Below the pieces are notes generated by a model that was not told where the DNA came from, made no database searches, and saw only the letters and a program-made list of their open reading frames with translations. A program made the position numbers and the translations under genes. 64,000 bases of DNA from an uncultured Chloroflexia bacterium (GTDB lineage Bacteria > Chloroflexota > Dehalococcoidia > DSTF01 > JALHUB01): NCBI GenBank assembly GCA_963703345.1, contig OY969814.1, forward strand, positions 160,001 through 224,000. Reading direction: 5' to 3'. Shown here one piece after another: positions 1 through 64,000 of the stretch. The stretch's first letter is position 1. Each line of letters starts with the position of its first letter.

Positions 1-338
1 CCGGCCATGTCATCGTGAATGAGTGGATGGAGACGACTGTGCCGGGTTTGTTCGCGGCCGGGGACGTGCGCAGCCGTGCGGCGCGTCAGATCGTCAGTTC
101 CGCCGGCGACGGCGCAACCGCAGCGATCCGGGCGGACCGGTACATCGACGAGAGGTTCGGCGCCTGGACGCCGCCTCTCTAGCCGCCAGTCTCTTCCGGC
201 CGAACATGGCGTCGCGCAGCAGTTAACTTGACGGGAACAAGTATCGCGATCTAGTATTCTTCGTCCCCGCCGGAACCCCGCTGTCCGGAAGCTTCAGATG
301 CCCGCAAGTCGCTGCGGACCAGCGCATAAGAGGTTGTC

Positions 339-1535
339 ATGAGGCGGCTGGCAATCGCGGTGGTAGGGCTTGCCCTGGTGGCGAGCTTGGTGACAGGCGT
401 CGGTCGGCCACGCCTCGATGGGACTGCCGCCGAGCCGGCGCAAGCTCAGGGCGGCATCACGGCGGAGAGCCTGGGCGCTCGAATCGCCCAGATTGAAGGC
501 GCCAGGCATGCGCTCGGCACCGAGGCCGAGAGAACGAAGCTGGGCGAGGTCGCCGAATACGTCCAGTCCCAGATGGGCGCTCTTGGTCTCAGCGTCCAGG
601 AAGACTCCGTCACCTATTCCGGTCAGACGTTTCCGAACATCATTGGCACTCTCCCAGGCACGGCGTGCCCGGACGCATCAATCATAGTCGGCGCCCACTA
701 TGACGCCGGCGAAGGCGCGACCGGAGCGGATGACAACGCCAGCGGCGTGGCCGCGGTGCTCGAAATAGCACGCCTTCTCAGTGCCCGGTCGTTCCAGCCG
801 TCCATACAGTTCGTCGGCTTCTCCTTCGAAGAGGACGGGCTCATAGGGAGTAAGCAGATGGCGACCCATGCCGGGACCACACACACGAGAATAGCCGGTG
901 TTCTTGTGTTGGACATGATCGCGTACACGTGCGACGAGCCGGGATGCCAGACCTATCCGCCCGGTTCTTCCGGCCCGAGTGTCGGCGACTTCGTCTCGGT
1001 CACCGGCAATACTGCCTCGGCGCCGCTCCTACAAACCTTCACAACGGCGTCAGCTTCGGCCGTGCCTGCCCTCCCTGTATCGCCGCTGGAGGTGCCGGCA
1101 AACGGCGATCACGATACCAGAGGAAGCGACCATTCTCCCTTCTGGGACTGGGGATACGAGGCCCTCGCAATCGACGACACCGCGAACTTCCGCAATCCGA
1201 ACTACCATACTCCCTCAGATACGTTGAGCACCCTTGATCTGAACTTTGCGGCTGACGTGGCCAACGCGACCCTCGCGGCCGTTGTCGCTGCCGCCACAGC
1301 CGATCGCGATAGTGACGGCCGCGTCGACGCCTGCGGTGCGCCGAACGGACCGGTTGGCGGCGTCGCAGAGCTGCCAGCCCTTGCCGGACCTTCGGCGCAG
1401 GAAGCTGACGGACCGTCAGCAATGTCCCGCTGGTCGTCCGGCAAGGCTACTGCCGTGGCCGGCGGACTTGCTATAGCCAGCGCCCTGTTGCTGGCAGCGG
1501 GCGCCTGGTACGCTGCGAGGCGCTCGCTCCGCTAG
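339..1535 (+). CDS. Secreted M28-family Zn aminopeptidase with C-terminal membrane anchor
   Basis: Signal peptide; motifs IVGAHYD, GADDNASG, FSFEEDGLIGS, LDMIAY, SDHSPF, YHTPSD; C-terminal PVGGVAELP, TM helix and WYAARR. Confidence 0.9.
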   Translation: MRRLAIAVVGLALVASLVTGVGRPRLDGTAAEPAQAQGGITAESLGARIAQIEGARHALGTEAERTKLGEVAEYVQSQMGALGLSVQEDSVTYSGQTFPNIIGTLPGTACPDASIIVGAHYDAGEGATGADDNASGVAAVLEIARLLSARSFQPSIQFVGFSFEEDGLIGSKQMATHAGTTHTRIAGVLVLDMIAYTCDEPGCQTYPPGSSGPSVGDFVSVTGNTASAPLLQTFTTASASAVPALPVSPLEVPANGDHDTRGSDHSPFWDWGYEALAIDDTANFRNPNYHTPSDTLSTLDLNFAADVANATLAAVVAAATADRDSDGRVDACGAPNGPVGGVAELPALAGPSAQEADGPSAMSRWSSGKATAVAGGLAIASALLLAAGAWYAARRSLR

Positions 1536-1653
1536 CGACCGCATTCGCAGACGCAGGTTGTCCCCGCGGCCAGCCCGGCGAAGGCCCCTGACAGATCCTC
1601 CGCCATCACGTACGTACCACGGCGTTGCCACCCGCTGGCTGCTCGCGTGCTCT

Positions 1654-1683
1654 TTGACGCGGCACGAGTGCGCCGCCTATACT
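1654..1683 (+). promoter_or_regulatory. Sigma70-type promoter of selC
   Basis: TTGACG-N18-TATACT, 28 nt upstream of the tRNA. Confidence 0.55.
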
Positions 1684-1711
1684 TGAGCCGGGCCCCCGGC
1701 TTGTGCCCTGC

Positions 1712-1809
1712 GGGAGTGGATGGGTCCCGGTGGGTCTCGCGGTCTTCAAAATCGTTGCGGGGCGGCCTGCGCCGTCCCGGGTGGGTTCGACTCCCACCCA
1801 CTCCCGCCA
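1712..1809 (+). tRNA. selC: tRNA-Sec (anticodon UCA)
   Basis: 8-bp acceptor stem GGGAGTGG/CCACTCCC, G discriminator and CCA; 6-bp D stem; anticodon loop CTTCAAA (TCA 1746-1748); long variable arm; T arm GTGGG-TTCGACT-CCCAC. Confidence 0.96.
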
Positions 1810-1810
1810 G
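1744..1810 (+). repeat. attL: 67-bp direct repeat (3' part of selC)
   Basis: Identical to 22284-22350; begins exactly at the 7-nt anticodon loop. Confidence 0.95.
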
Positions 1811-2014
1811 ATTCCAGCTAGAACCTAACAGTAACGTTTTGTTGAAGACTTCTCTGCCTCTCGCCCATCATCGCGACTATTTCTAGGTTCGTTGCGATGG
1901 AGCTCGCATCATTCAGATGAATCCAGTCTTCATCCCCCCTCTCCAAGAAAATCGAATCTGAGGACTGGTAATTCACAGGTTTCTCAACGTTCTTTTATTG
2001 CTGAGAGACATTAC

Positions 2015-2030
2015 CAATTGGTCACAAAGT
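2015..2030 (+). repeat. 16-bp direct repeat CAATTGGTCACAAAGT (putative integrase arm site), copy 1
   Basis: Exact copy at 22144-22159; followed by a second GGTCACA at 2031-2037. Confidence 0.6.
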
Positions 2031-2135
2031 GGTCACAGGAAATCTTTCACAAATAGTCCGTTTACCAACGCTCGACGAATGAAAGCGACGGTCCGTCGCG
2101 TGGAGAATATGTGCAGCAAGTTGCCGTGGATTGGG

Positions 2136-2720
2136 TTAGTCACGAAGAGGCGTGAGACGCGCTCCGCGATTCTCGACCAGGTCCACCATCGCCCTTTCCA
2201 GCGGCACGTCGAGCGCGACGGCCACCGTGCTCGTGTAGCGCATAAGCGCTACTGAGGCTACGATCTCGACGATCTCCGCGTCAGTCCATCCCGCTGCTCG
2301 GAGCTCGTCGACCATCTCGTCGGTGACCGCTGCCGGCCGCCGCCCGACGACGCGCGCGAAGTTCACCGCGGCATTCTCTTTGTCCGTGAGCCGCGGCGAA
2401 GGTTTGCCGTCGATCACCTCCACGCACTCCTCCGTGCTCCAGTGCTTGCTGCGCAGGGCCATCATGTGAGCCGCCGTGCAGTACTGACACTCGACCTCGC
2501 AGGCGGTGACGGCGAAGAATACGCGCTTCAGTTCTTCGCGAATGTTGCCCTCTTCGACGGTGGCCTGGCTCAGGGTCCAGAGAGCACCGGTGGTCTCGGG
2601 GAGATAGCCCAGCCCCTTCTGAAGAGCGGGGACCATCCGATAGTAACTCTTCACTCTTTCGAACATTTCCTTGGTCTTGCCTGTCGCCGTATCTGGGTCC
2701 AACAATGCTACGCGAGCCAT
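2136..2720 (-). CDS. AhpD/carboxymuconolactone decarboxylase family (peroxidase-related)
   Basis: CQYCTAAH motif; LRAAGWTDAEIVEIV; SD AGGAGG. Confidence 0.85.
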   Translation of the reverse strand: MARVALLDPDTATGKTKEMFERVKSYYRMVPALQKGLGYLPETTGALWTLSQATVEEGNIREELKRVFFAVTACEVECQYCTAAHMMALRSKHWSTEECVEVIDGKPSPRLTDKENAAVNFARVVGRRPAAVTDEMVDELRAAGWTDAEIVEIVASVALMRYTSTVAVALDVPLERAMVDLVENRGARLTPLRD

Positions 2721-2842
2721 CGGTGCCTCCTGCTATTGGACTGAGATTCCTGCCGTCCGAGCCCCTCGACGGGCGATCTTGCTTTGCTGCCTATTCTACT
2801 CGTAAGCCATCGTATAGGCTCACCCGGTCGCCGTCACATGCC

Positions 2843-2955
2843 CGTCACGGTCCCCGGTACCGCCAGGAAGGCCACGCAGATGAGCGAAGTCGCCGCCGCC
2901 TCACGCATCGAAGCGCCGAAAGGCAGCACGAAGGCGAGAACGAGCAGGAAGCCGC
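2843..2955 (-). pseudogene. Fragment of a second tauE/safE copy
   Basis: Diverged copy of 3866-3978 (FGASMREAAATSLICVAFLAVPGT segment). Confidence 0.75.
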
Positions 2956-3042
2956 GCCTGCAGACGATGGCGATGTCAACCTGGGCTGTGGTAGCGTTTA
3001 CGGGGACAGGTCAGGAGCGTTGAGGTAGCTAGGAGATTCTCG

Positions 3043-3609
3043 ATGAACGGCGCCGCTTTCGACGCGATCAACGATCTGGCCGGCCATGGCGTTATTGCGG
3101 ACGACTTGGCGAAATGGGCGGCACAATACCTGCTGTACGCTATCGTCTTCGTCGTGGCCTGCATGTGGTTCGTCGGTCGCAGCGCGGCGGAACGCGGTGT
3201 GAATCGCAGGCTGGTTCTGGAGGGTGCCCTCTCGGCTCTAGTCGGCCTCGCAGCCGTCGCCCTCATCCAGCACTTCTATCACCATCCACGCCCCTTCGTG
3301 GAGAGAAACGATGTATACCTCCTTGTCCCACATGGTGCTGACCCGTCCTTTCCGTCGGAGCATGTGATCGTTGCGGCCGCTCTGGCTGGAAGCTTCATCT
3401 GGAATCGACGCTGGCTGGGCGGTCTGCTTATGCTCGCCGCGGGCGCTCTCGGCTTCGCAAGAGTGCTGGCAGGAATCCACTATCCCGCGGACATAATAGC
3501 CGCTCTTGCGCTCGGTGTAATCATTAGTTGGGTGGTCGTCCAAATGGGTGCTCCTTTGGATCGGGCGCAGCGTTGGGCGACGAGCTTCATGCCTCCACCT
3601 CTGCGATGA
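3043..3609 (+). CDS. PAP2-family undecaprenyl-diphosphatase (BcrC-like)
   Basis: HPRPF, PSFPSEH, ARVLAGIHYPAD motifs; hydrophobic. Confidence 0.88.
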   Translation: MNGAAFDAINDLAGHGVIADDLAKWAAQYLLYAIVFVVACMWFVGRSAAERGVNRRLVLEGALSALVGLAAVALIQHFYHHPRPFVERNDVYLLVPHGADPSFPSEHVIVAAALAGSFIWNRRWLGGLLMLAAGALGFARVLAGIHYPADIIAALALGVIISWVVVQMGAPLDRAQRWATSFMPPPLR

Positions 3610-3676
3610 TCCTCGGACTGTGATCCCATTCAGGGGGGGACGGGGCAGTGGCGTGGACTCCCTTCCTGACCTGCTG

Positions 3677-4453
3677 TCATATGCTCTTGAGAATCTCCGT
3701 CACCAGGAAGTACGCCGCGAACAGGATGAGGAACGCGCCGAAGGGTCGCCTGAGGTGGATTTGCCGCTGCCAGATGGATAGCCGGGCGCCCAGAAACGTT
3801 CCCGGGATCACTCCAATCGCCAGGTAGAACGATAGCCACCAGTTGATGTGCCCCAACAGAGCGTGCGTCGCGGTCCCTGGTACCGCCAAGAAGGCCACGC
3901 AGATGAGCGACGTCGCCGCCGCCTCGCGCATCGAAGCGCCGAAAAACAGCACGAAGGCTGGAACGAGCAAGAAGCCGCCGCCGTTCGCAAGTAGTCCCGA
4001 CAGGAGGCCGACGACAACCGCCACCACCAGCAGGCCGGCGACGGGCGCGCTTCGCCATTGCGCTGACCTGCGCGCCGACTCCGCAGCAGTATACGGGTTC
4101 AGGCGCAGCATCTGGACGCCGACGCCCGCTACCGCTGCTGCTACCAGGATCATGAGCCAGTGGCCCGGTATCCAGCGCGTAAGCAGCGCGCCGACGACGA
4201 CGGCAGGAAGTCCGCCCGCTACCGACCAGATCACGGCCCGCCTGTTGACCAGACCTTCCCTGGAATAGGCGGCCAGTCCTGTCGCAGCCGTCGGGAAAGT
4301 GGCCGGCAGGGGCGACGCGAGCGCGATCAGGCTGGGCGTGTCCAGTACGACGCGCAAAAGGGGCGTGGCAATACTGCTCCCTCCAACGCCAAAGAGACCG
4401 GAAAGGATGCCTATCGCGAAGCCCAGCGCGACCGTGACAGCGTCATGTTGCAT
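3677..4453 (-). CDS. TauE/SafE sulfite exporter family membrane protein
   Basis: GILSGLFGVGG and repeated GLLSGLLANGGGFLLVP motifs; about 8 TM helices. Confidence 0.9.
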   Translation of the reverse strand: MQHDAVTVALGFAIGILSGLFGVGGSSIATPLLRVVLDTPSLIALASPLPATFPTAATGLAAYSREGLVNRRAVIWSVAGGLPAVVVGALLTRWIPGHWLMILVAAAVAGVGVQMLRLNPYTAAESARRSAQWRSAPVAGLLVVAVVVGLLSGLLANGGGFLLVPAFVLFFGASMREAAATSLICVAFLAVPGTATHALLGHINWWLSFYLAIGVIPGTFLGARLSIWQRQIHLRRPFGAFLILFAAYFLVTEILKSI

Positions 4454-4595
4454 CTGAAACGCGACCCTCCGATGTCGCGACCTATCTTGATTGCCTCAAT
4501 GCCCAAGTATAGGCGATTAGGCGCGCGAAGAGATTCCGCGACCAGCCGTCAGGCCGTAGACAAGGGCAGAGGCGAGGATCCTCCTCGCCTCTGCG

Positions 4596-4678
4596 TGTCG
4601 GTGGAAAGCGCGCGCGGACACGGCTCCGTGTTTACAGTGACCTTCCCTGTGTCGTCTCTAGAAGCAGACCCAAAATGA
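4596..4678 (+). pseudogene. C-terminal remnant of a sensor histidine kinase (HATPase_c end)
   Basis: Translates VSVESARGHGSVFTVTFPV, a G2-box and final strand, with no upstream kinase body. Confidence 0.55.
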
Positions 4679-4795
4679 TGGCGCTCTATGCGCTCCCTTT
4701 CCCCAGCATCAGCGTGCATGCGTCGCTGGCGCAGTCGAATCGCGTGGCTCCGGCCGTCGGGCTACCTCGTTGTGATGGACTGCGGGATGACGGCC

Positions 4796-5812
4796 CTACT
4801 CGTTTGACTCGCTAGGCTGCTCGAGCACGTACTTCGTGCCCACGCTGCCCTGGACAAACGCGTCAGGGAAGGCTGCAGCGATAGCATGAGTTGCCCGCCA
4901 CCCTGTGCAGTGGGTGGGGACTATGACCTCTGGCGCCAGCCCTGTGAGCGCCTCAACGGTTGGCCAGACGACCGCCTCTGGGGACGAGGTGGCGAGGTGG
5001 AATCCGCCGATGACTGCGTACACTCGCTCGACGCCTGTAAGCTTGCGGGCGTGAAGGACCGTGTTGATCACGCCAGCATGGCCGCAACCGGTTATCACCA
5101 CCAGCCCGCGGCCGTGCACGTTGGCGACCAGCGCCTGATCGTCGAGGATCAGCGGGTCGGGCACCCATTCCCCGTCGCGCAGGGCCTGATGGACGGGGAA
5201 GCCCTGCTCGAACGGGGTGGTCCGCTCGATCTGGCCGGTCACCAGCAGCGCGCCGTCGAAAAGCAGCGACGGCTCTCGCTGCTCTACCAGTTCGAAGCCC
5301 GCAGCGCGTACCTTTTCCCGGCTGGTGGCAGGCAGTTCGCGAGGCTCCCGTCCGAGCGGTGCAATGCGCCGCTTCAGCCAGCAATCGGGATGGACCAGGA
5401 GCGGCGGCAGGGGCGATAGCTCTCGCATTAGGCCGTTGAGACCGATGGCGTGATCGAAGTGGCCGTGGCTCAGAACGATCGCCTCGATCTCCTGCGGGTT
5501 GACCCCCAGCGCCCGGAGGTTGTGCACGACGCCATTCACCGTCGCACCCGTATCGAGCAGCAGCGAGCGTCGCTGCCCATCGACGAGCACGCTCACGAGA
5601 AATGACAGGCCGTGCTCCGCAGAGGGAGAATCCGCCGCATATCCCTCCTCAAGCAGCGGCGCTTCCAGCCGGGGAAGTGGTTGACCGTCGCGTCCGGCCG
5701 TCGCCATTCGCTTGGCGACAGCCGTGCTAGGGAGGAGAACATCCACCACGTTGTCGATGACAGTCAGGATTTCTACGCTGTCAACCTCTGGTAGCGGAAT
5801 CTGCTTGGCCAT
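4796..5812 (-). CDS. MBL-fold metallo-hydrolase (COG1237-type)
   Basis: AEHGLS, LLDTG, SHGHFDH, TGCGHAG, IGGFHL, PTHCTG; start at MAKQ after SD GGAGG. Confidence 0.9.
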   Translation of the reverse strand: MAKQIPLPEVDSVEILTVIDNVVDVLLPSTAVAKRMATAGRDGQPLPRLEAPLLEEGYAADSPSAEHGLSFLVSVLVDGQRRSLLLDTGATVNGVVHNLRALGVNPQEIEAIVLSHGHFDHAIGLNGLMRELSPLPPLLVHPDCWLKRRIAPLGREPRELPATSREKVRAAGFELVEQREPSLLFDGALLVTGQIERTTPFEQGFPVHQALRDGEWVPDPLILDDQALVANVHGRGLVVITGCGHAGVINTVLHARKLTGVERVYAVIGGFHLATSSPEAVVWPTVEALTGLAPEVIVPTHCTGWRATHAIAAAFPDAFVQGSVGTKYVLEQPSESNE

Positions 5813-6332
5813 CTGGCGAGACCTCCCCTTTGCTGACATCGTCATCTGACCTCCCTCGTGTCTCGAGGATGAGATTGACCGCCGAGGCGACGAGGACGGC
5901 CGTAATGATGAGCGCCGATATCGTGCACCACATGCACACCGACTCGATCCGGTAGAGCTCTACCCAGGCCAGATAGCCGGAGTAGGTGGTTCCAGCGAGC
6001 CCCATGCCGAACAAAGCCAAGGACGGCAGCTCCCCGAACCTGGACGAGAAGGAGAGCCCAGCGATGGCGGCAGCAAGTATCGCCAGGTAAAGGAGAGCGC
6101 CCCAAACGGCGACGGGAACGCCGAGCACAACCGAGTACTCGCTGGCCTGAACGGCGTCGCAGCCGTGCCCCAATTCGCAGAAAAGCGACTCGCCGCCAAT
6201 CCTTCCATATGCTAGATAGGACGAAACTGCCATGCCCCCGACGGCCAGCAGCGCGATCGCCGCGAGCAGGATTGGCCTCAGCAGATAGCGTGGTTCTGCT
6301 GCCCTGGCGGTCGGATCGGTTCCGTTCTTCAT
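5781..6332 (-). CDS. Vitamin K epoxide reductase (VKOR) family protein
   Basis: C-x5-C loop (CELGHGC), VQASEYS, GVPVA, CMWC active site; 4-5 TM helices. Confidence 0.9.
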   Translation of the reverse strand: MKNGTDPTARAAEPRYLLRPILLAAIALLAVGGMAVSSYLAYGRIGGESLFCELGHGCDAVQASEYSVVLGVPVAVWGALLYLAILAAAIAGLSFSSRFGELPSLALFGMGLAGTTYSGYLAWVELYRIESVCMWCTISALIITAVLVASAVNLILETRGRSDDDVSKGEVSPDGQADSATRG

Positions 6333-7050
6333 TCACCCCCCTTTGCTTTCCCAAGCGCCTCTTCTATGAGCGGTTGGAAGCGGTCGAAGGGAAGGTAGCC
6401 TGGCACCATCGTGCCATTGATCACGAGCGTGGGCGTTCCGTTGACCCCTAGGGCAATCGCCTCTTCCCGCTCGCGCGCTATCTCGTCATAGTGGCGGTGC
6501 GAATCGAGGCAAGTGGCGAACTCTTGTTGGTCGAGTCCCAATTCGGCGGCGAACTGCTTCAGTTTTTCCGGGCGGAAGGCACCTTCGTTCTCACCGTTCT
6601 GCTCCGCGTACAGCTTGTAGTGGTACTGCCAGTATCGCCCCTGGTCGTTTGCGCACTCCGCCGCCTCGGCCGCCAACGTAGACTCGTTCTGCTCTTTTGG
6701 CTGGTTGCCACCTATGACGGCGAAGTTATGGAACTCGATTTGCACCAATCCCTTGGCGACGTACTGATCCTCGACATCTTTCTCCGTCGTGTCCACAAAG
6801 CGCTTGCACCAGGGGCACTGGTAGCGGAGTCCGGTCCGCACTTGCGGCCATCGACCGGCACCTGCCCGCTGGCGCAGAGGTGATCTGACGCGGAGACCGG
6901 CGTCTCTCCACCAGCAATGAGGGGCCCACCCCCTCTGTCGTGGAAGAGCTCGCTGGCCAGTATCGCCACCGCCGCTGCCGCCACAGCCAGCGCGACGGTG
7001 TAGAGGAGAAGGCGTCTCCTGTCAGGTCGCTCTTTGATTCTCGTCTCCAC
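6329..7050 (-). pseudogene. DsbA/BdbD-like thioredoxin-fold protein, frameshifted
   Basis: TM anchor and GRKCGPDSA in one frame; YQCPWC...AAEAAECANDQGRYW...GVNGTPT in another; the usual PVTIVEFSD linker is missing at about 6822-6826. Confidence 0.75.
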
Positions 7051-7064
7051 CTCTCCCTCGGGCG

Positions 7065-7847
7065 CTATTCTTGGTGTCTCAGTCTAGTACACCGCGGCCT
7101 TCGCCGCAGGGTCTCGCGCGCGTCGATGGGCTTAACCTCCGGGCGCGTGGCTTCATACGCAGTATGCACATCGAGACCTGCGAAGCTCTCTCTTATGGCT
7201 ACGATCTCCTTCGCTGACAGGGGCGCCACGGCGCATGGCCGCAAGGGAGTGTTGATCTGCACCTCGTCGGGCGAGAGACCGGCAGCGAGCGCGGCCATCT
7301 CCTCGGCGACCCTCTTGTTCGCGGTGAGGAACATCATCTGCAGGGCCAGCCTTCCGCTCCACTGGGAGCGAAAGCGCCTGATACCATCGACTATCTCTTC
7401 CAGTGATAGATGAACTACCGGCCTGTTGATGAAACGGAAGAGCCTTTCGTCGGGTGCGTCCAGCTTGGCAACGACCACATCCGCCCTCGCGAGGTTCTCG
7501 CGAACGTCCTCTCTGGTCATGAGGGCAGAATTGGTGAGCACCGCCACCGGCAGGCCAAGCATGGCGCTGGCGAGTTCTATGGCCTCACCCAGGTTACTCG
7601 CGAGCGTGGGCTCGCCCGTACCGGAAAAGGTGACATAGTCGGCGGCCACCCCCTCCACTGTCGCCAGCTCACGGGCGAGGTCGTCAAGCTTTACGAACGC
7701 CGCCCGCTCCACCGTGGGGTTTGTGGTGGCGCCCAACTGACAGTAGACGCAGCCGAAGCAGCACGTCTTGCCCCGCCCGGGCAGCAGGTCGATGCCTAGC
7801 GACCTGCCGAGCCGCCAGGAGGGAACAGGCCCGTAGACTATGGACAT
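7065..7847 (-). CDS. Radical SAM protein (COG0731-like)
   Basis: YGPVPSWRLGRSLGID; CxxxCxxC (CCFGCVYC); FSGTGEPTL. Confidence 0.9.
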   Translation of the reverse strand: MSIVYGPVPSWRLGRSLGIDLLPGRGKTCCFGCVYCQLGATTNPTVERAAFVKLDDLARELATVEGVAADYVTFSGTGEPTLASNLGEAIELASAMLGLPVAVLTNSALMTREDVRENLARADVVVAKLDAPDERLFRFINRPVVHLSLEEIVDGIRRFRSQWSGRLALQMMFLTANKRVAEEMAALAAGLSPDEVQINTPLRPCAVAPLSAKEIVAIRESFAGLDVHTAYEATRPEVKPIDARETLRRRPRCTRLRHQE

Positions 7848-7937
7848 GCGTCAACCCCTACGCGTCATTTTGCCCTAGCCCCTCTTATCTGCTTCTCAGT
7901 CGGCATAGACAACTCCAGCCAAGGTCACTCGGGCTTT

Positions 7938-8336
7938 CTAGTGCAGGCGCTCGACCAGATTCGGCAGGTCTCCACCGGCGTGCCGCAGCGCGGCGTCCCT
8001 AGCATCCTCGACGTCGGTTATCACAACCTCGATGCCGAGCTGCTGGAGGCTTTCCCTCGCGCCCCAACCCATGCCACCGGCTATGAGCGCCTGACAGTCG
8101 CTGATGGCAGTCGCCATCTGTTCGTGCCGCGACTGGGCTCCGGCGCCGAAGCCATGCCTGCCCTGTGCGTCCAGTTCTTCGTGCGGCTCGCCCGCGAAGG
8201 CGCGGTGCCCGAGCTTGGGGCGTTTCTCCTCGGCCACGACCTGTCCGTCCTTAATTGTCAGCACAATGTACATTTCCGCACGCCCGAAGTGCTGGCTGAT
8301 GGTCACGCCATCGTCGGATATCACTGCGATCTTCAC
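7938..8336 (-). CDS. NifB/NifX-family (FeMo-cofactor-binding-like) protein
   Basis: MKIAV...ISQHFGRA; GGMGWGA. Confidence 0.88.
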   Translation of the reverse strand: MKIAVISDDGVTISQHFGRAEMYIVLTIKDGQVVAEEKRPKLGHRAFAGEPHEELDAQGRHGFGAGAQSRHEQMATAISDCQALIAGGMGWGARESLQQLGIEVVITDVEDARDAALRHAGGDLPNLVERLH

Positions 8337-8367
8337 TGCTCACTCCTCCAGCTTTCTATAGTCTCGT

Positions 8368-8607
8368 CTATTCCCGGTGGCACGACCCGCCGGTTGAGCA
8401 GGGCGGAGTCTCGCAGCGCTCCTCGCGCCCGCAGCAGGTCGTGCCCCCGGCGCGCGCCGTGTCGCTCACTACGTTGAAAGATGACAGAAGCTTCTCCATG
8501 TCTTCTGCACCGCAACTCGGACAGCGGGCTGATGCGGCGTCGGGTCTTTGGACGAACATCTCGTGAACTTCGCCGCACCTGCGGCAACGGTAGTCGTAGA
8601 TTGGCAT
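8368..8607 (-). CDS. FmdB-family zinc-ribbon protein
   Basis: MPIYDYRCRRCG...CPSCG; Cys-rich tail; SD GGAGG. Confidence 0.88.
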   Translation of the reverse strand: MPIYDYRCRRCGEVHEMFVQRPDAASARCPSCGAEDMEKLLSSFNVVSDTARAGGTTCCGREERCETPPCSTGGSCHRE

Positions 8608-8627
8608 CTTATCCTCCAAGCATGCAG

Positions 8628-9488
8628 TCAAGGCACCGAACAGGTCGCGATCGCCCCCCACAGCGTCTTGATCTCGCGAGAGGCAGCACCGTCGGACGTC
8701 TCCACGACGGGCCTTCCCTGAACAATCGCGCTATTGACGTCGGGGTCAAACGGTATTCTGCCAACGACCTCAACTCCGGCATCGCCGCAGTGGTCCTCTA
8801 TACGGCGAGTGTTCTCCTCGCTGAGGTCGCACTTGTTGATGCAGACGAGCGGGCCGACGCCGAAGTGGCGGCAGAGACCAAGCACCCGCTCAAGGTCGTG
8901 GATACCGCTGAGGCTGGGCTCGGTCACGATCAGGGCCATGCCGGCCCCCGATAGCGATGAGATGACGGGACAGCCGATGCCCGGCGGGCCGTCGCTCAGG
9001 ATGTAGCGCGCGCTCGTCTCCTGGGCCATCTCGCGCGCCCTTTTCCTGACCGCCATCACCAGCTTGCCGGAGTTCTCCTGGGCGGCCCGCAGGCGGGCGT
9101 GGACGAGCGGCCCGAATCTGGTCCGCGAGACGTACCATTGGCCCGCCAGCGTGTCCCGCATCGAAATGGCGTTGAGCGGGCAGACCTGGAGGCACAAGCC
9201 GCAACCTTCGCAGGCCAGGGGGTCGACGCGGAAGTCGTGTATCGCGTCGAAGCGACAGGCGTCAACACAGAGGCCGCACTCGTTGCATGCCTCTGAGTCG
9301 ATGTGGGCCACCTGCAGCCCGTAGAACTCGTGCGCCTCCTCGGCCTGCGGTGCAAGCAAGAGGTGGAGGTTGGGCGCGTCAACATCGCAGTCGCAGAGGA
9401 CGCTGTTCTCGGCGAGCGCAGCGAAGGAGGCGAGCACCGTTGTCTTGCCCGTGCCGCCCTTGCCGCTGAGCACCACTATCTCTTTCAA
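8628..9488 (-). CDS. MinD-like P-loop ATPase with inserted 4Fe-4S ferredoxin (COG1149)
   Basis: SGKGGTGKT; DCDVDAPN; two CxxCxxCxxxC motifs; DGPPGIGCP. Confidence 0.92.
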   Translation of the reverse strand: MKEIVVLSGKGGTGKTTVLASFAALAENSVLCDCDVDAPNLHLLLAPQAEEAHEFYGLQVAHIDSEACNECGLCVDACRFDAIHDFRVDPLACEGCGLCLQVCPLNAISMRDTLAGQWYVSRTRFGPLVHARLRAAQENSGKLVMAVRKRAREMAQETSARYILSDGPPGIGCPVISSLSGAGMALIVTEPSLSGIHDLERVLGLCRHFGVGPLVCINKCDLSEENTRRIEDHCGDAGVEVVGRIPFDPDVNSAIVQGRPVVETSDGAASREIKTLWGAIATCSVP

Positions 9489-10342
9489 TTGACACTCCCC
9501 ACGGCCGCGAGCCCTCTGACGCTGTCGAAGAGCTCGCGGAACCCCTGCTGCCAGGACGGCATCGCAGCGGCCAGGGTCTCGCCGCGGCAGTAGGCCTCGG
9601 CGATCCGCCTGTCGAAGGGGATGCGCATCAGCACCGGTATCCCCTCCTGGGCGCAGTAGCGTTCCACGCCGTCGTTTCCCTCTCCATCGCGGTTGATGAC
9701 CACGCCGCAGGGCACGTTGATCTCCCTCGCCACCTCAACGGCGATCGTCAGATCGCTGAGCCCGAAGGGGGTCGGCTCCGTGACGAGGAGGCAGAAGTCG
9801 CTCCCCCGGATCGTCTCGACCACCGGGCACGACGTGCCGGGCGGCGCATCGAGGATGACGGTGGCCGCCGGGTCGGCGAGGCCTTTGACCGCGCGGATGA
9901 CCGGCCCCGCCATCGCTTCGCCGACGTTGAGCCGCCCACCGACGAAACGGATTCCGCCGACATGCCCGCTCTCGACGGCGCCTACCTCTCGCCCCTCTTC
10001 GCTGATCGCGCCCGCCGGGCAGACGTAGGAGCAGGCGCCGCAGCCGTGACACAGCTCACGGAAGACGAGGACGCTGCGGCCCGCCACGGCGATGGCGTTG
10101 TAGGCGCACGCTTCCGAGCAAAGCCCGCAGTAGGTGCACCTCTCCTTGTCGACCACGGGCACCGGAACGGTCACCGGCTGAGAGGAATCGATCTCCGGAC
10201 GCAGGAGGATGTGCGCGTTGGGCTCCTCGACGTCGCAGTCCAACAACTGCACCGGCATCTGTCCCTCCAGGGACAGAGCCAGGCTGGTGGCAACGAGCGT
10301 CTTCCCTGTGCCTCCCTTGCCGCTGGCGACGGAAAGAATCAT
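9485..10342 (-). CDS. MinD-like P-loop ATPase with inserted 4Fe-4S ferredoxin (paralog)
   Basis: SGKGGTGKT; DCDVEEPN; two ferredoxin motifs; DAPPGTSCP; VTEPTPFG. Confidence 0.92.
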   Translation of the reverse strand: MILSVASGKGGTGKTLVATSLALSLEGQMPVQLLDCDVEEPNAHILLRPEIDSSQPVTVPVPVVDKERCTYCGLCSEACAYNAIAVAGRSVLVFRELCHGCGACSYVCPAGAISEEGREVGAVESGHVGGIRFVGGRLNVGEAMAGPVIRAVKGLADPAATVILDAPPGTSCPVVETIRGSDFCLLVTEPTPFGLSDLTIAVEVAREINVPCGVVINRDGEGNDGVERYCAQEGIPVLMRIPFDRRIAEAYCRGETLAAAMPSWQQGFRELFDSVRGLAAVGSVN

Positions 10343-10386
10343 CTGCCTTTTCCCGTTCGGATTACTTGAATAAACTGGCCTTCGGC

Positions 10387-10839
10387 CTATCGCCGGCGGC
10401 CTCCACCGCGGCCGCCTCCCATGCCGCCGCTAGGACCGCCGCCCATCCGACCGCTGCGGCCTCCGCCCATGCCACCTCTCATGCCCGCGCCGGGACCGGT
10501 CGAGGCTCGGGCGACAGGGGAGAACTCTCCTCTCTTGAATGCCTCGACCACATCACGCAACTTACCGGACGTGCCCGCATACACGGGAATGCCGGCGGTC
10601 GATAGCACCTGGTAGGCGTTAGGGCCGCAGTCGCCGGTGACGACCGCCTCCACGCCCTTCTCGACGATGAGCTGGGCGGCCTGGATGCCGGCGCCGCCGG
10701 GAGCGGTCATCGCCGGGTTCTCGATTGCCTCGAACTCCATGCTCTCGCTGTCGACAACCAGCAGGTATTGGCACCTTCCGAAGCGGGCGTCGAGGTCGGC
10801 GTCAAGGTGCGGCGCCGTCGCTGAGACTGCTATCTTCAT
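10387..10839 (-). CDS. NifB/NifX-family protein with Gly/Met/Arg-rich tail
   Basis: MKIAVSA...DARFGRC; GGAGIQAAQ; GDCGPNA. Confidence 0.9.
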   Translation of the reverse strand: MKIAVSATAPHLDADLDARFGRCQYLLVVDSESMEFEAIENPAMTAPGGAGIQAAQLIVEKGVEAVVTGDCGPNAYQVLSTAGIPVYAGTSGKLRDVVEAFKRGEFSPVARASTGPGAGMRGGMGGGRSGRMGGGPSGGMGGGRGGGRRR

Positions 10840-10908
10840 CCTGCCTCCTAATCTGGTGCAGGCGAGGCGGGGAAGGGAGTCTACCCTGCCTGCCCGCTCA
10901 CGTAGGGG

Positions 10909-11262
10909 TTACTCCTCTTCAGCGGTGCTCTCCATCTCTTCGATGCGCTTCTTAGTTTCCCGAAGCGCCTCCTCGAAGTAGCTGGCTTGGTTCTTCAGGG
11001 CCGTCACCTCGTCCTCCGGGCTGTAGCTCGGGGGATAGGCCGGGCCGAAGGCTGGAGCGTACGAGCCGTAGGGCGTTCCCCACAGCTGCGGTCCTCTGCC
11101 AAAGCCGCGACCGCGTCCTCTGCCGAAGCCTCGTCCCCAACCTTGGCCCCGTCCGCCGCGGCCAAGGCCACGTCCGGGCAGGGGGTAGCCGGCGCAGTGA
11201 CCCGCGCCTCGGCCGGTCATCGGCCCGAGGCCTTGGGGTCCTGTTCTGTCTCCGAATGGCAT
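10909..11262 (-). CDS. DUF5320-family protein
   Basis: MPFGDRTGPQGLGPMTGRGAGHC; GRG repeats; C-terminal coiled coil. Confidence 0.85.
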   Translation of the reverse strand: MPFGDRTGPQGLGPMTGRGAGHCAGYPLPGRGLGRGGRGQGWGRGFGRGRGRGFGRGPQLWGTPYGSYAPAFGPAYPPSYSPEDEVTALKNQASYFEEALRETKKRIEEMESTAEEE

Positions 11263-11357
11263 GTGATTTCACCTCCTCTCGTTAGTCGTGTTCTCTGAAC
11301 ATCATGTCCTGTGCCCAATCATGCCGACGGGTCCGTTCCATCAGCATCGTAATGTCT

Positions 11358-11546
11358 TTAGCAACGCTCGCCGCGCATCGTCGTGCCACACTTCGGGCAG
11401 GCGATGGCGGTGCAGGGTGTTCCCCGCCGATGCGGCTGCGTGTGCCCGCAGCTCGGGCAGCGGCAGACCATCGACCCGCCCAGGCCGCGACCCGTCCCCG
11501 AACCGCCTGCCGGGCGTCCCTCTTGACCTTTGCCTCTTCCGAACAT
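11358..11546 (-). CDS. Small Gly-rich Cys-cluster (Zn-finger-like) protein
   Basis: CRCPSCG...HRRGTPC...CPKCGTTM; SD AGGAGG. Confidence 0.75.
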   Translation of the reverse strand: MFGRGKGQEGRPAGGSGTGRGLGGSMVCRCPSCGHTQPHRRGTPCTAIACPKCGTTMRGERC

Positions 11547-11564
11547 GACATGCCTCCTTTTCCG

Positions 11565-12062
11565 TTACCGACCGCGTCCACCCCGCCACCGTCGCCGGAT
11601 CCCGCGGGAGTCCATCAGCGGAGCCGCGGGAAGCGTTTTGCCCCGGGGGTTGCGCCGGGTAGATTCGAGGCCACCTCGGTCCCACGTGGACGGACGTCTT
11701 CTGTCGAGCCACCAGCCTGCGAGACCGCCGACAAACCGGGCCGCCAGCGGGAGAACGCCCACCCACAGTGGGGATGGCGTTGTCGCTGGAAACGTGAGTG
11801 CGGGGGTTCTCGCTGGCTTCGCAGGCCGGGCGACGGCTGTCGTATCGGCACGCATGATCGGCGCCGCGTTGGCAGCAACCGCGACCACCGGCGCCGGCTC
11901 AACCTCGTAGATGGCGCCGACCGGGCAGAGGCGCAGACAGGCGCCGCATTCAGCGCACAGGTCGCGGTCGATTACTAGCTTGCCCTCTGCCAGCGAAAGC
12001 GCTTGCCAGGGACAGGCTTCGACGCAGTCGCCGCACAGTGTGCATTTCTTCTCGTTCAACAA
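11565..12062 (-). CDS. 2x[4Fe-4S] ferredoxin-domain protein
   Basis: CTLCGDCVEACP and CAECGACLRLCP; TM-like segment; RG-rich tail. Confidence 0.8.
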   Translation of the reverse strand: MLNEKKCTLCGDCVEACPWQALSLAEGKLVIDRDLCAECGACLRLCPVGAIYEVEPAPVVAVAANAAPIMRADTTAVARPAKPARTPALTFPATTPSPLWVGVLPLAARFVGGLAGWWLDRRRPSTWDRGGLESTRRNPRGKTLPAAPLMDSRGIRRRWRGGRGR

Positions 12063-12065
12063 AGA

Positions 12066-12554
12066 TCATCCTCTTCCTCCTCTCCAACGGCGCCCCCGCT
12101 GGCCCTGCCCTCCGCCCCATCCACGACCGCCCGCGCCGCCGGGGAACACGGGAAGGACCTCCGGGGTGCGGCAGTCGGGACAGACGATGGGCTGGCGCGA
12201 TGCCAGGGCGTCGAACGGGACCTGCCACTCGTGGCCGAGAGGGGCACAGCGGAAGCGCTGGCTCGGCAGGGCAAAATTGCCCCCTTCAATGCGGAGGGCT
12301 TTGCCTTCGGCAAGCACGGTAGCTATCTTGTGATGCGCCGAGCGTAGTATCCGGTGAAACGTGGGACGGGAGACGCCCATCTTCTCGGCGGCCTCCTGCT
12401 GCTCCAGGCCCAGCAGGTCTTTCAGCCGGATGGCTTCCGCCTCCTCCACGGCCAGGGTTACTTCCTCCAGCAGGCGCAACGGGATGCCGGCCGGCTTGAA
12501 ATAGGTCGCCAGCGGCATCTCTGATACTCTGCGGCACTTGACTGGTCTCGACAT
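12066..12554 (-). CDS. DUF134 (UPF0251) putative DNA-binding protein
   Basis: MSRPVKCRRV; FKPAGIP; EAIRLKD; MGVSRPTFHRIL; IEGG; C-terminal Zn ribbon. Confidence 0.9.
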   Translation of the reverse strand: MSRPVKCRRVSEMPLATYFKPAGIPLRLLEEVTLAVEEAEAIRLKDLLGLEQQEAAEKMGVSRPTFHRILRSAHHKIATVLAEGKALRIEGGNFALPSQRFRCAPLGHEWQVPFDALASRQPIVCPDCRTPEVLPVFPGGAGGRGWGGGQGQRGRRWRGGRG

Positions 12555-12689
12555 GGTTGCTTCACCTAATGAAACTATGTTCATAATAATCCACCCTATG
12601 TCGGCTGTCAAGGGGGTGGGAATGATGACCTGCCTCGGGCCATGGAGTTACCATGAGTGCGAGCACCTTTAGTCGTTGGGAGAAGCGAA

Positions 12690-12977
12690 ATGCGGGGTAA
12701 GGCTCGGCCGGCGGAGATCATACTTGAGCCCGACCTATCTCGCTGCATTGAGACCGTCGCGCGGGAGGAGTTCAGGCGCGGCGTGCAAGCGCTCGCCGCC
12801 GGGAAGGGAAATGAGGCGCTCGCCGAGAGGAGCGAAGTCCTCCGGCTTTTCCTGGAGGGCGCTGACTTCAAGGAACTACGAGGGCGCTCCGAGCCTCACC
12901 TGTTGGAAGGGAAGAGGGTCAGATTCTCCGTATTCGTCGAACGCGGCGCTGTACGCTGGCGGATGGACGTGCTCTAG
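12690..12977 (+). CDS. Hypothetical protein
   Basis: 95-aa globular-looking ORF divergent from DUF134. Confidence 0.6.
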   Translation: MRGKARPAEIILEPDLSRCIETVAREEFRRGVQALAAGKGNEALAERSEVLRLFLEGADFKELRGRSEPHLLEGKRVRFSVFVERGAVRWRMDVL

Positions 12978-13060
12978 CGCAGGCCATCGGCGGATGACAG
13001 GGGTAGCTCCCCCAGAGGTATCCGCACCCCATCCGGTAGCCTGCCCTCGAAGATTTCGTC

Positions 13061-13954
13061 TTAAGGCGACTGCGATACGCGAAGATGCTGCCTCAGGTGG
13101 CGAACGATTTCCGCCGCCAGCGAGTCGGGAGAGCCCTCGATCAAGCCTCCCTGACGCTCGCGCACCCCACCACTGATGGCCATCATCCAACGCTCTTCTG
13201 GAGGCAGGTCGCTGCCCGGGTCAACCAGGCCGCGTGGATCAGGAGGAGGCCTTCGCAACGCAGTCGTTCGCAGCGCAGAGCCCGCTTCTCCGACATCCGC
13301 CGACTCCAGTCTCAGCTCCGCGATTCCCCAACAGGGGATGGGAGCTGAGCGTGCTTGGAGTCTAGAGCGCAAAGTCGGATAGCGCGGGACATTTGCTGCC
13401 GCACCCACCGTAATGAGCGCTGGCAAGGGCGTTCTCTCCAGCACGCGATAGCCACCGCCGGTCCGCCGCTCTGTCAGCAGGCAATCTCCATCAGGCGCGA
13501 CTTCCACCGTCGAGACCTTGTCTACCATCGCCAATCCCAGCAGCTCGGCCAGCTGCGCGCCTACCAGGCCACTGCCGCCATCGAGCGAAAGCTCCCCGCA
13601 GACGACAACGTCGGCCCCCACCTTGTCGACAGCGGCCGCCAGTATCCGCGCCGTCCCCAGACAGTCCGACCCCGCGAAGGCATCGTCCCACAACCGCACC
13701 ACTTCGTCCACGCCCTGGGCGATAGCTTCCCGCAGCGCGCCCTCTTGAAACGACGGGCCCATGCTGGCGGCGACGACGCGGCTGCCGGGTCGAGAATCTC
13801 GCAAGCTGAGGGCGGCCTCGAGGCCGTTGGCATCCGCTGGGTTCAGGACACGCGGGAGGGTCGCCTCGTCGATCTTGAGGGCGCCCCTCTCTGCCTCAAG
13901 AGGCTCTTGCGTATCGACAACGCTTGTGACGCAAGCAAGGACCGTCAGGGCCAT
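13061..13954 (-). CDS. etfB: Electron transfer flavoprotein beta subunit
   Basis: LNPADANGLEAAL; SMGP; DGGSGLVG; PRYPTL. Confidence 0.9.
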   Translation of the reverse strand: MALTVLACVTSVVDTQEPLEAERGALKIDEATLPRVLNPADANGLEAALSLRDSRPGSRVVAASMGPSFQEGALREAIAQGVDEVVRLWDDAFAGSDCLGTARILAAAVDKVGADVVVCGELSLDGGSGLVGAQLAELLGLAMVDKVSTVEVAPDGDCLLTERRTGGGYRVLERTPLPALITVGAAANVPRYPTLRSRLQARSAPIPCWGIAELRLESADVGEAGSALRTTALRRPPPDPRGLVDPGSDLPPEERWMMAISGGVRERQGGLIEGSPDSLAAEIVRHLRQHLRVSQSP

Positions 13955-14991
13955 GCGTCACCTTCCTGTACGCTTTCCAATGCTCGCCGCACCTGCCCTT
14001 CCCTATTGCCCGCGCCTTCGAGCTTCTCCAACACTCGCGGGATGACCTCGTGGATATCACCGAGAATAGCGACGTCGGCAATCTTGAAGATGGGGGCGCT
14101 CTTGTCGCTATTGATCGCGATCACCGACTTCGCGTCCTTCATGCCGACGACGTGGTGCGTTGCTCCAGAGATACCGCAGGCGACATAGAGGCGCGGCGCA
14201 ACCGTCTTCCCCGAAAGGCCTACCTGCCTATGCGCCGGGACCCAGCCGGCGTCCACGGCCGCTCGGCTCGCTGCCAGGGCGCCTCCCAACTTTTGCGCCA
14301 GCCTTTCCAGCATGGCGAACCCGTCCGGCCCGCCGACACCTCTACCGCCGGCGACGATGACATCTGCGCTCATAAGGTCCATCTCGCGCGGCGGGTCGCG
14401 GACCTCCGCTTCGACAGTCGACCTGCGTGCGACGATCATCGAGACGGGCAATCGGACCATTTCCGCCTCGCAAGGCGTTGCGGTGTGCTTTCCGTAGCCG
14501 GGCTGGAAGGTAGCGATCTGAGGGACCGACCGACAGACCACTCTGGCCGATAGTCTTCCCGCATAGACCGGCCTGTTCACCAGCAGATAGCCATCGCCGT
14601 CGACATCCAGCTTTGTGCACTCGGACGCCAGACCCGAACCCAGTCTTGCAGCGAGCCTTGCAGCCAGCACCCGCATCGTCCGATCGGACGGGAATAGGAT
14701 GATGCGCGGCTCACGCTGCCGGACAGCAGCCTCCAAGATGGGCAGACAGACATCGGGGTGCTGGTGTGAGAGGTTGGGATGATCGCATAGGTAGGCCAGC
14801 TGTGCGCCGTGCCGGCCAAGGGCGGGCACCGAACGCTCGGCCTTGTCGTGAAGAACGACCGCCGCGAGTGTGGCGCCCAAACGGTCGCCGAGCCCCCGTC
14901 CCTCCGCCAGGAGCTCCAACGACGCGTCCTCCACCTCTCCGTCCCTGAGGCCGATGACTACCCAGACCTCAAGCTTCTTGTCTACGTTCAT
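13945..14991 (-). CDS. etfA: Electron transfer flavoprotein alpha subunit
   Basis: VAGGRGVG; ASRAAVDAGW; QVGLSGKTV; GISGATHHVVGM; AINSDKSAPIF. Confidence 0.93.
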   Translation of the reverse strand: MNVDKKLEVWVVIGLRDGEVEDASLELLAEGRGLGDRLGATLAAVVLHDKAERSVPALGRHGAQLAYLCDHPNLSHQHPDVCLPILEAAVRQREPRIILFPSDRTMRVLAARLAARLGSGLASECTKLDVDGDGYLLVNRPVYAGRLSARVVCRSVPQIATFQPGYGKHTATPCEAEMVRLPVSMIVARRSTVEAEVRDPPREMDLMSADVIVAGGRGVGGPDGFAMLERLAQKLGGALAASRAAVDAGWVPAHRQVGLSGKTVAPRLYVACGISGATHHVVGMKDAKSVIAINSDKSAPIFKIADVAILGDIHEVIPRVLEKLEGAGNREGQVRRALESVQEGDAWP

Positions 14992-15133
14992 GGCGCGATT
15001 ATACGCCCACCAACCCGCTCAAGTGTGTCTGATTGGGACATCCCGAATGGGAACGCAATTGACCTGCGTCGGCACTACCCATAGAATGCGAGTCGCCGGT
15101 TCCGCTGATTGCCCTATCCTGAGGAGGCACAGA

Positions 15134-17080
15134 ATGACGACCCCAACTCCCGAGCTGAAGCATCTGTTCACGCCCCTGAAGATAGGCGCATTCACCGTGA
15201 AAAACCGCATCGTGAGCACGGGCCACCTGAGCAACTTCGCCGTTCAGGGACTTCCCTCCGAGCGCCACTTCAACTACTGGGTCAACAAAGCGCGAGGCGG
15301 CGTCGGCCTGATCGTGACGGAGGACCAGGCGGTGCACCGGAGCGGCGGCTCGGAGCCGTTCGTCATCCAGGCCTATCGCGACGAATGCGTCGAGCCGTTC
15401 CGGCGGATCACTTCCGCGGTCCACGAACACGGGACAAAGATGGTCGCGCAGCTCTTCCATCCGGCGAGCAACTGGTTCCCAACACGCGAGGAGGGTCTGC
15501 CTCTCTGGTCTGCGGGACCGGTGTCGGCCAACTTCAGCTTCGAATCGACTCACGAGATCGACCGGGAAGAGATCCAGGAGGTTATCGACAGTTATGCCTC
15601 TGGCGCGGTCCGCATGAAGGAAGCGGGGCTGGACGGCGTCGAGCTGATGGGCGCGCACGGCTTCCTGATGGAGCAATTCCTCTCGCCGCGGACGAATCGC
15701 CGCACGGACCAGTACGGCGGCACCGAAGAGAACCGGACGCGGTTCGTGAAGGAGCTGATGGCGGCGGTCCGGCAGGCGGTGGGAAAGGATTTCACCGTCG
15801 GAATGCGGATTAGCGGCGACCAGTTCCAGCGTGGCGGCCTCGCCCTCGACGACATGAAACGCATCTGCGGCTCTCTCGCGGATACGGGCGACGTCGACTA
15901 CCTGAGCGTTTCGATCGGCATGGGCGGCGCGATCATCCCGCCGATGTACGTGGCCTCGGCTGCCTTCGTCTACCTGGCGGCGGGAATCAAGGAAGAGGTT
16001 GACATTCCGGTCTTCTGCGCCGGGCGCATCGTCGACCCTATCAAGGCGGAAGACATCCTCGCGAAGAACCAGGCGGACATGGTGGCGATGACCCGCGCCT
16101 GCCTCTGCGATCCTGAATTGCCGATGAAAGCGCAGGAGGGCCGGCTGGACGAGATTCGTTACTGTATCGGATGCAACGAGGGCTGCTGGGGAAGATCGGC
16201 GCAGAAGCTCCCCATAACCTGCGCCCTGAACCCCTCAGCGGGCCGCGAAGAGGAGATGAAGATAACGCCTGCGCCCACAAAGAAGAAGGTGATGGTGATA
16301 GGCGGAGGGCTCGCCGGCATGGAAGCGGCGCGGGTTGCAGCTCTGCGAGGTCACTCGGTCGCTCTCTATGAAAAGGGCGCAGAGCTCGGTGGCCAGCTCC
16401 AAATAGCGGCACGCGCTCCCGGTCGGCAGGACATGGCGGAGCCTGTCCGCTACTACCGGCGGCAATTCGAGCTGTTGGGCGTCGATCTGCATCTGGGGAC
16501 GGAAGTGACGCCGGAGCTGGTCGAACAGGAGGCCGCCGACGCCGTGATCGTCGCGACTGGCGGTGTCGCTGCCAAGGGATCTTTCCCCGGTTCAGACAAC
16601 TCGAACGTGGTGCTGGCGAGGGATGTCTTGTCGGGAAAGGCGGAGGTCGGCAAGAAGGTGGTGGTGCACTCCATGGACCGCTCGACCGAGGGCTTCACAA
16701 CCGCTGACTTCCTGCTGGAAAGCGGGCATGAAGTCGAGCTCCTCATCCCACATCCAATCGCGCCGTTGGCGACCGAGCCGATAACGTTCGGCTTCATCAT
16801 GACCCGAATCGCGCGGGCGGGCGGCAAGATCACGATGGGGCTGGACATCGCATCGTTCGACGGGAGTGGGCTGGTGTTGGGCGGCGTCTTCGGCGGGAAC
16901 GTCCAGGCGCGCGAAGGCGTCGACACGATCGTGGTGTCACGCGGCAGTAAGGCCAACGATGGGCTCTACAAGGCGCTCAAGGGACGGGTCAAGGAGCTCC
17001 ACGTGATCGGGCAGGCATTGGCGCCGCGCAAGATGCTAGAATCGACGCTCGACGGCTTGCGGATTGGCAGGACAATCTAG
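15134..17080 (+). CDS. NADH:flavin oxidoreductase (OYE TIM barrel, Fe-S and FAD/NAD domain)
   Basis: LFTPLKIG...KNRIV; FLSPRTNRRTDQYGG; CIGCNEGC..C; GGGLAGMEAA; SD GAGGAGG before ATG 15134. Confidence 0.92.
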   Translation: MTTPTPELKHLFTPLKIGAFTVKNRIVSTGHLSNFAVQGLPSERHFNYWVNKARGGVGLIVTEDQAVHRSGGSEPFVIQAYRDECVEPFRRITSAVHEHGTKMVAQLFHPASNWFPTREEGLPLWSAGPVSANFSFESTHEIDREEIQEVIDSYASGAVRMKEAGLDGVELMGAHGFLMEQFLSPRTNRRTDQYGGTEENRTRFVKELMAAVRQAVGKDFTVGMRISGDQFQRGGLALDDMKRICGSLADTGDVDYLSVSIGMGGAIIPPMYVASAAFVYLAAGIKEEVDIPVFCAGRIVDPIKAEDILAKNQADMVAMTRACLCDPELPMKAQEGRLDEIRYCIGCNEGCWGRSAQKLPITCALNPSAGREEEMKITPAPTKKKVMVIGGGLAGMEAARVAALRGHSVALYEKGAELGGQLQIAARAPGRQDMAEPVRYYRRQFELLGVDLHLGTEVTPELVEQEAADAVIVATGGVAAKGSFPGSDNSNVVLARDVLSGKAEVGKKVVVHSMDRSTEGFTTADFLLESGHEVELLIPHPIAPLATEPITFGFIMTRIARAGGKITMGLDIASFDGSGLVLGGVFGGNVQAREGVDTIVVSRGSKANDGLYKALKGRVKELHVIGQALAPRKMLESTLDGLRIGRTI

Positions 17081-17116
17081 CCCCTTCCTGCCAACTCGAT
17101 TGTCAGGGACGCTCAA

Positions 17117-17827
17117 TCAGCCTCTGCCGAAGCGCCAGAACGAGCCGGTCTTCCCCAGCTTGATCAGAATGCCCACCCATTCGCGCGCTAGTTCCGGTAT
17201 GCGCAGCAGATAGTCGGGCGCGAGACGCTCTCGGAACATGCCGCCGGAGAACAGCGTCGCGTAGTCTCTCAGCGGCATCGTGCCATCGGCGCTGTTCTCG
17301 TCGTACTGTACCCAGTTGCGAACGTGCTCTTCCGACCGGAAGAGATTCATGGTGCTTCAGGAATGGACTATATTCTCTGCCCAGCGACCAAATGGCACGT
17401 TGACGTGGCCAACAATGGACGGCGGCGACGCCTCGAGGATCTCGCCGTCTCGCATACGGACGCGTATCGGTTCGTTGCAGTCGAGGCAGGGGCAGTCGAT
17501 TTGGACTTCCTTGCCGGGGTAAAGCCAGCTGACCGCCAGCGACTCAAACCCTCACTGCCCGTACCATTTCTGTTCCCCATTGACTGATATCAAGTATTGG
17601 GTAGGGCGGTTGGAGAAGGGCGCTAACGAGCCTATCAGGTCGGTGTTCGGCTCCAGCCAGAACCCCGGGACGCCCGCCTTCTCCAGGTCATGCAGTGCGA
17701 CGCGAGCATCTTCCGGCGATAAGCTCAACTCCTTGGCCAGCTCCGTGTAGTGCGGCGCGCGACCGTCATTGACGTTATGGCTTATCGACGCGTGGTAGAT
17801 CCTTGCCAGTAATTCTCGATCTGCCAT
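17117..17827 (-). CDS. MerB (organomercurial lyase)-like selenoprotein, 236 aa, two in-frame UGA (Sec) codons
   Basis: One frame: MADRELL...APFSNRPT...WYGQ-U-GFESLAVSW...CPCLDCNEPIRV...VHS-U-STMNLFRSEEH...; UGA at 17554-17552 and 17359-17357; hairpins 11-12 nt downstream of each; SD AGGAGG; selC in the same window. Confidence 0.85.
17327..17344 (-). promoter_or_regulatory. Candidate bacterial SECIS element for Sec #2
   Basis: CTCTTCC-GGTC-GGAAGAG, a 7-bp stem with G-first loop, 12 nt after UGA. Confidence 0.6.
17523..17544 (-). promoter_or_regulatory. Candidate bacterial SECIS element for Sec #1
   Basis: AGTC-GCTGG-CGG-TCAGC-T-GGCT stem-loop; upper stem starts 11 nt after UGA. Confidence 0.5.
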
Positions 17828-18178
17828 GTGCACGCCTCCTTTGCGATCGAGCCGAGACAATTCCCGCGGCCAGACCATATCACAGCCGGTTGCCGTTGCC
17901 AAGGGGGTGCTGTAGATGAGCGCTCGGATTTCGCGTCCGCGTAGATGTACACCACCGCAGCGCAGCGCCTCCAGGACTAGCAGAGGCTTTCGCAAGTCCC
18001 TGGCCCGGTCCGCGAGCTGCTGCAGCGCGAAGTTCAGCCTGTCCGACGGTAGGCCATCATCCAATAGAGGACGAATTCGCGGGAGCCATCAACGGGCTCA
18101 TCGTTCGGAGTGACTATGCGTGTCCCTGGGGCCTGTCCCAAATGGCCTCTATGCGCAGTATCTGCCTGGCCTGTCAGC

Positions 18179-19690
18179 TCAATTCGCGGTGGCCTTGACG
18201 CGTTCCTTCATTGACATTGAGGCGAGTCGCTTCACCTCGTCCAGGCTCAAGCCGAGCCCCTTGGCCACACGCTCCCCATACTCTGCGTCCGCCCTGTGGA
18301 AGAGAGCGGTCTGCCGTAGCTGGAGGCGTCTCTGAGCGTTCTTCAGGTGCGAGACGATGTTGCGGACCAAGTGCTCGCGGTCCTCTTCGGTCATGACCTT
18401 GCGATAGAGGTCGCCCGCCTGCACGAAGTCCACGTCGCCCAGTTCATACGAGTGGCGCGCGGCCATTCCGGCAACGTCGATTGGCGGCGGCGCGACGGCG
18501 GGATCGGGAGCCGGGCCGCCGAAGCTGTTCGGCCAGTAGTTCGGACCGCCTCCGCCGTTGTCGTCAGAGCGCATGAAGCCGTCCCGCTGATAGCTCCGCA
18601 GCTTGGTGGCCTTCGGCGCGTTGACCGGAAGCAGGTGATAGTTGGGGCCGAGTCGGTGCCGGTGGGTGTCGTGATAACTAAACAGTCGCCCTTGGAGCAT
18701 CTTGTCGGGCGAAGGGCCGATGCCGGGAACGAAGTTGCCCGGTGAGAAGGCCGCCTGCTCAACCTCGGCGAAGTAGTTTTCTGGATTTCGGTCGAGTACC
18801 AGACGGCCGACATCCACGGGCGGGAAGTCAGCGTGCGGCCAGACCTTTGTTATGTCGAAGGGGTCGAAGCGGTAGCTCTTGGCCTGGTCAGGGGTCATGA
18901 TCTGCACCTCGAGGCGCCAGGAAGGGTAATCGCCGCGAGCAATCGACTCATACAGGTCGCGAGTGACGCAGTCTGGATCGACGCCCCGCATACGTTCGGC
19001 TTCCTCGCCGGTGAAGTTCAGAATTCCCTGCTCGGTCTTGAAGTGGTATTGCACCCAGCAGTACGCGCCTTCGCGGTCGTACCACATGTAGGTATGGCTG
19101 CTGTACCCGTTCATGTTGCGATACGTCCTGGGGGTGCCGCGGTCCGAGAAGAGGATAGTGACCTGATGGATCGATTCAGGGGTCAGGGAAAGGAAGTCCC
19201 AGAACATGTCCGGGTCCTTGAGGTTGGTCGCCGGGTTGCGTTTCTGGGTATGAATGAAGTCGGGAAACTTCAGGGTGTCGCGGATGAAGAAGACGGGAGT
19301 GTTGTTGCCCACCATGTCGTAATTGCCTTCTTCGGTGTAGAACTTGACCGCGAAGCCACGCGGGTCGCGTTCTGAGTCCGCCGATCCCTTCTCTCCCCCG
19401 ACAGTGGAGAACCGCGCAAAGACCTCGGTGCGCTTTCCCACCTGGGAGAGGAATTTGGCACGCGTGTACTTGGCAACATCGTGAGTCACCTCGAAGTAGC
19501 CGTGGGCGCCGGCACCCTTCGCGTGAACAACGCGTTCGGGGATCCGCTCGCTGTCAAAATGGGTGAGCTTATCGATCAGGTGGGCGTCCTGAATGAGAAC
19601 CGGGCCTTTTGCCCCGGCAGTCACCGAGTTGAGATCGTTGTCGACCGGCATCCCGAAACCGGTTGTTAGGGTTTCCTGTTCGTCCTTCAT
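18179..19690 (-). CDS. katA: Monofunctional heme catalase (small subunit)
   Basis: [18 protein letters not shown]; RFSTVGGE; [11 protein letters not shown]; RLFSYHDTH. Confidence 0.97.
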
Positions 19691-20198
19691 CTAATCCCTC
19701 TTTTCTATAGAGATTGGCGTTGTCGGATCACGCCTCTTTCTCTCCCTTCTTCTTACAGCGCAGGCACAACCCTCGCAGTTCGACGTGGATTGCCTCAACG
19801 GTGCCCATCGAATCGACCTCGGCGAATTACTACTAACTAATACTCTTCCGCCATTTGGCCCGGCTGTCAAGACCCGGTCAAGCGTTGAAATGACGGGACG
19901 GAGCAAGTGCAATTGCCGCGCTGAACACGGTGCTAGGGAGGGCTCTCGAGCCTAAGCACTGGACTCGATGGGAAATCGGTCGGTCCGGGCGGTGAAGGCG
20001 GCGGATTGGCGGATGTCAGGAACTGCCCACGAATCCAGCGGTGCGCGAAGCGGCTGCTTGCGGACGAAATGCCGATGGGAAACACTAGACGGTCATGGAG
20101 CACGACAGCCTACCGTTGCTGAAGGACCGCGGGGTGGGAAACAAAGACGCTGGCAAGAGGCGAGGGCGGACGGGCGAAGGGGAATCGGGTGAGGGCCG

Positions 20199-21896
20199 CT
20201 ACGTCTGTCGTTCGTAGGGCCAGGCGACGACCCCACCCTCCATCACCTGCACGTTCTTCCAGCCGTTCGCCTCCAGGATCAACGACGCCTCATACGCTCG
20301 GAGAGATACCCGGCAGAAGCAGATGATCTCGGCGTTCTTGTCCTCGGGAAGGTCGTCCAGTCGGTCACGGAGAGTAGGCAGAGGTATCAGCTTCTCGCCC
20401 AGTCCAAGCCGCATCTCCCGGTACTCCTCAGGGCTACGACAATCGATGATGAAGCTGGGAGCGCCGCTGTCGACCCTCCCCTTCACCTCTCGCGTCGAAA
20501 TGCCCTTCAGCCGCCCTTTTCGCTTGTTCTGCATGATGTGGGCCATCATAATCCCGTGATCGATGGCCAGCGAGAACGGTGGCGCGTAGGGAAGGTCGGC
20601 GCTCACCACATCTTCGACGGCGAGATCGCCCCTTATGGCCATCGCCCACTGCGCGATCTGTCTGGAGACGTCGCCGGGGCCGACGCACTGGGCGCCCAGA
20701 ATTCGGCCGCTCTTCTTCCCGACAACGAGTTTCGAGACAAGCAACTGCCCGTCCATGTACCCGGGCTTGTCCAAGCTTGCGCCAATCACAGTGACGACAT
20801 CTAGGCCGGCATCGCGGGCAGATCCCTCATTAAGGCCGGTTGCGCCGGCGGCATAATCGAATACCTTGCAGATGCCGGTAGCGATAGTGCCGGGGAAAGT
20901 CACCGTGTTGCCGAGAGCGGCATTCTCTCCCGCGACGCGCCCCTGCAGGTTCGCCAAGTCGCCGAACGGCGCGTGGACTGCCTCGGCGGTGATCAGATTC
21001 TTAATCTCGACGCAGTCCCCAGCCGCGTAGATGTTCTCGTCCGACGTCTGCATGTACTCATTCACGATGACGCCGCCGGTGGCCCCGATAACGAGGCCTG
21101 CCTCTCGGGCAAGAGTCGAATTGGGTTTGACACCGACCGCCAGCACCGCGAGTTGGCAAGGAAGCTCAGTGCCATCGGCGAGCCGGACGCACGTCAGACT
21201 TCCGTCGTCCCCCAGGAAGGCCGCGAGACCGTTGCCGATGATGACATTGACGAACTTGGTACGCAGGTGGTTCTCGACCAGCTTCGCCATCTCCCAATCG
21301 AGGAAGCCGAGTATCTGGGGCTGCAGCTCGACCAGTGTGACCTCGATGCCCGACGCACGCAGCGCCTCGCACCCCTCCACGCCGATCAGCCCGCCGCCGA
21401 TCACCACCGCCTTGGCCGTCTTCCTTGCATCATGAATGCGTCTGAGGTAGTCGGTGTCGCTCATGTTGTGCAGCGTTGTGATGCCTTCGAGATTGATGCC
21501 AGGGATGGGCGGCACGTTGGGAACGGCGCCGGTCGCCAGGATCAGGCGGTCGTAAGGTATCTGCTCTGTCTCGCCGGAGCGTATGTCTCTGCACAGGACC
21601 GTCTTTCCCTCACGGTCGATGCCGACCGCCTCAGTCTCGGTGCGGGCCGTGATGCGCTTGACGCTCCAAAAATAGGCCGGGTTGCGGATGGGCCCCGTCC
21701 CGGCCGAGAGCAGAGCGTTCCGGTCGTTGAAGTAGCCGCCGACGTAGTAGGGATAGCCACAGCTGGCCATCGACAGTTCCGGCTCCCTCTGGATGATGGT
21801 TATCTCCGCTTGCTGGTCGAGTCGCCTTGCTTTGGACGCCGCCTTCGGCCCCGCCGCAACGCCGCCCACCACCACGATTCTCTTGTTTGCCGGCAT
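20199..21896 (-). CDS. CoA-disulfide/persulfide reductase-type flavoprotein with C-terminal rhodanese
   Basis: GGVAAG; SMASCGYPY redox Cys; GGGLIG; IYAAGDC; YAPPFS; rhodanese CRVSLRA. Confidence 0.92.
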   Translation of the reverse strand: MPANKRIVVVGGVAAGPKAASKARRLDQQAEITIIQREPELSMASCGYPYYVGGYFNDRNALLSAGTGPIRNPAYFWSVKRITARTETEAVGIDREGKTVLCRDIRSGETEQIPYDRLILATGAVPNVPPIPGINLEGITTLHNMSDTDYLRRIHDARKTAKAVVIGGGLIGVEGCEALRASGIEVTLVELQPQILGFLDWEMAKLVENHLRTKFVNVIIGNGLAAFLGDDGSLTCVRLADGTELPCQLAVLAVGVKPNSTLAREAGLVIGATGGVIVNEYMQTSDENIYAAGDCVEIKNLITAEAVHAPFGDLANLQGRVAGENAALGNTVTFPGTIATGICKVFDYAAGATGLNEGSARDAGLDVVTVIGASLDKPGYMDGQLLVSKLVVGKKSGRILGAQCVGPGDVSRQIAQWAMAIRGDLAVEDVVSADLPYAPPFSLAIDHGIMMAHIMQNKRKGRLKGISTREVKGRVDSGAPSFIIDCRSPEEYREMRLGLGEKLIPLPTLRDRLDDLPEDKNAEIICFCRVSLRAYEASLILEANGWKNVQVMEGGVVAWPYERQT

Positions 21897-22143
21897 GAGA
21901 CTTCCTCCTGAAATTACCCTTCTGATTATTGTGGAGGAGGGTGACATGAGGAAGCAACGCGCCTTCAAGGGCTGCTATGTGGAGTTGCACGAAAGAATTG
22001 CCGCACCGCAAGCAGAACGACCGGACGGGCAGGAGTTCCTGCGAACTGGGCGTTTCGACCGGGCAAACTGCTGGTGCGGTGGCAAGCCCAAACCGTTGGC
22101 GTTGGGCAACCGGGAACGGTCCGATAAATGCTAAGGTTTTCAG

Positions 22144-22159
22144 CAATTGGTCACAAAGT
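22144..22159 (+). repeat. 16-bp direct repeat (putative integrase arm site), copy 2
   Basis: Identical to 2015-2030, 124 bp inside attR. Confidence 0.6.
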
Positions 22160-22283
22160 TCGCTGCTGGCACCGGTAGTCGTCGGCAGGCGATGGTATGG
22201 ACGCTATCGATCTCAGATACAGAAAGGGCATAAAATCAACGCGCTAGCATGTGTCGGGAGGGTTTGATAGCGACGGCATGAAA

Positions 22284-22350
22284 CTTCAAAATCGTTGCGG
22301 GGCGGCCTGCGCCGTCCCGGGTGGGTTCGACTCCCACCCACTCCCGCCAG
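22284..22350 (+). repeat. attR: duplicated 3' portion of tRNA-Sec
   Basis: Identical to 1744-1810; lacks the 5' acceptor strand and D arm. Confidence 0.95.
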
Positions 22351-22397
22351 CAAGGCCCGCTCTTCCCCACAGTCACTCCTGAGCTTAGTCTGACAAC

Positions 22398-23420
22398 ATG
22401 AAGATCTGCGTGTTCTACGGCGAAGACGAGTTTTCGTTGCGAGAAGAGCTTGCCGCCCTCAAGTCAGAGATGGACAGCGATGGCGTGCTTGCGACCAATA
22501 CGGTCGTCCTCGACGGCCGCGCGCTGAAGCCGGGCGAGCTCCTGTCGGTATGCGCGACCATACCTTTCCTCGGCGGGAGCCGCCTCGTCATCGTCGAAGG
22601 GCTGCTCCGTCGCTTTGAGAGCCCGCGTTCGGGCAGGCGCCGCGAGGAGAGCGGATCGCGGGAGGGCGTAGGCCCGTGGAAGGCGCTGCCAGCCGGGCTG
22701 GCGGAGCTCCCCGATTCCACGACGCTGGTCCTCGTGGACGGCGAGTTGGGAGCGGGCAACGCGCTGCTGCGCCTGCTCGCGCCGGTCGCGGAGACGCGCG
22801 AGTTCCCCTCGCTCCGACAACGGGCTGTGCCGGAGTGGATCCGAACGCGGGCGGCCAAGCTCGAGATGGACATCTCGCCGCGCGCCGTCTCATTGCTGGC
22901 GGAACTCGTGGGGAACGACCTGCGGGCGCTGTCGCAAGAGTTGGAGAAGCTGGGCGTCTACGCGCAAGGACGCAAGATCGAAGAAGAGGACATGAAGGCG
23001 CTGGTCAGCAATGCCCGCGAAGCCAGCGTCCTGGCGATGGTCGACGCGGTCGTCGAGAGGCGCACGGGCATCGCCTATCGGCTCCTGGAAGAACTGCGGG
23101 ACGAAGGTTTCTCCTCGACACGGCTTCTGAGCATGATAACGCGCCAGTATCGCCACCTGATCCTTGCGAAAGAGCTCATGCTGGCGCGCCTCTCGCCTTC
23201 GGAGATAGGGCAGCGATTGGAGATCAGGTCAAGCTTCGCCCTAGGCAAAGTCATGGAGCAGTCGCAGCGCTATTCGATGTCGCAACTGGAAGCGGCCGTT
23301 CGCTGCCTGCTGGAGGCCGACGCGTCAATCAAGCGGGGCGTCTACGATGAAGACATGGCCGTGGAGATGCTCCTCGAAGACCTCGCCACACTCAGCGGGC
23401 GATTCGCCGGGACCGGCTAG
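22398..23420 (+). CDS. holA: DNA polymerase III delta subunit
   Basis: FYGEDEF; TIPFLGGSRLVIV; GNDLRALSQELEKL; ADASIKRG. Confidence 0.92.
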   Translation: MKICVFYGEDEFSLREELAALKSEMDSDGVLATNTVVLDGRALKPGELLSVCATIPFLGGSRLVIVEGLLRRFESPRSGRRREESGSREGVGPWKALPAGLAELPDSTTLVLVDGELGAGNALLRLLAPVAETREFPSLRQRAVPEWIRTRAAKLEMDISPRAVSLLAELVGNDLRALSQELEKLGVYAQGRKIEEEDMKALVSNAREASVLAMVDAVVERRTGIAYRLLEELRDEGFSSTRLLSMITRQYRHLILAKELMLARLSPSEIGQRLEIRSSFALGKVMEQSQRYSMSQLEAAVRCLLEADASIKRGVYDEDMAVEMLLEDLATLSGRFAGTG

Positions 23421-24046
23421 AACGCCCGACCGATGCGGAAGAGCACTTTCCCCTGGACTTCGACGTTGTCCGCGTCGGTGTAGATCGGCTTCATCGCTTC
23501 GTTTGCGGGCTGCAGACGGACGCGGCTCCCCTCGCGGTAGAACTTCTTGAGCGTAGTTTCCTGCTCTCGCCTCAGCCACGCCGCCACCATGTCGCCGTTG
23601 TCGGCGCTGGCTGCCTGCTGCATGATAACGATGTCGCCGTCGTCGACGAGCGCGTCGATCATCGATTTGCCCTTCACGCGCAGAGCATAGACGTTTCCGC
23701 GGCCGCCGGTCATCTCCTCCGTCACCTCCACCACGTCGCTGTAGTCTACGCTTCCTTCCGGCACCGGTATCGGTTGGCCGGCGGCAATCTGGCCAACGAT
23801 AGGCACCCTCACGGTCCGGGAACGGCGTCCCGAGCCGTCGAGCAGATCGATGGCGCGCGAAACCTCTCTATCGCGATGGATGTGGCCCATGCGCTCCAGC
23901 GCCTTCAGGTTGTAGTCCACAACGGAGGTTGAGCTGATACGGCACTCCTCCTGGATGTCGCGGATGCTCGGCGGGTAGCCCTTCTCCCGTATGAACCGGC
24001 GGAGGAAGTCGAGTATTCCGCGCTGTTTGGGCGACAGGTCCTTCAA
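23417..24046 (-). CDS. lexA: SOS repressor LexA
   Basis: GYPPSIRDI wHTH; IAAGQP cleavage site; GKSMID Ser; TLKKFY Lys. Confidence 0.96.
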   Translation of the reverse strand: MKDLSPKQRGILDFLRRFIREKGYPPSIRDIQEECRISSTSVVDYNLKALERMGHIHRDREVSRAIDLLDGSGRRSRTVRVPIVGQIAAGQPIPVPEGSVDYSDVVEVTEEMTGGRGNVYALRVKGKSMIDALVDDGDIVIMQQAASADNGDMVAAWLRREQETTLKKFYREGSRVRLQPANEAMKPIYTDADNVEVQGKVLFRIGRAF

Positions 24047-24076
24047 ATTGCACCTCCAGCATCGTCATTGATGGAC

Positions 24077-24088
24077 GAACGCTTGTTC
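24077..24088. promoter_or_regulatory. LexA (SOS/Cheo-type) box
   Basis: GAAC-GCTT-GTTC, 30 nt upstream of the lexA start. Confidence 0.8.
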
Positions 24089-24223
24089 TGTCAGGCAAAT
24101 TAGCACGTCTGCTCGATCACTGTCAAGCCCTGTTTCGAGAAAAGGCAGAAGATTGCCAACTGAGCCGAACGGACTCTAGAATACGAATAGGAAGCCACGC
24201 CTGCTGACGAAGGAGCGTCAAAG

Positions 24224-24925
24224 TTGCCCGACGACAAAGAACCGCGGCGCGCTCTGGCAATCTCAGCCCATCCGGACGACACGGAGTTCGGTTGCGCGGG
24301 CACCGCTGCTCTCTGGACGAGAGAAGGCTGGGAGTTCTATTACCTCATTCTGACGAACGGTGCCAAGGGCAGCGATGACCCAGACATGACGCCCGAGAAG
24401 CTGGCACCGATTCGCAAGCAAGAGCAGCTGGCCGCGGCGAAGGTAGTGGGGGTGAAAGACGTCTTCTTCTTGGGCCACGAAGACGGCGAGCTCACCTACA
24501 GCCGACAGCTGCTCGGCGAAGTCGTCAGGCATATCCGCATGCTGAAGCCCTACGCCGTCTTCACCAGCGACCCGGAATCGATAATCGTCCGCGACAGCTT
24601 CATCAACCACTCGGACCACCGCTGCGCCGGGCTTGTCGCAATCGACGCCGTGTATCCTGCAGCCCGCGACCGCTGGAACTTTCACGAGCATATCGAAGAG
24701 GGGCTGGAGCCACACAAGGTCAGCGAGCTCTACGTGTGGTCGTTCGACAAGGCGAACTTCAGTGTCGACATTACCGACGTGATGGAACTGAAGCTGGAGG
24801 CGCTTTCTCAGCACCGCAGCCAGTTCGGCGACAGCCCTGAGTTTCTCGACTACATCCGTAGCCGCTGGCGCGACGAAAAAGGACGCCACGTCGAGAGCTT
24901 CCGCCGCGTCGTTCTGGCCCGCTGA
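24224..24925 (+). CDS. PIG-L/LmbE family deacetylase
   Basis: AHPDD; GHEDGEL; HSDH; HRSQ. Confidence 0.9.
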   Translation: MPDDKEPRRALAISAHPDDTEFGCAGTAALWTREGWEFYYLILTNGAKGSDDPDMTPEKLAPIRKQEQLAAAKVVGVKDVFFLGHEDGELTYSRQLLGEVVRHIRMLKPYAVFTSDPESIIVRDSFINHSDHRCAGLVAIDAVYPAARDRWNFHEHIEEGLEPHKVSELYVWSFDKANFSVDITDVMELKLEALSQHRSQFGDSPEFLDYIRSRWRDEKGRHVESFRRVVLAR

Positions 24926-24937
24926 CGCGGGCGCTGC

Positions 24938-26845
24938 TCAGCACAGTAGGCGGTTCAGGGTCTCCCGGACTTCGCGTATCTTGAAGGGTTTCGCCAGGCA
25001 GACGTTGGGGACTCTCTGGAGGAAATCGCGCGTCTCGGCGCTGACCGTGTCGCCGGTGATGAACACGGTGTTCCGAGCAAGTTCGGAGTCCATCTGCTTG
25101 ACGCGCTGATAGAGTGCCTGGCCACCCATCCCGGGCATCTTGATGTCTGTAATCAGCATGTCGTAGCCGTGGTCCGCCAAATACGATAGGGCCTCCTCAC
25201 CGTTGCTGGCCGTGTCGACCCTGTGGCCGTCGGCGGCCAGCACGTCGCGAAGCAGCGCCAGGATGTTCTCCTCATCGTCCACGACGAGTATGCGTCGGCT
25301 GATCTCCGCCGGCTGGAGCTCCGGCTCGCATTCGGGCGCCGGCAACTCCGGCCCTTCCACGATCGGCAGTTCGACGACAAACGTCGCGCCCCGATTCGGA
25401 CGGCTTTCCACGCGAATCCGGCCGGCGTGGTCATCGACGATGCCGTAAGAGATCGTCAGACCCAGGCCGGTCCCCTGGCCACCCTCTTTCGTCGTGAAGA
25501 AGGGATCGAAGACGCGGCGCATGTTCTCGGCTGGAATTCCGATTCCGTCGTCCGTGAATGAGAGGAGGACGTAGCCCTTCTCGGCGCGCGTGCGGATCTT
25601 CAACTTGCCTTTGCCGTGCGCGCTCAGCATGGCTTGCTCGGCGTTGGTGATGACGTTGAAGAAGACCTGCTGGATCTGATCGGGGTCCGACATCGTCAGG
25701 GGCAGGTGCGGATCGAGGTCAAGGTCGAGGTCGATGTTTTTGACCCGAAGGTCGTAGCTGCGCAGCTCGAGCACGCGTTCGAGCAGGGTGTTGAGGTTCA
25801 CGAGGCCCTTCTGCGCTTTCCGCCTTCGCGCGAACGAGAGCAGGTTCTGGACGATCTTGGCGGCGCGCTCCGCCTCGCTGTAGATGGTCTCGACATCCCG
25901 TCGCGTCTGTTCATCCAGATTGCGATTGAGAAGCAACTGGGCAAAGCCGGTAACGCCGGTCAAGGGGTTGTTCAATTCGTGCGCCACGCCCGATACTAGT
26001 TGGCCGACGCTGGCCATCTTCTCCGACTGAAGCAGCCTCTCCTGCATCAGGTGCTCTTCCGTCACGTCTCGGAGGACGATGACAACGCTTCCTTCGCCGC
26101 CAACTGTCGTGGCTGTCGCGGAGATATGGCGCTGGTTGTCTTCGCTGAAGCTAAAATCCTTGTGCTGCGGTGTGCCGGGTTGGGTCAGCGCTTGCTGGGC
26201 CAGCGCATCGAGCGGCGTGAGTCTGATCGACGCTTCGACCCCTTCGGAGCGGCCGGTCAGAGCAGCGATGAGGGCGCCGGCCCGAGCGTTCGATAGCACC
26301 GTCTTCATCTCCCTGTTCACCACCATTACGCCGTCCTGGAGACCGTTCACGACGTATTCGGCGAGCTTTCTGTCAACGAGGCCGGCCTCGTCCAGCCGCT
26401 CGAGGAACGCGGACGCCAGTTGAGCGGAGGCGTAGACGATGGCGCTCTTCTCGGCCGGGAAGGCGTCGATTGCTGCCGCACTGACTCTAATGAGCCCAGT
26501 TGCTCGGCCGCGGACGATGAGAGGCGCATCAATGGCGGAGAGCGCTGGCCCACCCCAGGCCTCGCCTCTGACAGGCCCGTTCCCCAGGTGGAAAACGTCC
26601 GGGGGCATTGCGACGCAACTCTGATGAGCGCCACCGGAGAAGCGGCGAAGGCCGTCCAGCACTCCCTCGGCGAGCTTCTGGGCGAACCGAGGTTGCAGAG
26701 GACGCGACGCAAAGACGACGGACCGGTCCTCGCCGTCGCGGCAAAGCACAGTGGCTGCGGCGTCGAACTTAAGGAGCGGACGCAGCGCCTCGAACAGGAG
26801 TCGCAGCACCTCGGTCTGAGTCAGAGATTGACGTTCGGACGGCAT
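24938..26845 (-). CDS. Hybrid sensor histidine kinase (GAF-like, PAS, HisKA, HATPase, REC)
   Basis: GVAHELNNPL; NAEQAM; DDGIGI; FDPFFTTK; GTGLGL; ILVVDDE...TDIKMPG...LAKPF. Confidence 0.93.
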   Translation of the reverse strand: MPSERQSLTQTEVLRLLFEALRPLLKFDAAATVLCRDGEDRSVVFASRPLQPRFAQKLAEGVLDGLRRFSGGAHQSCVAMPPDVFHLGNGPVRGEAWGGPALSAIDAPLIVRGRATGLIRVSAAAIDAFPAEKSAIVYASAQLASAFLERLDEAGLVDRKLAEYVVNGLQDGVMVVNREMKTVLSNARAGALIAALTGRSEGVEASIRLTPLDALAQQALTQPGTPQHKDFSFSEDNQRHISATATTVGGEGSVVIVLRDVTEEHLMQERLLQSEKMASVGQLVSGVAHELNNPLTGVTGFAQLLLNRNLDEQTRRDVETIYSEAERAAKIVQNLLSFARRRKAQKGLVNLNTLLERVLELRSYDLRVKNIDLDLDLDPHLPLTMSDPDQIQQVFFNVITNAEQAMLSAHGKGKLKIRTRAEKGYVLLSFTDDGIGIPAENMRRVFDPFFTTKEGGQGTGLGLTISYGIVDDHAGRIRVESRPNRGATFVVELPIVEGPELPAPECEPELQPAEISRRILVVDDEENILALLRDVLAADGHRVDTASNGEEALSYLADHGYDMLITDIKMPGMGGQALYQRVKQMDSELARNTVFITGDTVSAETRDFLQRVPNVCLAKPFKIREVRETLNRLLC

Positions 26846-27152
26846 CCTGCACCCAAGCTTCTTTACGACGGAGGCATAGTCAGGCTAGCATAAAGATCCT
26901 GCGGCGGCAATCGGGAATTGCGCTCGAATCATCGTTAACCTGTAGTCAGAACCGTTCCCCTTACCTTCGAAAAGCGCCTAGGCGTATCCATCCGCCCCGG
27001 TTGGTGAAGAGCCGCGTGTGCCTCAGCAATCGCGTTCGCCACAATACGGGGTTCTCCTTATATGACAAAATCCCGTGATCATCGATACTGATTCACGGCA
27101 AGGATACCTGTGGCGGGGAATCCACCGATTCAACGAGACTTGGAGGTGCCTA

Positions 27153-27938
27153 GTGGCTTCCCAAGCCGACGCCGCCGCAGCCGCCGCGATCACGCCCTTT
27201 TCCGAACAGCCCCCCCAGCCAGAACTACGCGACCTCGTCCATGACTACATGCCGCTGGTGCGACACGTGGTCAACCGCCTCGTCGTTGGTTCGAGCGGCT
27301 CATCCATCCTTCAGTACGAGGACATGGTGAGCTGCGGCATGCAGGGCCTCATCGAAGCCTATCACTCATTCGACGCCACCAAGGGGGCGAAGTTCTCCAC
27401 CTATGCGCTGCCGCGCATTCGAGGGGCGATTCTCGATGCCTTGCGCGCTGCTCATCCGCTGCCCCGCTCTCTCCAGAAATTCTCCTCGGAGATCGAAAGC
27501 ACGATCAGCATTCTCCACAACGAGTTCGGGCGGGCGCCAACACGGGCGGAGCTTGCGGAGCGGATGGGCATGCCAATGCCTCAGTTTCTGGCCTCCCTCA
27601 GTCAGGCAAACGTGAAGATCGTGTCGTTGGATAATCTGGCTGACATGGCCGTGAACGGCAACAGTGAAAGGCTCGTGGAAATGGCGGACGAGGACCCCAG
27701 CATCGACCCGGACCAGGTCGCACAGCAATCGATGGTCAAGACAAAGCTCCAACAGGCAGTCAGCAATCTGCCGGAGCGCGAGAGGATTATCGTCCAGCTC
27801 TACTACATCGAATCGCGTTCTTTGAAAACCATCGGGAGGGCGCTGGGCATATCGGAATCCCGCGCTTCCCAGTTACGGCAGCGGGCGCTCCGGCGCCTGC
27901 GAGCAGCCCTCGTACAAGATATGGAGGAGGCGGCCTAA
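27153..27938 (+). CDS. FliA/WhiG-family (sigma28-type) RNA polymerase sigma factor
   Basis: EDMVSCGMQGLIEA; KFSTYALPRIRGAILDALR; region 4 IGRALGISESRASQL; GTG start after GGAGG. Confidence 0.92.
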   Translation: MASQADAAAAAAITPFSEQPPQPELRDLVHDYMPLVRHVVNRLVVGSSGSSILQYEDMVSCGMQGLIEAYHSFDATKGAKFSTYALPRIRGAILDALRAAHPLPRSLQKFSSEIESTISILHNEFGRAPTRAELAERMGMPMPQFLASLSQANVKIVSLDNLADMAVNGNSERLVEMADEDPSIDPDQVAQQSMVKTKLQQAVSNLPERERIIVQLYYIESRSLKTIGRALGISESRASQLRQRALRRLRAALVQDMEEAA

Positions 27939-28085
27939 AGTTGTCTGCGCCGCTGGCGACCCTCTTATTTCCGCGATGCTCCTCAAGAACCTCAGCGCAT
28001 CACGTCTCCGCTTACAGGAATGCACGGTCATGGTTTGGGAGTTTCCCTATAGGAGTCTGAAGCGCCGGGCGCTAGCATAGGGACG

Positions 28086-29237
28086 ATGGTTAACGGCAGG
28101 GAGGTCTTGAGATTCGGAGTCGCCGGCTCCGGCAACCGGAGTCAGGCGTATGCCCACGTCCTTGCGCAGCTAGAAGGGGCGCGCATGGCGGCGATAGCGG
28201 CGGGAAGTCGCGTCGCGGCCGATTTGCAGAGGAACATCCCGGGGCTGGCCGTCGAGAGGGACGTGAGCGGCCTGATCAGGCGCCCCGGCATTGACGCCCT
28301 GATCTTCGCCGATCCGGTGGTCGACCTCACGGCTCTGGTCCGACGAGCCCTCCTCGCTGACAAGCACGTACTGGCGACCGTGTCGTTGCCCATGACCTGC
28401 GGTCAGTTCGAAGAGCTCGCGTTGCTGGCGCGAAGACACGGCCGGCTGCTGATGTTCACTGAAGAGCGCTCGTTCCAGCCGGGGCTCGTCTTTCTGAAAT
28501 GGATGCTTTCCGGCGGAAAGAACCTCTGGCACCCGAGCTACGTTCGCGCCGTCTCGGCGCCCGGCGGCAACGGTGCGACTCCGCTAATCGGCGTCGTCAT
28601 CCTAGAAGAGCTGGCGCTGTGTTCTCGCCTTCTCGGGGAGAGCCCGACATCTGTCAGCGGAATTGTCCCTCGAGCGAACACGGAAACGGTACCGACTGCG
28701 GCTTTCCTCAACATGCTCTACGCGGACGGGCGAGCCGTCTCGCTGCAGATGAGCTCGACAGAGACGCAGGAGACCCGGCAGTGGACGCTAGCCACTCCGT
28801 CCAAGACTGTGCTGCTCGACGAGTGCGACCTGCGTTCGCCGCTGCGGATCGTCTCATCCGATCCAGAGGCGGCGCGCGGCGCCCTGCTTCGCGTCAATCC
28901 TCCCGTTCCGCTTTCGGAGTGGCCGACTGAGAGTACGGTCACGCCGCCGCTCCAATCTACGGACGTGAAGCTTGAGCAGTGCCGGCATTTCATGCAGAGC
29001 GTGATGAAGCCGGACCTGACTCAGACCAACGCGTCGTTCTGGGCGGAAGTGGCGCTCATATTCGAGGCGGTCCAGGAATCCATTCGCCTGGGGGGCATGC
29101 CAGTCAACCTGAACGCGGCGACGGAGCCGCAGCGGCGAGTTGCCGGCGAACGCCCCAAATTGCGTCTCATCCACGGGAAGGGAACAGGCGACATCGAGGC
29201 CCGGAAGAGGCCAGCGTTGACCCTCGTTCCACGCTAA
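28086..29237 (+). CDS. Gfo/Idh/MocA-like fold protein, catalytically degenerate
   Basis: FGVAGSG Rossmann start; ALLADKHVLA followed by TVS instead of EKP. Confidence 0.65.
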   Translation: MVNGREVLRFGVAGSGNRSQAYAHVLAQLEGARMAAIAAGSRVAADLQRNIPGLAVERDVSGLIRRPGIDALIFADPVVDLTALVRRALLADKHVLATVSLPMTCGQFEELALLARRHGRLLMFTEERSFQPGLVFLKWMLSGGKNLWHPSYVRAVSAPGGNGATPLIGVVILEELALCSRLLGESPTSVSGIVPRANTETVPTAAFLNMLYADGRAVSLQMSSTETQETRQWTLATPSKTVLLDECDLRSPLRIVSSDPEAARGALLRVNPPVPLSEWPTESTVTPPLQSTDVKLEQCRHFMQSVMKPDLTQTNASFWAEVALIFEAVQESIRLGGMPVNLNAATEPQRRVAGERPKLRLIHGKGTGDIEARKRPALTLVPR

Positions 29238-29272
29238 GGAAAGTTCCTCGCTCCAAGGATCGTGCCACGTCC

Positions 29273-29467
29273 CTATTCTGAAGCCGGCTTGGAGCCCTTC
29301 CCGTTACCGCGTTGCTCTTCGTCGCAGAGCTCCTCGCGCAGAACGATGATCTCCTCCGGAGCGCAGATGCCCAGTTTGACGCGGTCCCGTTCTACGCCGA
29401 GAACTCGCACTAGGATGTTGTCGTGGATGACGATCGCCTGGTCAATCTTGCGAGTCAGGATAAGCAT
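29273..29467 (-). CDS. csrA: Carbon storage regulator CsrA/RsmA
   Basis: MLILTRKIDQAIVI...VKLGICAPEEIIVLREEL. Confidence 0.93.
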   Translation of the reverse strand: MLILTRKIDQAIVIHDNILVRVLGVERDRVKLGICAPEEIIVLREELCDEEQRGNGKGSKPASE

Positions 29468-29722
29468 TGGTTGTCACGCTATCATCGGGCATCGGAGTGA
29501 GGTCTTCCCGCCATACCCCTGGCTCTGACTCGACCTCTTTTGCCGCCGAGCCCGCATCTTTTCTTGCTGCAACGTAGTTATCGGCAGGAGTTGCCGGAAC
29601 AATCAGAGGCGGAGGCTACGGGGATGAAGAAAAGGCGGGCTCGCGACAAAGATAAGGGATGAATCGTGGTCCGGGTGGACTATGTCGAAGAAGAGACGTG
29701 TTGCGGAAGAAACCCCGCCCAC

Positions 29723-30007
29723 CTATTCAGGGAGGACCATGGTTGCGCGGCGAAGGACTTCTTGCGCCGCTTCCAGTGAGTCGACGGCCAGGCAATCGCA
29801 ATAGGTAGCATAGATGCACTTGTCTAGGAGCCTCGTCCCTTCGAAGTTGAGCTGTCCACCATAGCTCTTCCTGAGGTCAAGGAGACGCTGGAGCCGTCGA
29901 AGAAACATCTGCTGCAGCGCTATCTGGGGGCATTCGGCCAGCAACGGAGCCAGCGCCGTCTCTTCCTGCTCGGTGTCGGTTGCGCTAAATCCTTGCCATT
30001 CGTCCAT
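29723..30007 (-). CDS. Hypothetical protein (helical, YCDC motif)
   Basis: 94 aa, 11 nt downstream of the response regulator; SD-like GAGGA. Confidence 0.7.
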   Translation of the reverse strand: MDEWQGFSATDTEQEETALAPLLAECPQIALQQMFLRRLQRLLDLRKSYGGQLNFEGTRLLDKCIYATYCDCLAVDSLEAAQEVLRRATMVLPE

Positions 30008-30018
30008 ATCGGGATTCC

Positions 30019-30795
30019 TCAGACGGCGGTCGCCTCGTCCGTCATGCCGGGCGCGGCCTCCAGGTTCACGATCCCCTTGCGGATGGCGTAGCGAATCAGG
30101 TCGGTGCGGTTCTGGGCGTGGAGTTTGCTCATGATGTGCGCCTTGTGCGCCTCGACCGTCTTGACGCTGATGAAGAGGTCCTCCGCCACGCGCTGGTTCG
30201 AGTGACCCTCCGCGATTAGCTGCAGCACTTCGCGTTCGCGGCTCGTCAGCAGCTCATATCCCGCCTTGCCGTCGCCCTTCTGCGCCTGCCAGAGGAATTC
30301 GCTGATGGGGACAGTGTCGGAGATGATGGAACTGAAATAGGTGTTGCCGCGGTGGACGGCCTGAATCCCCAGGAGCAGCTCTGTGACGTCGGACTTCTTG
30401 ACAACGTAGCCGGAAGCGCCGGCGCGCAGGGCGGCCATTATCTGGTCGTCCTCCATGTAGCCGGTCAGGATGAGCACTCTCGTCTTGGGCACCCGCTTGC
30501 GTATCTGCCGCGTCGCCTCCAGGCCGTTGAGGCCCTGCATGACCATGTCCATCAGGACGACGTCCGGCAAAAGCTTCTCGGCGCTCTCTACGGCTTCGCG
30601 CCCGTTGCTGACGTCGCCGACCACTTCCACCTCCTGATGCGCATCGAGAAGGAGTCGCAGCGCCTGCCGCAGCACGGCGTGATCGTCGACGAGGAGGATC
30701 CGAATCCGACCGTTGGAGCGGCTCCAGGGCGACCCCTCAGTGGCATTCCTTGCTCGTGGCGCCAATCCCTTAGCGGTACCAGTTCCATCTTCCAT
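30019..30795 (-). CDS. NarL/FixJ-family response regulator
   Basis: LLVDDH; PDVVLMD; LTSREREVLQLIAEGHSN...SVKTVEAHKAHIMSKL. Confidence 0.95.
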   Translation of the reverse strand: MEDGTGTAKGLAPRARNATEGSPWSRSNGRIRILLVDDHAVLRQALRLLLDAHQEVEVVGDVSNGREAVESAEKLLPDVVLMDMVMQGLNGLEATRQIRKRVPKTRVLILTGYMEDDQIMAALRAGASGYVVKKSDVTELLLGIQAVHRGNTYFSSIISDTVPISEFLWQAQKGDGKAGYELLTSREREVLQLIAEGHSNQRVAEDLFISVKTVEAHKAHIMSKLHAQNRTDLIRYAIRKGIVNLEAAPGMTDEATAV

Positions 30796-30918
30796 ACAGC
30801 ACTCCTTGCTGACCTGCCGCCCGGATATCCTTCAGATTCAAACCCTGCTGACGGGCAAAAAATCTATCACAATCATCCAGAATTGGCAAGCGAAAGCTTG
30901 CGGAAAAGTTCTCTTACG

Positions 30919-31137
30919 CTATTGCTCGTCATCCAGCGGGCCATACAGGGTGCTTAGGCCGCCGCTTGGACCACCCATCGTCAGCTCCTGGTAATCATCG
31001 AAGCGTTCGGTTGTTTCCAGTCGCGCCGGGTATTCGCGCCTGGCGTCGCAGATCTTGCAGACAGCGCTGATGACTTCGTTGTGGGGTTCCGTGAGCACCC
31101 AGTGGTGCTGGCAAAGGCGGACCGCTGTCTCTTCCAC
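30919..31137 (-). CDS. Small putative Zn-binding protein (CxHHW...CxxC)
   Basis: CQHHWVL...CKICDARREY; GTG start after GAGGA. Confidence 0.65.
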   Translation of the reverse strand: MEETAVRLCQHHWVLTEPHNEVISAVCKICDARREYPARLETTERFDDYQELTMGGPSGGLSTLYGPLDDEQ

Positions 31138-31377
31138 TTTGATTCCTCTGACTCCCTTCAGAATCATCTGCTGGCAGTCTAGCTTCCCAAGCCGTCCATC
31201 TCTATCAGGGGAAACCCTTACATAATCGACATTATGCCCCTATTTCCGAAGACCGCCTGAGGGCAGGTGATCAACGGACGGGACGGTACGCTAAGGTGGG
31301 GAAATGAGCGTCGTCGAGGGAAGCGGCGACGAGCGCCCGAAAGAGGCGCCGCGATTCAGTTCTGTCCGGCTGGCGGC

Positions 31378-31755
31378 CTAAGTGATGAAGCGGTGGGACA
31401 GGAGAGGCTCAAGACGTCTGTGTCGCAGATAGCGCAGGTACACCTCGTGCGCGTTGTTGAGTGCGGTGCAGATGGCTCTTTGCGGCGGTCCCGCGTATCG
31501 CCGCTGAAACTCGGCCGTCGCTGCGTCGAATTCGGTCCGCAGGCTCCTGCCCAAGAGGAGGCTCGTCAGGAGGCGGTTTGCTGCCGGCAAAGGTCCGCTC
31601 ACCTCAACAGCAGTTATCAGAGCGTCCTCGCCTTCCACCTCCAGCTCGACGAGGACTATCGGGGCGTCGCTGGGTGAGAGGCTCTGAGGCAGTCGGGCGT
31701 GGCCGACGAAGACGAGCCTCTCCTGGTCCGCTTCTTCAGATTCGGCGTTGCTCAT
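31378..31755 (-). CDS. DUF3870-like protein
   Basis: FVGHARLPQ; RRYAGPPQRAICTAL pattern. Confidence 0.65.
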   Translation of the reverse strand: MSNAESEEADQERLVFVGHARLPQSLSPSDAPIVLVELEVEGEDALITAVEVSGPLPAANRLLTSLLLGRSLRTEFDAATAEFQRRYAGPPQRAICTALNNAHEVYLRYLRHRRLEPLLSHRFIT

Positions 31756-31874
31756 GGTCGCATCCTTGCCCACAAGAGAAAACGCGCCAGTAACAACACG
31801 GACGCTAGCGCGACAAGGGCGGGTTGTGGGGAAAGACGGAGGAAAGGAAGCGCAAAGATCGACATAAGCGGCGC

Positions 31875-31909
31875 AAGAAAAGAGGAGCGCCAGTTATGGC
31901 GCTCCTCTT
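31875..31909 (-). terminator. Rho-independent terminator
   Basis: AAGAGGAGCGCCA-TAAC-TGGCGCTCCTCTT followed by TTCTT on the minus strand, right after the Zn-ribbon gene. Confidence 0.8.
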
Positions 31910-31936
31910 GCTTATACTTGCGTCCCAGTCCGCGCT

Positions 31937-32146
31937 CTAGAGGCGAAGTTTGCCGTGCGAAGGCTGGCGGCGTCTCTGGCGGACGCGACCGCTCTCGTCT
32001 TCTTCCAGGAGCTCGATTGCCGGAGGCGATACCGCCTCGTGGACGTATCCACAGGAGAGGCAACTGCTGTAGGTTCCGTACCAGTCTCTCTCAGCGATCA
32101 TTGAACCCCGGCAACGCGGGCAGACTCGAGGCAGCGTCGATTCCAT
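31937..32146 (-). CDS. 69-aa zinc-ribbon protein (CxxC-x16-CxxC) with basic tail
   Basis: CPRCRG...CLSCGY; SD GGAGG; own promoter, riboswitch and terminator. Confidence 0.85.
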   Translation of the reverse strand: MESTLPRVCPRCRGSMIAERDWYGTYSSCLSCGYVHEAVSPPAIELLEEDESGRVRQRRRQPSHGKLRL

Positions 32147-32199
32147 CTAGTTTTCCTCCGGCAATACTACTCTGTGAACTGCTGGTCGAGTCCCTTCGC

Positions 32200-32307
32200 T
32201 GCCTCCGAGGTTAGCTGTCGGGTTCGGGTTGAAAGGCCACCCTACCCGCTCCTCGCGGGATTCACCCCTAGAACGTGGTTCCCCCGTTCCCAAGAGGGTT
32301 TCGGCAC
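32200..32307 (-). ncRNA. c-di-AMP riboswitch (ydaO/yuaA)
   Basis: Minus strand TGCCGAA..GGGAACGGGGGAACCA..GGGGTGAATCC..TAGGG..CCCGAACCCGACAGCTAACCTCGGAGGCA contains the ydaO consensus blocks in order. Confidence 0.92.
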
Positions 32308-32346
32308 TCATATCAGGCAGTCATAACCAGCGAAACAACCGCCTTT

Positions 32347-32375
32347 ATTATATGTTCCGCTTCCCTGCCCGTCAA
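32347..32375 (-). promoter_or_regulatory. Near-consensus sigma70 promoter driving the riboswitch leader
   Basis: TTGACG-N17-TATAAT. Confidence 0.85.
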
Positions 32376-32399
32376 CTTCCGGTAAGTACCCGTCGTGAG

Positions 32400-33191
32400 C
32401 TACATCACCGAAGCGGTAATTCCACCGTCAACCTGGATTGTGGCCCCGGTTATCTGCCGCGCCGGCTCCGAAGCAAGGAACACGACAAGCGCCGCAACGT
32501 CCTCGGCGCTGCCCATGTGCCCGAGAGGAATGCGCTTGTTCTCCTCGGCCGCTATCTCGTCGTAGGGACGCCCTTCCGCCTCGGCCCGCGACCGCATGAG
32601 CGATTCCATCCTCGCTGTAAGCGTGGGTCCCGGGCAGACGTTGTTCACGAGGATGTTGTCCGGCCCCAACTCTCGCGACAGTGTCTTGGCAAGGCCCACT
32701 ACAGCGAGGCGAGCCGAGTTCGAGAGAATGAGGCCGTCGAGGGGCTGCTTGACGGCGTACGAGGTGATGTTGATGATTCTGCCGCCGCCCTGCTTCCTCA
32801 GGTGCGGCAGCGCGGCACGGATGGTGCGAACGGCGCTCAGGAAGTTCTGGTCCAAGGCCGCCTGCCAGGCCTCGTCGGCGTGGCGCTCAAAAGCGCCGAA
32901 GGGCGGACCGCCGGCATTGTTCACGACGATGTCCAATCGGCCGAATCGCTTGACCGTCTCCGCCACGAAACGTTCGATGTCCGCCGCCCGCGACATGTCG
33001 CAGACCACGGGCAAAGCGTCCAGTCCGCCGGCTAATCGGATCTCTCCCGCCGCCTCAATAAGCGGCTGCTCATTGCGCCCACAGATCGCGACGCGGCAGC
33101 CCTCTCTGGCAAGACCCATCGCAACGGCTTTGCCTATGCCTCGACTCGCTCCGCCGACGAGAGCGACTTTTCCCTTGAGTCCCAGTTCCAT
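32400..33191 (-). CDS. Short-chain dehydrogenase/reductase
   Basis: GASRGIG; NNAGG; SNSAR variant active site; VNNVCPG. Confidence 0.92.
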   Translation of the reverse strand: MELGLKGKVALVGGASRGIGKAVAMGLAREGCRVAICGRNEQPLIEAAGEIRLAGGLDALPVVCDMSRAADIERFVAETVKRFGRLDIVVNNAGGPPFGAFERHADEAWQAALDQNFLSAVRTIRAALPHLRKQGGGRIINITSYAVKQPLDGLILSNSARLAVVGLAKTLSRELGPDNILVNNVCPGPTLTARMESLMRSRAEAEGRPYDEIAAEENKRIPLGHMGSAEDVAALVVFLASEPARQITGATIQVDGGITASVM

Positions 33192-33227
33192 TGCAATCCC
33201 TCACTGAAACAAGTCGAATTTGAACAG

Positions 33228-33902
33228 CTAGTCCAATAGCTCGGCTACCCGCTGCCAAATGATGCGGGCAACCTTTTCCGGCGACGAGGTGGCATCGACG
33301 ACCAGCCAGCGCTCGGGCTGAACGGTGACGAGCTCTTGAAAGCCCCGCCGGACGCGCTCGTGAAACTCCCTGCTCTCGCCGCCGATAGCATCCTCCGCCT
33401 CGTCTCCTGCCGCCTTGCGACCGAGGCCGTCGTCCACAGGGATGTCCAGCAGGACCGAGAGGTCAGGTAGCAGCCCGTCTGCGGCGAGATCGCAGGCCTT
33501 CCGAACGGCTTCGACGTCGAGCCCGCGCCCGTAGCCCTGATAAGCAATCGTGGAAGCGCTGTAGCGATCGCAGATGACGATTGTCCCCTTCTCTAGGGCG
33601 GGACGTATGACTTCCGACAACAATTGAGCGCGCGCGGCCAGGAAAAGAAACAGCTCGGCCGCGGCGGCGAGATCAAGGGCGGCAGGCGCGGCGATCGGAG
33701 AACGGCTCCTGCCCGGCGGACGGAGAATGATTTCGCGCAAATGCTCGCCGAGAGAGGTACCGCCGGGCTCCCGCGTAAGAACAACATCGCGACCAAGCGC
33801 CCGCAAACGTTCCTGGAGCACCAGGGCTTGCGTGGTCTTGCCGGCGCCTTCGCCGCCTTCGAAAGCGATGAAAAGGGCTCTTCGCTGCGTCATCTCGGGC
33901 AT
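33228..33902 (-). CDS. tmk: Thymidylate kinase
   Basis: FEGGEGAGKTTQ; TREPGGT; CDRY...YQGYGRG. Confidence 0.96.
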   Translation of the reverse strand: MPEMTQRRALFIAFEGGEGAGKTTQALVLQERLRALGRDVVLTREPGGTSLGEHLREIILRPPGRSRSPIAAPAALDLAAAAELFLFLAARAQLLSEVIRPALEKGTIVICDRYSASTIAYQGYGRGLDVEAVRKACDLAADGLLPDLSVLLDIPVDDGLGRKAAGDEAEDAIGGESREFHERVRRGFQELVTVQPERWLVVDATSSPEKVARIIWQRVAELLD

Positions 33903-33915
33903 CAGGGCGCGGGCC

Positions 33916-35472
33916 TCACTCTTCCTCGTCCGAAGAGGGTGAGCCGTCCTCGCGAAAAATGCGCACTCTTCGCTGGGGCTCGCGGCCGGAGCTGCGGGAA
34001 GAGAGGCTGTACTTCTGCGCGAGCTGATGCTGAAGACGCCGAATGTAGGAGTTCTGGGGCGCGAGCTCGATCTCGCCGTCGCTGGCCATCACCTGCGAAA
34101 TGGCCGTCTCCGCCTCCTGGAGGGCTGCGGCGACAGGATCGAAGCGCCCCTGGTCGCCGCGCAGCGAGAGAAGGCTTTGCTCCATCTGCGAGATCGTGTT
34201 GCTTCTGAGGACGTAGACCGGAAGACCGCGCGCTTCAGCCTCGCGTAGCGCCTGCGGCTTGCGGCGGTAGAACGTGCGAAGCGTCACTACTACGTCCGCT
34301 TCGCCCAGGCTCTCACTGACGACGGCCGGCGACGCTGTCTGCCGAATCGCCTGCTCCAAACGCTTTTTCGATATGCCGAAGGGGTAGACCCGTCGCGTGA
34401 GGCTCACCGGACGGCTGGGCTGCGCTGCGCCCCACGTCTCGAGGTCGCCTCCCTCGCCGTGGAGCTCGGCGGCGGTCAGGTGGCGCACCTTGCCCTCCGA
34501 GTCCATCTCCCTCACCTCGGCGGGCACTTGGAAGCCGCGCAGGATCGCATCGACGGTCTCCGCGACGTTCTGGTGCACGGCCACGCGGTCGAACGTCTGA
34601 ATCTCAACAACAACGTCGAAGGTCGGCGGTGCCTTCCGTTCGAGGATGGACTTCTGGGTGCCGCGGCGGCGCGCCTCCTCGTCGCCCAACGTCACCGATT
34701 GGATGCCGCCGATGAGATCGGACAGCGTTGGGTTCATCATCAGATTCTCCAGCATATTGCCGTGAGCGGTGGCGACGAGTTGTACACCCCTCTCAGCGAT
34801 CGTACGGGCGGCGGCGGCCTCCAGCTCCGTTCCTATCTCGTCGATGACGATGACCTCCGGCATGTGGTTCTCCACCGCCTCAATCATCACAGCGTGCTGG
34901 CGGTCCGGCGTCGTGACCTGCATTCGGCGGGCGCTGCCAATGGCGGGATGCGGGATGTCGCCATCACCGGCTATCTCATTTGAGGTGTCGACGATTATGA
35001 CGCGCTTGTTCATGTCGTCTGCCAGAACGCGCGCAACCTCGCGCAGCATGGTCGTCTTGCCCACACCCGGCCGCCCGAGCAGCAACGTGCTACGGCCGAT
35101 GCGAATGATGTCTTCGATGACGCGGATGGTGCCGAAAACGGCGCGGCCGACGCGACAGGTCAGACCGACGATGCGCCCCCGTCGATTACGGATGGCGGAT
35201 ATGCGATGCAGCGTCCGCTCTATTCCAGCGCGATTGTCGTCGCCAAACTCGCCGACCCGCGCCGCCACGTGGTCGATATCCTCCTGGCTGACTTCGATGT
35301 TGCTGAGGATGACTTCCCTTCCAGGATAGCGCGCCTCAGGCAGGCGCCCCAGGTCAAGCACGACTTCCAGCAGGTCATGGTTGTCGGGCTGCTGCCTGAG
35401 GGAGGTGCTTATGACGGGAGGCAGAGCTTCGATGAAGGCGTCGAGGTCATCCGTAATGTGCTTTTCCACCAT
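33916..35472 (-). CDS. Ycf45/SpoIIIAA-like AAA ATPase with C-terminal R3H domain
   Basis: [10 protein letters not shown]; GRPGVGKTT; IVDTSNEI; VIDEIG; RRLQH R3H. Confidence 0.9.
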
Positions 35473-35499
35473 CGCCTCTCTTGGGGATGAGCCGGGCAT

Positions 35500-36432
35500 C
35501 TAGACAGCCGGAGCCAGTTGCGGCGCGCTTGCGGTAACTGCTGTCCGCTTGACAAGAGCCGCGTACTCAGGCCCCGCATCGAAGCCGCGTTTCAGAAGAG
35601 CATGGCTGAGCTGACTGCCGGACTTGGGAACGAGCGTCAGGACTCGCTTGCCGCCGAACTGCCTGAGCGCCACGTCGAGCAAGGCCTCATGACGTGGCTC
35701 TGACGGGCGCACCAGCAGATCGAAATGAACGGAGTCCGCCTCGGTCGCCGAGCGAACCCAGGCAACGAGCTGTCCTTCGCGATGCGCCACCTGCTGCGAT
35801 ACGCGTCCGACGAGCCAGCTTCGGTCCTGCGAAGCCTTCCATTCGCTGAAAGTCGCTGCCTCGGCGCGCCGGGCCGCCTCCGGCATAGACGCGAGATACA
35901 ACTCGAACAGCGAGAAGTCATCGGCGCGCACGGCTTTGCGGAAAGGCGGAAGGCCCTCGTAGTTGGCGATCAGGATTGTCGGCGAGGAGGAGGTGAAGAG
36001 CATCTCTCGCTGGTACTCAACGAAGCCGAGCCGATGAGCGAGAGGCCGCACGTAGCTGTCGACCGATAGCCGCAAGAACACCTTCTCGACGCCGCAGCGT
36101 CCCGCTTCCTTTAGCGATTGCTCGAGCAGCCCGAGGCAGACCGAGTCATCGTCCTCACTGGCGTTTATCACGCAGTCCAGTTCCCAGGCGCAGTTCGTCC
36201 CGCGCCGCCTGGCCGACACAAGGCCGCGCAGCGTCGCTCCCCTGACGCTGATCCAGGTATGACAGCCGGTGGCGAATGAGAACCACTGCTCCAGGGCGCG
36301 CTCCAGCGGATGCGGCGCGGAATTCGTCCGACCGATGCGCTCTCGCGTCTTCGCCTCGTTCGGAAAGACCCGTCCGTCGAAGGAGACGAGGGCTACGAGG
36401 TCCGTTGGCCGTACTGCTCTTGGACGTGTCAT
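35500..36432 (-). CDS. Hypothetical protein, probable tandem GNAT-like fold
   Basis: RAVRPTDL and RKAVRADD repeat starts; HRLGF and LKRGF motif-B-like ends; overlaps the pdxT stop. Confidence 0.6.
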   Translation of the reverse strand: MTRPRAVRPTDLVALVSFDGRVFPNEAKTRERIGRTNSAPHPLERALEQWFSFATGCHTWISVRGATLRGLVSARRRGTNCAWELDCVINASEDDDSVCLGLLEQSLKEAGRCGVEKVFLRLSVDSYVRPLAHRLGFVEYQREMLFTSSSPTILIANYEGLPPFRKAVRADDFSLFELYLASMPEAARRAEAATFSEWKASQDRSWLVGRVSQQVAHREGQLVAWVRSATEADSVHFDLLVRPSEPRHEALLDVALRQFGGKRVLTLVPKSGSQLSHALLKRGFDAGPEYAALVKRTAVTASAPQLAPAV

Positions 36433-37046
36433 AACGCAGTGGAGGCCACTCTCTCCCGTTTCGCGGCGCCGGTCGCGGCCGTGGCGACGATCTCGACGAA
36501 GTAGCGGTGAAAACGGAGATCCGCCGTAAGCTCTGGGTGAAACGTCGTGCCGAGGACGTTGCCTTGCCGGACGGCGACCACTCTGTCGCGAACTCGCGCC
36601 AGGCAGTCCACCTCCGGTCCGAGATCGGTGACGATGGGCGGCCGTATGAAAACGGCCCAAAACGGTGCCGCGCCCAGGACGGGAACGTCGATGTCCGTCT
36701 CGAAGCTGTCGACCTGGCGCCCCCAGCCGTTTCGCTCGACGGAGATATCGACGGCGTTCAGAGTGGGAAAGGGCATGTCCGTCGACCGGCGGGCGAGGAT
36801 TATCATGCCGGCGCAGGTGCCCCAGACAGGCAGGCCCTTCGCGATCATTCGCGATAGGGGCGAGAAGAGCCGGTATTCCCGCAGGAGATGCGAGATCGTC
36901 GTGCTTTCGCCGCCCGGTATGACGAGCCCGTGGAGCCCCGTCAGTTCTTCAGGCAGCCTAACCTCGGAAGCGGGCACGTCGAGACGGCGGAACGACCGAA
37001 CGTGTTCTGCGAAAGACCCTTGAAGGGCCAGCACGCCGATGCGCAT
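36429..37046 (-). CDS. pdxT: PLP synthase glutaminase subunit
   Basis: GVLALQG; PGGEST; GTCAGMI; FHPEL. Confidence 0.96.
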   Translation of the reverse strand: MRIGVLALQGSFAEHVRSFRRLDVPASEVRLPEELTGLHGLVIPGGESTTISHLLREYRLFSPLSRMIAKGLPVWGTCAGMIILARRSTDMPFPTLNAVDISVERNGWGRQVDSFETDIDVPVLGAAPFWAVFIRPPIVTDLGPEVDCLARVRDRVVAVRQGNVLGTTFHPELTADLRFHRYFVEIVATAATGAAKRERVASTAL

Positions 37047-37062
37047 TATCCCTGGCTGCAAG

Positions 37063-37950
37063 CTACCAGCCCCTGGCGGCGAGGAGTTCCTTTTCCGGTA
37101 TTTTGCTTATCTCGATGCCTACCATCGCTTCTCCCAGTCCTTTGGAGACCTCGGCGATGATCTTTGGGTCATTGTAGTTGGTCACGGCCTTCACAATCGC
37201 CGCGGCGCGGCTCGCCGGGTCTTCCGACTTGAAGATGCCGGAGCCGACGAAGACGCCGTCGGCGCCCAGGTGCATCATCAGGGCGGCGTCGGCGGGAGTA
37301 GCCACCCCACCGGCAGCAAAGTTCACCACGGGCAGGACGCCCGTCTCGTGTATCTCCTTGACGAGGTCGTAGGGGGCGGCCAGCGCCTTCGCCTCCGCCA
37401 TGAGTTCATCCGCCGGCAGGCTCTTGATGCGCCGGACTCCATCCATGACGGCGCGCATGTGGCGCACGGCTTCGACAACGTTACCCGTTCCCGCTTCGCC
37501 CTTGGTGCGGATCATCGCCGCGCCTTCGCCGATTCGGCGCAGCGCCTCTCCAAGGTCGCGACAGCCGCAGACGAAGGGAACTGTAAAGCCGTGCTTATCG
37601 ACGTGGTTCGCTTCGTCGGCCGGCGTAAGGACCTCGGACTCGTCGATGTAGTCGACGCCCAGCGCCTCCAGGACGCGGGCCTCGACGAAGTGGCCGATGC
37701 GGCATTTTGCCATGACAGGGATTGTAACAGCGGCGATGATGCGCTCGATAACGCCGGGGTCAGCCATCCGCGCGACGCCGCCCGCCGCCCTGATGTCGGC
37801 CGGTACGCGCTCCAGCGCCATAACGGCGCAGGCTCCCGCCTCTTCGGCTATCTTGGCCTGCTCGGGCGTAACCACGTCCATGATGACGCCACCCTTGAGC
37901 ATCTGGGCCAGGCCTCTCTTCACAGCCCACGTTCCCTTGGTTTCGGCCAT
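37063..37950 (-). CDS. pdxS: PLP synthase subunit
   Basis: [10 protein letters not shown]; MAKCRIGH; [10 protein letters not shown]; LAARGW. Confidence 0.97.
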
Positions 37951-38321
37951 ACTGAATCAACCTCCTGGTGAGCAGGACGTTTCTACGTTTGATTGTACTA
38001 CCAGAATCAGCAGCGACGCAACTTGGTTGATAGTGCGTAAAAGTATATGAATGCAAGGAAAAGACGCGCGGCTCCTCTCTCCGATTTGACGATGCCGACG
38101 GCAAAGTCTACAATTAGTGTTCGATAGTGAGACGTTGCGAACCTCGTAGGAAGCGAGGTTCAACTTTTTGCGTGTCGCGGACGGGAAAGGGGCTCGAAAG
38201 CCGAATCTAGAGGATATTGCGGCTTTTCTCGACGCCAACTTATAATCTGCCAGGCAGAATGATTTCGGCAAGTTCAACCTGGCAGCTACTTAGAGGCAAC
38301 CCTTTGGCATCGCACGATCCG

Positions 38322-38759
38322 ATGGCGAAGCTGAAGACGTTCGTCGTTCCGACGGACGGCTCGGCTGCGAGCATGGAGGCCATAGCAATCGCCTGCAGCT
38401 TCGCCAAGCGCAATAAGGGCAAGGTCTATGTGGTGCACGTTATCGAGGTAAAGCGCTCTCTTCCACTGGACGCGGACCTCAGCGAGGAGGCGGCCCGCGG
38501 CGAGGAGATCCTTGCCCAGGCGGAAAAAGTCGCCGAGACTCAGGATTTCGAGGTCGAAGGGGAGTTGTTGCAGTCGCGTGAGGCCGGCCACGCCGTCGTC
38601 GACGAAGCCGCGGAACGGAGAGCGGACGTGCTGCTGGTGGGGATGGAAGCGGAAGGGCCGTTCGGAGGATTTCAGGCGGGCCGCCTGCCGCAGTACGTTC
38701 TGAAGAACGCGCCCTGCCGGGTGTGGCTGTGGCGTTCCATAGCTGAAGGGACGGCATGA
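38322..38759 (+). CDS. Universal stress protein (USP) domain
   Basis: VVPTDGS; VVHVIEV; YVLKNAPCRV. Confidence 0.88.
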   Translation: MAKLKTFVVPTDGSAASMEAIAIACSFAKRNKGKVYVVHVIEVKRSLPLDADLSEEAARGEEILAQAEKVAETQDFEVEGELLQSREAGHAVVDEAAERRADVLLVGMEAEGPFGGFQAGRLPQYVLKNAPCRVWLWRSIAEGTA

Positions 38760-39211
38760 AAGTCATCATTATGGGCTGCGGGCGCCGGGGCGCCGCCCTG
38801 GCAACGATGCTCGACGCGGAAGGGCATGACGTCACTGTCCTGGACGTCGATGCCGCAGCCTTCAGCTTTCTCCCCGATAGTTTCGCAGGCACCGAGATAG
38901 TGGGAAACGGCACGGATGAGGACTCGCTGCGACGGGCAGGAATCGAACAAGCGGATGCCTTCGTCTGCACGACGCGGGGGGACAACCGAAACGTGATGGC
39001 GGCGCAGATGGCGAAGCATATCTTCAACGTGTCGCGAGTCATCACGCTCGTCCACGACCCCATTCGCGAGGAGATGTACAGTTCCCTTGGCCTGCGCACA
39101 GTGAGCCCAACGCGGATTGTGGCGCGCTCGCTGCGGGAAGCTATCCTCGCGGAGGACGCCAGCGAAGAGGCAGGCGCCGCGGAAGAGCTGCCCGCGGGAA
39201 GCGAGGGGTAG
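38756..39211 (+). CDS. trkA: TrkA-N (RCK_N) domain protein
   Basis: IMGCGRRG; GNGTD; AGIEQADAF; GDNRN. Confidence 0.88.
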   Translation: MKVIIMGCGRRGAALATMLDAEGHDVTVLDVDAAAFSFLPDSFAGTEIVGNGTDEDSLRRAGIEQADAFVCTTRGDNRNVMAAQMAKHIFNVSRVITLVHDPIREEMYSSLGLRTVSPTRIVARSLREAILAEDASEEAGAAEELPAGSEG

Positions 39212-39215
39212 CAGC

Positions 39216-39896
39216 GTGTATATCATCGTCGTCGGCGGCGGCAAGATCGGCTATTTCCTGGCCCGACAGCTCCTCGAAGACCAGCACGAGGTGCTGATCG
39301 TCGAGCAGAACACCGAAAAGGCCGCCCAGATCGCCGAAGACCTGGGGGAGATCGTGATGGTCGGAGACGGCTGCGAGGCCGCGACGATGGAACGGGCGGG
39401 AATGGCGCGTGCTGACATGGCGATCGCTCTGACGGGCGACGACGAGGACAATCTCGTCGTCTGTCAGGTGGCCAAACACAAGTTCAGCGTCCCCTTCACC
39501 ATCGCCCGGATAAACAATCCCAAGAACGAGCGCATTTTCAAGATGCTCGGCATCAACGCCACCATAAGCTCAACCGGCGTCATCCTGGCGCAGATCGAGC
39601 AGGAGTTGCCCTCTCATCCGATGATCCCGCTGCTCACGCTCAAGGGCGGGGGCCTGGAGATCGTCGAGGTCAAGATACCGCCGGAGTCCCAGGTAGTCGG
39701 CAAGCCGGTAAAGCAGCTCCTGTTGCCGCAGAAGTCGCTGATAACGCTCATCATCGGCGCGGATGGACAACCCAGGCTGCCGACGAGCGACACGGTAATC
39801 CAGGCCGGAGACGAAGTCGTGGCGGTGACGATGCTGGACAGCGAAGAGGCGCTACGCTCAGCGCTCGCGGGCGTCTCCAGCGCACGACGATTCTAG
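39216..39896 (+). CDS. trkA: TrkA/KtrA family RCK_N-RCK_C protein
   Basis: VGGGKIG; GDGCE; TGDDEDN; RCK_C VGKPVKQL...IQAGDEV. Confidence 0.9.
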   Translation: MYIIVVGGGKIGYFLARQLLEDQHEVLIVEQNTEKAAQIAEDLGEIVMVGDGCEAATMERAGMARADMAIALTGDDEDNLVVCQVAKHKFSVPFTIARINNPKNERIFKMLGINATISSTGVILAQIEQELPSHPMIPLLTLKGGGLEIVEVKIPPESQVVGKPVKQLLLPQKSLITLIIGADGQPRLPTSDTVIQAGDEVVAVTMLDSEEALRSALAGVSSARRF

Positions 39897-39906
39897 GCGG
39901 CCCGAC

Positions 39907-40746
39907 ATGATCAAGCGCGTCGCCTATCTCGGGCCGGCCGGCACTTTCAGTGAGCAAGCAGGCCTCCTCCACGACCCGCAGGCCCAACTGGTCCCTTTCA
40001 GCACAATGGCCGCTGTCGCCACGGCCGTCGCCTCGGGCATGGCTGACGAAGGCGTGATGGCCATCGAGAACAGCCTCGAAGGCTCCGTCACCGATACGCT
40101 CGACGTGCTGATCCACGATTCGGCGCTGCTGATAAGGCGGGAGTTGGTACTGCCCATCGAGCACTGCCTGCTGGCAAAGACGGGAGTGGCAGCGGAGCAA
40201 ATCGACCTGATCTATTCTCATCCGCAGGTGCTGGGTCAATGCCGTCGCTTCCTGGAACGCTGCTTTCCCAAAGCGCCGGTCGAGGCCTCGCTTTCGACGA
40301 CGGCGGCAGTCGAGCAGATGCTGCAACGAGACGGGAGCGCGGCAATCGCGGGCGTGAGAGCGGCGGAGCTTTACGGCGCGCAGGTGGTAGCGCGCGGAAT
40401 CCAGGACAATCAGAGCAACGAGACTCGGTTTGTCGTGGTGGCGGCGGAAGACAGCCCGCAGACGGGCCACGACAAGACCTCATTCGCCTTCTCAGTTGCG
40501 CAGGACCGGCCTGGCAGCCTCGTCGACGCCCTGCACGAGTTCTCGCAGCGGCAGATCAACCTGACTAAGATCGAATCGCGCCCCACAAAGCAGGAGCTGG
40601 GCAGGTACGTCTTCCTGGTGGACCTGGAAGGCCACCGAAGCGACGCCAAGGTGGCCGATGCGCTGGAGAGGGTGAAAGCGCAGGCCTACTTCTTCAAGGT
40701 GTTCGGCTCCTATCCCCGCTTCGATACAGCGGACGCCTCACGCTAG
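39907..40746 (+). CDS. pheA: Prephenate dehydratase with ACT domain
   Basis: YLGPAGTFSE; IENSLEGSV; NETRF; INLTKIESRP. Confidence 0.96.
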   Translation: MIKRVAYLGPAGTFSEQAGLLHDPQAQLVPFSTMAAVATAVASGMADEGVMAIENSLEGSVTDTLDVLIHDSALLIRRELVLPIEHCLLAKTGVAAEQIDLIYSHPQVLGQCRRFLERCFPKAPVEASLSTTAAVEQMLQRDGSAAIAGVRAAELYGAQVVARGIQDNQSNETRFVVVAAEDSPQTGHDKTSFAFSVAQDRPGSLVDALHEFSQRQINLTKIESRPTKQELGRYVFLVDLEGHRSDAKVADALERVKAQAYFFKVFGSYPRFDTADASR

Positions 40747-40764
40747 ACATCGAGGATCGAGGCC

Positions 40765-41574
40765 GTGCCGGAGCTGCCCGACCTGGAGGCCACCCGCAAC
40801 TTACTCAACAAGCGCCTGCCCGGCGTCCGCGTTCAGGCGGCGCTTACCCTGATTCCCTTCGTGGTTCGCATGCCTTCGGCGGAGTTCGTGTCCGCGATGG
40901 AGGGCAACAGTTTCGAGGAGACGGGACGAAAGGGGAAGTTTCTTCTCATCGGGCTGAAAGACGGCCATCAACTCGTCATCAATTCCATGCTCACCGGCCG
41001 CCTTCAATATTGCCCAACGTCACAAAAGCGGCGGGCGAAAACCTGCTTCGTCCTTTCGTTGGAAGACGGGCATGACCTGCGCTACGTCGATCAGCGTCTG
41101 ATGGGGAAGGTTTACCTCGTCAAGGACGATGAGCTCGACCGCGTTCCCCAGTTCGCGGAGATGGGGCCAGATGCGCTGTCACCGAAGCTCACCGAATCGC
41201 TATTTGCGGAACGTCTCGCGCGCCACAACGGACAGATAAAGAACGTACTGACGAACCAGAAGTTCATCGCCGGCATCGGGAACGCCTATTCCGACGAAAT
41301 CCTCTTCGTAGCCAGGTCCAACCCTTTTCGAAAGCGTTCCACTCTCAGCGAGGACGATGCCCGAAGGCTATACCGCTCGATGTGTGAGGTGTTCGCCTGG
41401 GCGACCCCGCTCGTGGAGGAGGCAATACAGGAAGAGCTGCCGCTGGAGGAGGTGCGCTATTTCATGCGAGTGCATCGTCGCGGCGGCGAGGCATGTCCCA
41501 ACTGCGGCAGCCGCATCACGGACATCACGGCCGGGAACCGCGTGACGAGCTTCTGCCGTCACTGTCAGGTCTGA
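40765..41574 (+). CDS. mutM: Fpg/Nei family DNA glycosylase
   Basis: PELPD N-terminus; RKGKFL; GIGNAYSDEILF; CPNCG...FCRHCQ. Confidence 0.9.
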   Translation: MPELPDLEATRNLLNKRLPGVRVQAALTLIPFVVRMPSAEFVSAMEGNSFEETGRKGKFLLIGLKDGHQLVINSMLTGRLQYCPTSQKRRAKTCFVLSLEDGHDLRYVDQRLMGKVYLVKDDELDRVPQFAEMGPDALSPKLTESLFAERLARHNGQIKNVLTNQKFIAGIGNAYSDEILFVARSNPFRKRSTLSEDDARRLYRSMCEVFAWATPLVEEAIQEELPLEEVRYFMRVHRRGGEACPNCGSRITDITAGNRVTSFCRHCQV

Positions 41575-41608
41575 CGACACTGCCTTCGCCTGACGCGGGC
41601 GAATAAGA

Positions 41609-41628
41609 AACGGCCCTTTCCGGCCGTT
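41609..41628. terminator. Hairpin between convergent mutM and HNH genes
   Basis: AACGGCC-CTTTCC-GGCCGTT. Confidence 0.45.
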
Positions 41629-41655
41629 CTCCTTCTTCCAGACTGAGAATCGCTT

Positions 41656-42183
41656 CTAAGAAAACCCGTTCGGCACTTCCCAGCCGGGAATGAACTTCTG
41701 CCATTCCACCTGGCGTTCAAGGTGGTCGTAGAACAAATAGTAGGCCGTTGCCGGCGGGCGAGTCGGCTGGCGGAGCAGGCGCATGCGCGTTTCGCCCGGC
41801 ATCTTCCCCGCTTTGCGATGATTGCAGGGCTTACACGCCGAGACCAGGTTGTCCCAGGTGTGCGTGCCGCCCTTGTTGCGCGGAATAACGTGGTCGAGCG
41901 TCAGGTCATGGCTCCGACGGCCGCAATACTGACACATGTAGTGGTCGCGGCTGAAGATCTCTTTTCGCGTCAGGCGCATCTGAGGACGTGGCCTCCTGAT
42001 CAGGTAGACCAGGCGGATGACGGACGGCAGCGAGAAGCAGTGGCTAGGGCTCCGCAACTGTCCGTCGTTGTGCTCCAGCACCTCCGCCTTGCCGCGGTCA
42101 ACCAGAACGAAGGCCCTACGTGCGTTGCAAACGTTCAAGGGCTCGTAGTTCTGATTGAGAACGAGTACGGGGGAGTTTACCAT
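41656..42183 (-). CDS. HNH endonuclease (McrA-like)
   Basis: VLVLNQNYEPL; RDHYMCQYCG; TLDHVIP; WDNLVSACKPCNHRK. Confidence 0.93.
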   Translation of the reverse strand: MVNSPVLVLNQNYEPLNVCNARRAFVLVDRGKAEVLEHNDGQLRSPSHCFSLPSVIRLVYLIRRPRPQMRLTRKEIFSRDHYMCQYCGRRSHDLTLDHVIPRNKGGTHTWDNLVSACKPCNHRKAGKMPGETRMRLLRQPTRPPATAYYLFYDHLERQVEWQKFIPGWEVPNGFS

Positions 42184-42267
42184 GCCATTCATACCTGAAG
42201 TCGCTCTGTCGTAATGAATCATAGCAAAACGCTCTGGGCGCGGGCAACAAATGAAGGCGTCGGTCGC

Positions 42268-42762
42268 CTAGAGAGCGTCCACTGCGTTTCGGAACTCGAC
42301 GGGCAGGATGCGCAATAGGACGGGGATGCCGTTTAGAAAGATCGGGCCGAACAGCGAATCGCGGATTGCGTCCTTTGCACCGAAGGCGGGGAAGGTAACG
42401 AAAACGATGAGGAGGATTTCGGCCAGGGCCATTCCCTTCACGAAGCCGAACGCGGCTCCGAGCAGATGGTCGAAGGTACCAAGCATGAGGAGCGACGCCG
42501 TCTGCTTCAGCAGCATGCCCGCGAGCTGGCCGGCGAGGAAGCAGGCGCCAAAGATAGCCAGGAAGGCTGCAATATTGGCAGCGTTGTCGTTGTCGACGGC
42601 CAGCTTGATGTCGCTCGCCAGGTCCTGGTAGAAGAGGCCGGCAAGAACGATCCCTAGCGCGACGCCGGTGATGGTCACGATCTCGCGGATGATGCCGGCG
42701 GAGAAAGCGGAGAAGGTGAACCAGACAACGAGTACGATGATGACCCCATCAACCCAATTCAT
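42268..42762 (-). CDS. cvpA: CvpA family membrane protein
   Basis: MNWVD; GIIREI; DHLLGAAFGFVKG. Confidence 0.88.
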   Translation of the reverse strand: MNWVDGVIIVLVVWFTFSAFSAGIIREIVTITGVALGIVLAGLFYQDLASDIKLAVDNDNAANIAAFLAIFGACFLAGQLAGMLLKQTASLLMLGTFDHLLGAAFGFVKGMALAEILLIVFVTFPAFGAKDAIRDSLFGPIFLNGIPVLLRILPVEFRNAVDAL

Positions 42763-42869
42763 GCCGACCCCTCGAATCTCCCCCTTGTCCGGCAGCGGCG
42801 AACATTCACGCCGTTTGACACCGCAACCTTACGACTCGAAGATGCCGCCGTCAAGGCCGCGATTATCCT

Positions 42870-43538
42870 CTACCGAAGAACTATGGCCCGGCGGCAAACC
42901 CGCTCGCGGTACCAGAAATATGCCGGCGCCATCGTCAGAAGCCCAAACACGAACCCACCCACAACGTCGCTTGGCCAGTGGACGCCGACGTAGACGCGCG
43001 CCAGCCCGGTCAAGATGATCATCGTCACACACGCCGCGCGGAACAGCAGTCGCAGCCCTGGGTGTGCGATGAGCACTCCGGCAAGGACGAAAAGCGTCCC
43101 GTACAGAACGAAGGCTGTTGTCGCATGCCCGCTCGGGAAGCTGTAGCCGCCGACATGGTCCCTGATTTGCAGGACGGTCGCCGAGGGCCGCGGACGGGCC
43201 ACCGCCTGGGCGAGAGCCTGTCTCAGCGCTCTTGGAACAAAGGTGATCAGGACGAGCAGCGACTCCCAAGGTCTCTTGAGGAAGAGGAAAGCGGCGGCAA
43301 AGGCCAGCGTGATGACAACCGAGAGCCATGTGCCGCCGACGGTGTTGGCAAAGGTGGCCACCGGCCCGAAGTAAAAGTCGTTGAAGTCCTGCACGCGATG
43401 AGCGAGCGCCAGGTCACCGGGGAAGCGGTCGCTGACGGCGGCGAAACCGCACATGACGCCGAAGGCTGCGACTGCCGCCGCCCGGGCAATCCAGACCATT
43501 CGCCTGTCGCGAATCAGGGTCGATCTTGTTGGAGCCAC
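42870..43538 (-). CDS. PAP2-family phosphatase
   Basis: RPRP; YSFPSGH; ARVYVGVHWPSDV. Confidence 0.9.
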   Translation of the reverse strand: MAPTRSTLIRDRRMVWIARAAAVAAFGVMCGFAAVSDRFPGDLALAHRVQDFNDFYFGPVATFANTVGGTWLSVVITLAFAAAFLFLKRPWESLLVLITFVPRALRQALAQAVARPRPSATVLQIRDHVGGYSFPSGHATTAFVLYGTLFVLAGVLIAHPGLRLLFRAACVTMIILTGLARVYVGVHWPSDVVGGFVFGLLTMAPAYFWYRERVCRRAIVLR

Positions 43539-43677
43539 TTATCGTCCGATTATGGCAGGCGAAAGCCTGGCGGCTCAAGCTCGCGACCCTTGACAGCTTT
43601 TCGAATCGATACCTACAATCGGCTTGGGCCCATGAAGAACGGGCCTCCAATTTCTTTCGGTGGTGGAAGGCGGAAAG

Positions 43678-45198
43678 ATGCAACGACTCCAAGAGGAGAA
43701 TCTGCGGAAGACGGTGCGGGCCGCCCTCGACAAGTCATCCCGGGCCGCGCTTTCGACGGCATCCGGCGCCGACCTGCGCAGCGGTCTCGTCCCCTTCGCC
43801 TGCGACGACGATTTCAGCATCTATGTCGGCTTGAGGCGTAACGACGTGCGCTGCCTGCAACTCGGCTTCCACCCTGCTGTATCGCTGCTCGTGCTCCACG
43901 AATCTGACGGCGAGACACAAGAAATCGAGATAACCGGCAAGGCGATGCCGCTGCAGAAGGCGGCGCAGCGCCAGAGGGCGCGCGACTTGCTGGCCGGCCG
44001 GACGCGGTCGGCTTCAGGAGAGGAACAAGAGTACTTCCGCATCGTGCCGTTGCGGATCGAGCTGCGAAGGCAAGCGGCGAACGCAGCCTCTGCGAGCCAG
44101 ACGCTCTTGTTTCCCGCCAATCGCAGGGCCGTGGGCGAAGCAGCGCTTCTCAGGAAGAAGGCCTTTGCCTGGTTCCTCGCTATGCGGGTACCGTTTCTGA
44201 CCGCCAGCATCACGCCGGTCCTGCTCGGCGGCGCAATCGCCTGGTCCACGCGACATCAGTTCAGTTGGGCCCTGCTGCTCCTGACGATGCTGGCCGGCGG
44301 TCTGCTCCATCTCGGCGTAAACGTGATCAACGACTACTTCGACCACGTCAGCGGCAACGACGACCTCAACGTCGAATTCATCCGTCCGTTCAGCGGCGGC
44401 AGCAGAGTCATCCAGATGGGCCTCCTCTCGCCGCTGGAGATGCTCGTCGGGGCGGCCGTGCTCTTCGGCCTTGCCAGCGCAATCGGCCTATTCCTGACCG
44501 CCGCGACAGGTCCGCTGCTCCTGGCGTTCGGTGCTGCCGGCCTGCTTTCGGGGATATTCTACGTTGGGAAGCCGTTCAACTGGGGCAGCCGTGGCATCGG
44601 CGAACTCCTCGTGGGCCTGAACTTCGGCACGCTGATGACCCTCGGCGCCTATTTCGTCCAGACCGAGCGCGTCGACTGGACGCCGGTTATCGCCGCCGTG
44701 CCGCTGGCGCTCCTCATCGCCGCCGTGCTCTACGTCAACGAGTTCCCGGACTTCGCCGCCGACAAGGCCGTCGGGAAGCGCACCTGGGTCGTGCGTCTGG
44801 GCCGTCCCAAAGCCGCCTACGTATACGCAGCGATGATGGCCATTCCCTACGTGTGGGTGCTCGCCTTCGTTGTCGCCAAGTCTCTGCCCACGACAACGCT
44901 TTTGCCATTGCTAACGCTTCCGCTGGCCGTGCGCGCCACGCTCGTCGCCTTCCGCTATCACTCTCAGCCTGTTGAGCTTGCGCCCGCGAACGCTCTCACA
45001 ATCGTGACGCATCTCTCTGTTGGACTGCTCCTGACGCTTGGTTACGTCTGGGACAGCGCGGACGTGAAGGGGATGGCCTATGTAATCGGTTTCGCTGTCC
45101 TATTCACGTTCATCGTCGCCTTCGTGAGCAAGGGGATCGAGCAGGAGAAGCAGGCCTTCCTCGCCTCCCGGCAGGCGTCCGCGCCCGAACACAGCTAG
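43678..45198 (+). CDS. menA: MenA-type prenyltransferase fused to an N-terminal PNPOx-like split-barrel domain
   Basis: NVINDYFD..GND; FSGGSR; NEFPDFAADKAVGKRT; N-terminal ~155 aa soluble domain with AALST...PAVSLLV...IEITGKA. Confidence 0.85.
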   Translation: MQRLQEENLRKTVRAALDKSSRAALSTASGADLRSGLVPFACDDDFSIYVGLRRNDVRCLQLGFHPAVSLLVLHESDGETQEIEITGKAMPLQKAAQRQRARDLLAGRTRSASGEEQEYFRIVPLRIELRRQAANAASASQTLLFPANRRAVGEAALLRKKAFAWFLAMRVPFLTASITPVLLGGAIAWSTRHQFSWALLLLTMLAGGLLHLGVNVINDYFDHVSGNDDLNVEFIRPFSGGSRVIQMGLLSPLEMLVGAAVLFGLASAIGLFLTAATGPLLLAFGAAGLLSGIFYVGKPFNWGSRGIGELLVGLNFGTLMTLGAYFVQTERVDWTPVIAAVPLALLIAAVLYVNEFPDFAADKAVGKRTWVVRLGRPKAAYVYAAMMAIPYVWVLAFVVAKSLPTTTLLPLLTLPLAVRATLVAFRYHSQPVELAPANALTIVTHLSVGLLLTLGYVWDSADVKGMAYVIGFAVLFTFIVAFVSKGIEQEKQAFLASRQASAPEHS

Positions 45199-45208
45199 CC
45201 CCGTCGCG

Positions 45209-45934
45209 ATGGAAGAGAAGCTGGGCAGGGCTCGCTACGTCCGCCGCCTCTTCGACAGCATCGCCTTCCGCTACGACCTGGCGAACTTCGTCATCACTGC
45301 CGGGCGCATTGGCGCCTGGCGACGACGCCTCCTGCGCGAAGCGGACCTGCAGAACGCGGGGCTTGTCCTCGACCTCGCGACCGGCACCGGCGATCTTGCC
45401 CTGGCGATCGCGCGCCGTTCACCTCGAGCTCGCATCGTTGGCGTCGACCTCTCGCCGGAGATGCTTCGCCGGGCGCGTGAAAAGATCAAGCGAGCCGGCC
45501 TGGCGGACCAAGCGTCCCTCATTATTGCCGACGTTACCGCGCTCCCCTTTCGCGACGGCGTCGCGGACGGCGCGGTCAACGCTTTCCTGCTACGGCACAT
45601 CGTGTCACTGCCGGCCGCCTTCACCGAGTTCCGGCGCGTCCTTCGCCCGGCCGCCAAGCTGGGATGCCTGGAGCTCACGCAGCCGACGCTGCCCGTGTTC
45701 CGCGAGGCTTATCGCTTTCTTTTCCGGTACGTCACGCCGCTCCTCGGCGGCCTAGTCTCCGGCGACTACGAAGCGTTCCGCTATCTGCCGCGCTCGCTTG
45801 ACCCATACCCGGGCGCTCCCGAGCTTTCACTCATGTTGCAGAACGCGGGATATGAGGACGTGCGATGTCGCTTGCTTGCGGGCGGGATCGTCGCTGTCCA
45901 CGTGGGCGAGAAGCCGGGGGCAGAAGGACTCTAG
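45209..45934 (+). CDS. menG: Demethylmenaquinone methyltransferase (UbiE/MenG)
   Basis: FDSIAFRYDLAN; LDLATGTGD; GVDLSPEML; YLPRSL. Confidence 0.9.
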   Translation: MEEKLGRARYVRRLFDSIAFRYDLANFVITAGRIGAWRRRLLREADLQNAGLVLDLATGTGDLALAIARRSPRARIVGVDLSPEMLRRAREKIKRAGLADQASLIIADVTALPFRDGVADGAVNAFLLRHIVSLPAAFTEFRRVLRPAAKLGCLELTQPTLPVFREAYRFLFRYVTPLLGGLVSGDYEAFRYLPRSLDPYPGAPELSLMLQNAGYEDVRCRLLAGGIVAVHVGEKPGAEGL

Positions 45935-46542
45935 CGCGCCCGTATCCGATAGGTGCAACAGGCGTCGCCGCGGACGATGCAGCTCTCCAGATTAGCTGAC
46001 GCGTCGAGGAGAAGAGCGACGAACTCGGAATCGAGCGAGCAGAGCGCTTTGTGCACGCGGGCGACTTCGGGGTAGGGACAAGTGAGGCGCTGGATGAGAA
46101 AGTCTTTGCCTTCGGACGACGTCGATACCAGACAGCCCTCAGCCTCGATTACGCGGGTGACCTCGGCCACGCGCGCCGGCAGCGCCAGCCCGATCATTCG
46201 CTCCCGATAAGGCTCCGCTTTCCGAACGGCTACGCGTTTGAGGAAGTCCTGCACGCCTTCGTCGCTTGCCGTCGACATCAACTCCTCTAGAAACAGCGAC
46301 GCCAGCGTCGCGTACTTCTTGGGGTAGAGCGCGTCGCCAAGGCGGGTGAGCGAGTAGACGAGCGCCGGCCGGCCGACGCGTCCGCGCTCCTCGTGCCCTT
46401 CAATCAGGCCGTCGCGCTCCAGGATCGTTAGATGCTGGCGGATGCCGGTGGAGGTGAGGTGCAGCAACTCGCCGAGCTCCTTAACGGAACCTTTCCCGTG
46501 ACTGCGCAGGTAGTCCAGAATCTCGCGTCGTGTCGGCTGCAT
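45931..46542 (-). CDS. ArsR/SufR-like HTH regulator (COG2345)
   Basis: TRREILDYL; IRQHLTILERDGL; GRPALVYSLT; CPY..C..C Cys set. Confidence 0.85.
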   Translation of the reverse strand: MQPTRREILDYLRSHGKGSVKELGELLHLTSTGIRQHLTILERDGLIEGHEERGRVGRPALVYSLTRLGDALYPKKYATLASLFLEELMSTASDEGVQDFLKRVAVRKAEPYRERMIGLALPARVAEVTRVIEAEGCLVSTSSEGKDFLIQRLTCPYPEVARVHKALCSLDSEFVALLLDASANLESCIVRGDACCTYRIRAR

Positions 46543-46684
46543 CTGCTCCCGGCGAAGTTAACGCAGAATGGCCAATAACTTCTGATGCAATTATGCTAAC
46601 ATAGCTTTCGTCGAGCGGACAACAACGACCTGTTTGGACTAGGATTCAAGAAAGACGCGATTTTGCGGCGGAGTGATACAACAC

Positions 46685-47083
46685 ATGCCTGAGAGCGACA
46701 GCCCGATGGCGCGCAAGATGCAGGCCGACGTGATAATTGAGATGGCCGCCCAGAAGCTTCGCCAGCTGCTGCAGGAGGCCGTCGCTCTGCTCGAGCTCTT
46801 TCCGCCGTTCCCCGGTTCCTTCTTCACGCTCGCCATCGAGGTCGAGGGAGGCGCGGCGGGCGGGCCGGAGCACGGTTGCGTCGTGCTGGGACCCGACGCC
46901 GAGTTGCACGAACTGGAGGTGACCATCGATTTCCCGCCGGGAGAATTCGACCCGGTCGCAGCCCGAAACGAGGTCTTGAAGCCGCTGGAGCTTCATCCGC
47001 GGGATTACGTTGTCTACGCCTACAACGCACTCACTCGCGTCACAGAGCTGTTGATGGAGCAGCAGGCCGGCGAGTCAGCCTGA
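46685..47083 (+). CDS. Hypothetical protein
   Basis: About 132-aa ORF with GCVVLGPDAELHEL; followed by a hairpin near 47100-47120. Confidence 0.65.
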   Translation: MPESDSPMARKMQADVIIEMAAQKLRQLLQEAVALLELFPPFPGSFFTLAIEVEGGAAGGPEHGCVVLGPDAELHELEVTIDFPPGEFDPVAARNEVLKPLELHPRDYVVYAYNALTRVTELLMEQQAGESA

Positions 47084-47174
47084 GGGCGGTATCAGCCAGC
47101 CGCCGTTCGAAAAGCGGCGTATGGCGGGCGTCGTTTTGGTATGATAGACGCTGCATTGTGGAGGGGGCTTTTCG

Positions 47175-49415
47175 ATGGCTGGAAGTTCGGCCGGCCGCGA
47201 TTCCACGTTCAAACGAGGCCAGCGTCTTAGCGGCGCTCAGGCCATTCTCTTCGCCCTCGCTCTTGCCATCCTTCTAACACTGGCGCTTGTGCCCGTTTTC
47301 CCCCATCAGCAGCAGGCGAAAGAAGGCGACACAGCCTCTCGCACGTGGCAAGCTCCTCGCGACTTTTCGTTCAATAGTGAAGTGCTGACGGAGAAGCAGC
47401 GGGAGCAGGCCGCGGCCGCCGTCCCCGACGTCCTCGTCTTCAGCCCCGATGTGCGGTCGGAGCAGAGCGCCAAGCTTGAGAAGCTGATCAGGGACGTGGA
47501 AAGCGTCCGCAATTCTTCCGACTTAACGCGCTCTCAGAAGCTGAGCGCGCTTAGCGGCACCGAGAACCTTCTTGCCCCCGACTTCGAGCCGTTCATCCTG
47601 GACATGCCCTCAGATGAGTGGCAATCGGTTACCGGCCAGGCGCGGGCCGTGCTCGAAAAGGTGCTCGAGGGCAGCGTCGCCCGCGGACAGGAGAATCAGA
47701 TAGCGGACCAGGTCCCGCAGCTCATCGACCCGTCTCTTTCAGTCGACGAAGCCGCACTGGTCGCCGCGCTGGTCAAGCCGCTGATCGCCCCGAACTTCGA
47801 AGTCGACCAGGCGAAGACGAATCAGGCGAAGGAGGCTGCGCGAGCCGCCGTGGCGCCGGTGCTAGTCTCCTACACCAAGAACCAGACGATCGTTCGCAGC
47901 GGCGAGGTGATCGACAGCACGGCGATAGAGGCGATGCGCCAGGCCGGCCTGCTTTCGCGTCGGCTGGAGTGGCGGAGCCTTGTAGCGGTCATCATGCTGT
48001 CGCTGATTTCGGCTAGCATTCTGGGCTACTACGTCTTCGCATTCGGAACAGAGAGCGTCGCGGATTTGCGACGGCTCGTCCTGCTGCTCGCAGTCTCGGC
48101 GCTGGCGGTGCTGGCGGCGAAGCTGTACATTCCGCTGATCTTGCCGGACCACCAGCGGCACTTCCTTGCCTATGCGCTGCCCCTTGCCGCTGTGCCCATG
48201 CTTATCGCCGCGCTTGTGGAGGGGCAATTGGCGCTCATCGTCGCGGCGATGCTGGCGGCTCTTGTCACTTTCGTCGTCGCCTATCTGCCGGATGTCTCCG
48301 CTGCAGCGACATCGAGCCCTCTCGACGCGCTGCGAGCTCTCGGCGTCTACGGGTTCGGAGGCGCGGCGGGAGCGCTGACGGTGTACAGAGCGGAACGATT
48401 GAACAGGTACGCCCTGGCCGGCCTGGTCGTCGCGTTGGTATCCATGGCGGTCCTCGGCGCTGTCTGGTTCCTCGATCTGGACCGCAAGCTGTGGGACCTT
48501 CCCTGGATCGCGCTGGTATCGAGCATCAACGGTCTCCTGTCGGCGATCCTGGCCGTGGGGGCTTTCATCACCCTTGGCTTTGTGTTCGGGATAACGACGC
48601 GGGTGCATCTGATGGAGCTGGCGCAGCTCAACCGCGCGCTGCTGCGACGGCTTCAGGACGAGGCGCCGGGCACGTTCCATCACAGCATCATCGTCGGCAA
48701 CCTGGCGGAGCGCGCCGCCGATCTCATCGGAGCCGATTCCCTCCTCGTTAGAGTCGGTTGCTACTATCACGACGTCGGGAAGCTGCGACAGCCCGGCTAT
48801 TTTATCGAGAACCAGATGGCGGGCAGCAATCCCCACGATAAGCTGCCGGCCCAGAAGAGCGCGCGGATCATCTCCCGTCACGTTCAAGACGGCCTCGAGC
48901 TGGCACGCGAGCACCATCTTCCCCCGCAGGTGCGCGACTTCATCGCGCAGCACCACGGGACCGGACAGGCGGCATACTTCTATCGCAAAGCGCTGAAACA
49001 AGGGAGGGAGATTGACGCCTCCTCGTTCTCGTATCCGGGTCCCCGACCTCAGACCAAGGAGACGGCGATAGTCATGCTTGCCGATTCGGCCGAGGCAGCG
49101 GTGCGAGCGGCTTCGGACCGCTCTCCCCTGGAGATAGACGCCCGCGTCGACGAAGTCATTGCGGAGCGTCTCGCCGAGAGGCAACTGGATGAGTCTGACC
49201 TCACGTTGCGGGACATCAGTCTCGTCGCGGAATCTTTCAAGTCGACCCTCAGGGGCGTCTATCATCCGCGCCTCGAGTATCCTTCGGCCGCTCAGGCGGA
49301 GGGAGGCAAGGAGCGCAAGCGTCGGCGACGGAGAGTCTCCCCCCTCTCGGCGCTGAGCGCGTTCTCGGTCGGAGAAGAGACCCCCATCCAGGAAGACGAA
49401 GAAACCGCCCCCTGA
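47175..49415 (+). CDS. 7TM-HD phosphohydrolase, PgpH-like (putative c-di-AMP phosphodiesterase)
   Basis: Extracellular domain plus multiple TM helices; EAPGTFHHS; YYHDVGK; FIENQ; QHHGT; YPGPRPQTKE; MLADS. Confidence 0.9.
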   Translation: MAGSSAGRDSTFKRGQRLSGAQAILFALALAILLTLALVPVFPHQQQAKEGDTASRTWQAPRDFSFNSEVLTEKQREQAAAAVPDVLVFSPDVRSEQSAKLEKLIRDVESVRNSSDLTRSQKLSALSGTENLLAPDFEPFILDMPSDEWQSVTGQARAVLEKVLEGSVARGQENQIADQVPQLIDPSLSVDEAALVAALVKPLIAPNFEVDQAKTNQAKEAARAAVAPVLVSYTKNQTIVRSGEVIDSTAIEAMRQAGLLSRRLEWRSLVAVIMLSLISASILGYYVFAFGTESVADLRRLVLLLAVSALAVLAAKLYIPLILPDHQRHFLAYALPLAAVPMLIAALVEGQLALIVAAMLAALVTFVVAYLPDVSAAATSSPLDALRALGVYGFGGAAGALTVYRAERLNRYALAGLVVALVSMAVLGAVWFLDLDRKLWDLPWIALVSSINGLLSAILAVGAFITLGFVFGITTRVHLMELAQLNRALLRRLQDEAPGTFHHSIIVGNLAERAADLIGADSLLVRVGCYYHDVGKLRQPGYFIENQMAGSNPHDKLPAQKSARIISRHVQDGLELAREHHLPPQVRDFIAQHHGTGQAAYFYRKALKQGREIDASSFSYPGPRPQTKETAIVMLADSAEAAVRAASDRSPLEIDARVDEVIAERLAERQLDESDLTLRDISLVAESFKSTLRGVYHPRLEYPSAAQAEGGKERKRRRRRVSPLSALSAFSVGEETPIQEDEETAP

Positions 49416-49502
49416 TATCGACCGGCGCAACCTCCTATCGCTGGGGCCACAGGTCCGGTTTGTGTATAATTGCTTTGGCCGATTCCCTGAAAAGGAGCTA
49501 CG

Positions 49503-50216
49503 ATGCGTTTTGGCGTGATCGTGTTCCCGGGCACGTGGAGTGACGGGGACTGCTACTACGTGCTCGACACCCTGCTGGGCCAGAAGGTCGACTATGTCTG
49601 GCACCGCGAGCACGACTTGTCGGCCTACGACTGCGTAATCCTGCCCGGCGGCTTCTCCTACGGCGACTATCTCCGCGCCGGCGCCATTGCCCGCTTCTCG
49701 CCCGTCATGGCAGCCGTTGCCGACCACGCGCGAAAGGGTCGCCTCGTCTACGGAATCTGCAACGGCTTCCAGATCCTGTGCGAGGCCGGCCTTCTTCCGG
49801 GCGCCCTCATGCGCAACGACAGCCTCCAATTCCGCTGCGAGCCGGTCCACCTGAGGGCAGAGAACGTCGCGACGCCGTTCACGCGCCGCTGCGCCCTGGG
49901 CCAGGTGCTGACGGTCCCGATTTCGCACGGCGAAGGCAGCTACTTTGCCGACGCGGACACGCTGGCGATGCTGGAAGACAGCCGACGCGTGGCGTTCCGC
50001 TACGTCACGCCCGCAGGCGAAGTGACAGCGGAAGCGAACCCCAACGGCTCGTTGAACAACATCGCCGGGATCATCAACGAAAGCGGCAACGTGCTTGGGA
50101 TGATGCCACATCCGGAGCGGGCAAGCGAGAGGCTGATGGGCGGCGAAGACGGGATGCTGATCTGGCATTCGATTATCGAGAGCGGAGTGGCCGATCTCTC
50201 AAGCAATCGGGCCTAG
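49503..50216 (+). CDS. purQ: FGAM synthase glutaminase subunit
   Basis: [11 protein letters not shown]; GICNGFQ; MMPHPER. Confidence 0.97.
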
Positions 50217-50251
50217 GGCGTGGCGGAGAGTCTCAAGAAGGAGGTCGAGTC

Positions 50252-50836
50252 ATGGCAACTGGAGTCACATCGCCCACCTTTCCTGTAGCGTTCGACGTCG
50301 AGTATCCGGAGAGATTGTCGCGCCTTCTGATCTTCTTCAAGTGGTTGCTTGCCATACCTCACTTCATCATCCTCTACGCCCTAATCCTGGTAACGGAAGT
50401 GCTCACGTTCATCGCCTGGTTCGCCATTCTCTTCACCGGCCGCTATCCGAGGGGCATGTTCAACTTTGTGGTTGGGGTCTTCCGGTGGCAACACAACGTC
50501 ACCGCCTACGCCGCGCTGCTGCGAGATGAATATCCGCCGTTCTCGCTCTCGGCCGGCGAGTACCCCGTGACCTACGACGTCGAATACCCGGAGAGACTGT
50601 CGCGCTGGCTGATATTCGTGAAGTGGCTGCTGATCATCCCGCACTTCATCGTCCTCTTGTTCATCGGTATAGCGTATGAGATAACAGCGATCATATCCTG
50701 GTTTGCCATCCTGTTTACCGGCCGCTACCCGGAGGGCCTGTTCCGGTTCGCCGTTGGGGTTACGCGTTGGGGTGCGCGAGTCAACGCCTACGTTTGGTTG
50801 CTGCGGGATGAATACCCTCCGTTCAGTTTGCAGTGA
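50252..50836 (+). CDS. DUF4389 membrane protein (two tandem repeats)
   Basis: Repeated YPERLSR..KWLL.IPH..ILFTGRYP..LLRDEYPPFSL; SD AGGAGG. Confidence 0.88.
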   Translation: MATGVTSPTFPVAFDVEYPERLSRLLIFFKWLLAIPHFIILYALILVTEVLTFIAWFAILFTGRYPRGMFNFVVGVFRWQHNVTAYAALLRDEYPPFSLSAGEYPVTYDVEYPERLSRWLIFVKWLLIIPHFIVLLFIGIAYEITAIISWFAILFTGRYPEGLFRFAVGVTRWGARVNAYVWLLRDEYPPFSLQ

Positions 50837-50871
50837 GTAGTCGGTTGAGTCCTTTGACTTGCGAGTAGCGC

Positions 50872-53091
50872 ATGATTGTTGACCAGCAACTGATTGAAGA
50901 ACTGTCGCTTTCCCTCGACGAGTACCGCCTCATCGTCGAGAAGCTTGGCCGCGAGCCCAACGAAGTCGAACTGGGCATGTTCGGCGCCATGTGGAGCGAG
51001 CACTGCGGCTATAAGAACAGCAAGCCGCTCCTGCGCATGCTCCCAAACACCGGCCCGAACATCCTCACGAGCATGGGCGGCGAGAACGCCGGCGCTATCG
51101 ACATCGGCGACGGCATCTGCGTCGTGATGAAGATAGAATCGCACAACCATCCGTCCGCCATCGAGCCCTACGAAGGCGCTGCTACCGGCGTCGGCGGCAT
51201 AGTACGCGACATCTTCGCCATGGGCGCGCGACCCATCGCAACCCTCGACTCCCTGCGCTTCGGCCCGCTCTCCGAGCCGCGCAATCGTTACCTCTTCTCC
51301 GGCGTCGTCGGCGGCATCGGCGGCTACGGCAACTGTCTGGGCATCCCGACCATCGCCGGCGAGGTCAGCTTCGCGGACCCTTACTCCGCGAACCCGCTGG
51401 TGAACGCCATGTGCGTAGGGATCGCGCGCATCGACCACCTCGTGTCCGGTCGCGCCGCGACGCCCGGCAACATCGTCCTGCTCGCAGGCGCCGATACGGG
51501 CCGCGACGGCATCGGTGGCGCCAACGTCCTCGCCTCCCGCGTCTTCGACGAAGGCAGCGCGGAGCTTCGCCCGACGGTGCAGGTGGGCAACCCATTCATG
51601 GAAAAACTACTCATGGAGGCCTGCCTGGAGCTCGCCGAGAAGCACCCCGACTGGATCGACGGTATCCAGGATCTGGGCGCCGCCGGCCTCACGAGCTCAA
51701 CCGTCGAGGCTGCCGCCCGCGCCGGCAACGGCATGGTAATTGACATTGCCCGCGTGCCGAGGCGGGAGCGCGGCATGCTTCCTCAGGAGGTGATGCTGTC
51801 GGAGTCGCAGGAGCGGATGCTCGTCTTCCCGAAAAAGGAGCACGAGGACGATGTGCGCCGCCTCCTGGAGCGCTGGGAGCTGAAAGTCGACGCTATCGGC
51901 CGCGTAACGGACGATGGCCTGATGCATGTCCTCGACGGCAACGAGGAAGTAGCGGCAATCCCCGTCAACGTGCTGACGACGCCGCCCGAGTACCGGCGCA
52001 TCGGACAGCGGCCACGCTACCTCGACGACGTGCAGGCGTACGACCTCTCGCGCCTGCCGGACGTGGACGATGCGGCGAAGGCGCTGCTCCGCCTTCTTTC
52101 GACGCCGGAGTTGGCGAACAAGCGCTGGGTGTGGCGGCAATACGATCATCAGGTCTTGACCAACACCGTCGTCGGGCCGGGAAGCGATGCGGCGGTCCTG
52201 CGCGTCAAAGGCACGAAAAAGGGCCTCGCCCTCACCAACGACGGCAACGGCCTCTACTGCTACCTCGATCCCTTTGCCGGTGGGGCCATCGCCGTCGCCG
52301 AGGCGGCCCGAAACGTGGTCTGCGCGGGCGGCCGTCCCGCGGCCATCACCGACTGCCTGAACTTCGGCAATCCCGAGAAGTTGGACGTCTACTACCAGAT
52401 GGAGCAGACAATCCGCGGCATAGCAGCGGCGGCCGAGAAGCTGGGCGCGCCGATAATCTCGGGCAACGTCAGCCTCTACAATGAGACGAACGGCGAGCCG
52501 GTACTGCCGACGCCTGTCATCGGCATGCTGGGTCTGCTGGACGACGTCGACCGTCGCTGCGCAATGGGCTTCCAACGCGAAGGAGACGTGGTCTTCGTCC
52601 TCGGCACTCTTCTCGACGCGCCTGTGGAGACCCTCGCCGGCAGCGAGTATCTGCGTGAGGTGCACGGCCTGGTAGCCGGACAGCCGCGAATCGACCTCGA
52701 TTTGGAGGCGCGCGTGCAACAGCTTTGCCTCGAAGCGATTGCCGGTGGTCTTCTTCGGTCCGCTCACGATTGCTCGCAGGGCGGCCTGGCCGTTGCCCTG
52801 GCGGAGAGTTGCATCAGCGGCCGCATCGGCATGGTCGGCGAGCAACTCGGCGCTGTGAGCAGGCTCGACGCCGTCCTCTTCGGCGAGGCGCAGTCGCGAA
52901 TCGTCCTCTCCTCTTCGCCGGAGCGGCGGAGCGAGCTTGAGGCGCTGGCCCGCCGGCACGACGTTCCGCTGACCTATCTCGGACAAGTCGGTGGCGACCG
53001 CCTCGTGCTGCCTGATGCCCTGGACGTTTCGCTCGCAGAGCTAACGGACGCCCACAGTCGCGGCTTGCCCGACGCGCTGGCCGGCGCGTAA
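50872..53091 (+). CDS. purL: FGAM synthase subunit PurL
   Basis: MWSEHCGYK; ESHNHPS; LSESQERM; NFGNP; SGNVSLYN. Confidence 0.97.
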   Translation: MIVDQQLIEELSLSLDEYRLIVEKLGREPNEVELGMFGAMWSEHCGYKNSKPLLRMLPNTGPNILTSMGGENAGAIDIGDGICVVMKIESHNHPSAIEPYEGAATGVGGIVRDIFAMGARPIATLDSLRFGPLSEPRNRYLFSGVVGGIGGYGNCLGIPTIAGEVSFADPYSANPLVNAMCVGIARIDHLVSGRAATPGNIVLLAGADTGRDGIGGANVLASRVFDEGSAELRPTVQVGNPFMEKLLMEACLELAEKHPDWIDGIQDLGAAGLTSSTVEAAARAGNGMVIDIARVPRRERGMLPQEVMLSESQERMLVFPKKEHEDDVRRLLERWELKVDAIGRVTDDGLMHVLDGNEEVAAIPVNVLTTPPEYRRIGQRPRYLDDVQAYDLSRLPDVDDAAKALLRLLSTPELANKRWVWRQYDHQVLTNTVVGPGSDAAVLRVKGTKKGLALTNDGNGLYCYLDPFAGGAIAVAEAARNVVCAGGRPAAITDCLNFGNPEKLDVYYQMEQTIRGIAAAAEKLGAPIISGNVSLYNETNGEPVLPTPVIGMLGLLDDVDRRCAMGFQREGDVVFVLGTLLDAPVETLAGSEYLREVHGLVAGQPRIDLDLEARVQQLCLEAIAGGLLRSAHDCSQGGLAVALAESCISGRIGMVGEQLGAVSRLDAVLFGEAQSRIVLSSSPERRSELEALARRHDVPLTYLGQVGGDRLVLPDALDVSLAELTDAHSRGLPDALAGA

Positions 53092-53118
53092 GGGCTCGGC
53101 ATCCCGGCGAGAGCGGCC

Positions 53119-53169
53119 TTGACGCGTTATCCCGCGTGCCTTATCCTATCCCAGACCGAACGTATGTAC
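53119..53169 (+). promoter_or_regulatory. Sigma70 promoter with LexA-like box upstream of rplI-dnaB
   Basis: TTGACG-N17-TATCCT (53119-53147); GAAC-GTAT-GTAC (53158-53169), one mismatch to the lexA box consensus. Confidence 0.55.
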
Positions 53170-53303
53170 TCAAAGCCTTTTTGTGGTTCGAGAGGTGGAA
53201 AGATTCCGCTCAACTTGACTGATTCCCTTGTTGACCGCGCGGGCTACGGCACTATCATGGTGAAGGTGGCCCGCTCCAAAGCCAAACTCCCTGGAGGTCC
53301 GCA

Positions 53304-53843
53304 GTGAAAGTTGTTTTTCTGAAGGACGTTGAAGGCAGCGGACGCATCGGCGAGATCAAGAACGTCGCCGACGGCTTCGCCCGCAACTATCTCTTGCCGA
53401 AAGGCATGGCCGCGCCGGCCACCGCCGACGCGGTTAGGAAGGCAGAGGCGCGCGCCGTCGTGGAAGCCCATCGCCAGGCGCAGCTCGACGAGGCAGCGCA
53501 GTCAATCGCCGAACGCGTCGCCGGCCAGACAGTCAGAATCGTCGTCAAGGCTGGGAGCAAGGGGCGCCTCTTTGGCTCCGTGACCCAGGCGGACGTGGCC
53601 GAGGAAGTGGGCAAGCTGCTCCGCCAGGAGGTGGACCGCCACCAGGTGGTTCTGGCGGAGCCGATCAAGGAGACCGGCGACTACGAAGTGACGATCCAGC
53701 TTAGCCGCAACGTGCGGCCGAACATCGCTCTGAAGATTGTCGCGGAAGGCGCGGAGAGCGAAGAGGGGGCAACGCCAGCAGCCGAGCCGGAGCAGGTCGC
53801 GAGTGAAGAGGAACCAGCCGCGGAGTCAGAAGAGGGGGAATAG
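53304..53843 (+). CDS. rplI: 50S ribosomal protein L9
   Basis: [12 protein letters not shown]; GRLFGSVT; acidic tail. Confidence 0.96.
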
Positions 53844-53864
53844 CCTACCGACGAGGTGTGCGCG

Positions 53865-54053
53865 ATGAACGAAGGCTACGAAGAGGCAGCGGAATCGGCG
53901 GCAAGGGAGCTCGAACGGGCGCAAACAGCCGACGACGTCCGCACGATATGGAAGAAATACTATCTCGTTCTCGGCCATCGATCGCTCGGCAGGCTTTTGC
54001 TGGGACGGCCCGCCGTCGAGCTCGTTGCCCGTCACGAGGCACGGACCCATTAA
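53865..54053 (+). CDS. Small hypothetical protein
   Basis: WKKYYLVLGHRSLGRLLLG; SD GAGG; lies within the operon. Confidence 0.7.
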   Translation: MNEGYEEAAESAARELERAQTADDVRTIWKKYYLVLGHRSLGRLLLGRPAVELVARHEARTH

Positions 54054-54092
54054 GGACAACCCCCTCCTGTCAATAGCCTGAGGAGAGGCAGG

Positions 54093-55487
54093 ATGCTGGC
54101 CGACAGGCTCCCCCCTCACGACGTCGAAGCAGAAGAGGCGGTTATCGCCTCCATCCTCGTGGACAGCGAGGCTATCTACCGCGTCGCTCCCATCCTCAAG
54201 GCGGACGACTTCTTCCGCGAAAAGAACGCCTGGGCCTACGAGGCCTGTCTCAGCCTCTTCGACCGGAATGACGCCATCAATCAGGTGACGGTCGGCCACG
54301 AGCTCGCCCGCCGCGACCGGCTGGGGGAGATGGGCGGTCTTGCCTACCTCAGCCGGCTGGTGACGGAGCTCCCCACACCGGTCGGCGTCGAGCACTATGC
54401 CGGCATCGTGAAGCGCGACGCCGTCTACCGACGGCTCATCGAAGTGGCGAGTCGCATCGCCCAGATGGGATACAACGGCGGTCCGGACCTGGAAGAGACG
54501 CTTTCCCGCGCCGAGGGCATGCTGCTTTCCCTGCGCAGCGGCGAGCGCTTGAGCGATTTCACTCACATCAAAGAGATCCTGGACGGCTTCTGGGAGGGCA
54601 GCGGGCTGGAATCGCTGCGCAGCGGCCTCGAGGGGAACATTCGGACCGGATTCGCGGACCTCGATACTCTCCTGGGCGGCTTGAAGCGCTCGGACCTCAT
54701 CATTCTGGCGGCCCGACCAAGCCTGGGAAAGACCAGCCTGGCGCTGAATACCGCTCGCAACGCCGCCGTCGGTCAGAACGCCAAGATCGCCCTCTTCAGC
54801 CTGGAGATGGCGGCGGAACAACTCGCCCAACGGCTGCTGGCCAGCGAGTCAGGCGTCGATTCCACGAGACTGCGGCTCGGTCTGCACACGGAGGCCGAGG
54901 AGCGGCGCGTCATGAACGCGCTCGGAGTGCTCGCCGCCACCGACATTTGGGTCGACGACAGCGCGGTCCTGCGCATGCCGGAGATCCGTGGTAAGGCGCT
55001 ACGCCTTTCACGCGACCGTGGCCTCGATCTTGTCATCGTCGACTATTTGCAGTTGATTCATGGGACGGAGCGGGGCGACAACCGGGTACAGGAGATCAGC
55101 TACATCTCACGAGCGCTCAAGGAGCTGGCGCGCGAGCTCGACGTGCCGGTGATCGCCGTGTCGCAACTCTCGCGCGCGCCGGAGATGCGTTCACCGCACA
55201 TCCCGATGTTGAGCGACCTGCGGGAGAGCGGCAGCATCGAGCAGGACGCCGATCTCGTGGTGTTCATATATCGAGAGGAAGTGTATGTGCGCAAGGACGA
55301 CTGGGAATCGCAGCACGCGGACGGCTCTCCCTATCCGGCCGGCGACGCTCAGATCATCGTCGCCAAGAATCGCAACGGACCAACGGGCACCGTCCATCTT
55401 CGCTTCCGGCACAACATCGCCCGCTTTGAGGACCTCCTTCTGCGAGAAGAGGAGGGAGTGATGAGCCGGTCCTCGGCGGAGGTCTGA
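54093..55487 (+). CDS. dnaB: Replicative DNA helicase
   Basis: PPHDVEAE; AARPSLGKT; DYLQL; SDLRESGSIEQDAD; KNRNGPTG; no intein. Confidence 0.97.
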   Translation: MLADRLPPHDVEAEEAVIASILVDSEAIYRVAPILKADDFFREKNAWAYEACLSLFDRNDAINQVTVGHELARRDRLGEMGGLAYLSRLVTELPTPVGVEHYAGIVKRDAVYRRLIEVASRIAQMGYNGGPDLEETLSRAEGMLLSLRSGERLSDFTHIKEILDGFWEGSGLESLRSGLEGNIRTGFADLDTLLGGLKRSDLIILAARPSLGKTSLALNTARNAAVGQNAKIALFSLEMAAEQLAQRLLASESGVDSTRLRLGLHTEAEERRVMNALGVLAATDIWVDDSAVLRMPEIRGKALRLSRDRGLDLVIVDYLQLIHGTERGDNRVQEISYISRALKELARELDVPVIAVSQLSRAPEMRSPHIPMLSDLRESGSIEQDADLVVFIYREEVYVRKDDWESQHADGSPYPAGDAQIIVAKNRNGPTGTVHLRFRHNIARFEDLLLREEEGVMSRSSAEV

Positions 55488-55500
55488 AAGCGCTGGCCAT

Positions 55501-56922
55501 ATGAGAAGGCTGGACGAAATAATCGAAGGGATGCGAGTGGCTGAGGGACTGTCCGACGCGAACCGGGACGTGGCCTGCGCGACCGAAGAGAAGAGCGACG
55601 CTTGCCCTCTCTGCGACGGCGCCGGCTTCGTCCGCCGCAGGCTCCCCGTCGATCATCCTGACTTTGGCAAGGCGTTCCCCTGCGATTGTGTTCGGCGCGA
55701 GCGGGAGGATGAGAGGTCGGCGCGTCTGGAGCGCTACAGCGACCTCGGTCCGCTGACGCGCCTCACGTTCGATAACCTTAGCGTGCGCGGGCGCAGCAGC
55801 AATCCGCGCGATCAGGAGCGCTTCCAGCGCTGCGTTGAAGAGGCGCGTAGCTTCGCCGAGAATCCTGACGGCTGGCTGGTCCTTTTCGGCCCCAGCGGCT
55901 GCGGCAAGACCCACGTGGCCGCCGCCGTCGCCAATCGCTGCCTGGCGCTGGGCACGCCGTCGCTATTCGTCATCGTCCCCGATCTGCTGGACCGCCTGCG
56001 CGCCGCCTATCATCCCGAGGCCGCCGTCGACTACGACCAGGCATTCGAACGCGTGCGCAACGCTCCCGTGCTCATCCTCGACGACCTGGGCGGGCAGAGC
56101 AGCACCCCCTGGGCGCAGGAGAAGCTCGCCCAGATAGTCAACCACCGCTTCAATTGCCGATTACCCACAATCGTCACCAGCGGCTCTGCGCTGCACAAGC
56201 TCGACGACCGATTGCAGACGCGGCTGACAGACCCCTCGCTGAGTCGCGTCTTCGAGTTGGAGCCGGCATCAGGCGGCCGTCGCGGCGGTCGAAAGCTCGA
56301 CGTCTTCGACCAGCCGCGTTTCCGCAACATGACCTTCGACAGCTTCGACACGCAGGGTTTCCACCTGCCCGTCGCTGAACGACGCCGTCTTGAGGACGCC
56401 TACCGCTTCGCGCTGGACTTCGCGCAGAAACCCGAGGGCTGGCTGATGCTCACCGGGCCTGCCGGGAGCGGCAAGACGCACCTGGCCGTGGCCATAACCA
56501 ACTACCGCCGCCACCTCGGCGACTCGCCGTACTTCATTGAAGTGACCGACTTGCTGCACTTCCTCAGTCGCAAAGACAAGAAAGGGGAGCCGGAGCAGTA
56601 CTATCGCGAGATCGAGGAGATCAGCGAGGCGCCGCTCCTCGTGCTGGACGATCTCTATATCAACCGGCGCAACCCCTGGTGGGAAGACATCTTCCGGATC
56701 CTCAAGCACCGCCACACGGCCCAATTGCCCACAGTGGTGACGACGCTCCAGGCGCTTGCCAATCTGTCGCTGGATGAGCTGGGGGAGCGAATTGCTTCGC
56801 TGCTCGGCGACCCGAGCGTGTGCTCCGAGGTGCGACTGCCCGGCGCATCCCAGAAGCCGAGACCCGCAAACGACGTCCCTTCCCCGGAAGACGAGCCGCC
56901 GCGACGACGGAAGCGCGTCTGA
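55501..56922 (+). CDS. DnaC/IstB-like helicase loader with Zn-binding N-terminus and two tandem AAA+ domains
   Basis: CPLCDG...PCDC; Walker A GPSGCGKT and GPAGSGKT; Walker B LILDDLG and LVLDDL. Confidence 0.85.
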   Translation: MRRLDEIIEGMRVAEGLSDANRDVACATEEKSDACPLCDGAGFVRRRLPVDHPDFGKAFPCDCVRREREDERSARLERYSDLGPLTRLTFDNLSVRGRSSNPRDQERFQRCVEEARSFAENPDGWLVLFGPSGCGKTHVAAAVANRCLALGTPSLFVIVPDLLDRLRAAYHPEAAVDYDQAFERVRNAPVLILDDLGGQSSTPWAQEKLAQIVNHRFNCRLPTIVTSGSALHKLDDRLQTRLTDPSLSRVFELEPASGGRRGGRKLDVFDQPRFRNMTFDSFDTQGFHLPVAERRRLEDAYRFALDFAQKPEGWLMLTGPAGSGKTHLAVAITNYRRHLGDSPYFIEVTDLLHFLSRKDKKGEPEQYYREIEEISEAPLLVLDDLYINRRNPWWEDIFRILKHRHTAQLPTVVTTLQALANLSLDELGERIASLLGDPSVCSEVRLPGASQKPRPANDVPSPEDEPPRRRKRV

Positions 56923-57055
56923 GCCTCCTTCCTCCAGCCGAGGAACCTGATTGACTACTCATAGCTCGTACCTTGATCTTACTCAACCTAATCTCGTACA
57001 ATACCGCCTAGAGCCCGCTCAACCATCCTCAGAGGGATCTCGGGAGGTCGTCACC

Positions 57056-57340
57056 GTGGCACTGGAAGACAGGACGTTAGTGTGTCGCAATTGCGGAAAA
57101 GAATTCGCCTTTACCGCGGGCGAGCAGACTTTCTTCTTGCGGCGGGGTCTTTTGAATGATCCCCAGCGCTGTCCCTTGTGCCGGGCAGCGAAGCGAGAGG
57201 AGCGCGGCGAGAACCAGCGAGAGATGACAGCCGTAGTCTGTGCCTCCTGCGGTGCCAAGACCCTCGTCCCCTTTGTCCCGCGGCTGGACAAGCCAGTGTA
57301 CTGCAATCCCTGCTTCGAGAGGATGCGCGCGACTGTCTAG
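57056..57340 (+). CDS. Zinc-ribbon protein with CxxC-x17-CxxC domain
   Basis: DRTLVCRNCG.EF.FTAGEQ...RCPLCR; CASCG...VPFVP...PVYCNPCF. Confidence 0.88.
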   Translation: MALEDRTLVCRNCGKEFAFTAGEQTFFLRRGLLNDPQRCPLCRAAKREERGENQREMTAVVCASCGAKTLVPFVPRLDKPVYCNPCFERMRATV

Positions 57341-58008
57341 TCGTTCGCCCCCTCCAGCGGACCTCCCAGCCAGGACTCGCCGTCCTCCCACGTCTCTTTC
57401 TTCCAGATGGGGACTGTCTGCTTGATTCGGTCGATTACGTACCGGCAGGCGTCGAACGCCTCGCCTCGATGAGGCGCCGAAACGGCGACTATCAGCGCCA
57501 TCTCGCCCACCCGCAGCAGGCCGACGCGATGACGAAGCGCTATCTTTACCTCCTGCCAGCGGCCAAGCGCCTCTTCGACGACTCGACGCATCTCCTTCGC
57601 GGCCATCGAACGAAAGGCATCGTATTCCAGGGAGAGGACCTTTCGGCCCTGATCCTCATCGCGCACACTGCCGACGAAGAGGACGACGGCGCCGTTGGCT
57701 GGGTCTGTGACTGCCGCTATCAACGGCAACGGGTCAAGCACTTCGTCCGTAAGCTCGAAGGCGGCGCCGCCGCTGATCGGCGGTATCAGAGCCACTTCAT
57801 CGCTGTCCTGAAGCACGTAGTCTCGCGAGCGGTACTCCTCGTTGACGGCGAAGGCAAGACCGGGGATCAAGGGCTTGAGCTGCGGATATTTCCCGGCGAG
57901 TTGCTCCGCCAGATCGCTCACCGTCGCGTCTTCTGGTAGTTGGACAACGATTTCCTGCCCGCCGACCAACTCCTTCAACCCGGCGAATAGCCGAACGCTC
58001 ACCTTCAT
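57337..58008 (-). CDS. moaE: Fused molybdopterin synthase MoaD-MoaE
   Basis: VRLFA...AVNEEY...PPISGG followed by GAVVLFVGSVR, HRVG, PIWKKE. Confidence 0.93.
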   Translation of the reverse strand: MKVSVRLFAGLKELVGGQEIVVQLPEDATVSDLAEQLAGKYPQLKPLIPGLAFAVNEEYRSRDYVLQDSDEVALIPPISGGAAFELTDEVLDPLPLIAAVTDPANGAVVLFVGSVRDEDQGRKVLSLEYDAFRSMAAKEMRRVVEEALGRWQEVKIALRHRVGLLRVGEMALIVAVSAPHRGEAFDACRYVIDRIKQTVPIWKKETWEDGESWLGGPLEGAND

Positions 58009-58149
58009 GACGTCACCGCCCTCGTTTGTTCCTGGTCTTTCCCTCGGCAGAGGCATCAAAGCTCATCTCAGCAATAAGAGTTGCCGATGATCCATCGATG
58101 ACACTGTTCCGATGATCAGCTATACTGACGCCTCAGAAACCCAACGAAC

Positions 58150-58857
58150 ATGATGAGCATCGGCACGATTCTGGGCAAGGCGGGCAAGCAGGCAATTGAC
58201 TTGCTTTTTCCTCCTCGCTGCGTCATCTGCGGCAGACTGGGGTCGTTTCTCTGCCCCGATTGCCGGTCGTCGTTGCCGCGGGCCGGGCCGCCGCGCTGCG
58301 CCATCTGCTGGCAGCCCACACCCGGCCGAACGTGCGGTCGCTGTGAGGAATCGCGGCCATCGTTCAACGGACTCCGTTCGCCCTACATCTTCGAGGGCGG
58401 CACGCGGGAATTAGTGCACCGGCTGAAATATCAGAATCAGTCAGTCCTTGCCGGGCCCATGGCGGACCTGGTCATTGACTTCCTGGCCGACAACCCGCTT
58501 CCCGCAGACGTACTCGTGCCGGTGCCCCTCTTTCCGAGGCGAATGCGCGTACGCGGTTACAACCAGTCGGCGCTTCTGGCGCAGGCGCTGGCGCGACAGC
58601 TCGGCTTGCCCGTCAACGAGCGGACGCTCAACCGGACTCGCAACACGACTTCGCAAGCCAGGACCAACAACTCCGACGAGAGAAGAACCAACGTCCGCGA
58701 GGCCTTCACATGCAGGGACGGACAGCTTGCCGGCGAGCGGGTGCTCCTGGTCGACGACGTGTTGACGACCGGCGCGACGCTTGATGCATGCGCCCGGGCA
58801 CTTCAAAGGGCTGGTGTCGAGTCTGTCTGGGCCCTCACTTTCGCTCATGAGGATTGA
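58150..58857 (+). CDS. comF: ComF family phosphoribosyltransferase-like protein
   Basis: FPPRCVIC double zinc ribbon; RGYNQS; LLVDDVLTTGATL. Confidence 0.92.
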   Translation: MMSIGTILGKAGKQAIDLLFPPRCVICGRLGSFLCPDCRSSLPRAGPPRCAICWQPTPGRTCGRCEESRPSFNGLRSPYIFEGGTRELVHRLKYQNQSVLAGPMADLVIDFLADNPLPADVLVPVPLFPRRMRVRGYNQSALLAQALARQLGLPVNERTLNRTRNTTSQARTNNSDERRTNVREAFTCRDGQLAGERVLLVDDVLTTGATLDACARALQRAGVESVWALTFAHED

Positions 58858-58921
58858 TGAAAAGCGGGTTGAAGACAAATCTCGCCAATAGAATGCTTCG
58901 GCGAAACCTGGAGGAAAGATA

Positions 58922-60028
58922 GTGCCTCTGCCGCAACTGGTGATGTTCCTCGGCGGCATGGGCGGAAGTCCCGTGGAGGACGAATTCGCCCGCGCCCTCG
59001 GCGAAGACACGCTGGACACGCTGGAGCGCGTGCTCGATTCTGGCGGCGTCAACGGCGCGATTCTCGCCACAGACACGCCGCACATCGCTGATCGCTTCTC
59101 GTCAGAGGTGCGAGTGGACATTGACGACGGGCCGTTCCATTTCGGCGAGCGTCTAGTACAGGTGATACGCCGACATGAGCTGGAGCGGCTCATCTACCTG
59201 GGAGCCGGAAGCGGGACACTCATGGCGAACGATGACTTCTTCTCGCTTGGCCACTATCTGGGCATGGCCTGGAACATGGTCCTGACCAACAACCGCTATT
59301 CCTCTGACTTTGCCGCTTTTGTCCCGGGCGCAGCCCTCTTCCAGATCCCTTTGCCCCCGAAGGATAACGTCCTGCCGCGCACCCTTCACGATGAAGCGGG
59401 CCTCACGCTACAGGAGTTGCCACGAAGCACCGCGACCCAGTTCAACATCGATACGCCCTCAGATCTTGCCATCCTCAAGCTAACTGGCCACGCCGGTCCT
59501 CGCCTTAGCAACTGGCTCGAGGGCACGAACGTCAACGTCTCGAGATATATTGCCTGCCTAAGTCTCCTCACCAATCCAAGAGGGCAGATCCTCGTCGCGG
59601 GAAGGGTCGGGAGTCAGGTCTGGCAGTACTTGGAGAAGGAGACCGCCTGCAAAGTAAGGCTAGTCTCTGAAGAGCGCGGCCTGCGGGCGGAAGAGCGGGA
59701 AGACGGAAAGGCGCGTTCTCTGCTCGGCTTTCACCTCCAACAGACAGGCTGCGACCGCTTCTTTGCGGAGCTGGCCGAGATGGCGGACGCCGCCATCATC
59801 GACACGCGCGTTATCTTCGCCCACATGTCCGAACGGCCCGGCCGCGCTGATCGCTTCCTATCGGATATGGGTCGCTACGAAGAGATAAACGACCCGTTCC
59901 TACGGGAGTTCACCGAAGGCGCCATGAAAGCGCGCATCCCTGTGCTGCTCGGTGGCCACTCCCTCGTGGCCGGCGGCCTCATGGCCCTCACTGAGCTGGC
60001 CTGGAGAGACGCCCCCGACCCTTCGTAG
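58922..60028 (+). CDS. Hypothetical protein with CofC-like nucleotidyltransferase N-terminal domain
   Basis: ILATD; FHFGERL; NNRYSSD; FNIDTPSDL; C-terminal GGHSLVAGGL. Confidence 0.6.
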   Translation: MPLPQLVMFLGGMGGSPVEDEFARALGEDTLDTLERVLDSGGVNGAILATDTPHIADRFSSEVRVDIDDGPFHFGERLVQVIRRHELERLIYLGAGSGTLMANDDFFSLGHYLGMAWNMVLTNNRYSSDFAAFVPGAALFQIPLPPKDNVLPRTLHDEAGLTLQELPRSTATQFNIDTPSDLAILKLTGHAGPRLSNWLEGTNVNVSRYIACLSLLTNPRGQILVAGRVGSQVWQYLEKETACKVRLVSEERGLRAEEREDGKARSLLGFHLQQTGCDRFFAELAEMADAAIIDTRVIFAHMSERPGRADRFLSDMGRYEEINDPFLREFTEGAMKARIPVLLGGHSLVAGGLMALTELAWRDAPDPS

Positions 60029-60098
60029 GCACGATTCCCTATTCAAACAGGCGCTATCGGACTTGACGGTGCCCAATCCCTGGGATACGCTCACTCTA

Positions 60099-61475
60099 GT
60101 GGCAAGGAGTACATCATCACTGCGCCCACTTCCCTCCTCCGGAGGAGGCCTGCGGCAAAGATTGCTGCTAGCCTTCCTCGCCCTTTTCTTCGCAGGTGGC
60201 GCCGCCTATGGCTCGCTGATCCTCGCGAGCCGAGTTTATCCCATTCTGTTCCCCGGCAGCACCATTCCAATCCACATTGGACTGCCCTACGTTGATCAGC
60301 AGTCCAGCAACGATCCTTCGCCCATCAGCAAACGAATGAATATCCTTATCATGGGCCTCGACAGGCGCCCACAGGAGGGAGATATCTTCACGCGGACCGA
60401 CACCATGATCATCGCCACAATCGATCCGCAAACCAAGACGGCCGGCATCCTGGGGATACCGAGAGATACCTACGTGAAGATACCGTGCTATTCCGAAGAC
60501 CGCATCAACACGGCTCTCGAGTATGGACAGACATCCGACTACTCCGGCGGCGGCCCGCAATGCGCGAAGGACACGATCCAGAACAACTTTGGCATCAAGA
60601 TCGATCACTACATCATCATTGACTTCAGCGCCTTCAAGGAGGTGATCGATTCTCTTGGCGGCATCGACGTGGATGTCCCGGACTACCTCAATGACCCGCT
60701 TTACTCCGACACGGAGAGGCTGGGCGACTTCTTCCCGCTGCATTTCGTTCCCGGCATGCAGCATATGGATGGAAGGACGGCGCTCGGCTACGCGCGCAGC
60801 CGAAATACGACCAGCGACCTGGACCGAATTCAACGGCAGCAGCGCGTGATATTCGCAGTCATGGACAAAGCTATGAGTCTCGACGTCGTGCCCCACGCCC
60901 TTGACTTGTGGCAGAAGTACAAGCACACGATAGTCACTGACATCAGCGACTTCATGATCCCCGGCTTCGCCAAGCTGGCTACCGACATCCCACAGGACCG
61001 CATCAGTGCCCTTTCTTTGGGCCCCTGCACCGCACCCTGGACAACGCCCGGCGGCGCGGACGTCCTGCTGCCGTCGAAAGAGGGATGCGCACGTATCGTC
61101 AATGCCCTCTTCTATGATCAGCAGTTATCGGCGGAGAGCGCAGTCGTCGAAGTGCGAGACGGCACGACGAGCAACGAGGACGTTGCTGCGAAGGCCGTAG
61201 GTCTCCTGGTCAACCTCGGGTTTCCTCAGGGGTCGGTTGTCGAATCGAAAGCACCGCCAAACGGAACCGTGGCTAACACGGAGGTTGTGGACTATACCGG
61301 AAAAATCTACAGCGCGGGCAAGATTGCCGAATGGCTAGGCCTTCCCGCGACGGCCGTGCGCGACTCTACCCCGCTTGACGCCGACCTGCTCACAACCAAC
61401 GCCGACATCGTCGTCCTCCTTGGAGATGATGCCAATCTGGGGGCGCTGACGTCAACTTCAGCGGGAAGCCCGTAG
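60099..61475 (+). CDS. LytR-CpsA-Psr (LCP) glycopolymer transferase with LytR_C domain
   Basis: TM helix; NILIMGLDRR; RTDTMI; IPRD; YARSR; SDLDRIQRQQ; DIVVLLGDD. Confidence 0.92.
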   Translation: MARSTSSLRPLPSSGGGLRQRLLLAFLALFFAGGAAYGSLILASRVYPILFPGSTIPIHIGLPYVDQQSSNDPSPISKRMNILIMGLDRRPQEGDIFTRTDTMIIATIDPQTKTAGILGIPRDTYVKIPCYSEDRINTALEYGQTSDYSGGGPQCAKDTIQNNFGIKIDHYIIIDFSAFKEVIDSLGGIDVDVPDYLNDPLYSDTERLGDFFPLHFVPGMQHMDGRTALGYARSRNTTSDLDRIQRQQRVIFAVMDKAMSLDVVPHALDLWQKYKHTIVTDISDFMIPGFAKLATDIPQDRISALSLGPCTAPWTTPGGADVLLPSKEGCARIVNALFYDQQLSAESAVVEVRDGTTSNEDVAAKAVGLLVNLGFPQGSVVESKAPPNGTVANTEVVDYTGKIYSAGKIAEWLGLPATAVRDSTPLDADLLTTNADIVVLLGDDANLGALTSTSAGSP

Positions 61476-61524
61476 GCGGCGAATCCATCAGGCGCGGTGA
61501 ACCTCCGCCTGCTTCGAGAAGTCT

Positions 61525-62004
61525 CTACTTGCTCTTCGTCTTTGCCGGCGTCTTTGCCGGCGTCTTTGCCGGCGTCTTTGCCGGCGTCTTTCCTGGCGTC
61601 TTTGCTGGCGTCTTCGCGGGCGCTTTCTTCGCGGGAGCCTTGCGGGTCGCTGCCTTCGAAGAGGTGGTGGTTGAGGCCGCTTTCTTCGTGACCCTGCGAG
61701 CCGGCTTTGCCGCCTGCTCCGCTTGAGCGATGGCTGCTGCTGCGGTTGCGGAGTTCAGCTTGAGCATTAGCCGCGACTTATGTCGAGCCGCGTTGTTGGG
61801 GTGGATGACGCCTTTCTCGGCCGCTCTGTCCAGCGCGCTAACGGCCTCGCGAACGGCCGCCTGCGCCTCCTCGACCCGGCCTTCCCCGATAAGCGGCAGC
61901 GCCCTTCGTATCCGCGTGCGGGTTGCCCCGCGGACTGACTTGTTCCGCGCACGCCTTCGCTCGGCTTGTCGTACGCGCTTCTCTGCCGACCGGCTGTGAG
62001 TCAA
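61525..62004 (-). CDS. rpsT: 30S ribosomal protein S20 with long Lys/Ala/Pro/Thr-rich C-terminal extension
   Basis: SAEKRVRQAERRRARNK; LDRAAEKGVIHPNNAARHKSRL; about 70-aa tail. Confidence 0.93.
   Translation of the reverse strand: MTHSRSAEKRVRQAERRRARNKSVRGATRTRIRRALPLIGEGRVEEAQAAVREAVSALDRAAEKGVIHPNNAARHKSRLMLKLNSATAAAAIAQAEQAAKPARRVTKKAASTTTSSKAATRKAPAKKAPAKTPAKTPGKTPAKTPAKTPAKTPAKTKSK
61537..61620. repeat. 12-bp coding tandem repeat (CGTCTTTGCCGG, 7 units) encoding PAKT
   Basis: 4 perfect and 3 degenerate units inside the rpsT tail. Confidence 0.9.
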
Positions 62005-62119
62005 GACCTCGCTCCTTCAATATGCTAGGAGTAATATTAGACGACAGTTGACCTCGTGTCTAGAGCGGCTTTCTCCCCGGACCATCGCTGATGCGCAAAC
62101 GAAAATACGGGGCAGGCGG

Positions 62120-63760
62120 ATGACAAGAGAGCGGACGATGCCGGCGAGCGACGGTCTTGCCGCCGCTGCCGTCATCGTCGGGATAGGCTTCCTTGGCAGT
62201 CGGCTGCTCGGTCTCCTGCGCACCGTGGTGATCGCCCACAGCTTCGGCACCAGCCCGGAGCTGGGCGCCTACTGGGTCGCCTTTCGCCTCCCCGACATGG
62301 TCTTCCAAGTGCTGGCCGGAGCAACCCTTGCCAGCGCTTTCATCCCCGTCTTCTCCCGCTACGTCACGCGCGGAAACCGGGAAGAAGCGTGGCGGCTGGC
62401 CAGCTCGGTGCTCAACCTTGTGTTCATTGCCACCGGTGTTCTGGCGCTCATCGGCCTACTTCTGGCGCCGCTGCTGGTCCCGCTCATGGCGCCCGGGCTC
62501 GGCCAGGACTCGGGCAGGCAGGCTGAGTTGCAAGGGCTGGCTGTTCACCTCACCAGGATAATGCTGATTTCTCCCGTCTTCTTCTCGGTGAGCGGGATGT
62601 TTATGGGGATATCGAACGCCCGCCATCATTTCCTCTTCCCCGCGCTGGCGCCCTGGACGTACAACCTGTCGATCATCATTGCTGCCCTCGTGTCGCACAG
62701 CGTCGAGGGCCTAGCGATCGGCGTTGTCGTCGGCTCGTTCGTTCACCTGGCGATACAGCTCCCGGCGGTGCGGCTGATCGGCATGCTCTACCGGCCGGTC
62801 GCTGACTGGCGCGACCCTGGCGTGCGCGAAGTGGGAAAACTCATGCTGCCGAGAGCGCTTGGCTTGGCCGCCGCTCAGCTCAACTTCCTCGTGACCATCT
62901 TCTTCGCCTCGAAAGTGAGCGACGAGGCGATCTCGGCCGTCAACTACGCATGGCTCATCGTCATGATGCCGCTGGGCCTGTTCGGCATGGCGATGTCGAC
63001 CGCCGTCTTCCCCACACTCGCGGAGCAAGCCGCCACGAAGAGCATGGATGCCTTGCGCCACACTCTTTCCGGCACCCTGCGCCTAATACTGTTTCTCACC
63101 CTGCCGGCCAGCGTCGGCCTGATGATCCTGGGCAAGCCGCTGATCACCTTCCTCTTCGAGCACGGCGCCTTTACCGCCGCATCGACGGACGTCACGGTCG
63201 CCGCGCTATTCTTCTATGCGATAGGACTATTCGCGCAAGGAGGCATCGAGATCCTCAGCCGCGGATTCTATGCCCTCAGCGACACGCGGACCCCCGTCGC
63301 CTTCGCGGTCGCCGCCATGGCGGCCAACCTGCTGCTCTGCCTCGTGCTCGTCGGACCTTTGGGCGTCAAAGGCCTGGGGCTGGCGCTCTCCCTCAGCGCC
63401 ATCCTGGAGTTCTCGCTCCTCTTCCGTGTCCTCCGACAGCGACTTGGCGGACTGGACGAAGAGAAGTTGGTTGGCTCGGTCACGAAGTCGAGCGCCGCAA
63501 CCGTAGTCATGGCCGAGGTCGTCGGACTGTTGGCTCTCCTGCTGCACGCCACCGGCCACTTCAACACCGGCACCGTCAGCGACGCCTTCCTCGCCCTGTT
63601 CGGCGGCAGCGTCATCGGCGTCGGCGTATTCTTCGCTGTTTCGTCTTTTCTCGCCCACGAAGAGATGGACCTGCTCCAGCGGCGGTTACCCTTCCTCCGC
63701 TCCGTCAATCTCTTCGCCCGCTTGAGCGAGGGCGCGGGCAGGGCGCGCCCTTCCTTCTAG
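62120..63760 (+). CDS. murJ: MurJ/MviN lipid II-type flippase
   Basis: SRLLGLLR; AFRLPD; SAFIPVF; FEHGAFT; RGFYALSDTRTPV. Confidence 0.95.
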   Translation: MTRERTMPASDGLAAAAVIVGIGFLGSRLLGLLRTVVIAHSFGTSPELGAYWVAFRLPDMVFQVLAGATLASAFIPVFSRYVTRGNREEAWRLASSVLNLVFIATGVLALIGLLLAPLLVPLMAPGLGQDSGRQAELQGLAVHLTRIMLISPVFFSVSGMFMGISNARHHFLFPALAPWTYNLSIIIAALVSHSVEGLAIGVVVGSFVHLAIQLPAVRLIGMLYRPVADWRDPGVREVGKLMLPRALGLAAAQLNFLVTIFFASKVSDEAISAVNYAWLIVMMPLGLFGMAMSTAVFPTLAEQAATKSMDALRHTLSGTLRLILFLTLPASVGLMILGKPLITFLFEHGAFTAASTDVTVAALFFYAIGLFAQGGIEILSRGFYALSDTRTPVAFAVAAMAANLLLCLVLVGPLGVKGLGLALSLSAILEFSLLFRVLRQRLGGLDEEKLVGSVTKSSAATVVMAEVVGLLALLLHATGHFNTGTVSDAFLALFGGSVIGVGVFFAVSSFLAHEEMDLLQRRLPFLRSVNLFARLSEGAGRARPSF

Positions 63761-63895
63761 TCGCTCTGAATCTGGGACAGCCGGTGTGCGTGTTTGTCGA
63801 ACTTGCTTCGGCCTTGCGCTGGCCGGTGCCTGCGGCGTATAATTCCCTTGAACGCCGAATCCGCTCGGCGCGATTTTCCTAATCGGAGACGGGTC

Positions 63896-64000
63896 TTGAG
63901 TTTTGCCGACAAGGCATTGATCTGCCGCGACTGTAATGGCAGTTTCGTCTTTACGGCCGGCGAGCAGGAGTTCTACGCGAGCAAAGGGCTGCAGAATGAG
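63896..64000 (+). CDS. Zinc-ribbon protein (partial, runs off the window), paralog of 57056-57340
   Basis: TTG start; SFADKALICRDCNGSFVFTAGEQEFYASKGLQNE; SD GGAG; TATAAT upstream. Confidence 0.85.
   Translation, partial: MSFADKALICRDCNGSFVFTAGEQEFYASKGLQNE

Follow-up and report, generated by a model that had tools for sequence, protein, structure and literature searches.

Flagellar sigma-28 regulons, represented by FliA of Escherichia coli and by SigD, CsrA and FliW of Bacillus subtilis, are coupled to feedback through CsrA and FliW. The archaellum, a second motility machine, has only recently been shown to function in bacteria, and since bacterial RNA polymerase cannot read archaeal promoters, a transferred archaellum cluster must be re-wired. 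The Chloroflexota archaellum is encoded by an arlB-CDE-like-G-F-H-I-J cluster that is exclusive of flagellar genes and often accompanied by Tad pili, and the available text of the literature on the bacterial archaellum names no sigma factor, promoter or FliA (PMC12488501, PMC13319060). Work on the flagellar clusters of Dehalococcoidia, including Tepidiforma, describes flagella as ancestral in the class and repeatedly lost, and its accessible portions contain no mention of the riboswitch–Zn ribbon–NarL head discussed below or of the survival of this head after flagellar loss (Palmer et al. 2023, PMC10284905). Finally, Rubrobacter radiotolerans has a WhiG–RsiG switch in which, according to the available part of the study, a sigma-28 in a non-sporulating unicellular organism is linked to promoters of the TAAA/GCCGATAA type that precede type IV pilus and DGC/PDE genes (Schumacher et al. 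2021, PMC8325347).

Here, we describe a regulatory locus (positions 24938–32375) in a window of 64,000 nucleotides from an uncultured member of the Dehalococcoidia. It resembles the Rubrobacter system in pairing a sigma-28 with predicted pilus and DGC/PDE promoters in a non-sporulating unicellular organism, but it differs in lacking an RsiG motif in any small protein, in the replacement of WhiG residues K57 and G61, in predicted targets that include archaellins, Tad pili via an ECF sigma factor, csrA and otsA, and in its setting, a block of apparent flagellar origin that also contains NarL and a c-di-AMP riboswitch. Its promoter type is that of flagellar sigma-28 regulons, and csrA sits at the flagellar cluster tail in relatives; here, in contrast, there is no flagellin, FlgM, FliW, export apparatus or stator, and csrA is preceded by a strong sigma-28 promoter of its own. 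The arl cluster is of the type known from other Chloroflexota, and we propose for it a set of regulators and a promoter grammar. From sequence comparisons, we suggest, with a probability of roughly 0.6, that the locus is the likely master switch of a motility-and-attachment programme comprising the archaellum, Tad pili and c-di-GMP enzymes.

Results

The genome containing the window is a single contig of 2.28 Mb (95.85% complete). Profile searches and open reading frames confirmed all nine genes and the riboswitch that the initial annotation had placed in the locus, and the G+C content of the block (0.60–0.63) is like that of its flanks. The arrangement recurs in five families of one Dehalococcoidia order: among 25 loci from 25 genomes, the GFO-fold gene and csrA were each present in 23, the kinase in 20 (absent from 5), NarL and CxHHW in 19 each, YCDC in 18, the Zn ribbon in 17 and an accessory DUF3870 gene (31378–31773, minus strand; PF12986, E 6e-12) in 10, some absences reflecting contig ends or, in one family, a divided block. 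The co-occurrence of the block genes is not due to chance; since the genomes are related, the counts and p-values reported here are inflated.

We found no flagellin, FlhA, FliW, MotA or CheW in the whole genome. The best FlgM match reached 15.6 bits, below the cut-off of 25, and 17 of 19 flagellar proteins of a relative had no tblastn match, the remaining two matching the sigma factor and an unrelated locus (26% identity). FlhA was found in none of 81 genomes of the order. The absence of flagellin, flgM and fliW noted earlier for the window thus extends to the entire genome, which has no standard flagellar regulon. In flagellated relatives, however, a riboswitch–Zn ribbon–(CxHHW)–NarL–(YCDC) unit heads the flagellar operon, and csrA lies at its tail, before flagellin. 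Among 13 strong NarL orthologues outside the order, flbD/motA follow directly in six and a Zn ribbon precedes in eight; one genome (G120) has the order Zn ribbon>CxHHW>NarL>RR>flbD>motA, another (G038) has NarL>YCDC>flbD>motA…fliA…flgK, and in a third (G050) a NarL paralogue (56%), fliA, csrA and fliC lie, in this order, along one unbroken stretch. Two genomes without a flagellin match carry Zn ribbon>NarL>fliA (G168) and fliA-csrA-flgM-like…narL (G053), and their gene orders appear to show independent collapses of the flagellar cluster.

Judged by this synteny, the window block is the head and tail of an ancestral flagellar cluster from which the structural genes have apparently gone. The riboswitch–Zn ribbon–CxHHW–narL–YCDC unit would once have led into flbD-motA-motB…fliA…flgK, with csrA before flagellin; the middle was presumably deleted, and the sigma-28, pseudo-enzyme and kinase genes now adjoin csrA on the opposite strand. 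Might the block then be a decaying flagellar leftover next to older housekeeping genes that share no function with it? A Zn ribbon…YCDC…PIG-L block does exist without sigma-28, the block splits in one family, and single genes have been lost in three genomes (G002, G006 and G029). We give this idea hardly any credence, as it is largely refuted by the conservation of the sigma factor (an orthologue in 29 of 30 relatives, 57–96% identity), of NarL (~65–95% identity across the five families) and of the csrA promoter, together with the non-random set of targets described below.

The hybrid sensor kinase (24938–26845, minus strand), divergent from the sigma gene, has Pfam HisKA, HATPase and REC domains, a weak PAS match and an H-box reading HELNN at residue 289. 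HisKA-type hybrid kinases are not usually paired with NarL regulators, and we regard this one as a putative, likely signal input. The NarL/LuxR response regulator (30019–30795, minus strand) is 64–76% identical to the orthologues in flagellated Dehalococcoidia, with a near-identical helix, ISVKTVEAHKAH. Before it lies a small zinc-binding CxHHW...CxxC protein (30919–31137, minus strand; start set by orthologue alignment in an ORF reaching 31167) and after it the YCDC protein (29723–30007, minus strand), an unnamed family with 818 clusters at 50% identity. The predicted three-helix bundle of YCDC (model pLDDT 80) was compared with Spo0E-like phosphatase, Hpt and anti-sigma folds; Foldseek gave no match at E 0.001, and the best VIA Z, 8.8, was to generic helical bundles.

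A TARGGG-N4-CCCYTA palindrome precedes the CxHHW-narL-YCDC operon in 27 of 32 regions (12 of 160 shuffles), with a TAnnnT -10 element at an offset of 23–24 in 27 of 33. In the window, the palindrome TAAGGGTTTCCCCTGA (31205–31220) lies 24 nt upstream of a sigma-70-type -10 element, TAGACT (31176–31181), and the two form a predicted activator-dependent promoter (31176–31220, minus strand). Another palindrome of this type, TACGGGGTTCTCCTTA (27045–27060), a candidate NarL site, lies between the kinase and sigma genes; allowing up to two mismatches, such sites occur weakly in sigma upstream regions (10/55 against 8/275 shuffles) and in 1/11 regions of NarL orthologues outside the order (7/110 shuffles). 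We propose that phosphorylated NarL would bind this conserved motif and, using a sigma-70 promoter, activate the operon that encodes it, and that it may also act on the sigma-28 gene and the ECF-sigma/Tad operon through their promoters.

The far end of the block begins with a sigma-70 promoter, TTGACG-N17-TATAAT (32347–32375, minus strand), ahead of a c-di-AMP (ydaO) riboswitch aptamer (32185–32316, minus strand; RF00379, 99.2 bits, cut-off 38) that ends 39 nt before the start codon of a 69-aa C4 zinc-ribbon protein (31937–32146, minus strand). The genome has one diadenylate cyclase, and the riboswitch is present in 7 of 7 and 16 of 19 loci of relatives in two samplings. The Zn-ribbon protein has an invariant basic tail, QRRRQPSHGK(L/I)RL, homologues 77–99% identical within the order and, in the Atlas, homologues in unnamed Chloroflexota and phage clusters. 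A single circuit joining phosphorelay, sigma factor, CsrA and c-di-AMP, as initially proposed, is backed by a conserved promoter for the link from sigma-28 to csrA; as a whole it is overstated, since a sigma-70-type site precedes the Zn-ribbon unit in 21 of 21 upstream regions, this unit and YCDC also occur in lineages without detected sigma-28, and the step from kinase to NarL is putative. Control of the Zn-ribbon protein by the riboswitch would need no sigma-28, and read-through may extend it to narL.

The sigma factor (27153–27938, plus strand; longest ORF from 27075) belongs to the FliA/WhiG family (TIGR02479, 201.3 bits, cut-off 189.6), with Pfam matches for regions 2, 3 and 4 and without region 1.1. 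Quick trees placed its order-specific clade outside flagellar FliA (SH-aLRT 95), although sisterhood with flagellar FliA was not rejected by an AU test (p 0.37). Alignment with E. coli FliA showed that the region 2.4/3.0 residues for the GC extended -10 and the CGA core (D, R and the PRS arginine; ILDALRAAHPLPRS), which we take to be D81, R84 and R91 in E. coli numbering, are kept. The available part of a previous study assigns the PRS-motif arginine a role in reading the sigma-28 promoter (PMC12784957). A second sigma-28 paralogue at 1612208 of the genome adjoins an HD-GYP gene and has the same residues. As the two proteins share them, either could read the sites, an ambiguity also noted in the accessible text of a WhiG study (PMC12871210). 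The paralogue could read the promoters, leaving the window sigma a small, different regulon, since it is found in most relatives and a promoter site follows it, at the HD-GYP gene, in 7 of 10 loci. We consider this improbable: the window sigma is far better conserved and, in 23 of 25 loci, neighbours csrA, the paralogue seems split in two genomes (G003 and G029), and G024 (96% complete, 120 contigs) keeps the csrA and ECF sites with no paralogue match at 1e-30.

CsrA (29273–29467, minus strand) matches PF02599 (68.3 bits, cut-off 27) and falls just below the TIGR00202 cut-off (69.1 against 70.1); it keeps the N-terminal MLILTR as well as R6 and R44, presumably the RNA-binding residues. Its sigma-28-type promoter (29578–29609, minus strand) has the -35 element CCTCTGAT (29602–29609) and the -10 element TGCCGATAA (29578–29586). 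Exact TGCCGATA occurs upstream of csrA in 40 of 45 distinct orthologous regions and fits the sigma-28 -10 element GCCGATAA with its GC extension, as given in the available text of PMC12784957, whereas no strong sigma-28 promoter was seen before csrA at five flagellated loci (best score 6.4). This conserved promoter sequence backs a predicted link from sigma-28 to csrA.

A matrix trained on csrA-upstream sites only, with targets taken at 14 bits or more, retrieved 17 of 1,952 genes; the window csrA site, itself of the training type, had the top score in the genome. The 17 include the ECF-sigma/Tad-pilus operon, otsA and 6 of 20 GGDEF/HD-GYP genes (Fisher p 6e-9; 5/19 and p 3e-7 without one gene added post hoc), and a small stress-type gene also carries a sigma-28-type promoter. 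Upstream of ECF/Tad, [TC]GCCGA is found at 60–170 nt in 28 of 29 orthologues, and 14 of the 29 have a site scoring at least 18, a value that none of 290 shuffles reached. Pili and DGC/PDE genes thus appear in the predicted regulon, as would be the case for a sigma factor working like WhiG. We suggest that csrA, otsA, the archaellin genes, several GGDEF/HD-GYP genes and the ECF sigma gene at the start of the Flp/Tad operon are all transcribed by a sigma-28, probably the one in the window, and that induced CsrA may provide delayed translational feedback. A simple scan found no clear CsrB-like repeat RNA among the matches listed, FliW also being absent. The analysis gave no support for CsrA control of archaellin: A(N)GGA in arlB leaders stood at 1.85 against 0.83, but equally at 1.82 in lineages where CsrA was found in a single genome.

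The initial annotation had mentioned neither the flagellar-cluster origin of the block nor the archaellum of the order. The archaellin-family model PF01917, which also matches ArlF/G, hits 63 of 81 genomes of the order. The window genome has a full arl operon (C1:1769376–1775869) with arlB, arlF/G, KaiC-like arlH, the arlI ATPase and arlJ in one cluster, arlJ being named by position and size from a weak T2SSF match. An activator box, GGGTG-N4-CACCC, precedes arlB in 36 of 60 regions (4/600 shuffles), and 33 of these 36 have CGA at a distance of exactly 21 nt behind the box. Full CTAA-N16-GCCGA-type (csrA-type) sites of at least 7 bits occur in 13 of 60 (5/300 shuffles), and some hybrid promoters combine the box with a CCCCTGAT -35 element. 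One form or the other was found in 44 of 60 arlB regions of the order and in 1 of 33 from 17 genomes outside it, in which no sigma-28 was detected (0/5 above the TIGR02479 cut-off), many arlB genes lie in arrays and 330 nt upstream were covered. The arlB promoters take either the full form or that of a CGA core 21 nt behind the box; the likely binder of the box is an atypical LuxR protein whose gene adjoins the arl operon.

An ECF sigma could instead read the box-linked archaellin promoters, either the sigma-28-induced one, which would make the link indirect, or an unrelated one, while sigma-28 drives csrA, Tad, otsA and the c-di-GMP enzymes. The 33 box-linked promoters retain only CGA(A/C), the genome has two related ECF sigmas, and neither of its archaellin promoters has the GC extension, both falling below zero when scored with the csrA matrix; the orphan arlB sequence TCATCC-N15-TCGA presumably resembles the mycobacterial SigK consensus. 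We regard this as unlikely, yet deserving of attention. The csrA-type sites before arlB, the hybrid promoters and a box-linked CGA spacing equal to that of the csrA class argue against it, as does the near absence of the pattern where no sigma-28 was found. The TATCGA form is common to the orphan arlB and to one flagellin promoter of a flagellated relative.

The protein encoded right after the sigma factor (28086–29237, plus strand), annotated from the outset as a pseudo-oxidoreductase, has a confirmed GFO/IDH/MocA fold. The GxGxxG dinucleotide loop and EKP, motifs of active members, remain in 2 of 37 and 0 of 37 orthologues. Pseudo-enzymes such as Gal80 and RssB act as regulators. The disordered C-tail ends in RKRPALTLVPR, a motif present in 29 of 37 orthologues and weaker in one family (f2). 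By motif likeness alone, this tail, here on a catalytically degenerate fold, resembles the SspB peptide RGGRPALRVVK, which binds ClpX according to the available text of PMC3983244. The protein may replace the missing FlgM or RsiG as an anti-sigma factor or ClpXP adaptor.

Discussion

The initial reading of the locus as a developmental or lifestyle switch stands in its second part, since a lifestyle switch agrees with the predicted targets. A role in development or dormancy, like that of WhiG in Streptomyces sporulation, would agree with Streptomyces WhiG being the best PDB match of the window sigma and with the promoters of otsA and the stress-type gene. Such a role seems highly improbable given that no Spo0A was found in the genome, that the RsiG motif E(X)3S(X)2R(X)3[Q/H](X)3D is confined to a protein of 1,025 aa and an uncalled ORF of 55 aa, that WhiG positions K57/G61/R62 read R, N, R in the window sigma (A, N, R in the paralogue), and that the targets are pili, archaellins and c-di-GMP enzymes. 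The switch most likely concerns motility and attachment, as its predicted regulon indicates, rather than sporulation.

More tentatively, and at slightly less than even odds, we propose that a flagellar regulatory hierarchy survived the replacement of the flagellum by a horizontally acquired archaeal archaellum and captured the new motor. In this reading, the c-di-AMP-riboswitch/Zn-ribbon/NarL head would be an undescribed master regulator of Dehalococcoidia flagella that, together with sigma-28 and CsrA, now governs archaellins, Tad pili and c-di-GMP turnover, and the GFO-fold protein with its SspB-like tail would be the off-switch of the sigma factor in place of FlgM. The locus would give a concrete answer to how a transferred archaellum cluster is re-wired, in the form of candidate regulators, two promoter grammars with exact spacings and a natural negative control in archaellated lineages that lack sigma-28, and it suggests that a regulator encoded behind a c-di-AMP riboswitch may govern the flagellar genes of Dehalococcoidia as their master regulator.

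Locus content and conservation

Domain and profile searches of the window located, at 24938-32375, every gene that the initial annotation had named there, and placed the c-di-AMP riboswitch (99 bits) 39 nt before the start of the Zn-ribbon gene. The absence of flagellar genes reported for the window extends to the whole source genome (G000; a single 2.28-Mb contig, completeness 95.85%), in which flagellin, FlhA, FliW and MotA were not found. CheW and Spo0A were not found in this genome either, FlgM gave nothing over the cut-off, and 17 of 19 flagellar proteins of a relative had no match. FlhA was found in none of the 81 genomes searched of the Dehalococcoidia order to which G000 belongs (0/81), and flagellin was found in 21 of 161 genomes of the class, none of them from this order.

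The block is conserved in the order, with a sigma orthologue (57-96% identical) in 29 of 30 relatives. Among the 25 of these whose surroundings were fetched, the neighbours include the kinase (20), GFO (23), csrA (23), YCDC (18), NarL (19), CxHHW (19), DUF3870 (10) and the Zn ribbon (17), mostly in the gene order and orientation of the window. Family f4 keeps the NarL block at another genomic place, and in several genomes a gene for a single-domain receiver, or for a further kinase, is inserted between YCDC and csrA. Families f2 and f6 carry an AN1/B-box-like Cys/His-rich gene between kinase and sigma (L043:7701-8117, L045, L114) that is absent from the window, and in a close relative (L022, G002) csrA is apparently partly deleted along with its sigma-28 promoter. 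A selenocysteine tRNA (RF01852) lies at window 1712-1805 (+). Genes outside the window were called with our own hexamer-based caller (2,106 genes; start positions may be inexact).

Origin from a flagellar cluster

Flagellated families carry strong NarL orthologues. Among 13 such orthologues outside the order, flbD/motA come next in 6 and the same Zn ribbon stands in front in 8; the riboswitch was found in 16 of 19 scanned loci. The order in one genome (G120) is Zn ribbon, CxHHW, NarL, receiver, flbD, motA, and in another (G038) NarL, YCDC, flbD, motA, followed further on by fliA and then flgK; a third (G050) has, on one strand, a NarL paralogue leading to fliA, flgK and on to csrA, fliC. The gap between YCDC and csrA in the window is only 255 nt, and the block therefore corresponds to the head and tail of a flagellar cluster, the middle of which, we infer, was lost by deletion. 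Two further loci without a flagellin match, Zn ribbon-NarL-fliA in G168 (L357) and fliA-csrA-flgM-like-NarL in G053 (L117), retain only the regulators of a collapsed flagellar cluster and show that similar collapses occurred independently. In flagellated Dehalococcoidia, the flagellar operon is headed by a c-di-AMP riboswitch, Zn ribbon and NarL (L300, L302, L303, L305, L307), an arrangement on which our literature search found no paper. Zn ribbon, YCDC, DUF3870 and PIG-L also adjoin in families in which no sigma-28 was found, and this neighbourhood is an older layer beneath the flagellar one.

In quick trees, both without bootstrap and only one with an RpoD outgroup, the window's sigma groups apart from the flagellar FliA clade, in a clade of its own; an AU test did not reject its sisterhood with that clade (p 0.37). 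The block is a real, conserved, flagellum-derived regulatory unit.

Sigma-28-type promoters and predicted regulon

Of 45 distinct csrA upstream regions, 40 contain the element TGCCGATA, with a C-rich, CT(A/G)A-like -35 lying about 16-17 nt ahead of it. This is the sigma-28 promoter form (PMC12784957). Within the block csrA alone has such a site; none was found before its other genes.

A matrix trained on csrA sites alone and scanned over 1,952 called genes gave its highest ranks to csrA, an ECF sigma gene, otsA and an uncharacterized gene upstream of an ATPase gene. GGDEF/HD-GYP genes came next, with 6 of 20 falling within the 17 genes that score at least 14 bits (p 6e-9; 5 of 19 without one gene added after inspection). 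The ECF sigma gene, with its sigma-28-type site in front, heads an operon with a small overlapping ORF, the Flp pilin gene and cpaB/cpaE/tadA/B/C (G000:C1:1571046-1578351, L128). The site is retained in 28 of 29 orthologues under a loose rule and reaches at least 18 bits in 14 of the 29, against 0 of 290 shuffles. A conserved sigma-28 site also precedes an HD-GYP gene (retained in 7 of 10 loci) that follows a second sigma-28 paralogue (G000:C1:1612208-1614659, L046). That paralogue has the same -10-reading residues as the window's sigma, and the window's sigma is therefore only the probable reader of the sites. The otsA-like gene downstream of a sigma-28 site (G000:C1:1968785-1970415, L129) is broken into two reading frames, of 418 and 125 aa, owing to a frameshift or else to faulty assembly. 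Further tadB/tadC-like genes, named by reading their sequences, lie near G000:C1:2119288-2121173.

The regulon of Rubrobacter WhiG (PMC8325347) parallels the one predicted here; in contrast to that system, the RsiG motif was not found in a small protein of G000, and WhiG's K57/G61 are missing from the window's sigma. Rerouting of sigma-28 to pili and c-di-GMP is already known (PMC8325347; PMC12871210).

NarL, the Zn ribbon and accessory proteins

Upstream of CxHHW-narL-YCDC, 27 of 32 regions carry a 16-bp palindrome, TARGGG-N4-CCCYTA (12/160 shuffles). It also occurs in 19 of 29 regions upstream of the ECF sigma gene (7/145) and in 10 of 55 upstream of the sigma-28 gene (8/275); among flagellated relatives outside the order, 1 of 11 regions had it by the same rule. 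NarL is its putative binder. The TAnnnT found 23-24 nt behind the palindrome in 27 of 33 CxHHW regions is a geometry that suggests an autoregulating activator.

The Zn-ribbon gene has a sigma-70 promoter of its own in 21 of 21 upstream regions, and the c-di-AMP input would therefore be independent of sigma-28. The riboswitch leader shows no folding advantage over shuffled sequences (z 0.51), and by eye no terminator can be made out; translational control is therefore only presumed. Two further c-di-AMP riboswitches in G000 precede a GT2 glycosyltransferase gene followed by a sortase gene (C1:1849398-1849531) and a trehalose-6-phosphate synthase-family (GT20) gene (523768-523906), and near G000:C1:~728205 lies another zinc-ribbon ORF (CPRC…CxxC), the leader of which is rich in GGA.

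The GFO protein keeps its fold and not the usual motifs; 29 of 37 orthologues have an SspB-like tail at the C-terminus, and the subfamily gave one weak match among 200 other genomes of the phylum. The protein is a tentative candidate for an adaptor or anti-sigma. YCDC is a predicted three-helix bundle from an unnamed family of 818 clusters, and fold searches with it gave no informative match. The family occurs in 37 of the 161 genomes of the class, among them many that gave no sigma-28 match, and this weakens its candidacy as a dedicated anti-sigma-28. Besides the CsrA of the block, G000 encodes a 96-aa protein of two weak tandem CsrA-like halves (G000:C1:1153933-1154223), and a second complete CsrA is encoded in f4 genomes. 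For a CsrB-like RNA, no clear candidate stood out among the matches listed by a simple scan of GGA density between genes.

Archaellum genes and their promoters

PF01917 matches occur in 63 of the 81 genomes of the order. G000 has a complete archaellum (arl) operon with a divergent atypical LuxR gene (G000:C1:1769376-1775869, L207) and an orphan archaellin gene, arlB (G000:C1:1503351-1503938, L141). Chloroflexota archaella are already known (PMC12488501); our literature searches gave no account of their transcription.

A set of 60 distinct arlB upstream regions of the order was taken from chosen genomes, and 36 of these regions contain a GGGTG-N4-CACCC box, often in tandem (4/600 shuffles). Its top three gene matches in G000 are both arlB genes and the arl-divergent LuxR gene, which shares one box site with the arl operon. 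The LuxR protein, in which no acceptor Asp is seen by eye and whose gene adjoins archaellins in 13 of 40 loci, likely binds this box.

CGA begins exactly 21 nt behind the box in 33 of the 36 regions, the spacing of the csrA-type promoter, and outright csrA-type sites occur in 13 of 60 regions (5/300 shuffles). Either form precedes 44 of 60 arlB genes of the order versus 1 of 33 in 17 genomes outside it, a comparison in which lineages are not independent, usable outside regions came from 18 of 21 loci, and many of the outside arlB genes lie within arrays. Searches of these 17 archaellated genomes found no sigma-28. Against sigma-28 control, the GC extension is missing from the two arlB promoters of G000, and their scores on the csrA matrix fall below 0.

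A motif common to the G000 cpaB and arlB upstream regions was rejected, not being conserved in relatives' arlB leaders. Repression of archaellin by CsrA was considered as well, given a GGA excess in arlB leaders of the order; the excess is equal where CsrA was mostly not found, and this enrichment, having failed the lineage control, lends the idea no support. An upstream element, AAAGGAGG(T)G, recurs in arlB and flp leaders inside and outside the order; it lies at a distance of 60-110 nt from the start codon and is additional to the real ribosome-binding site.

In our searches of openly available article text, neither this block nor the control of bacterial archaella by sigma-28 was found described. 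Taken together, our analysis indicates that the block most likely steers the archaellum, Tad pili and c-di-GMP turnover, as a variant of the sigma-28 motility/attachment switch.
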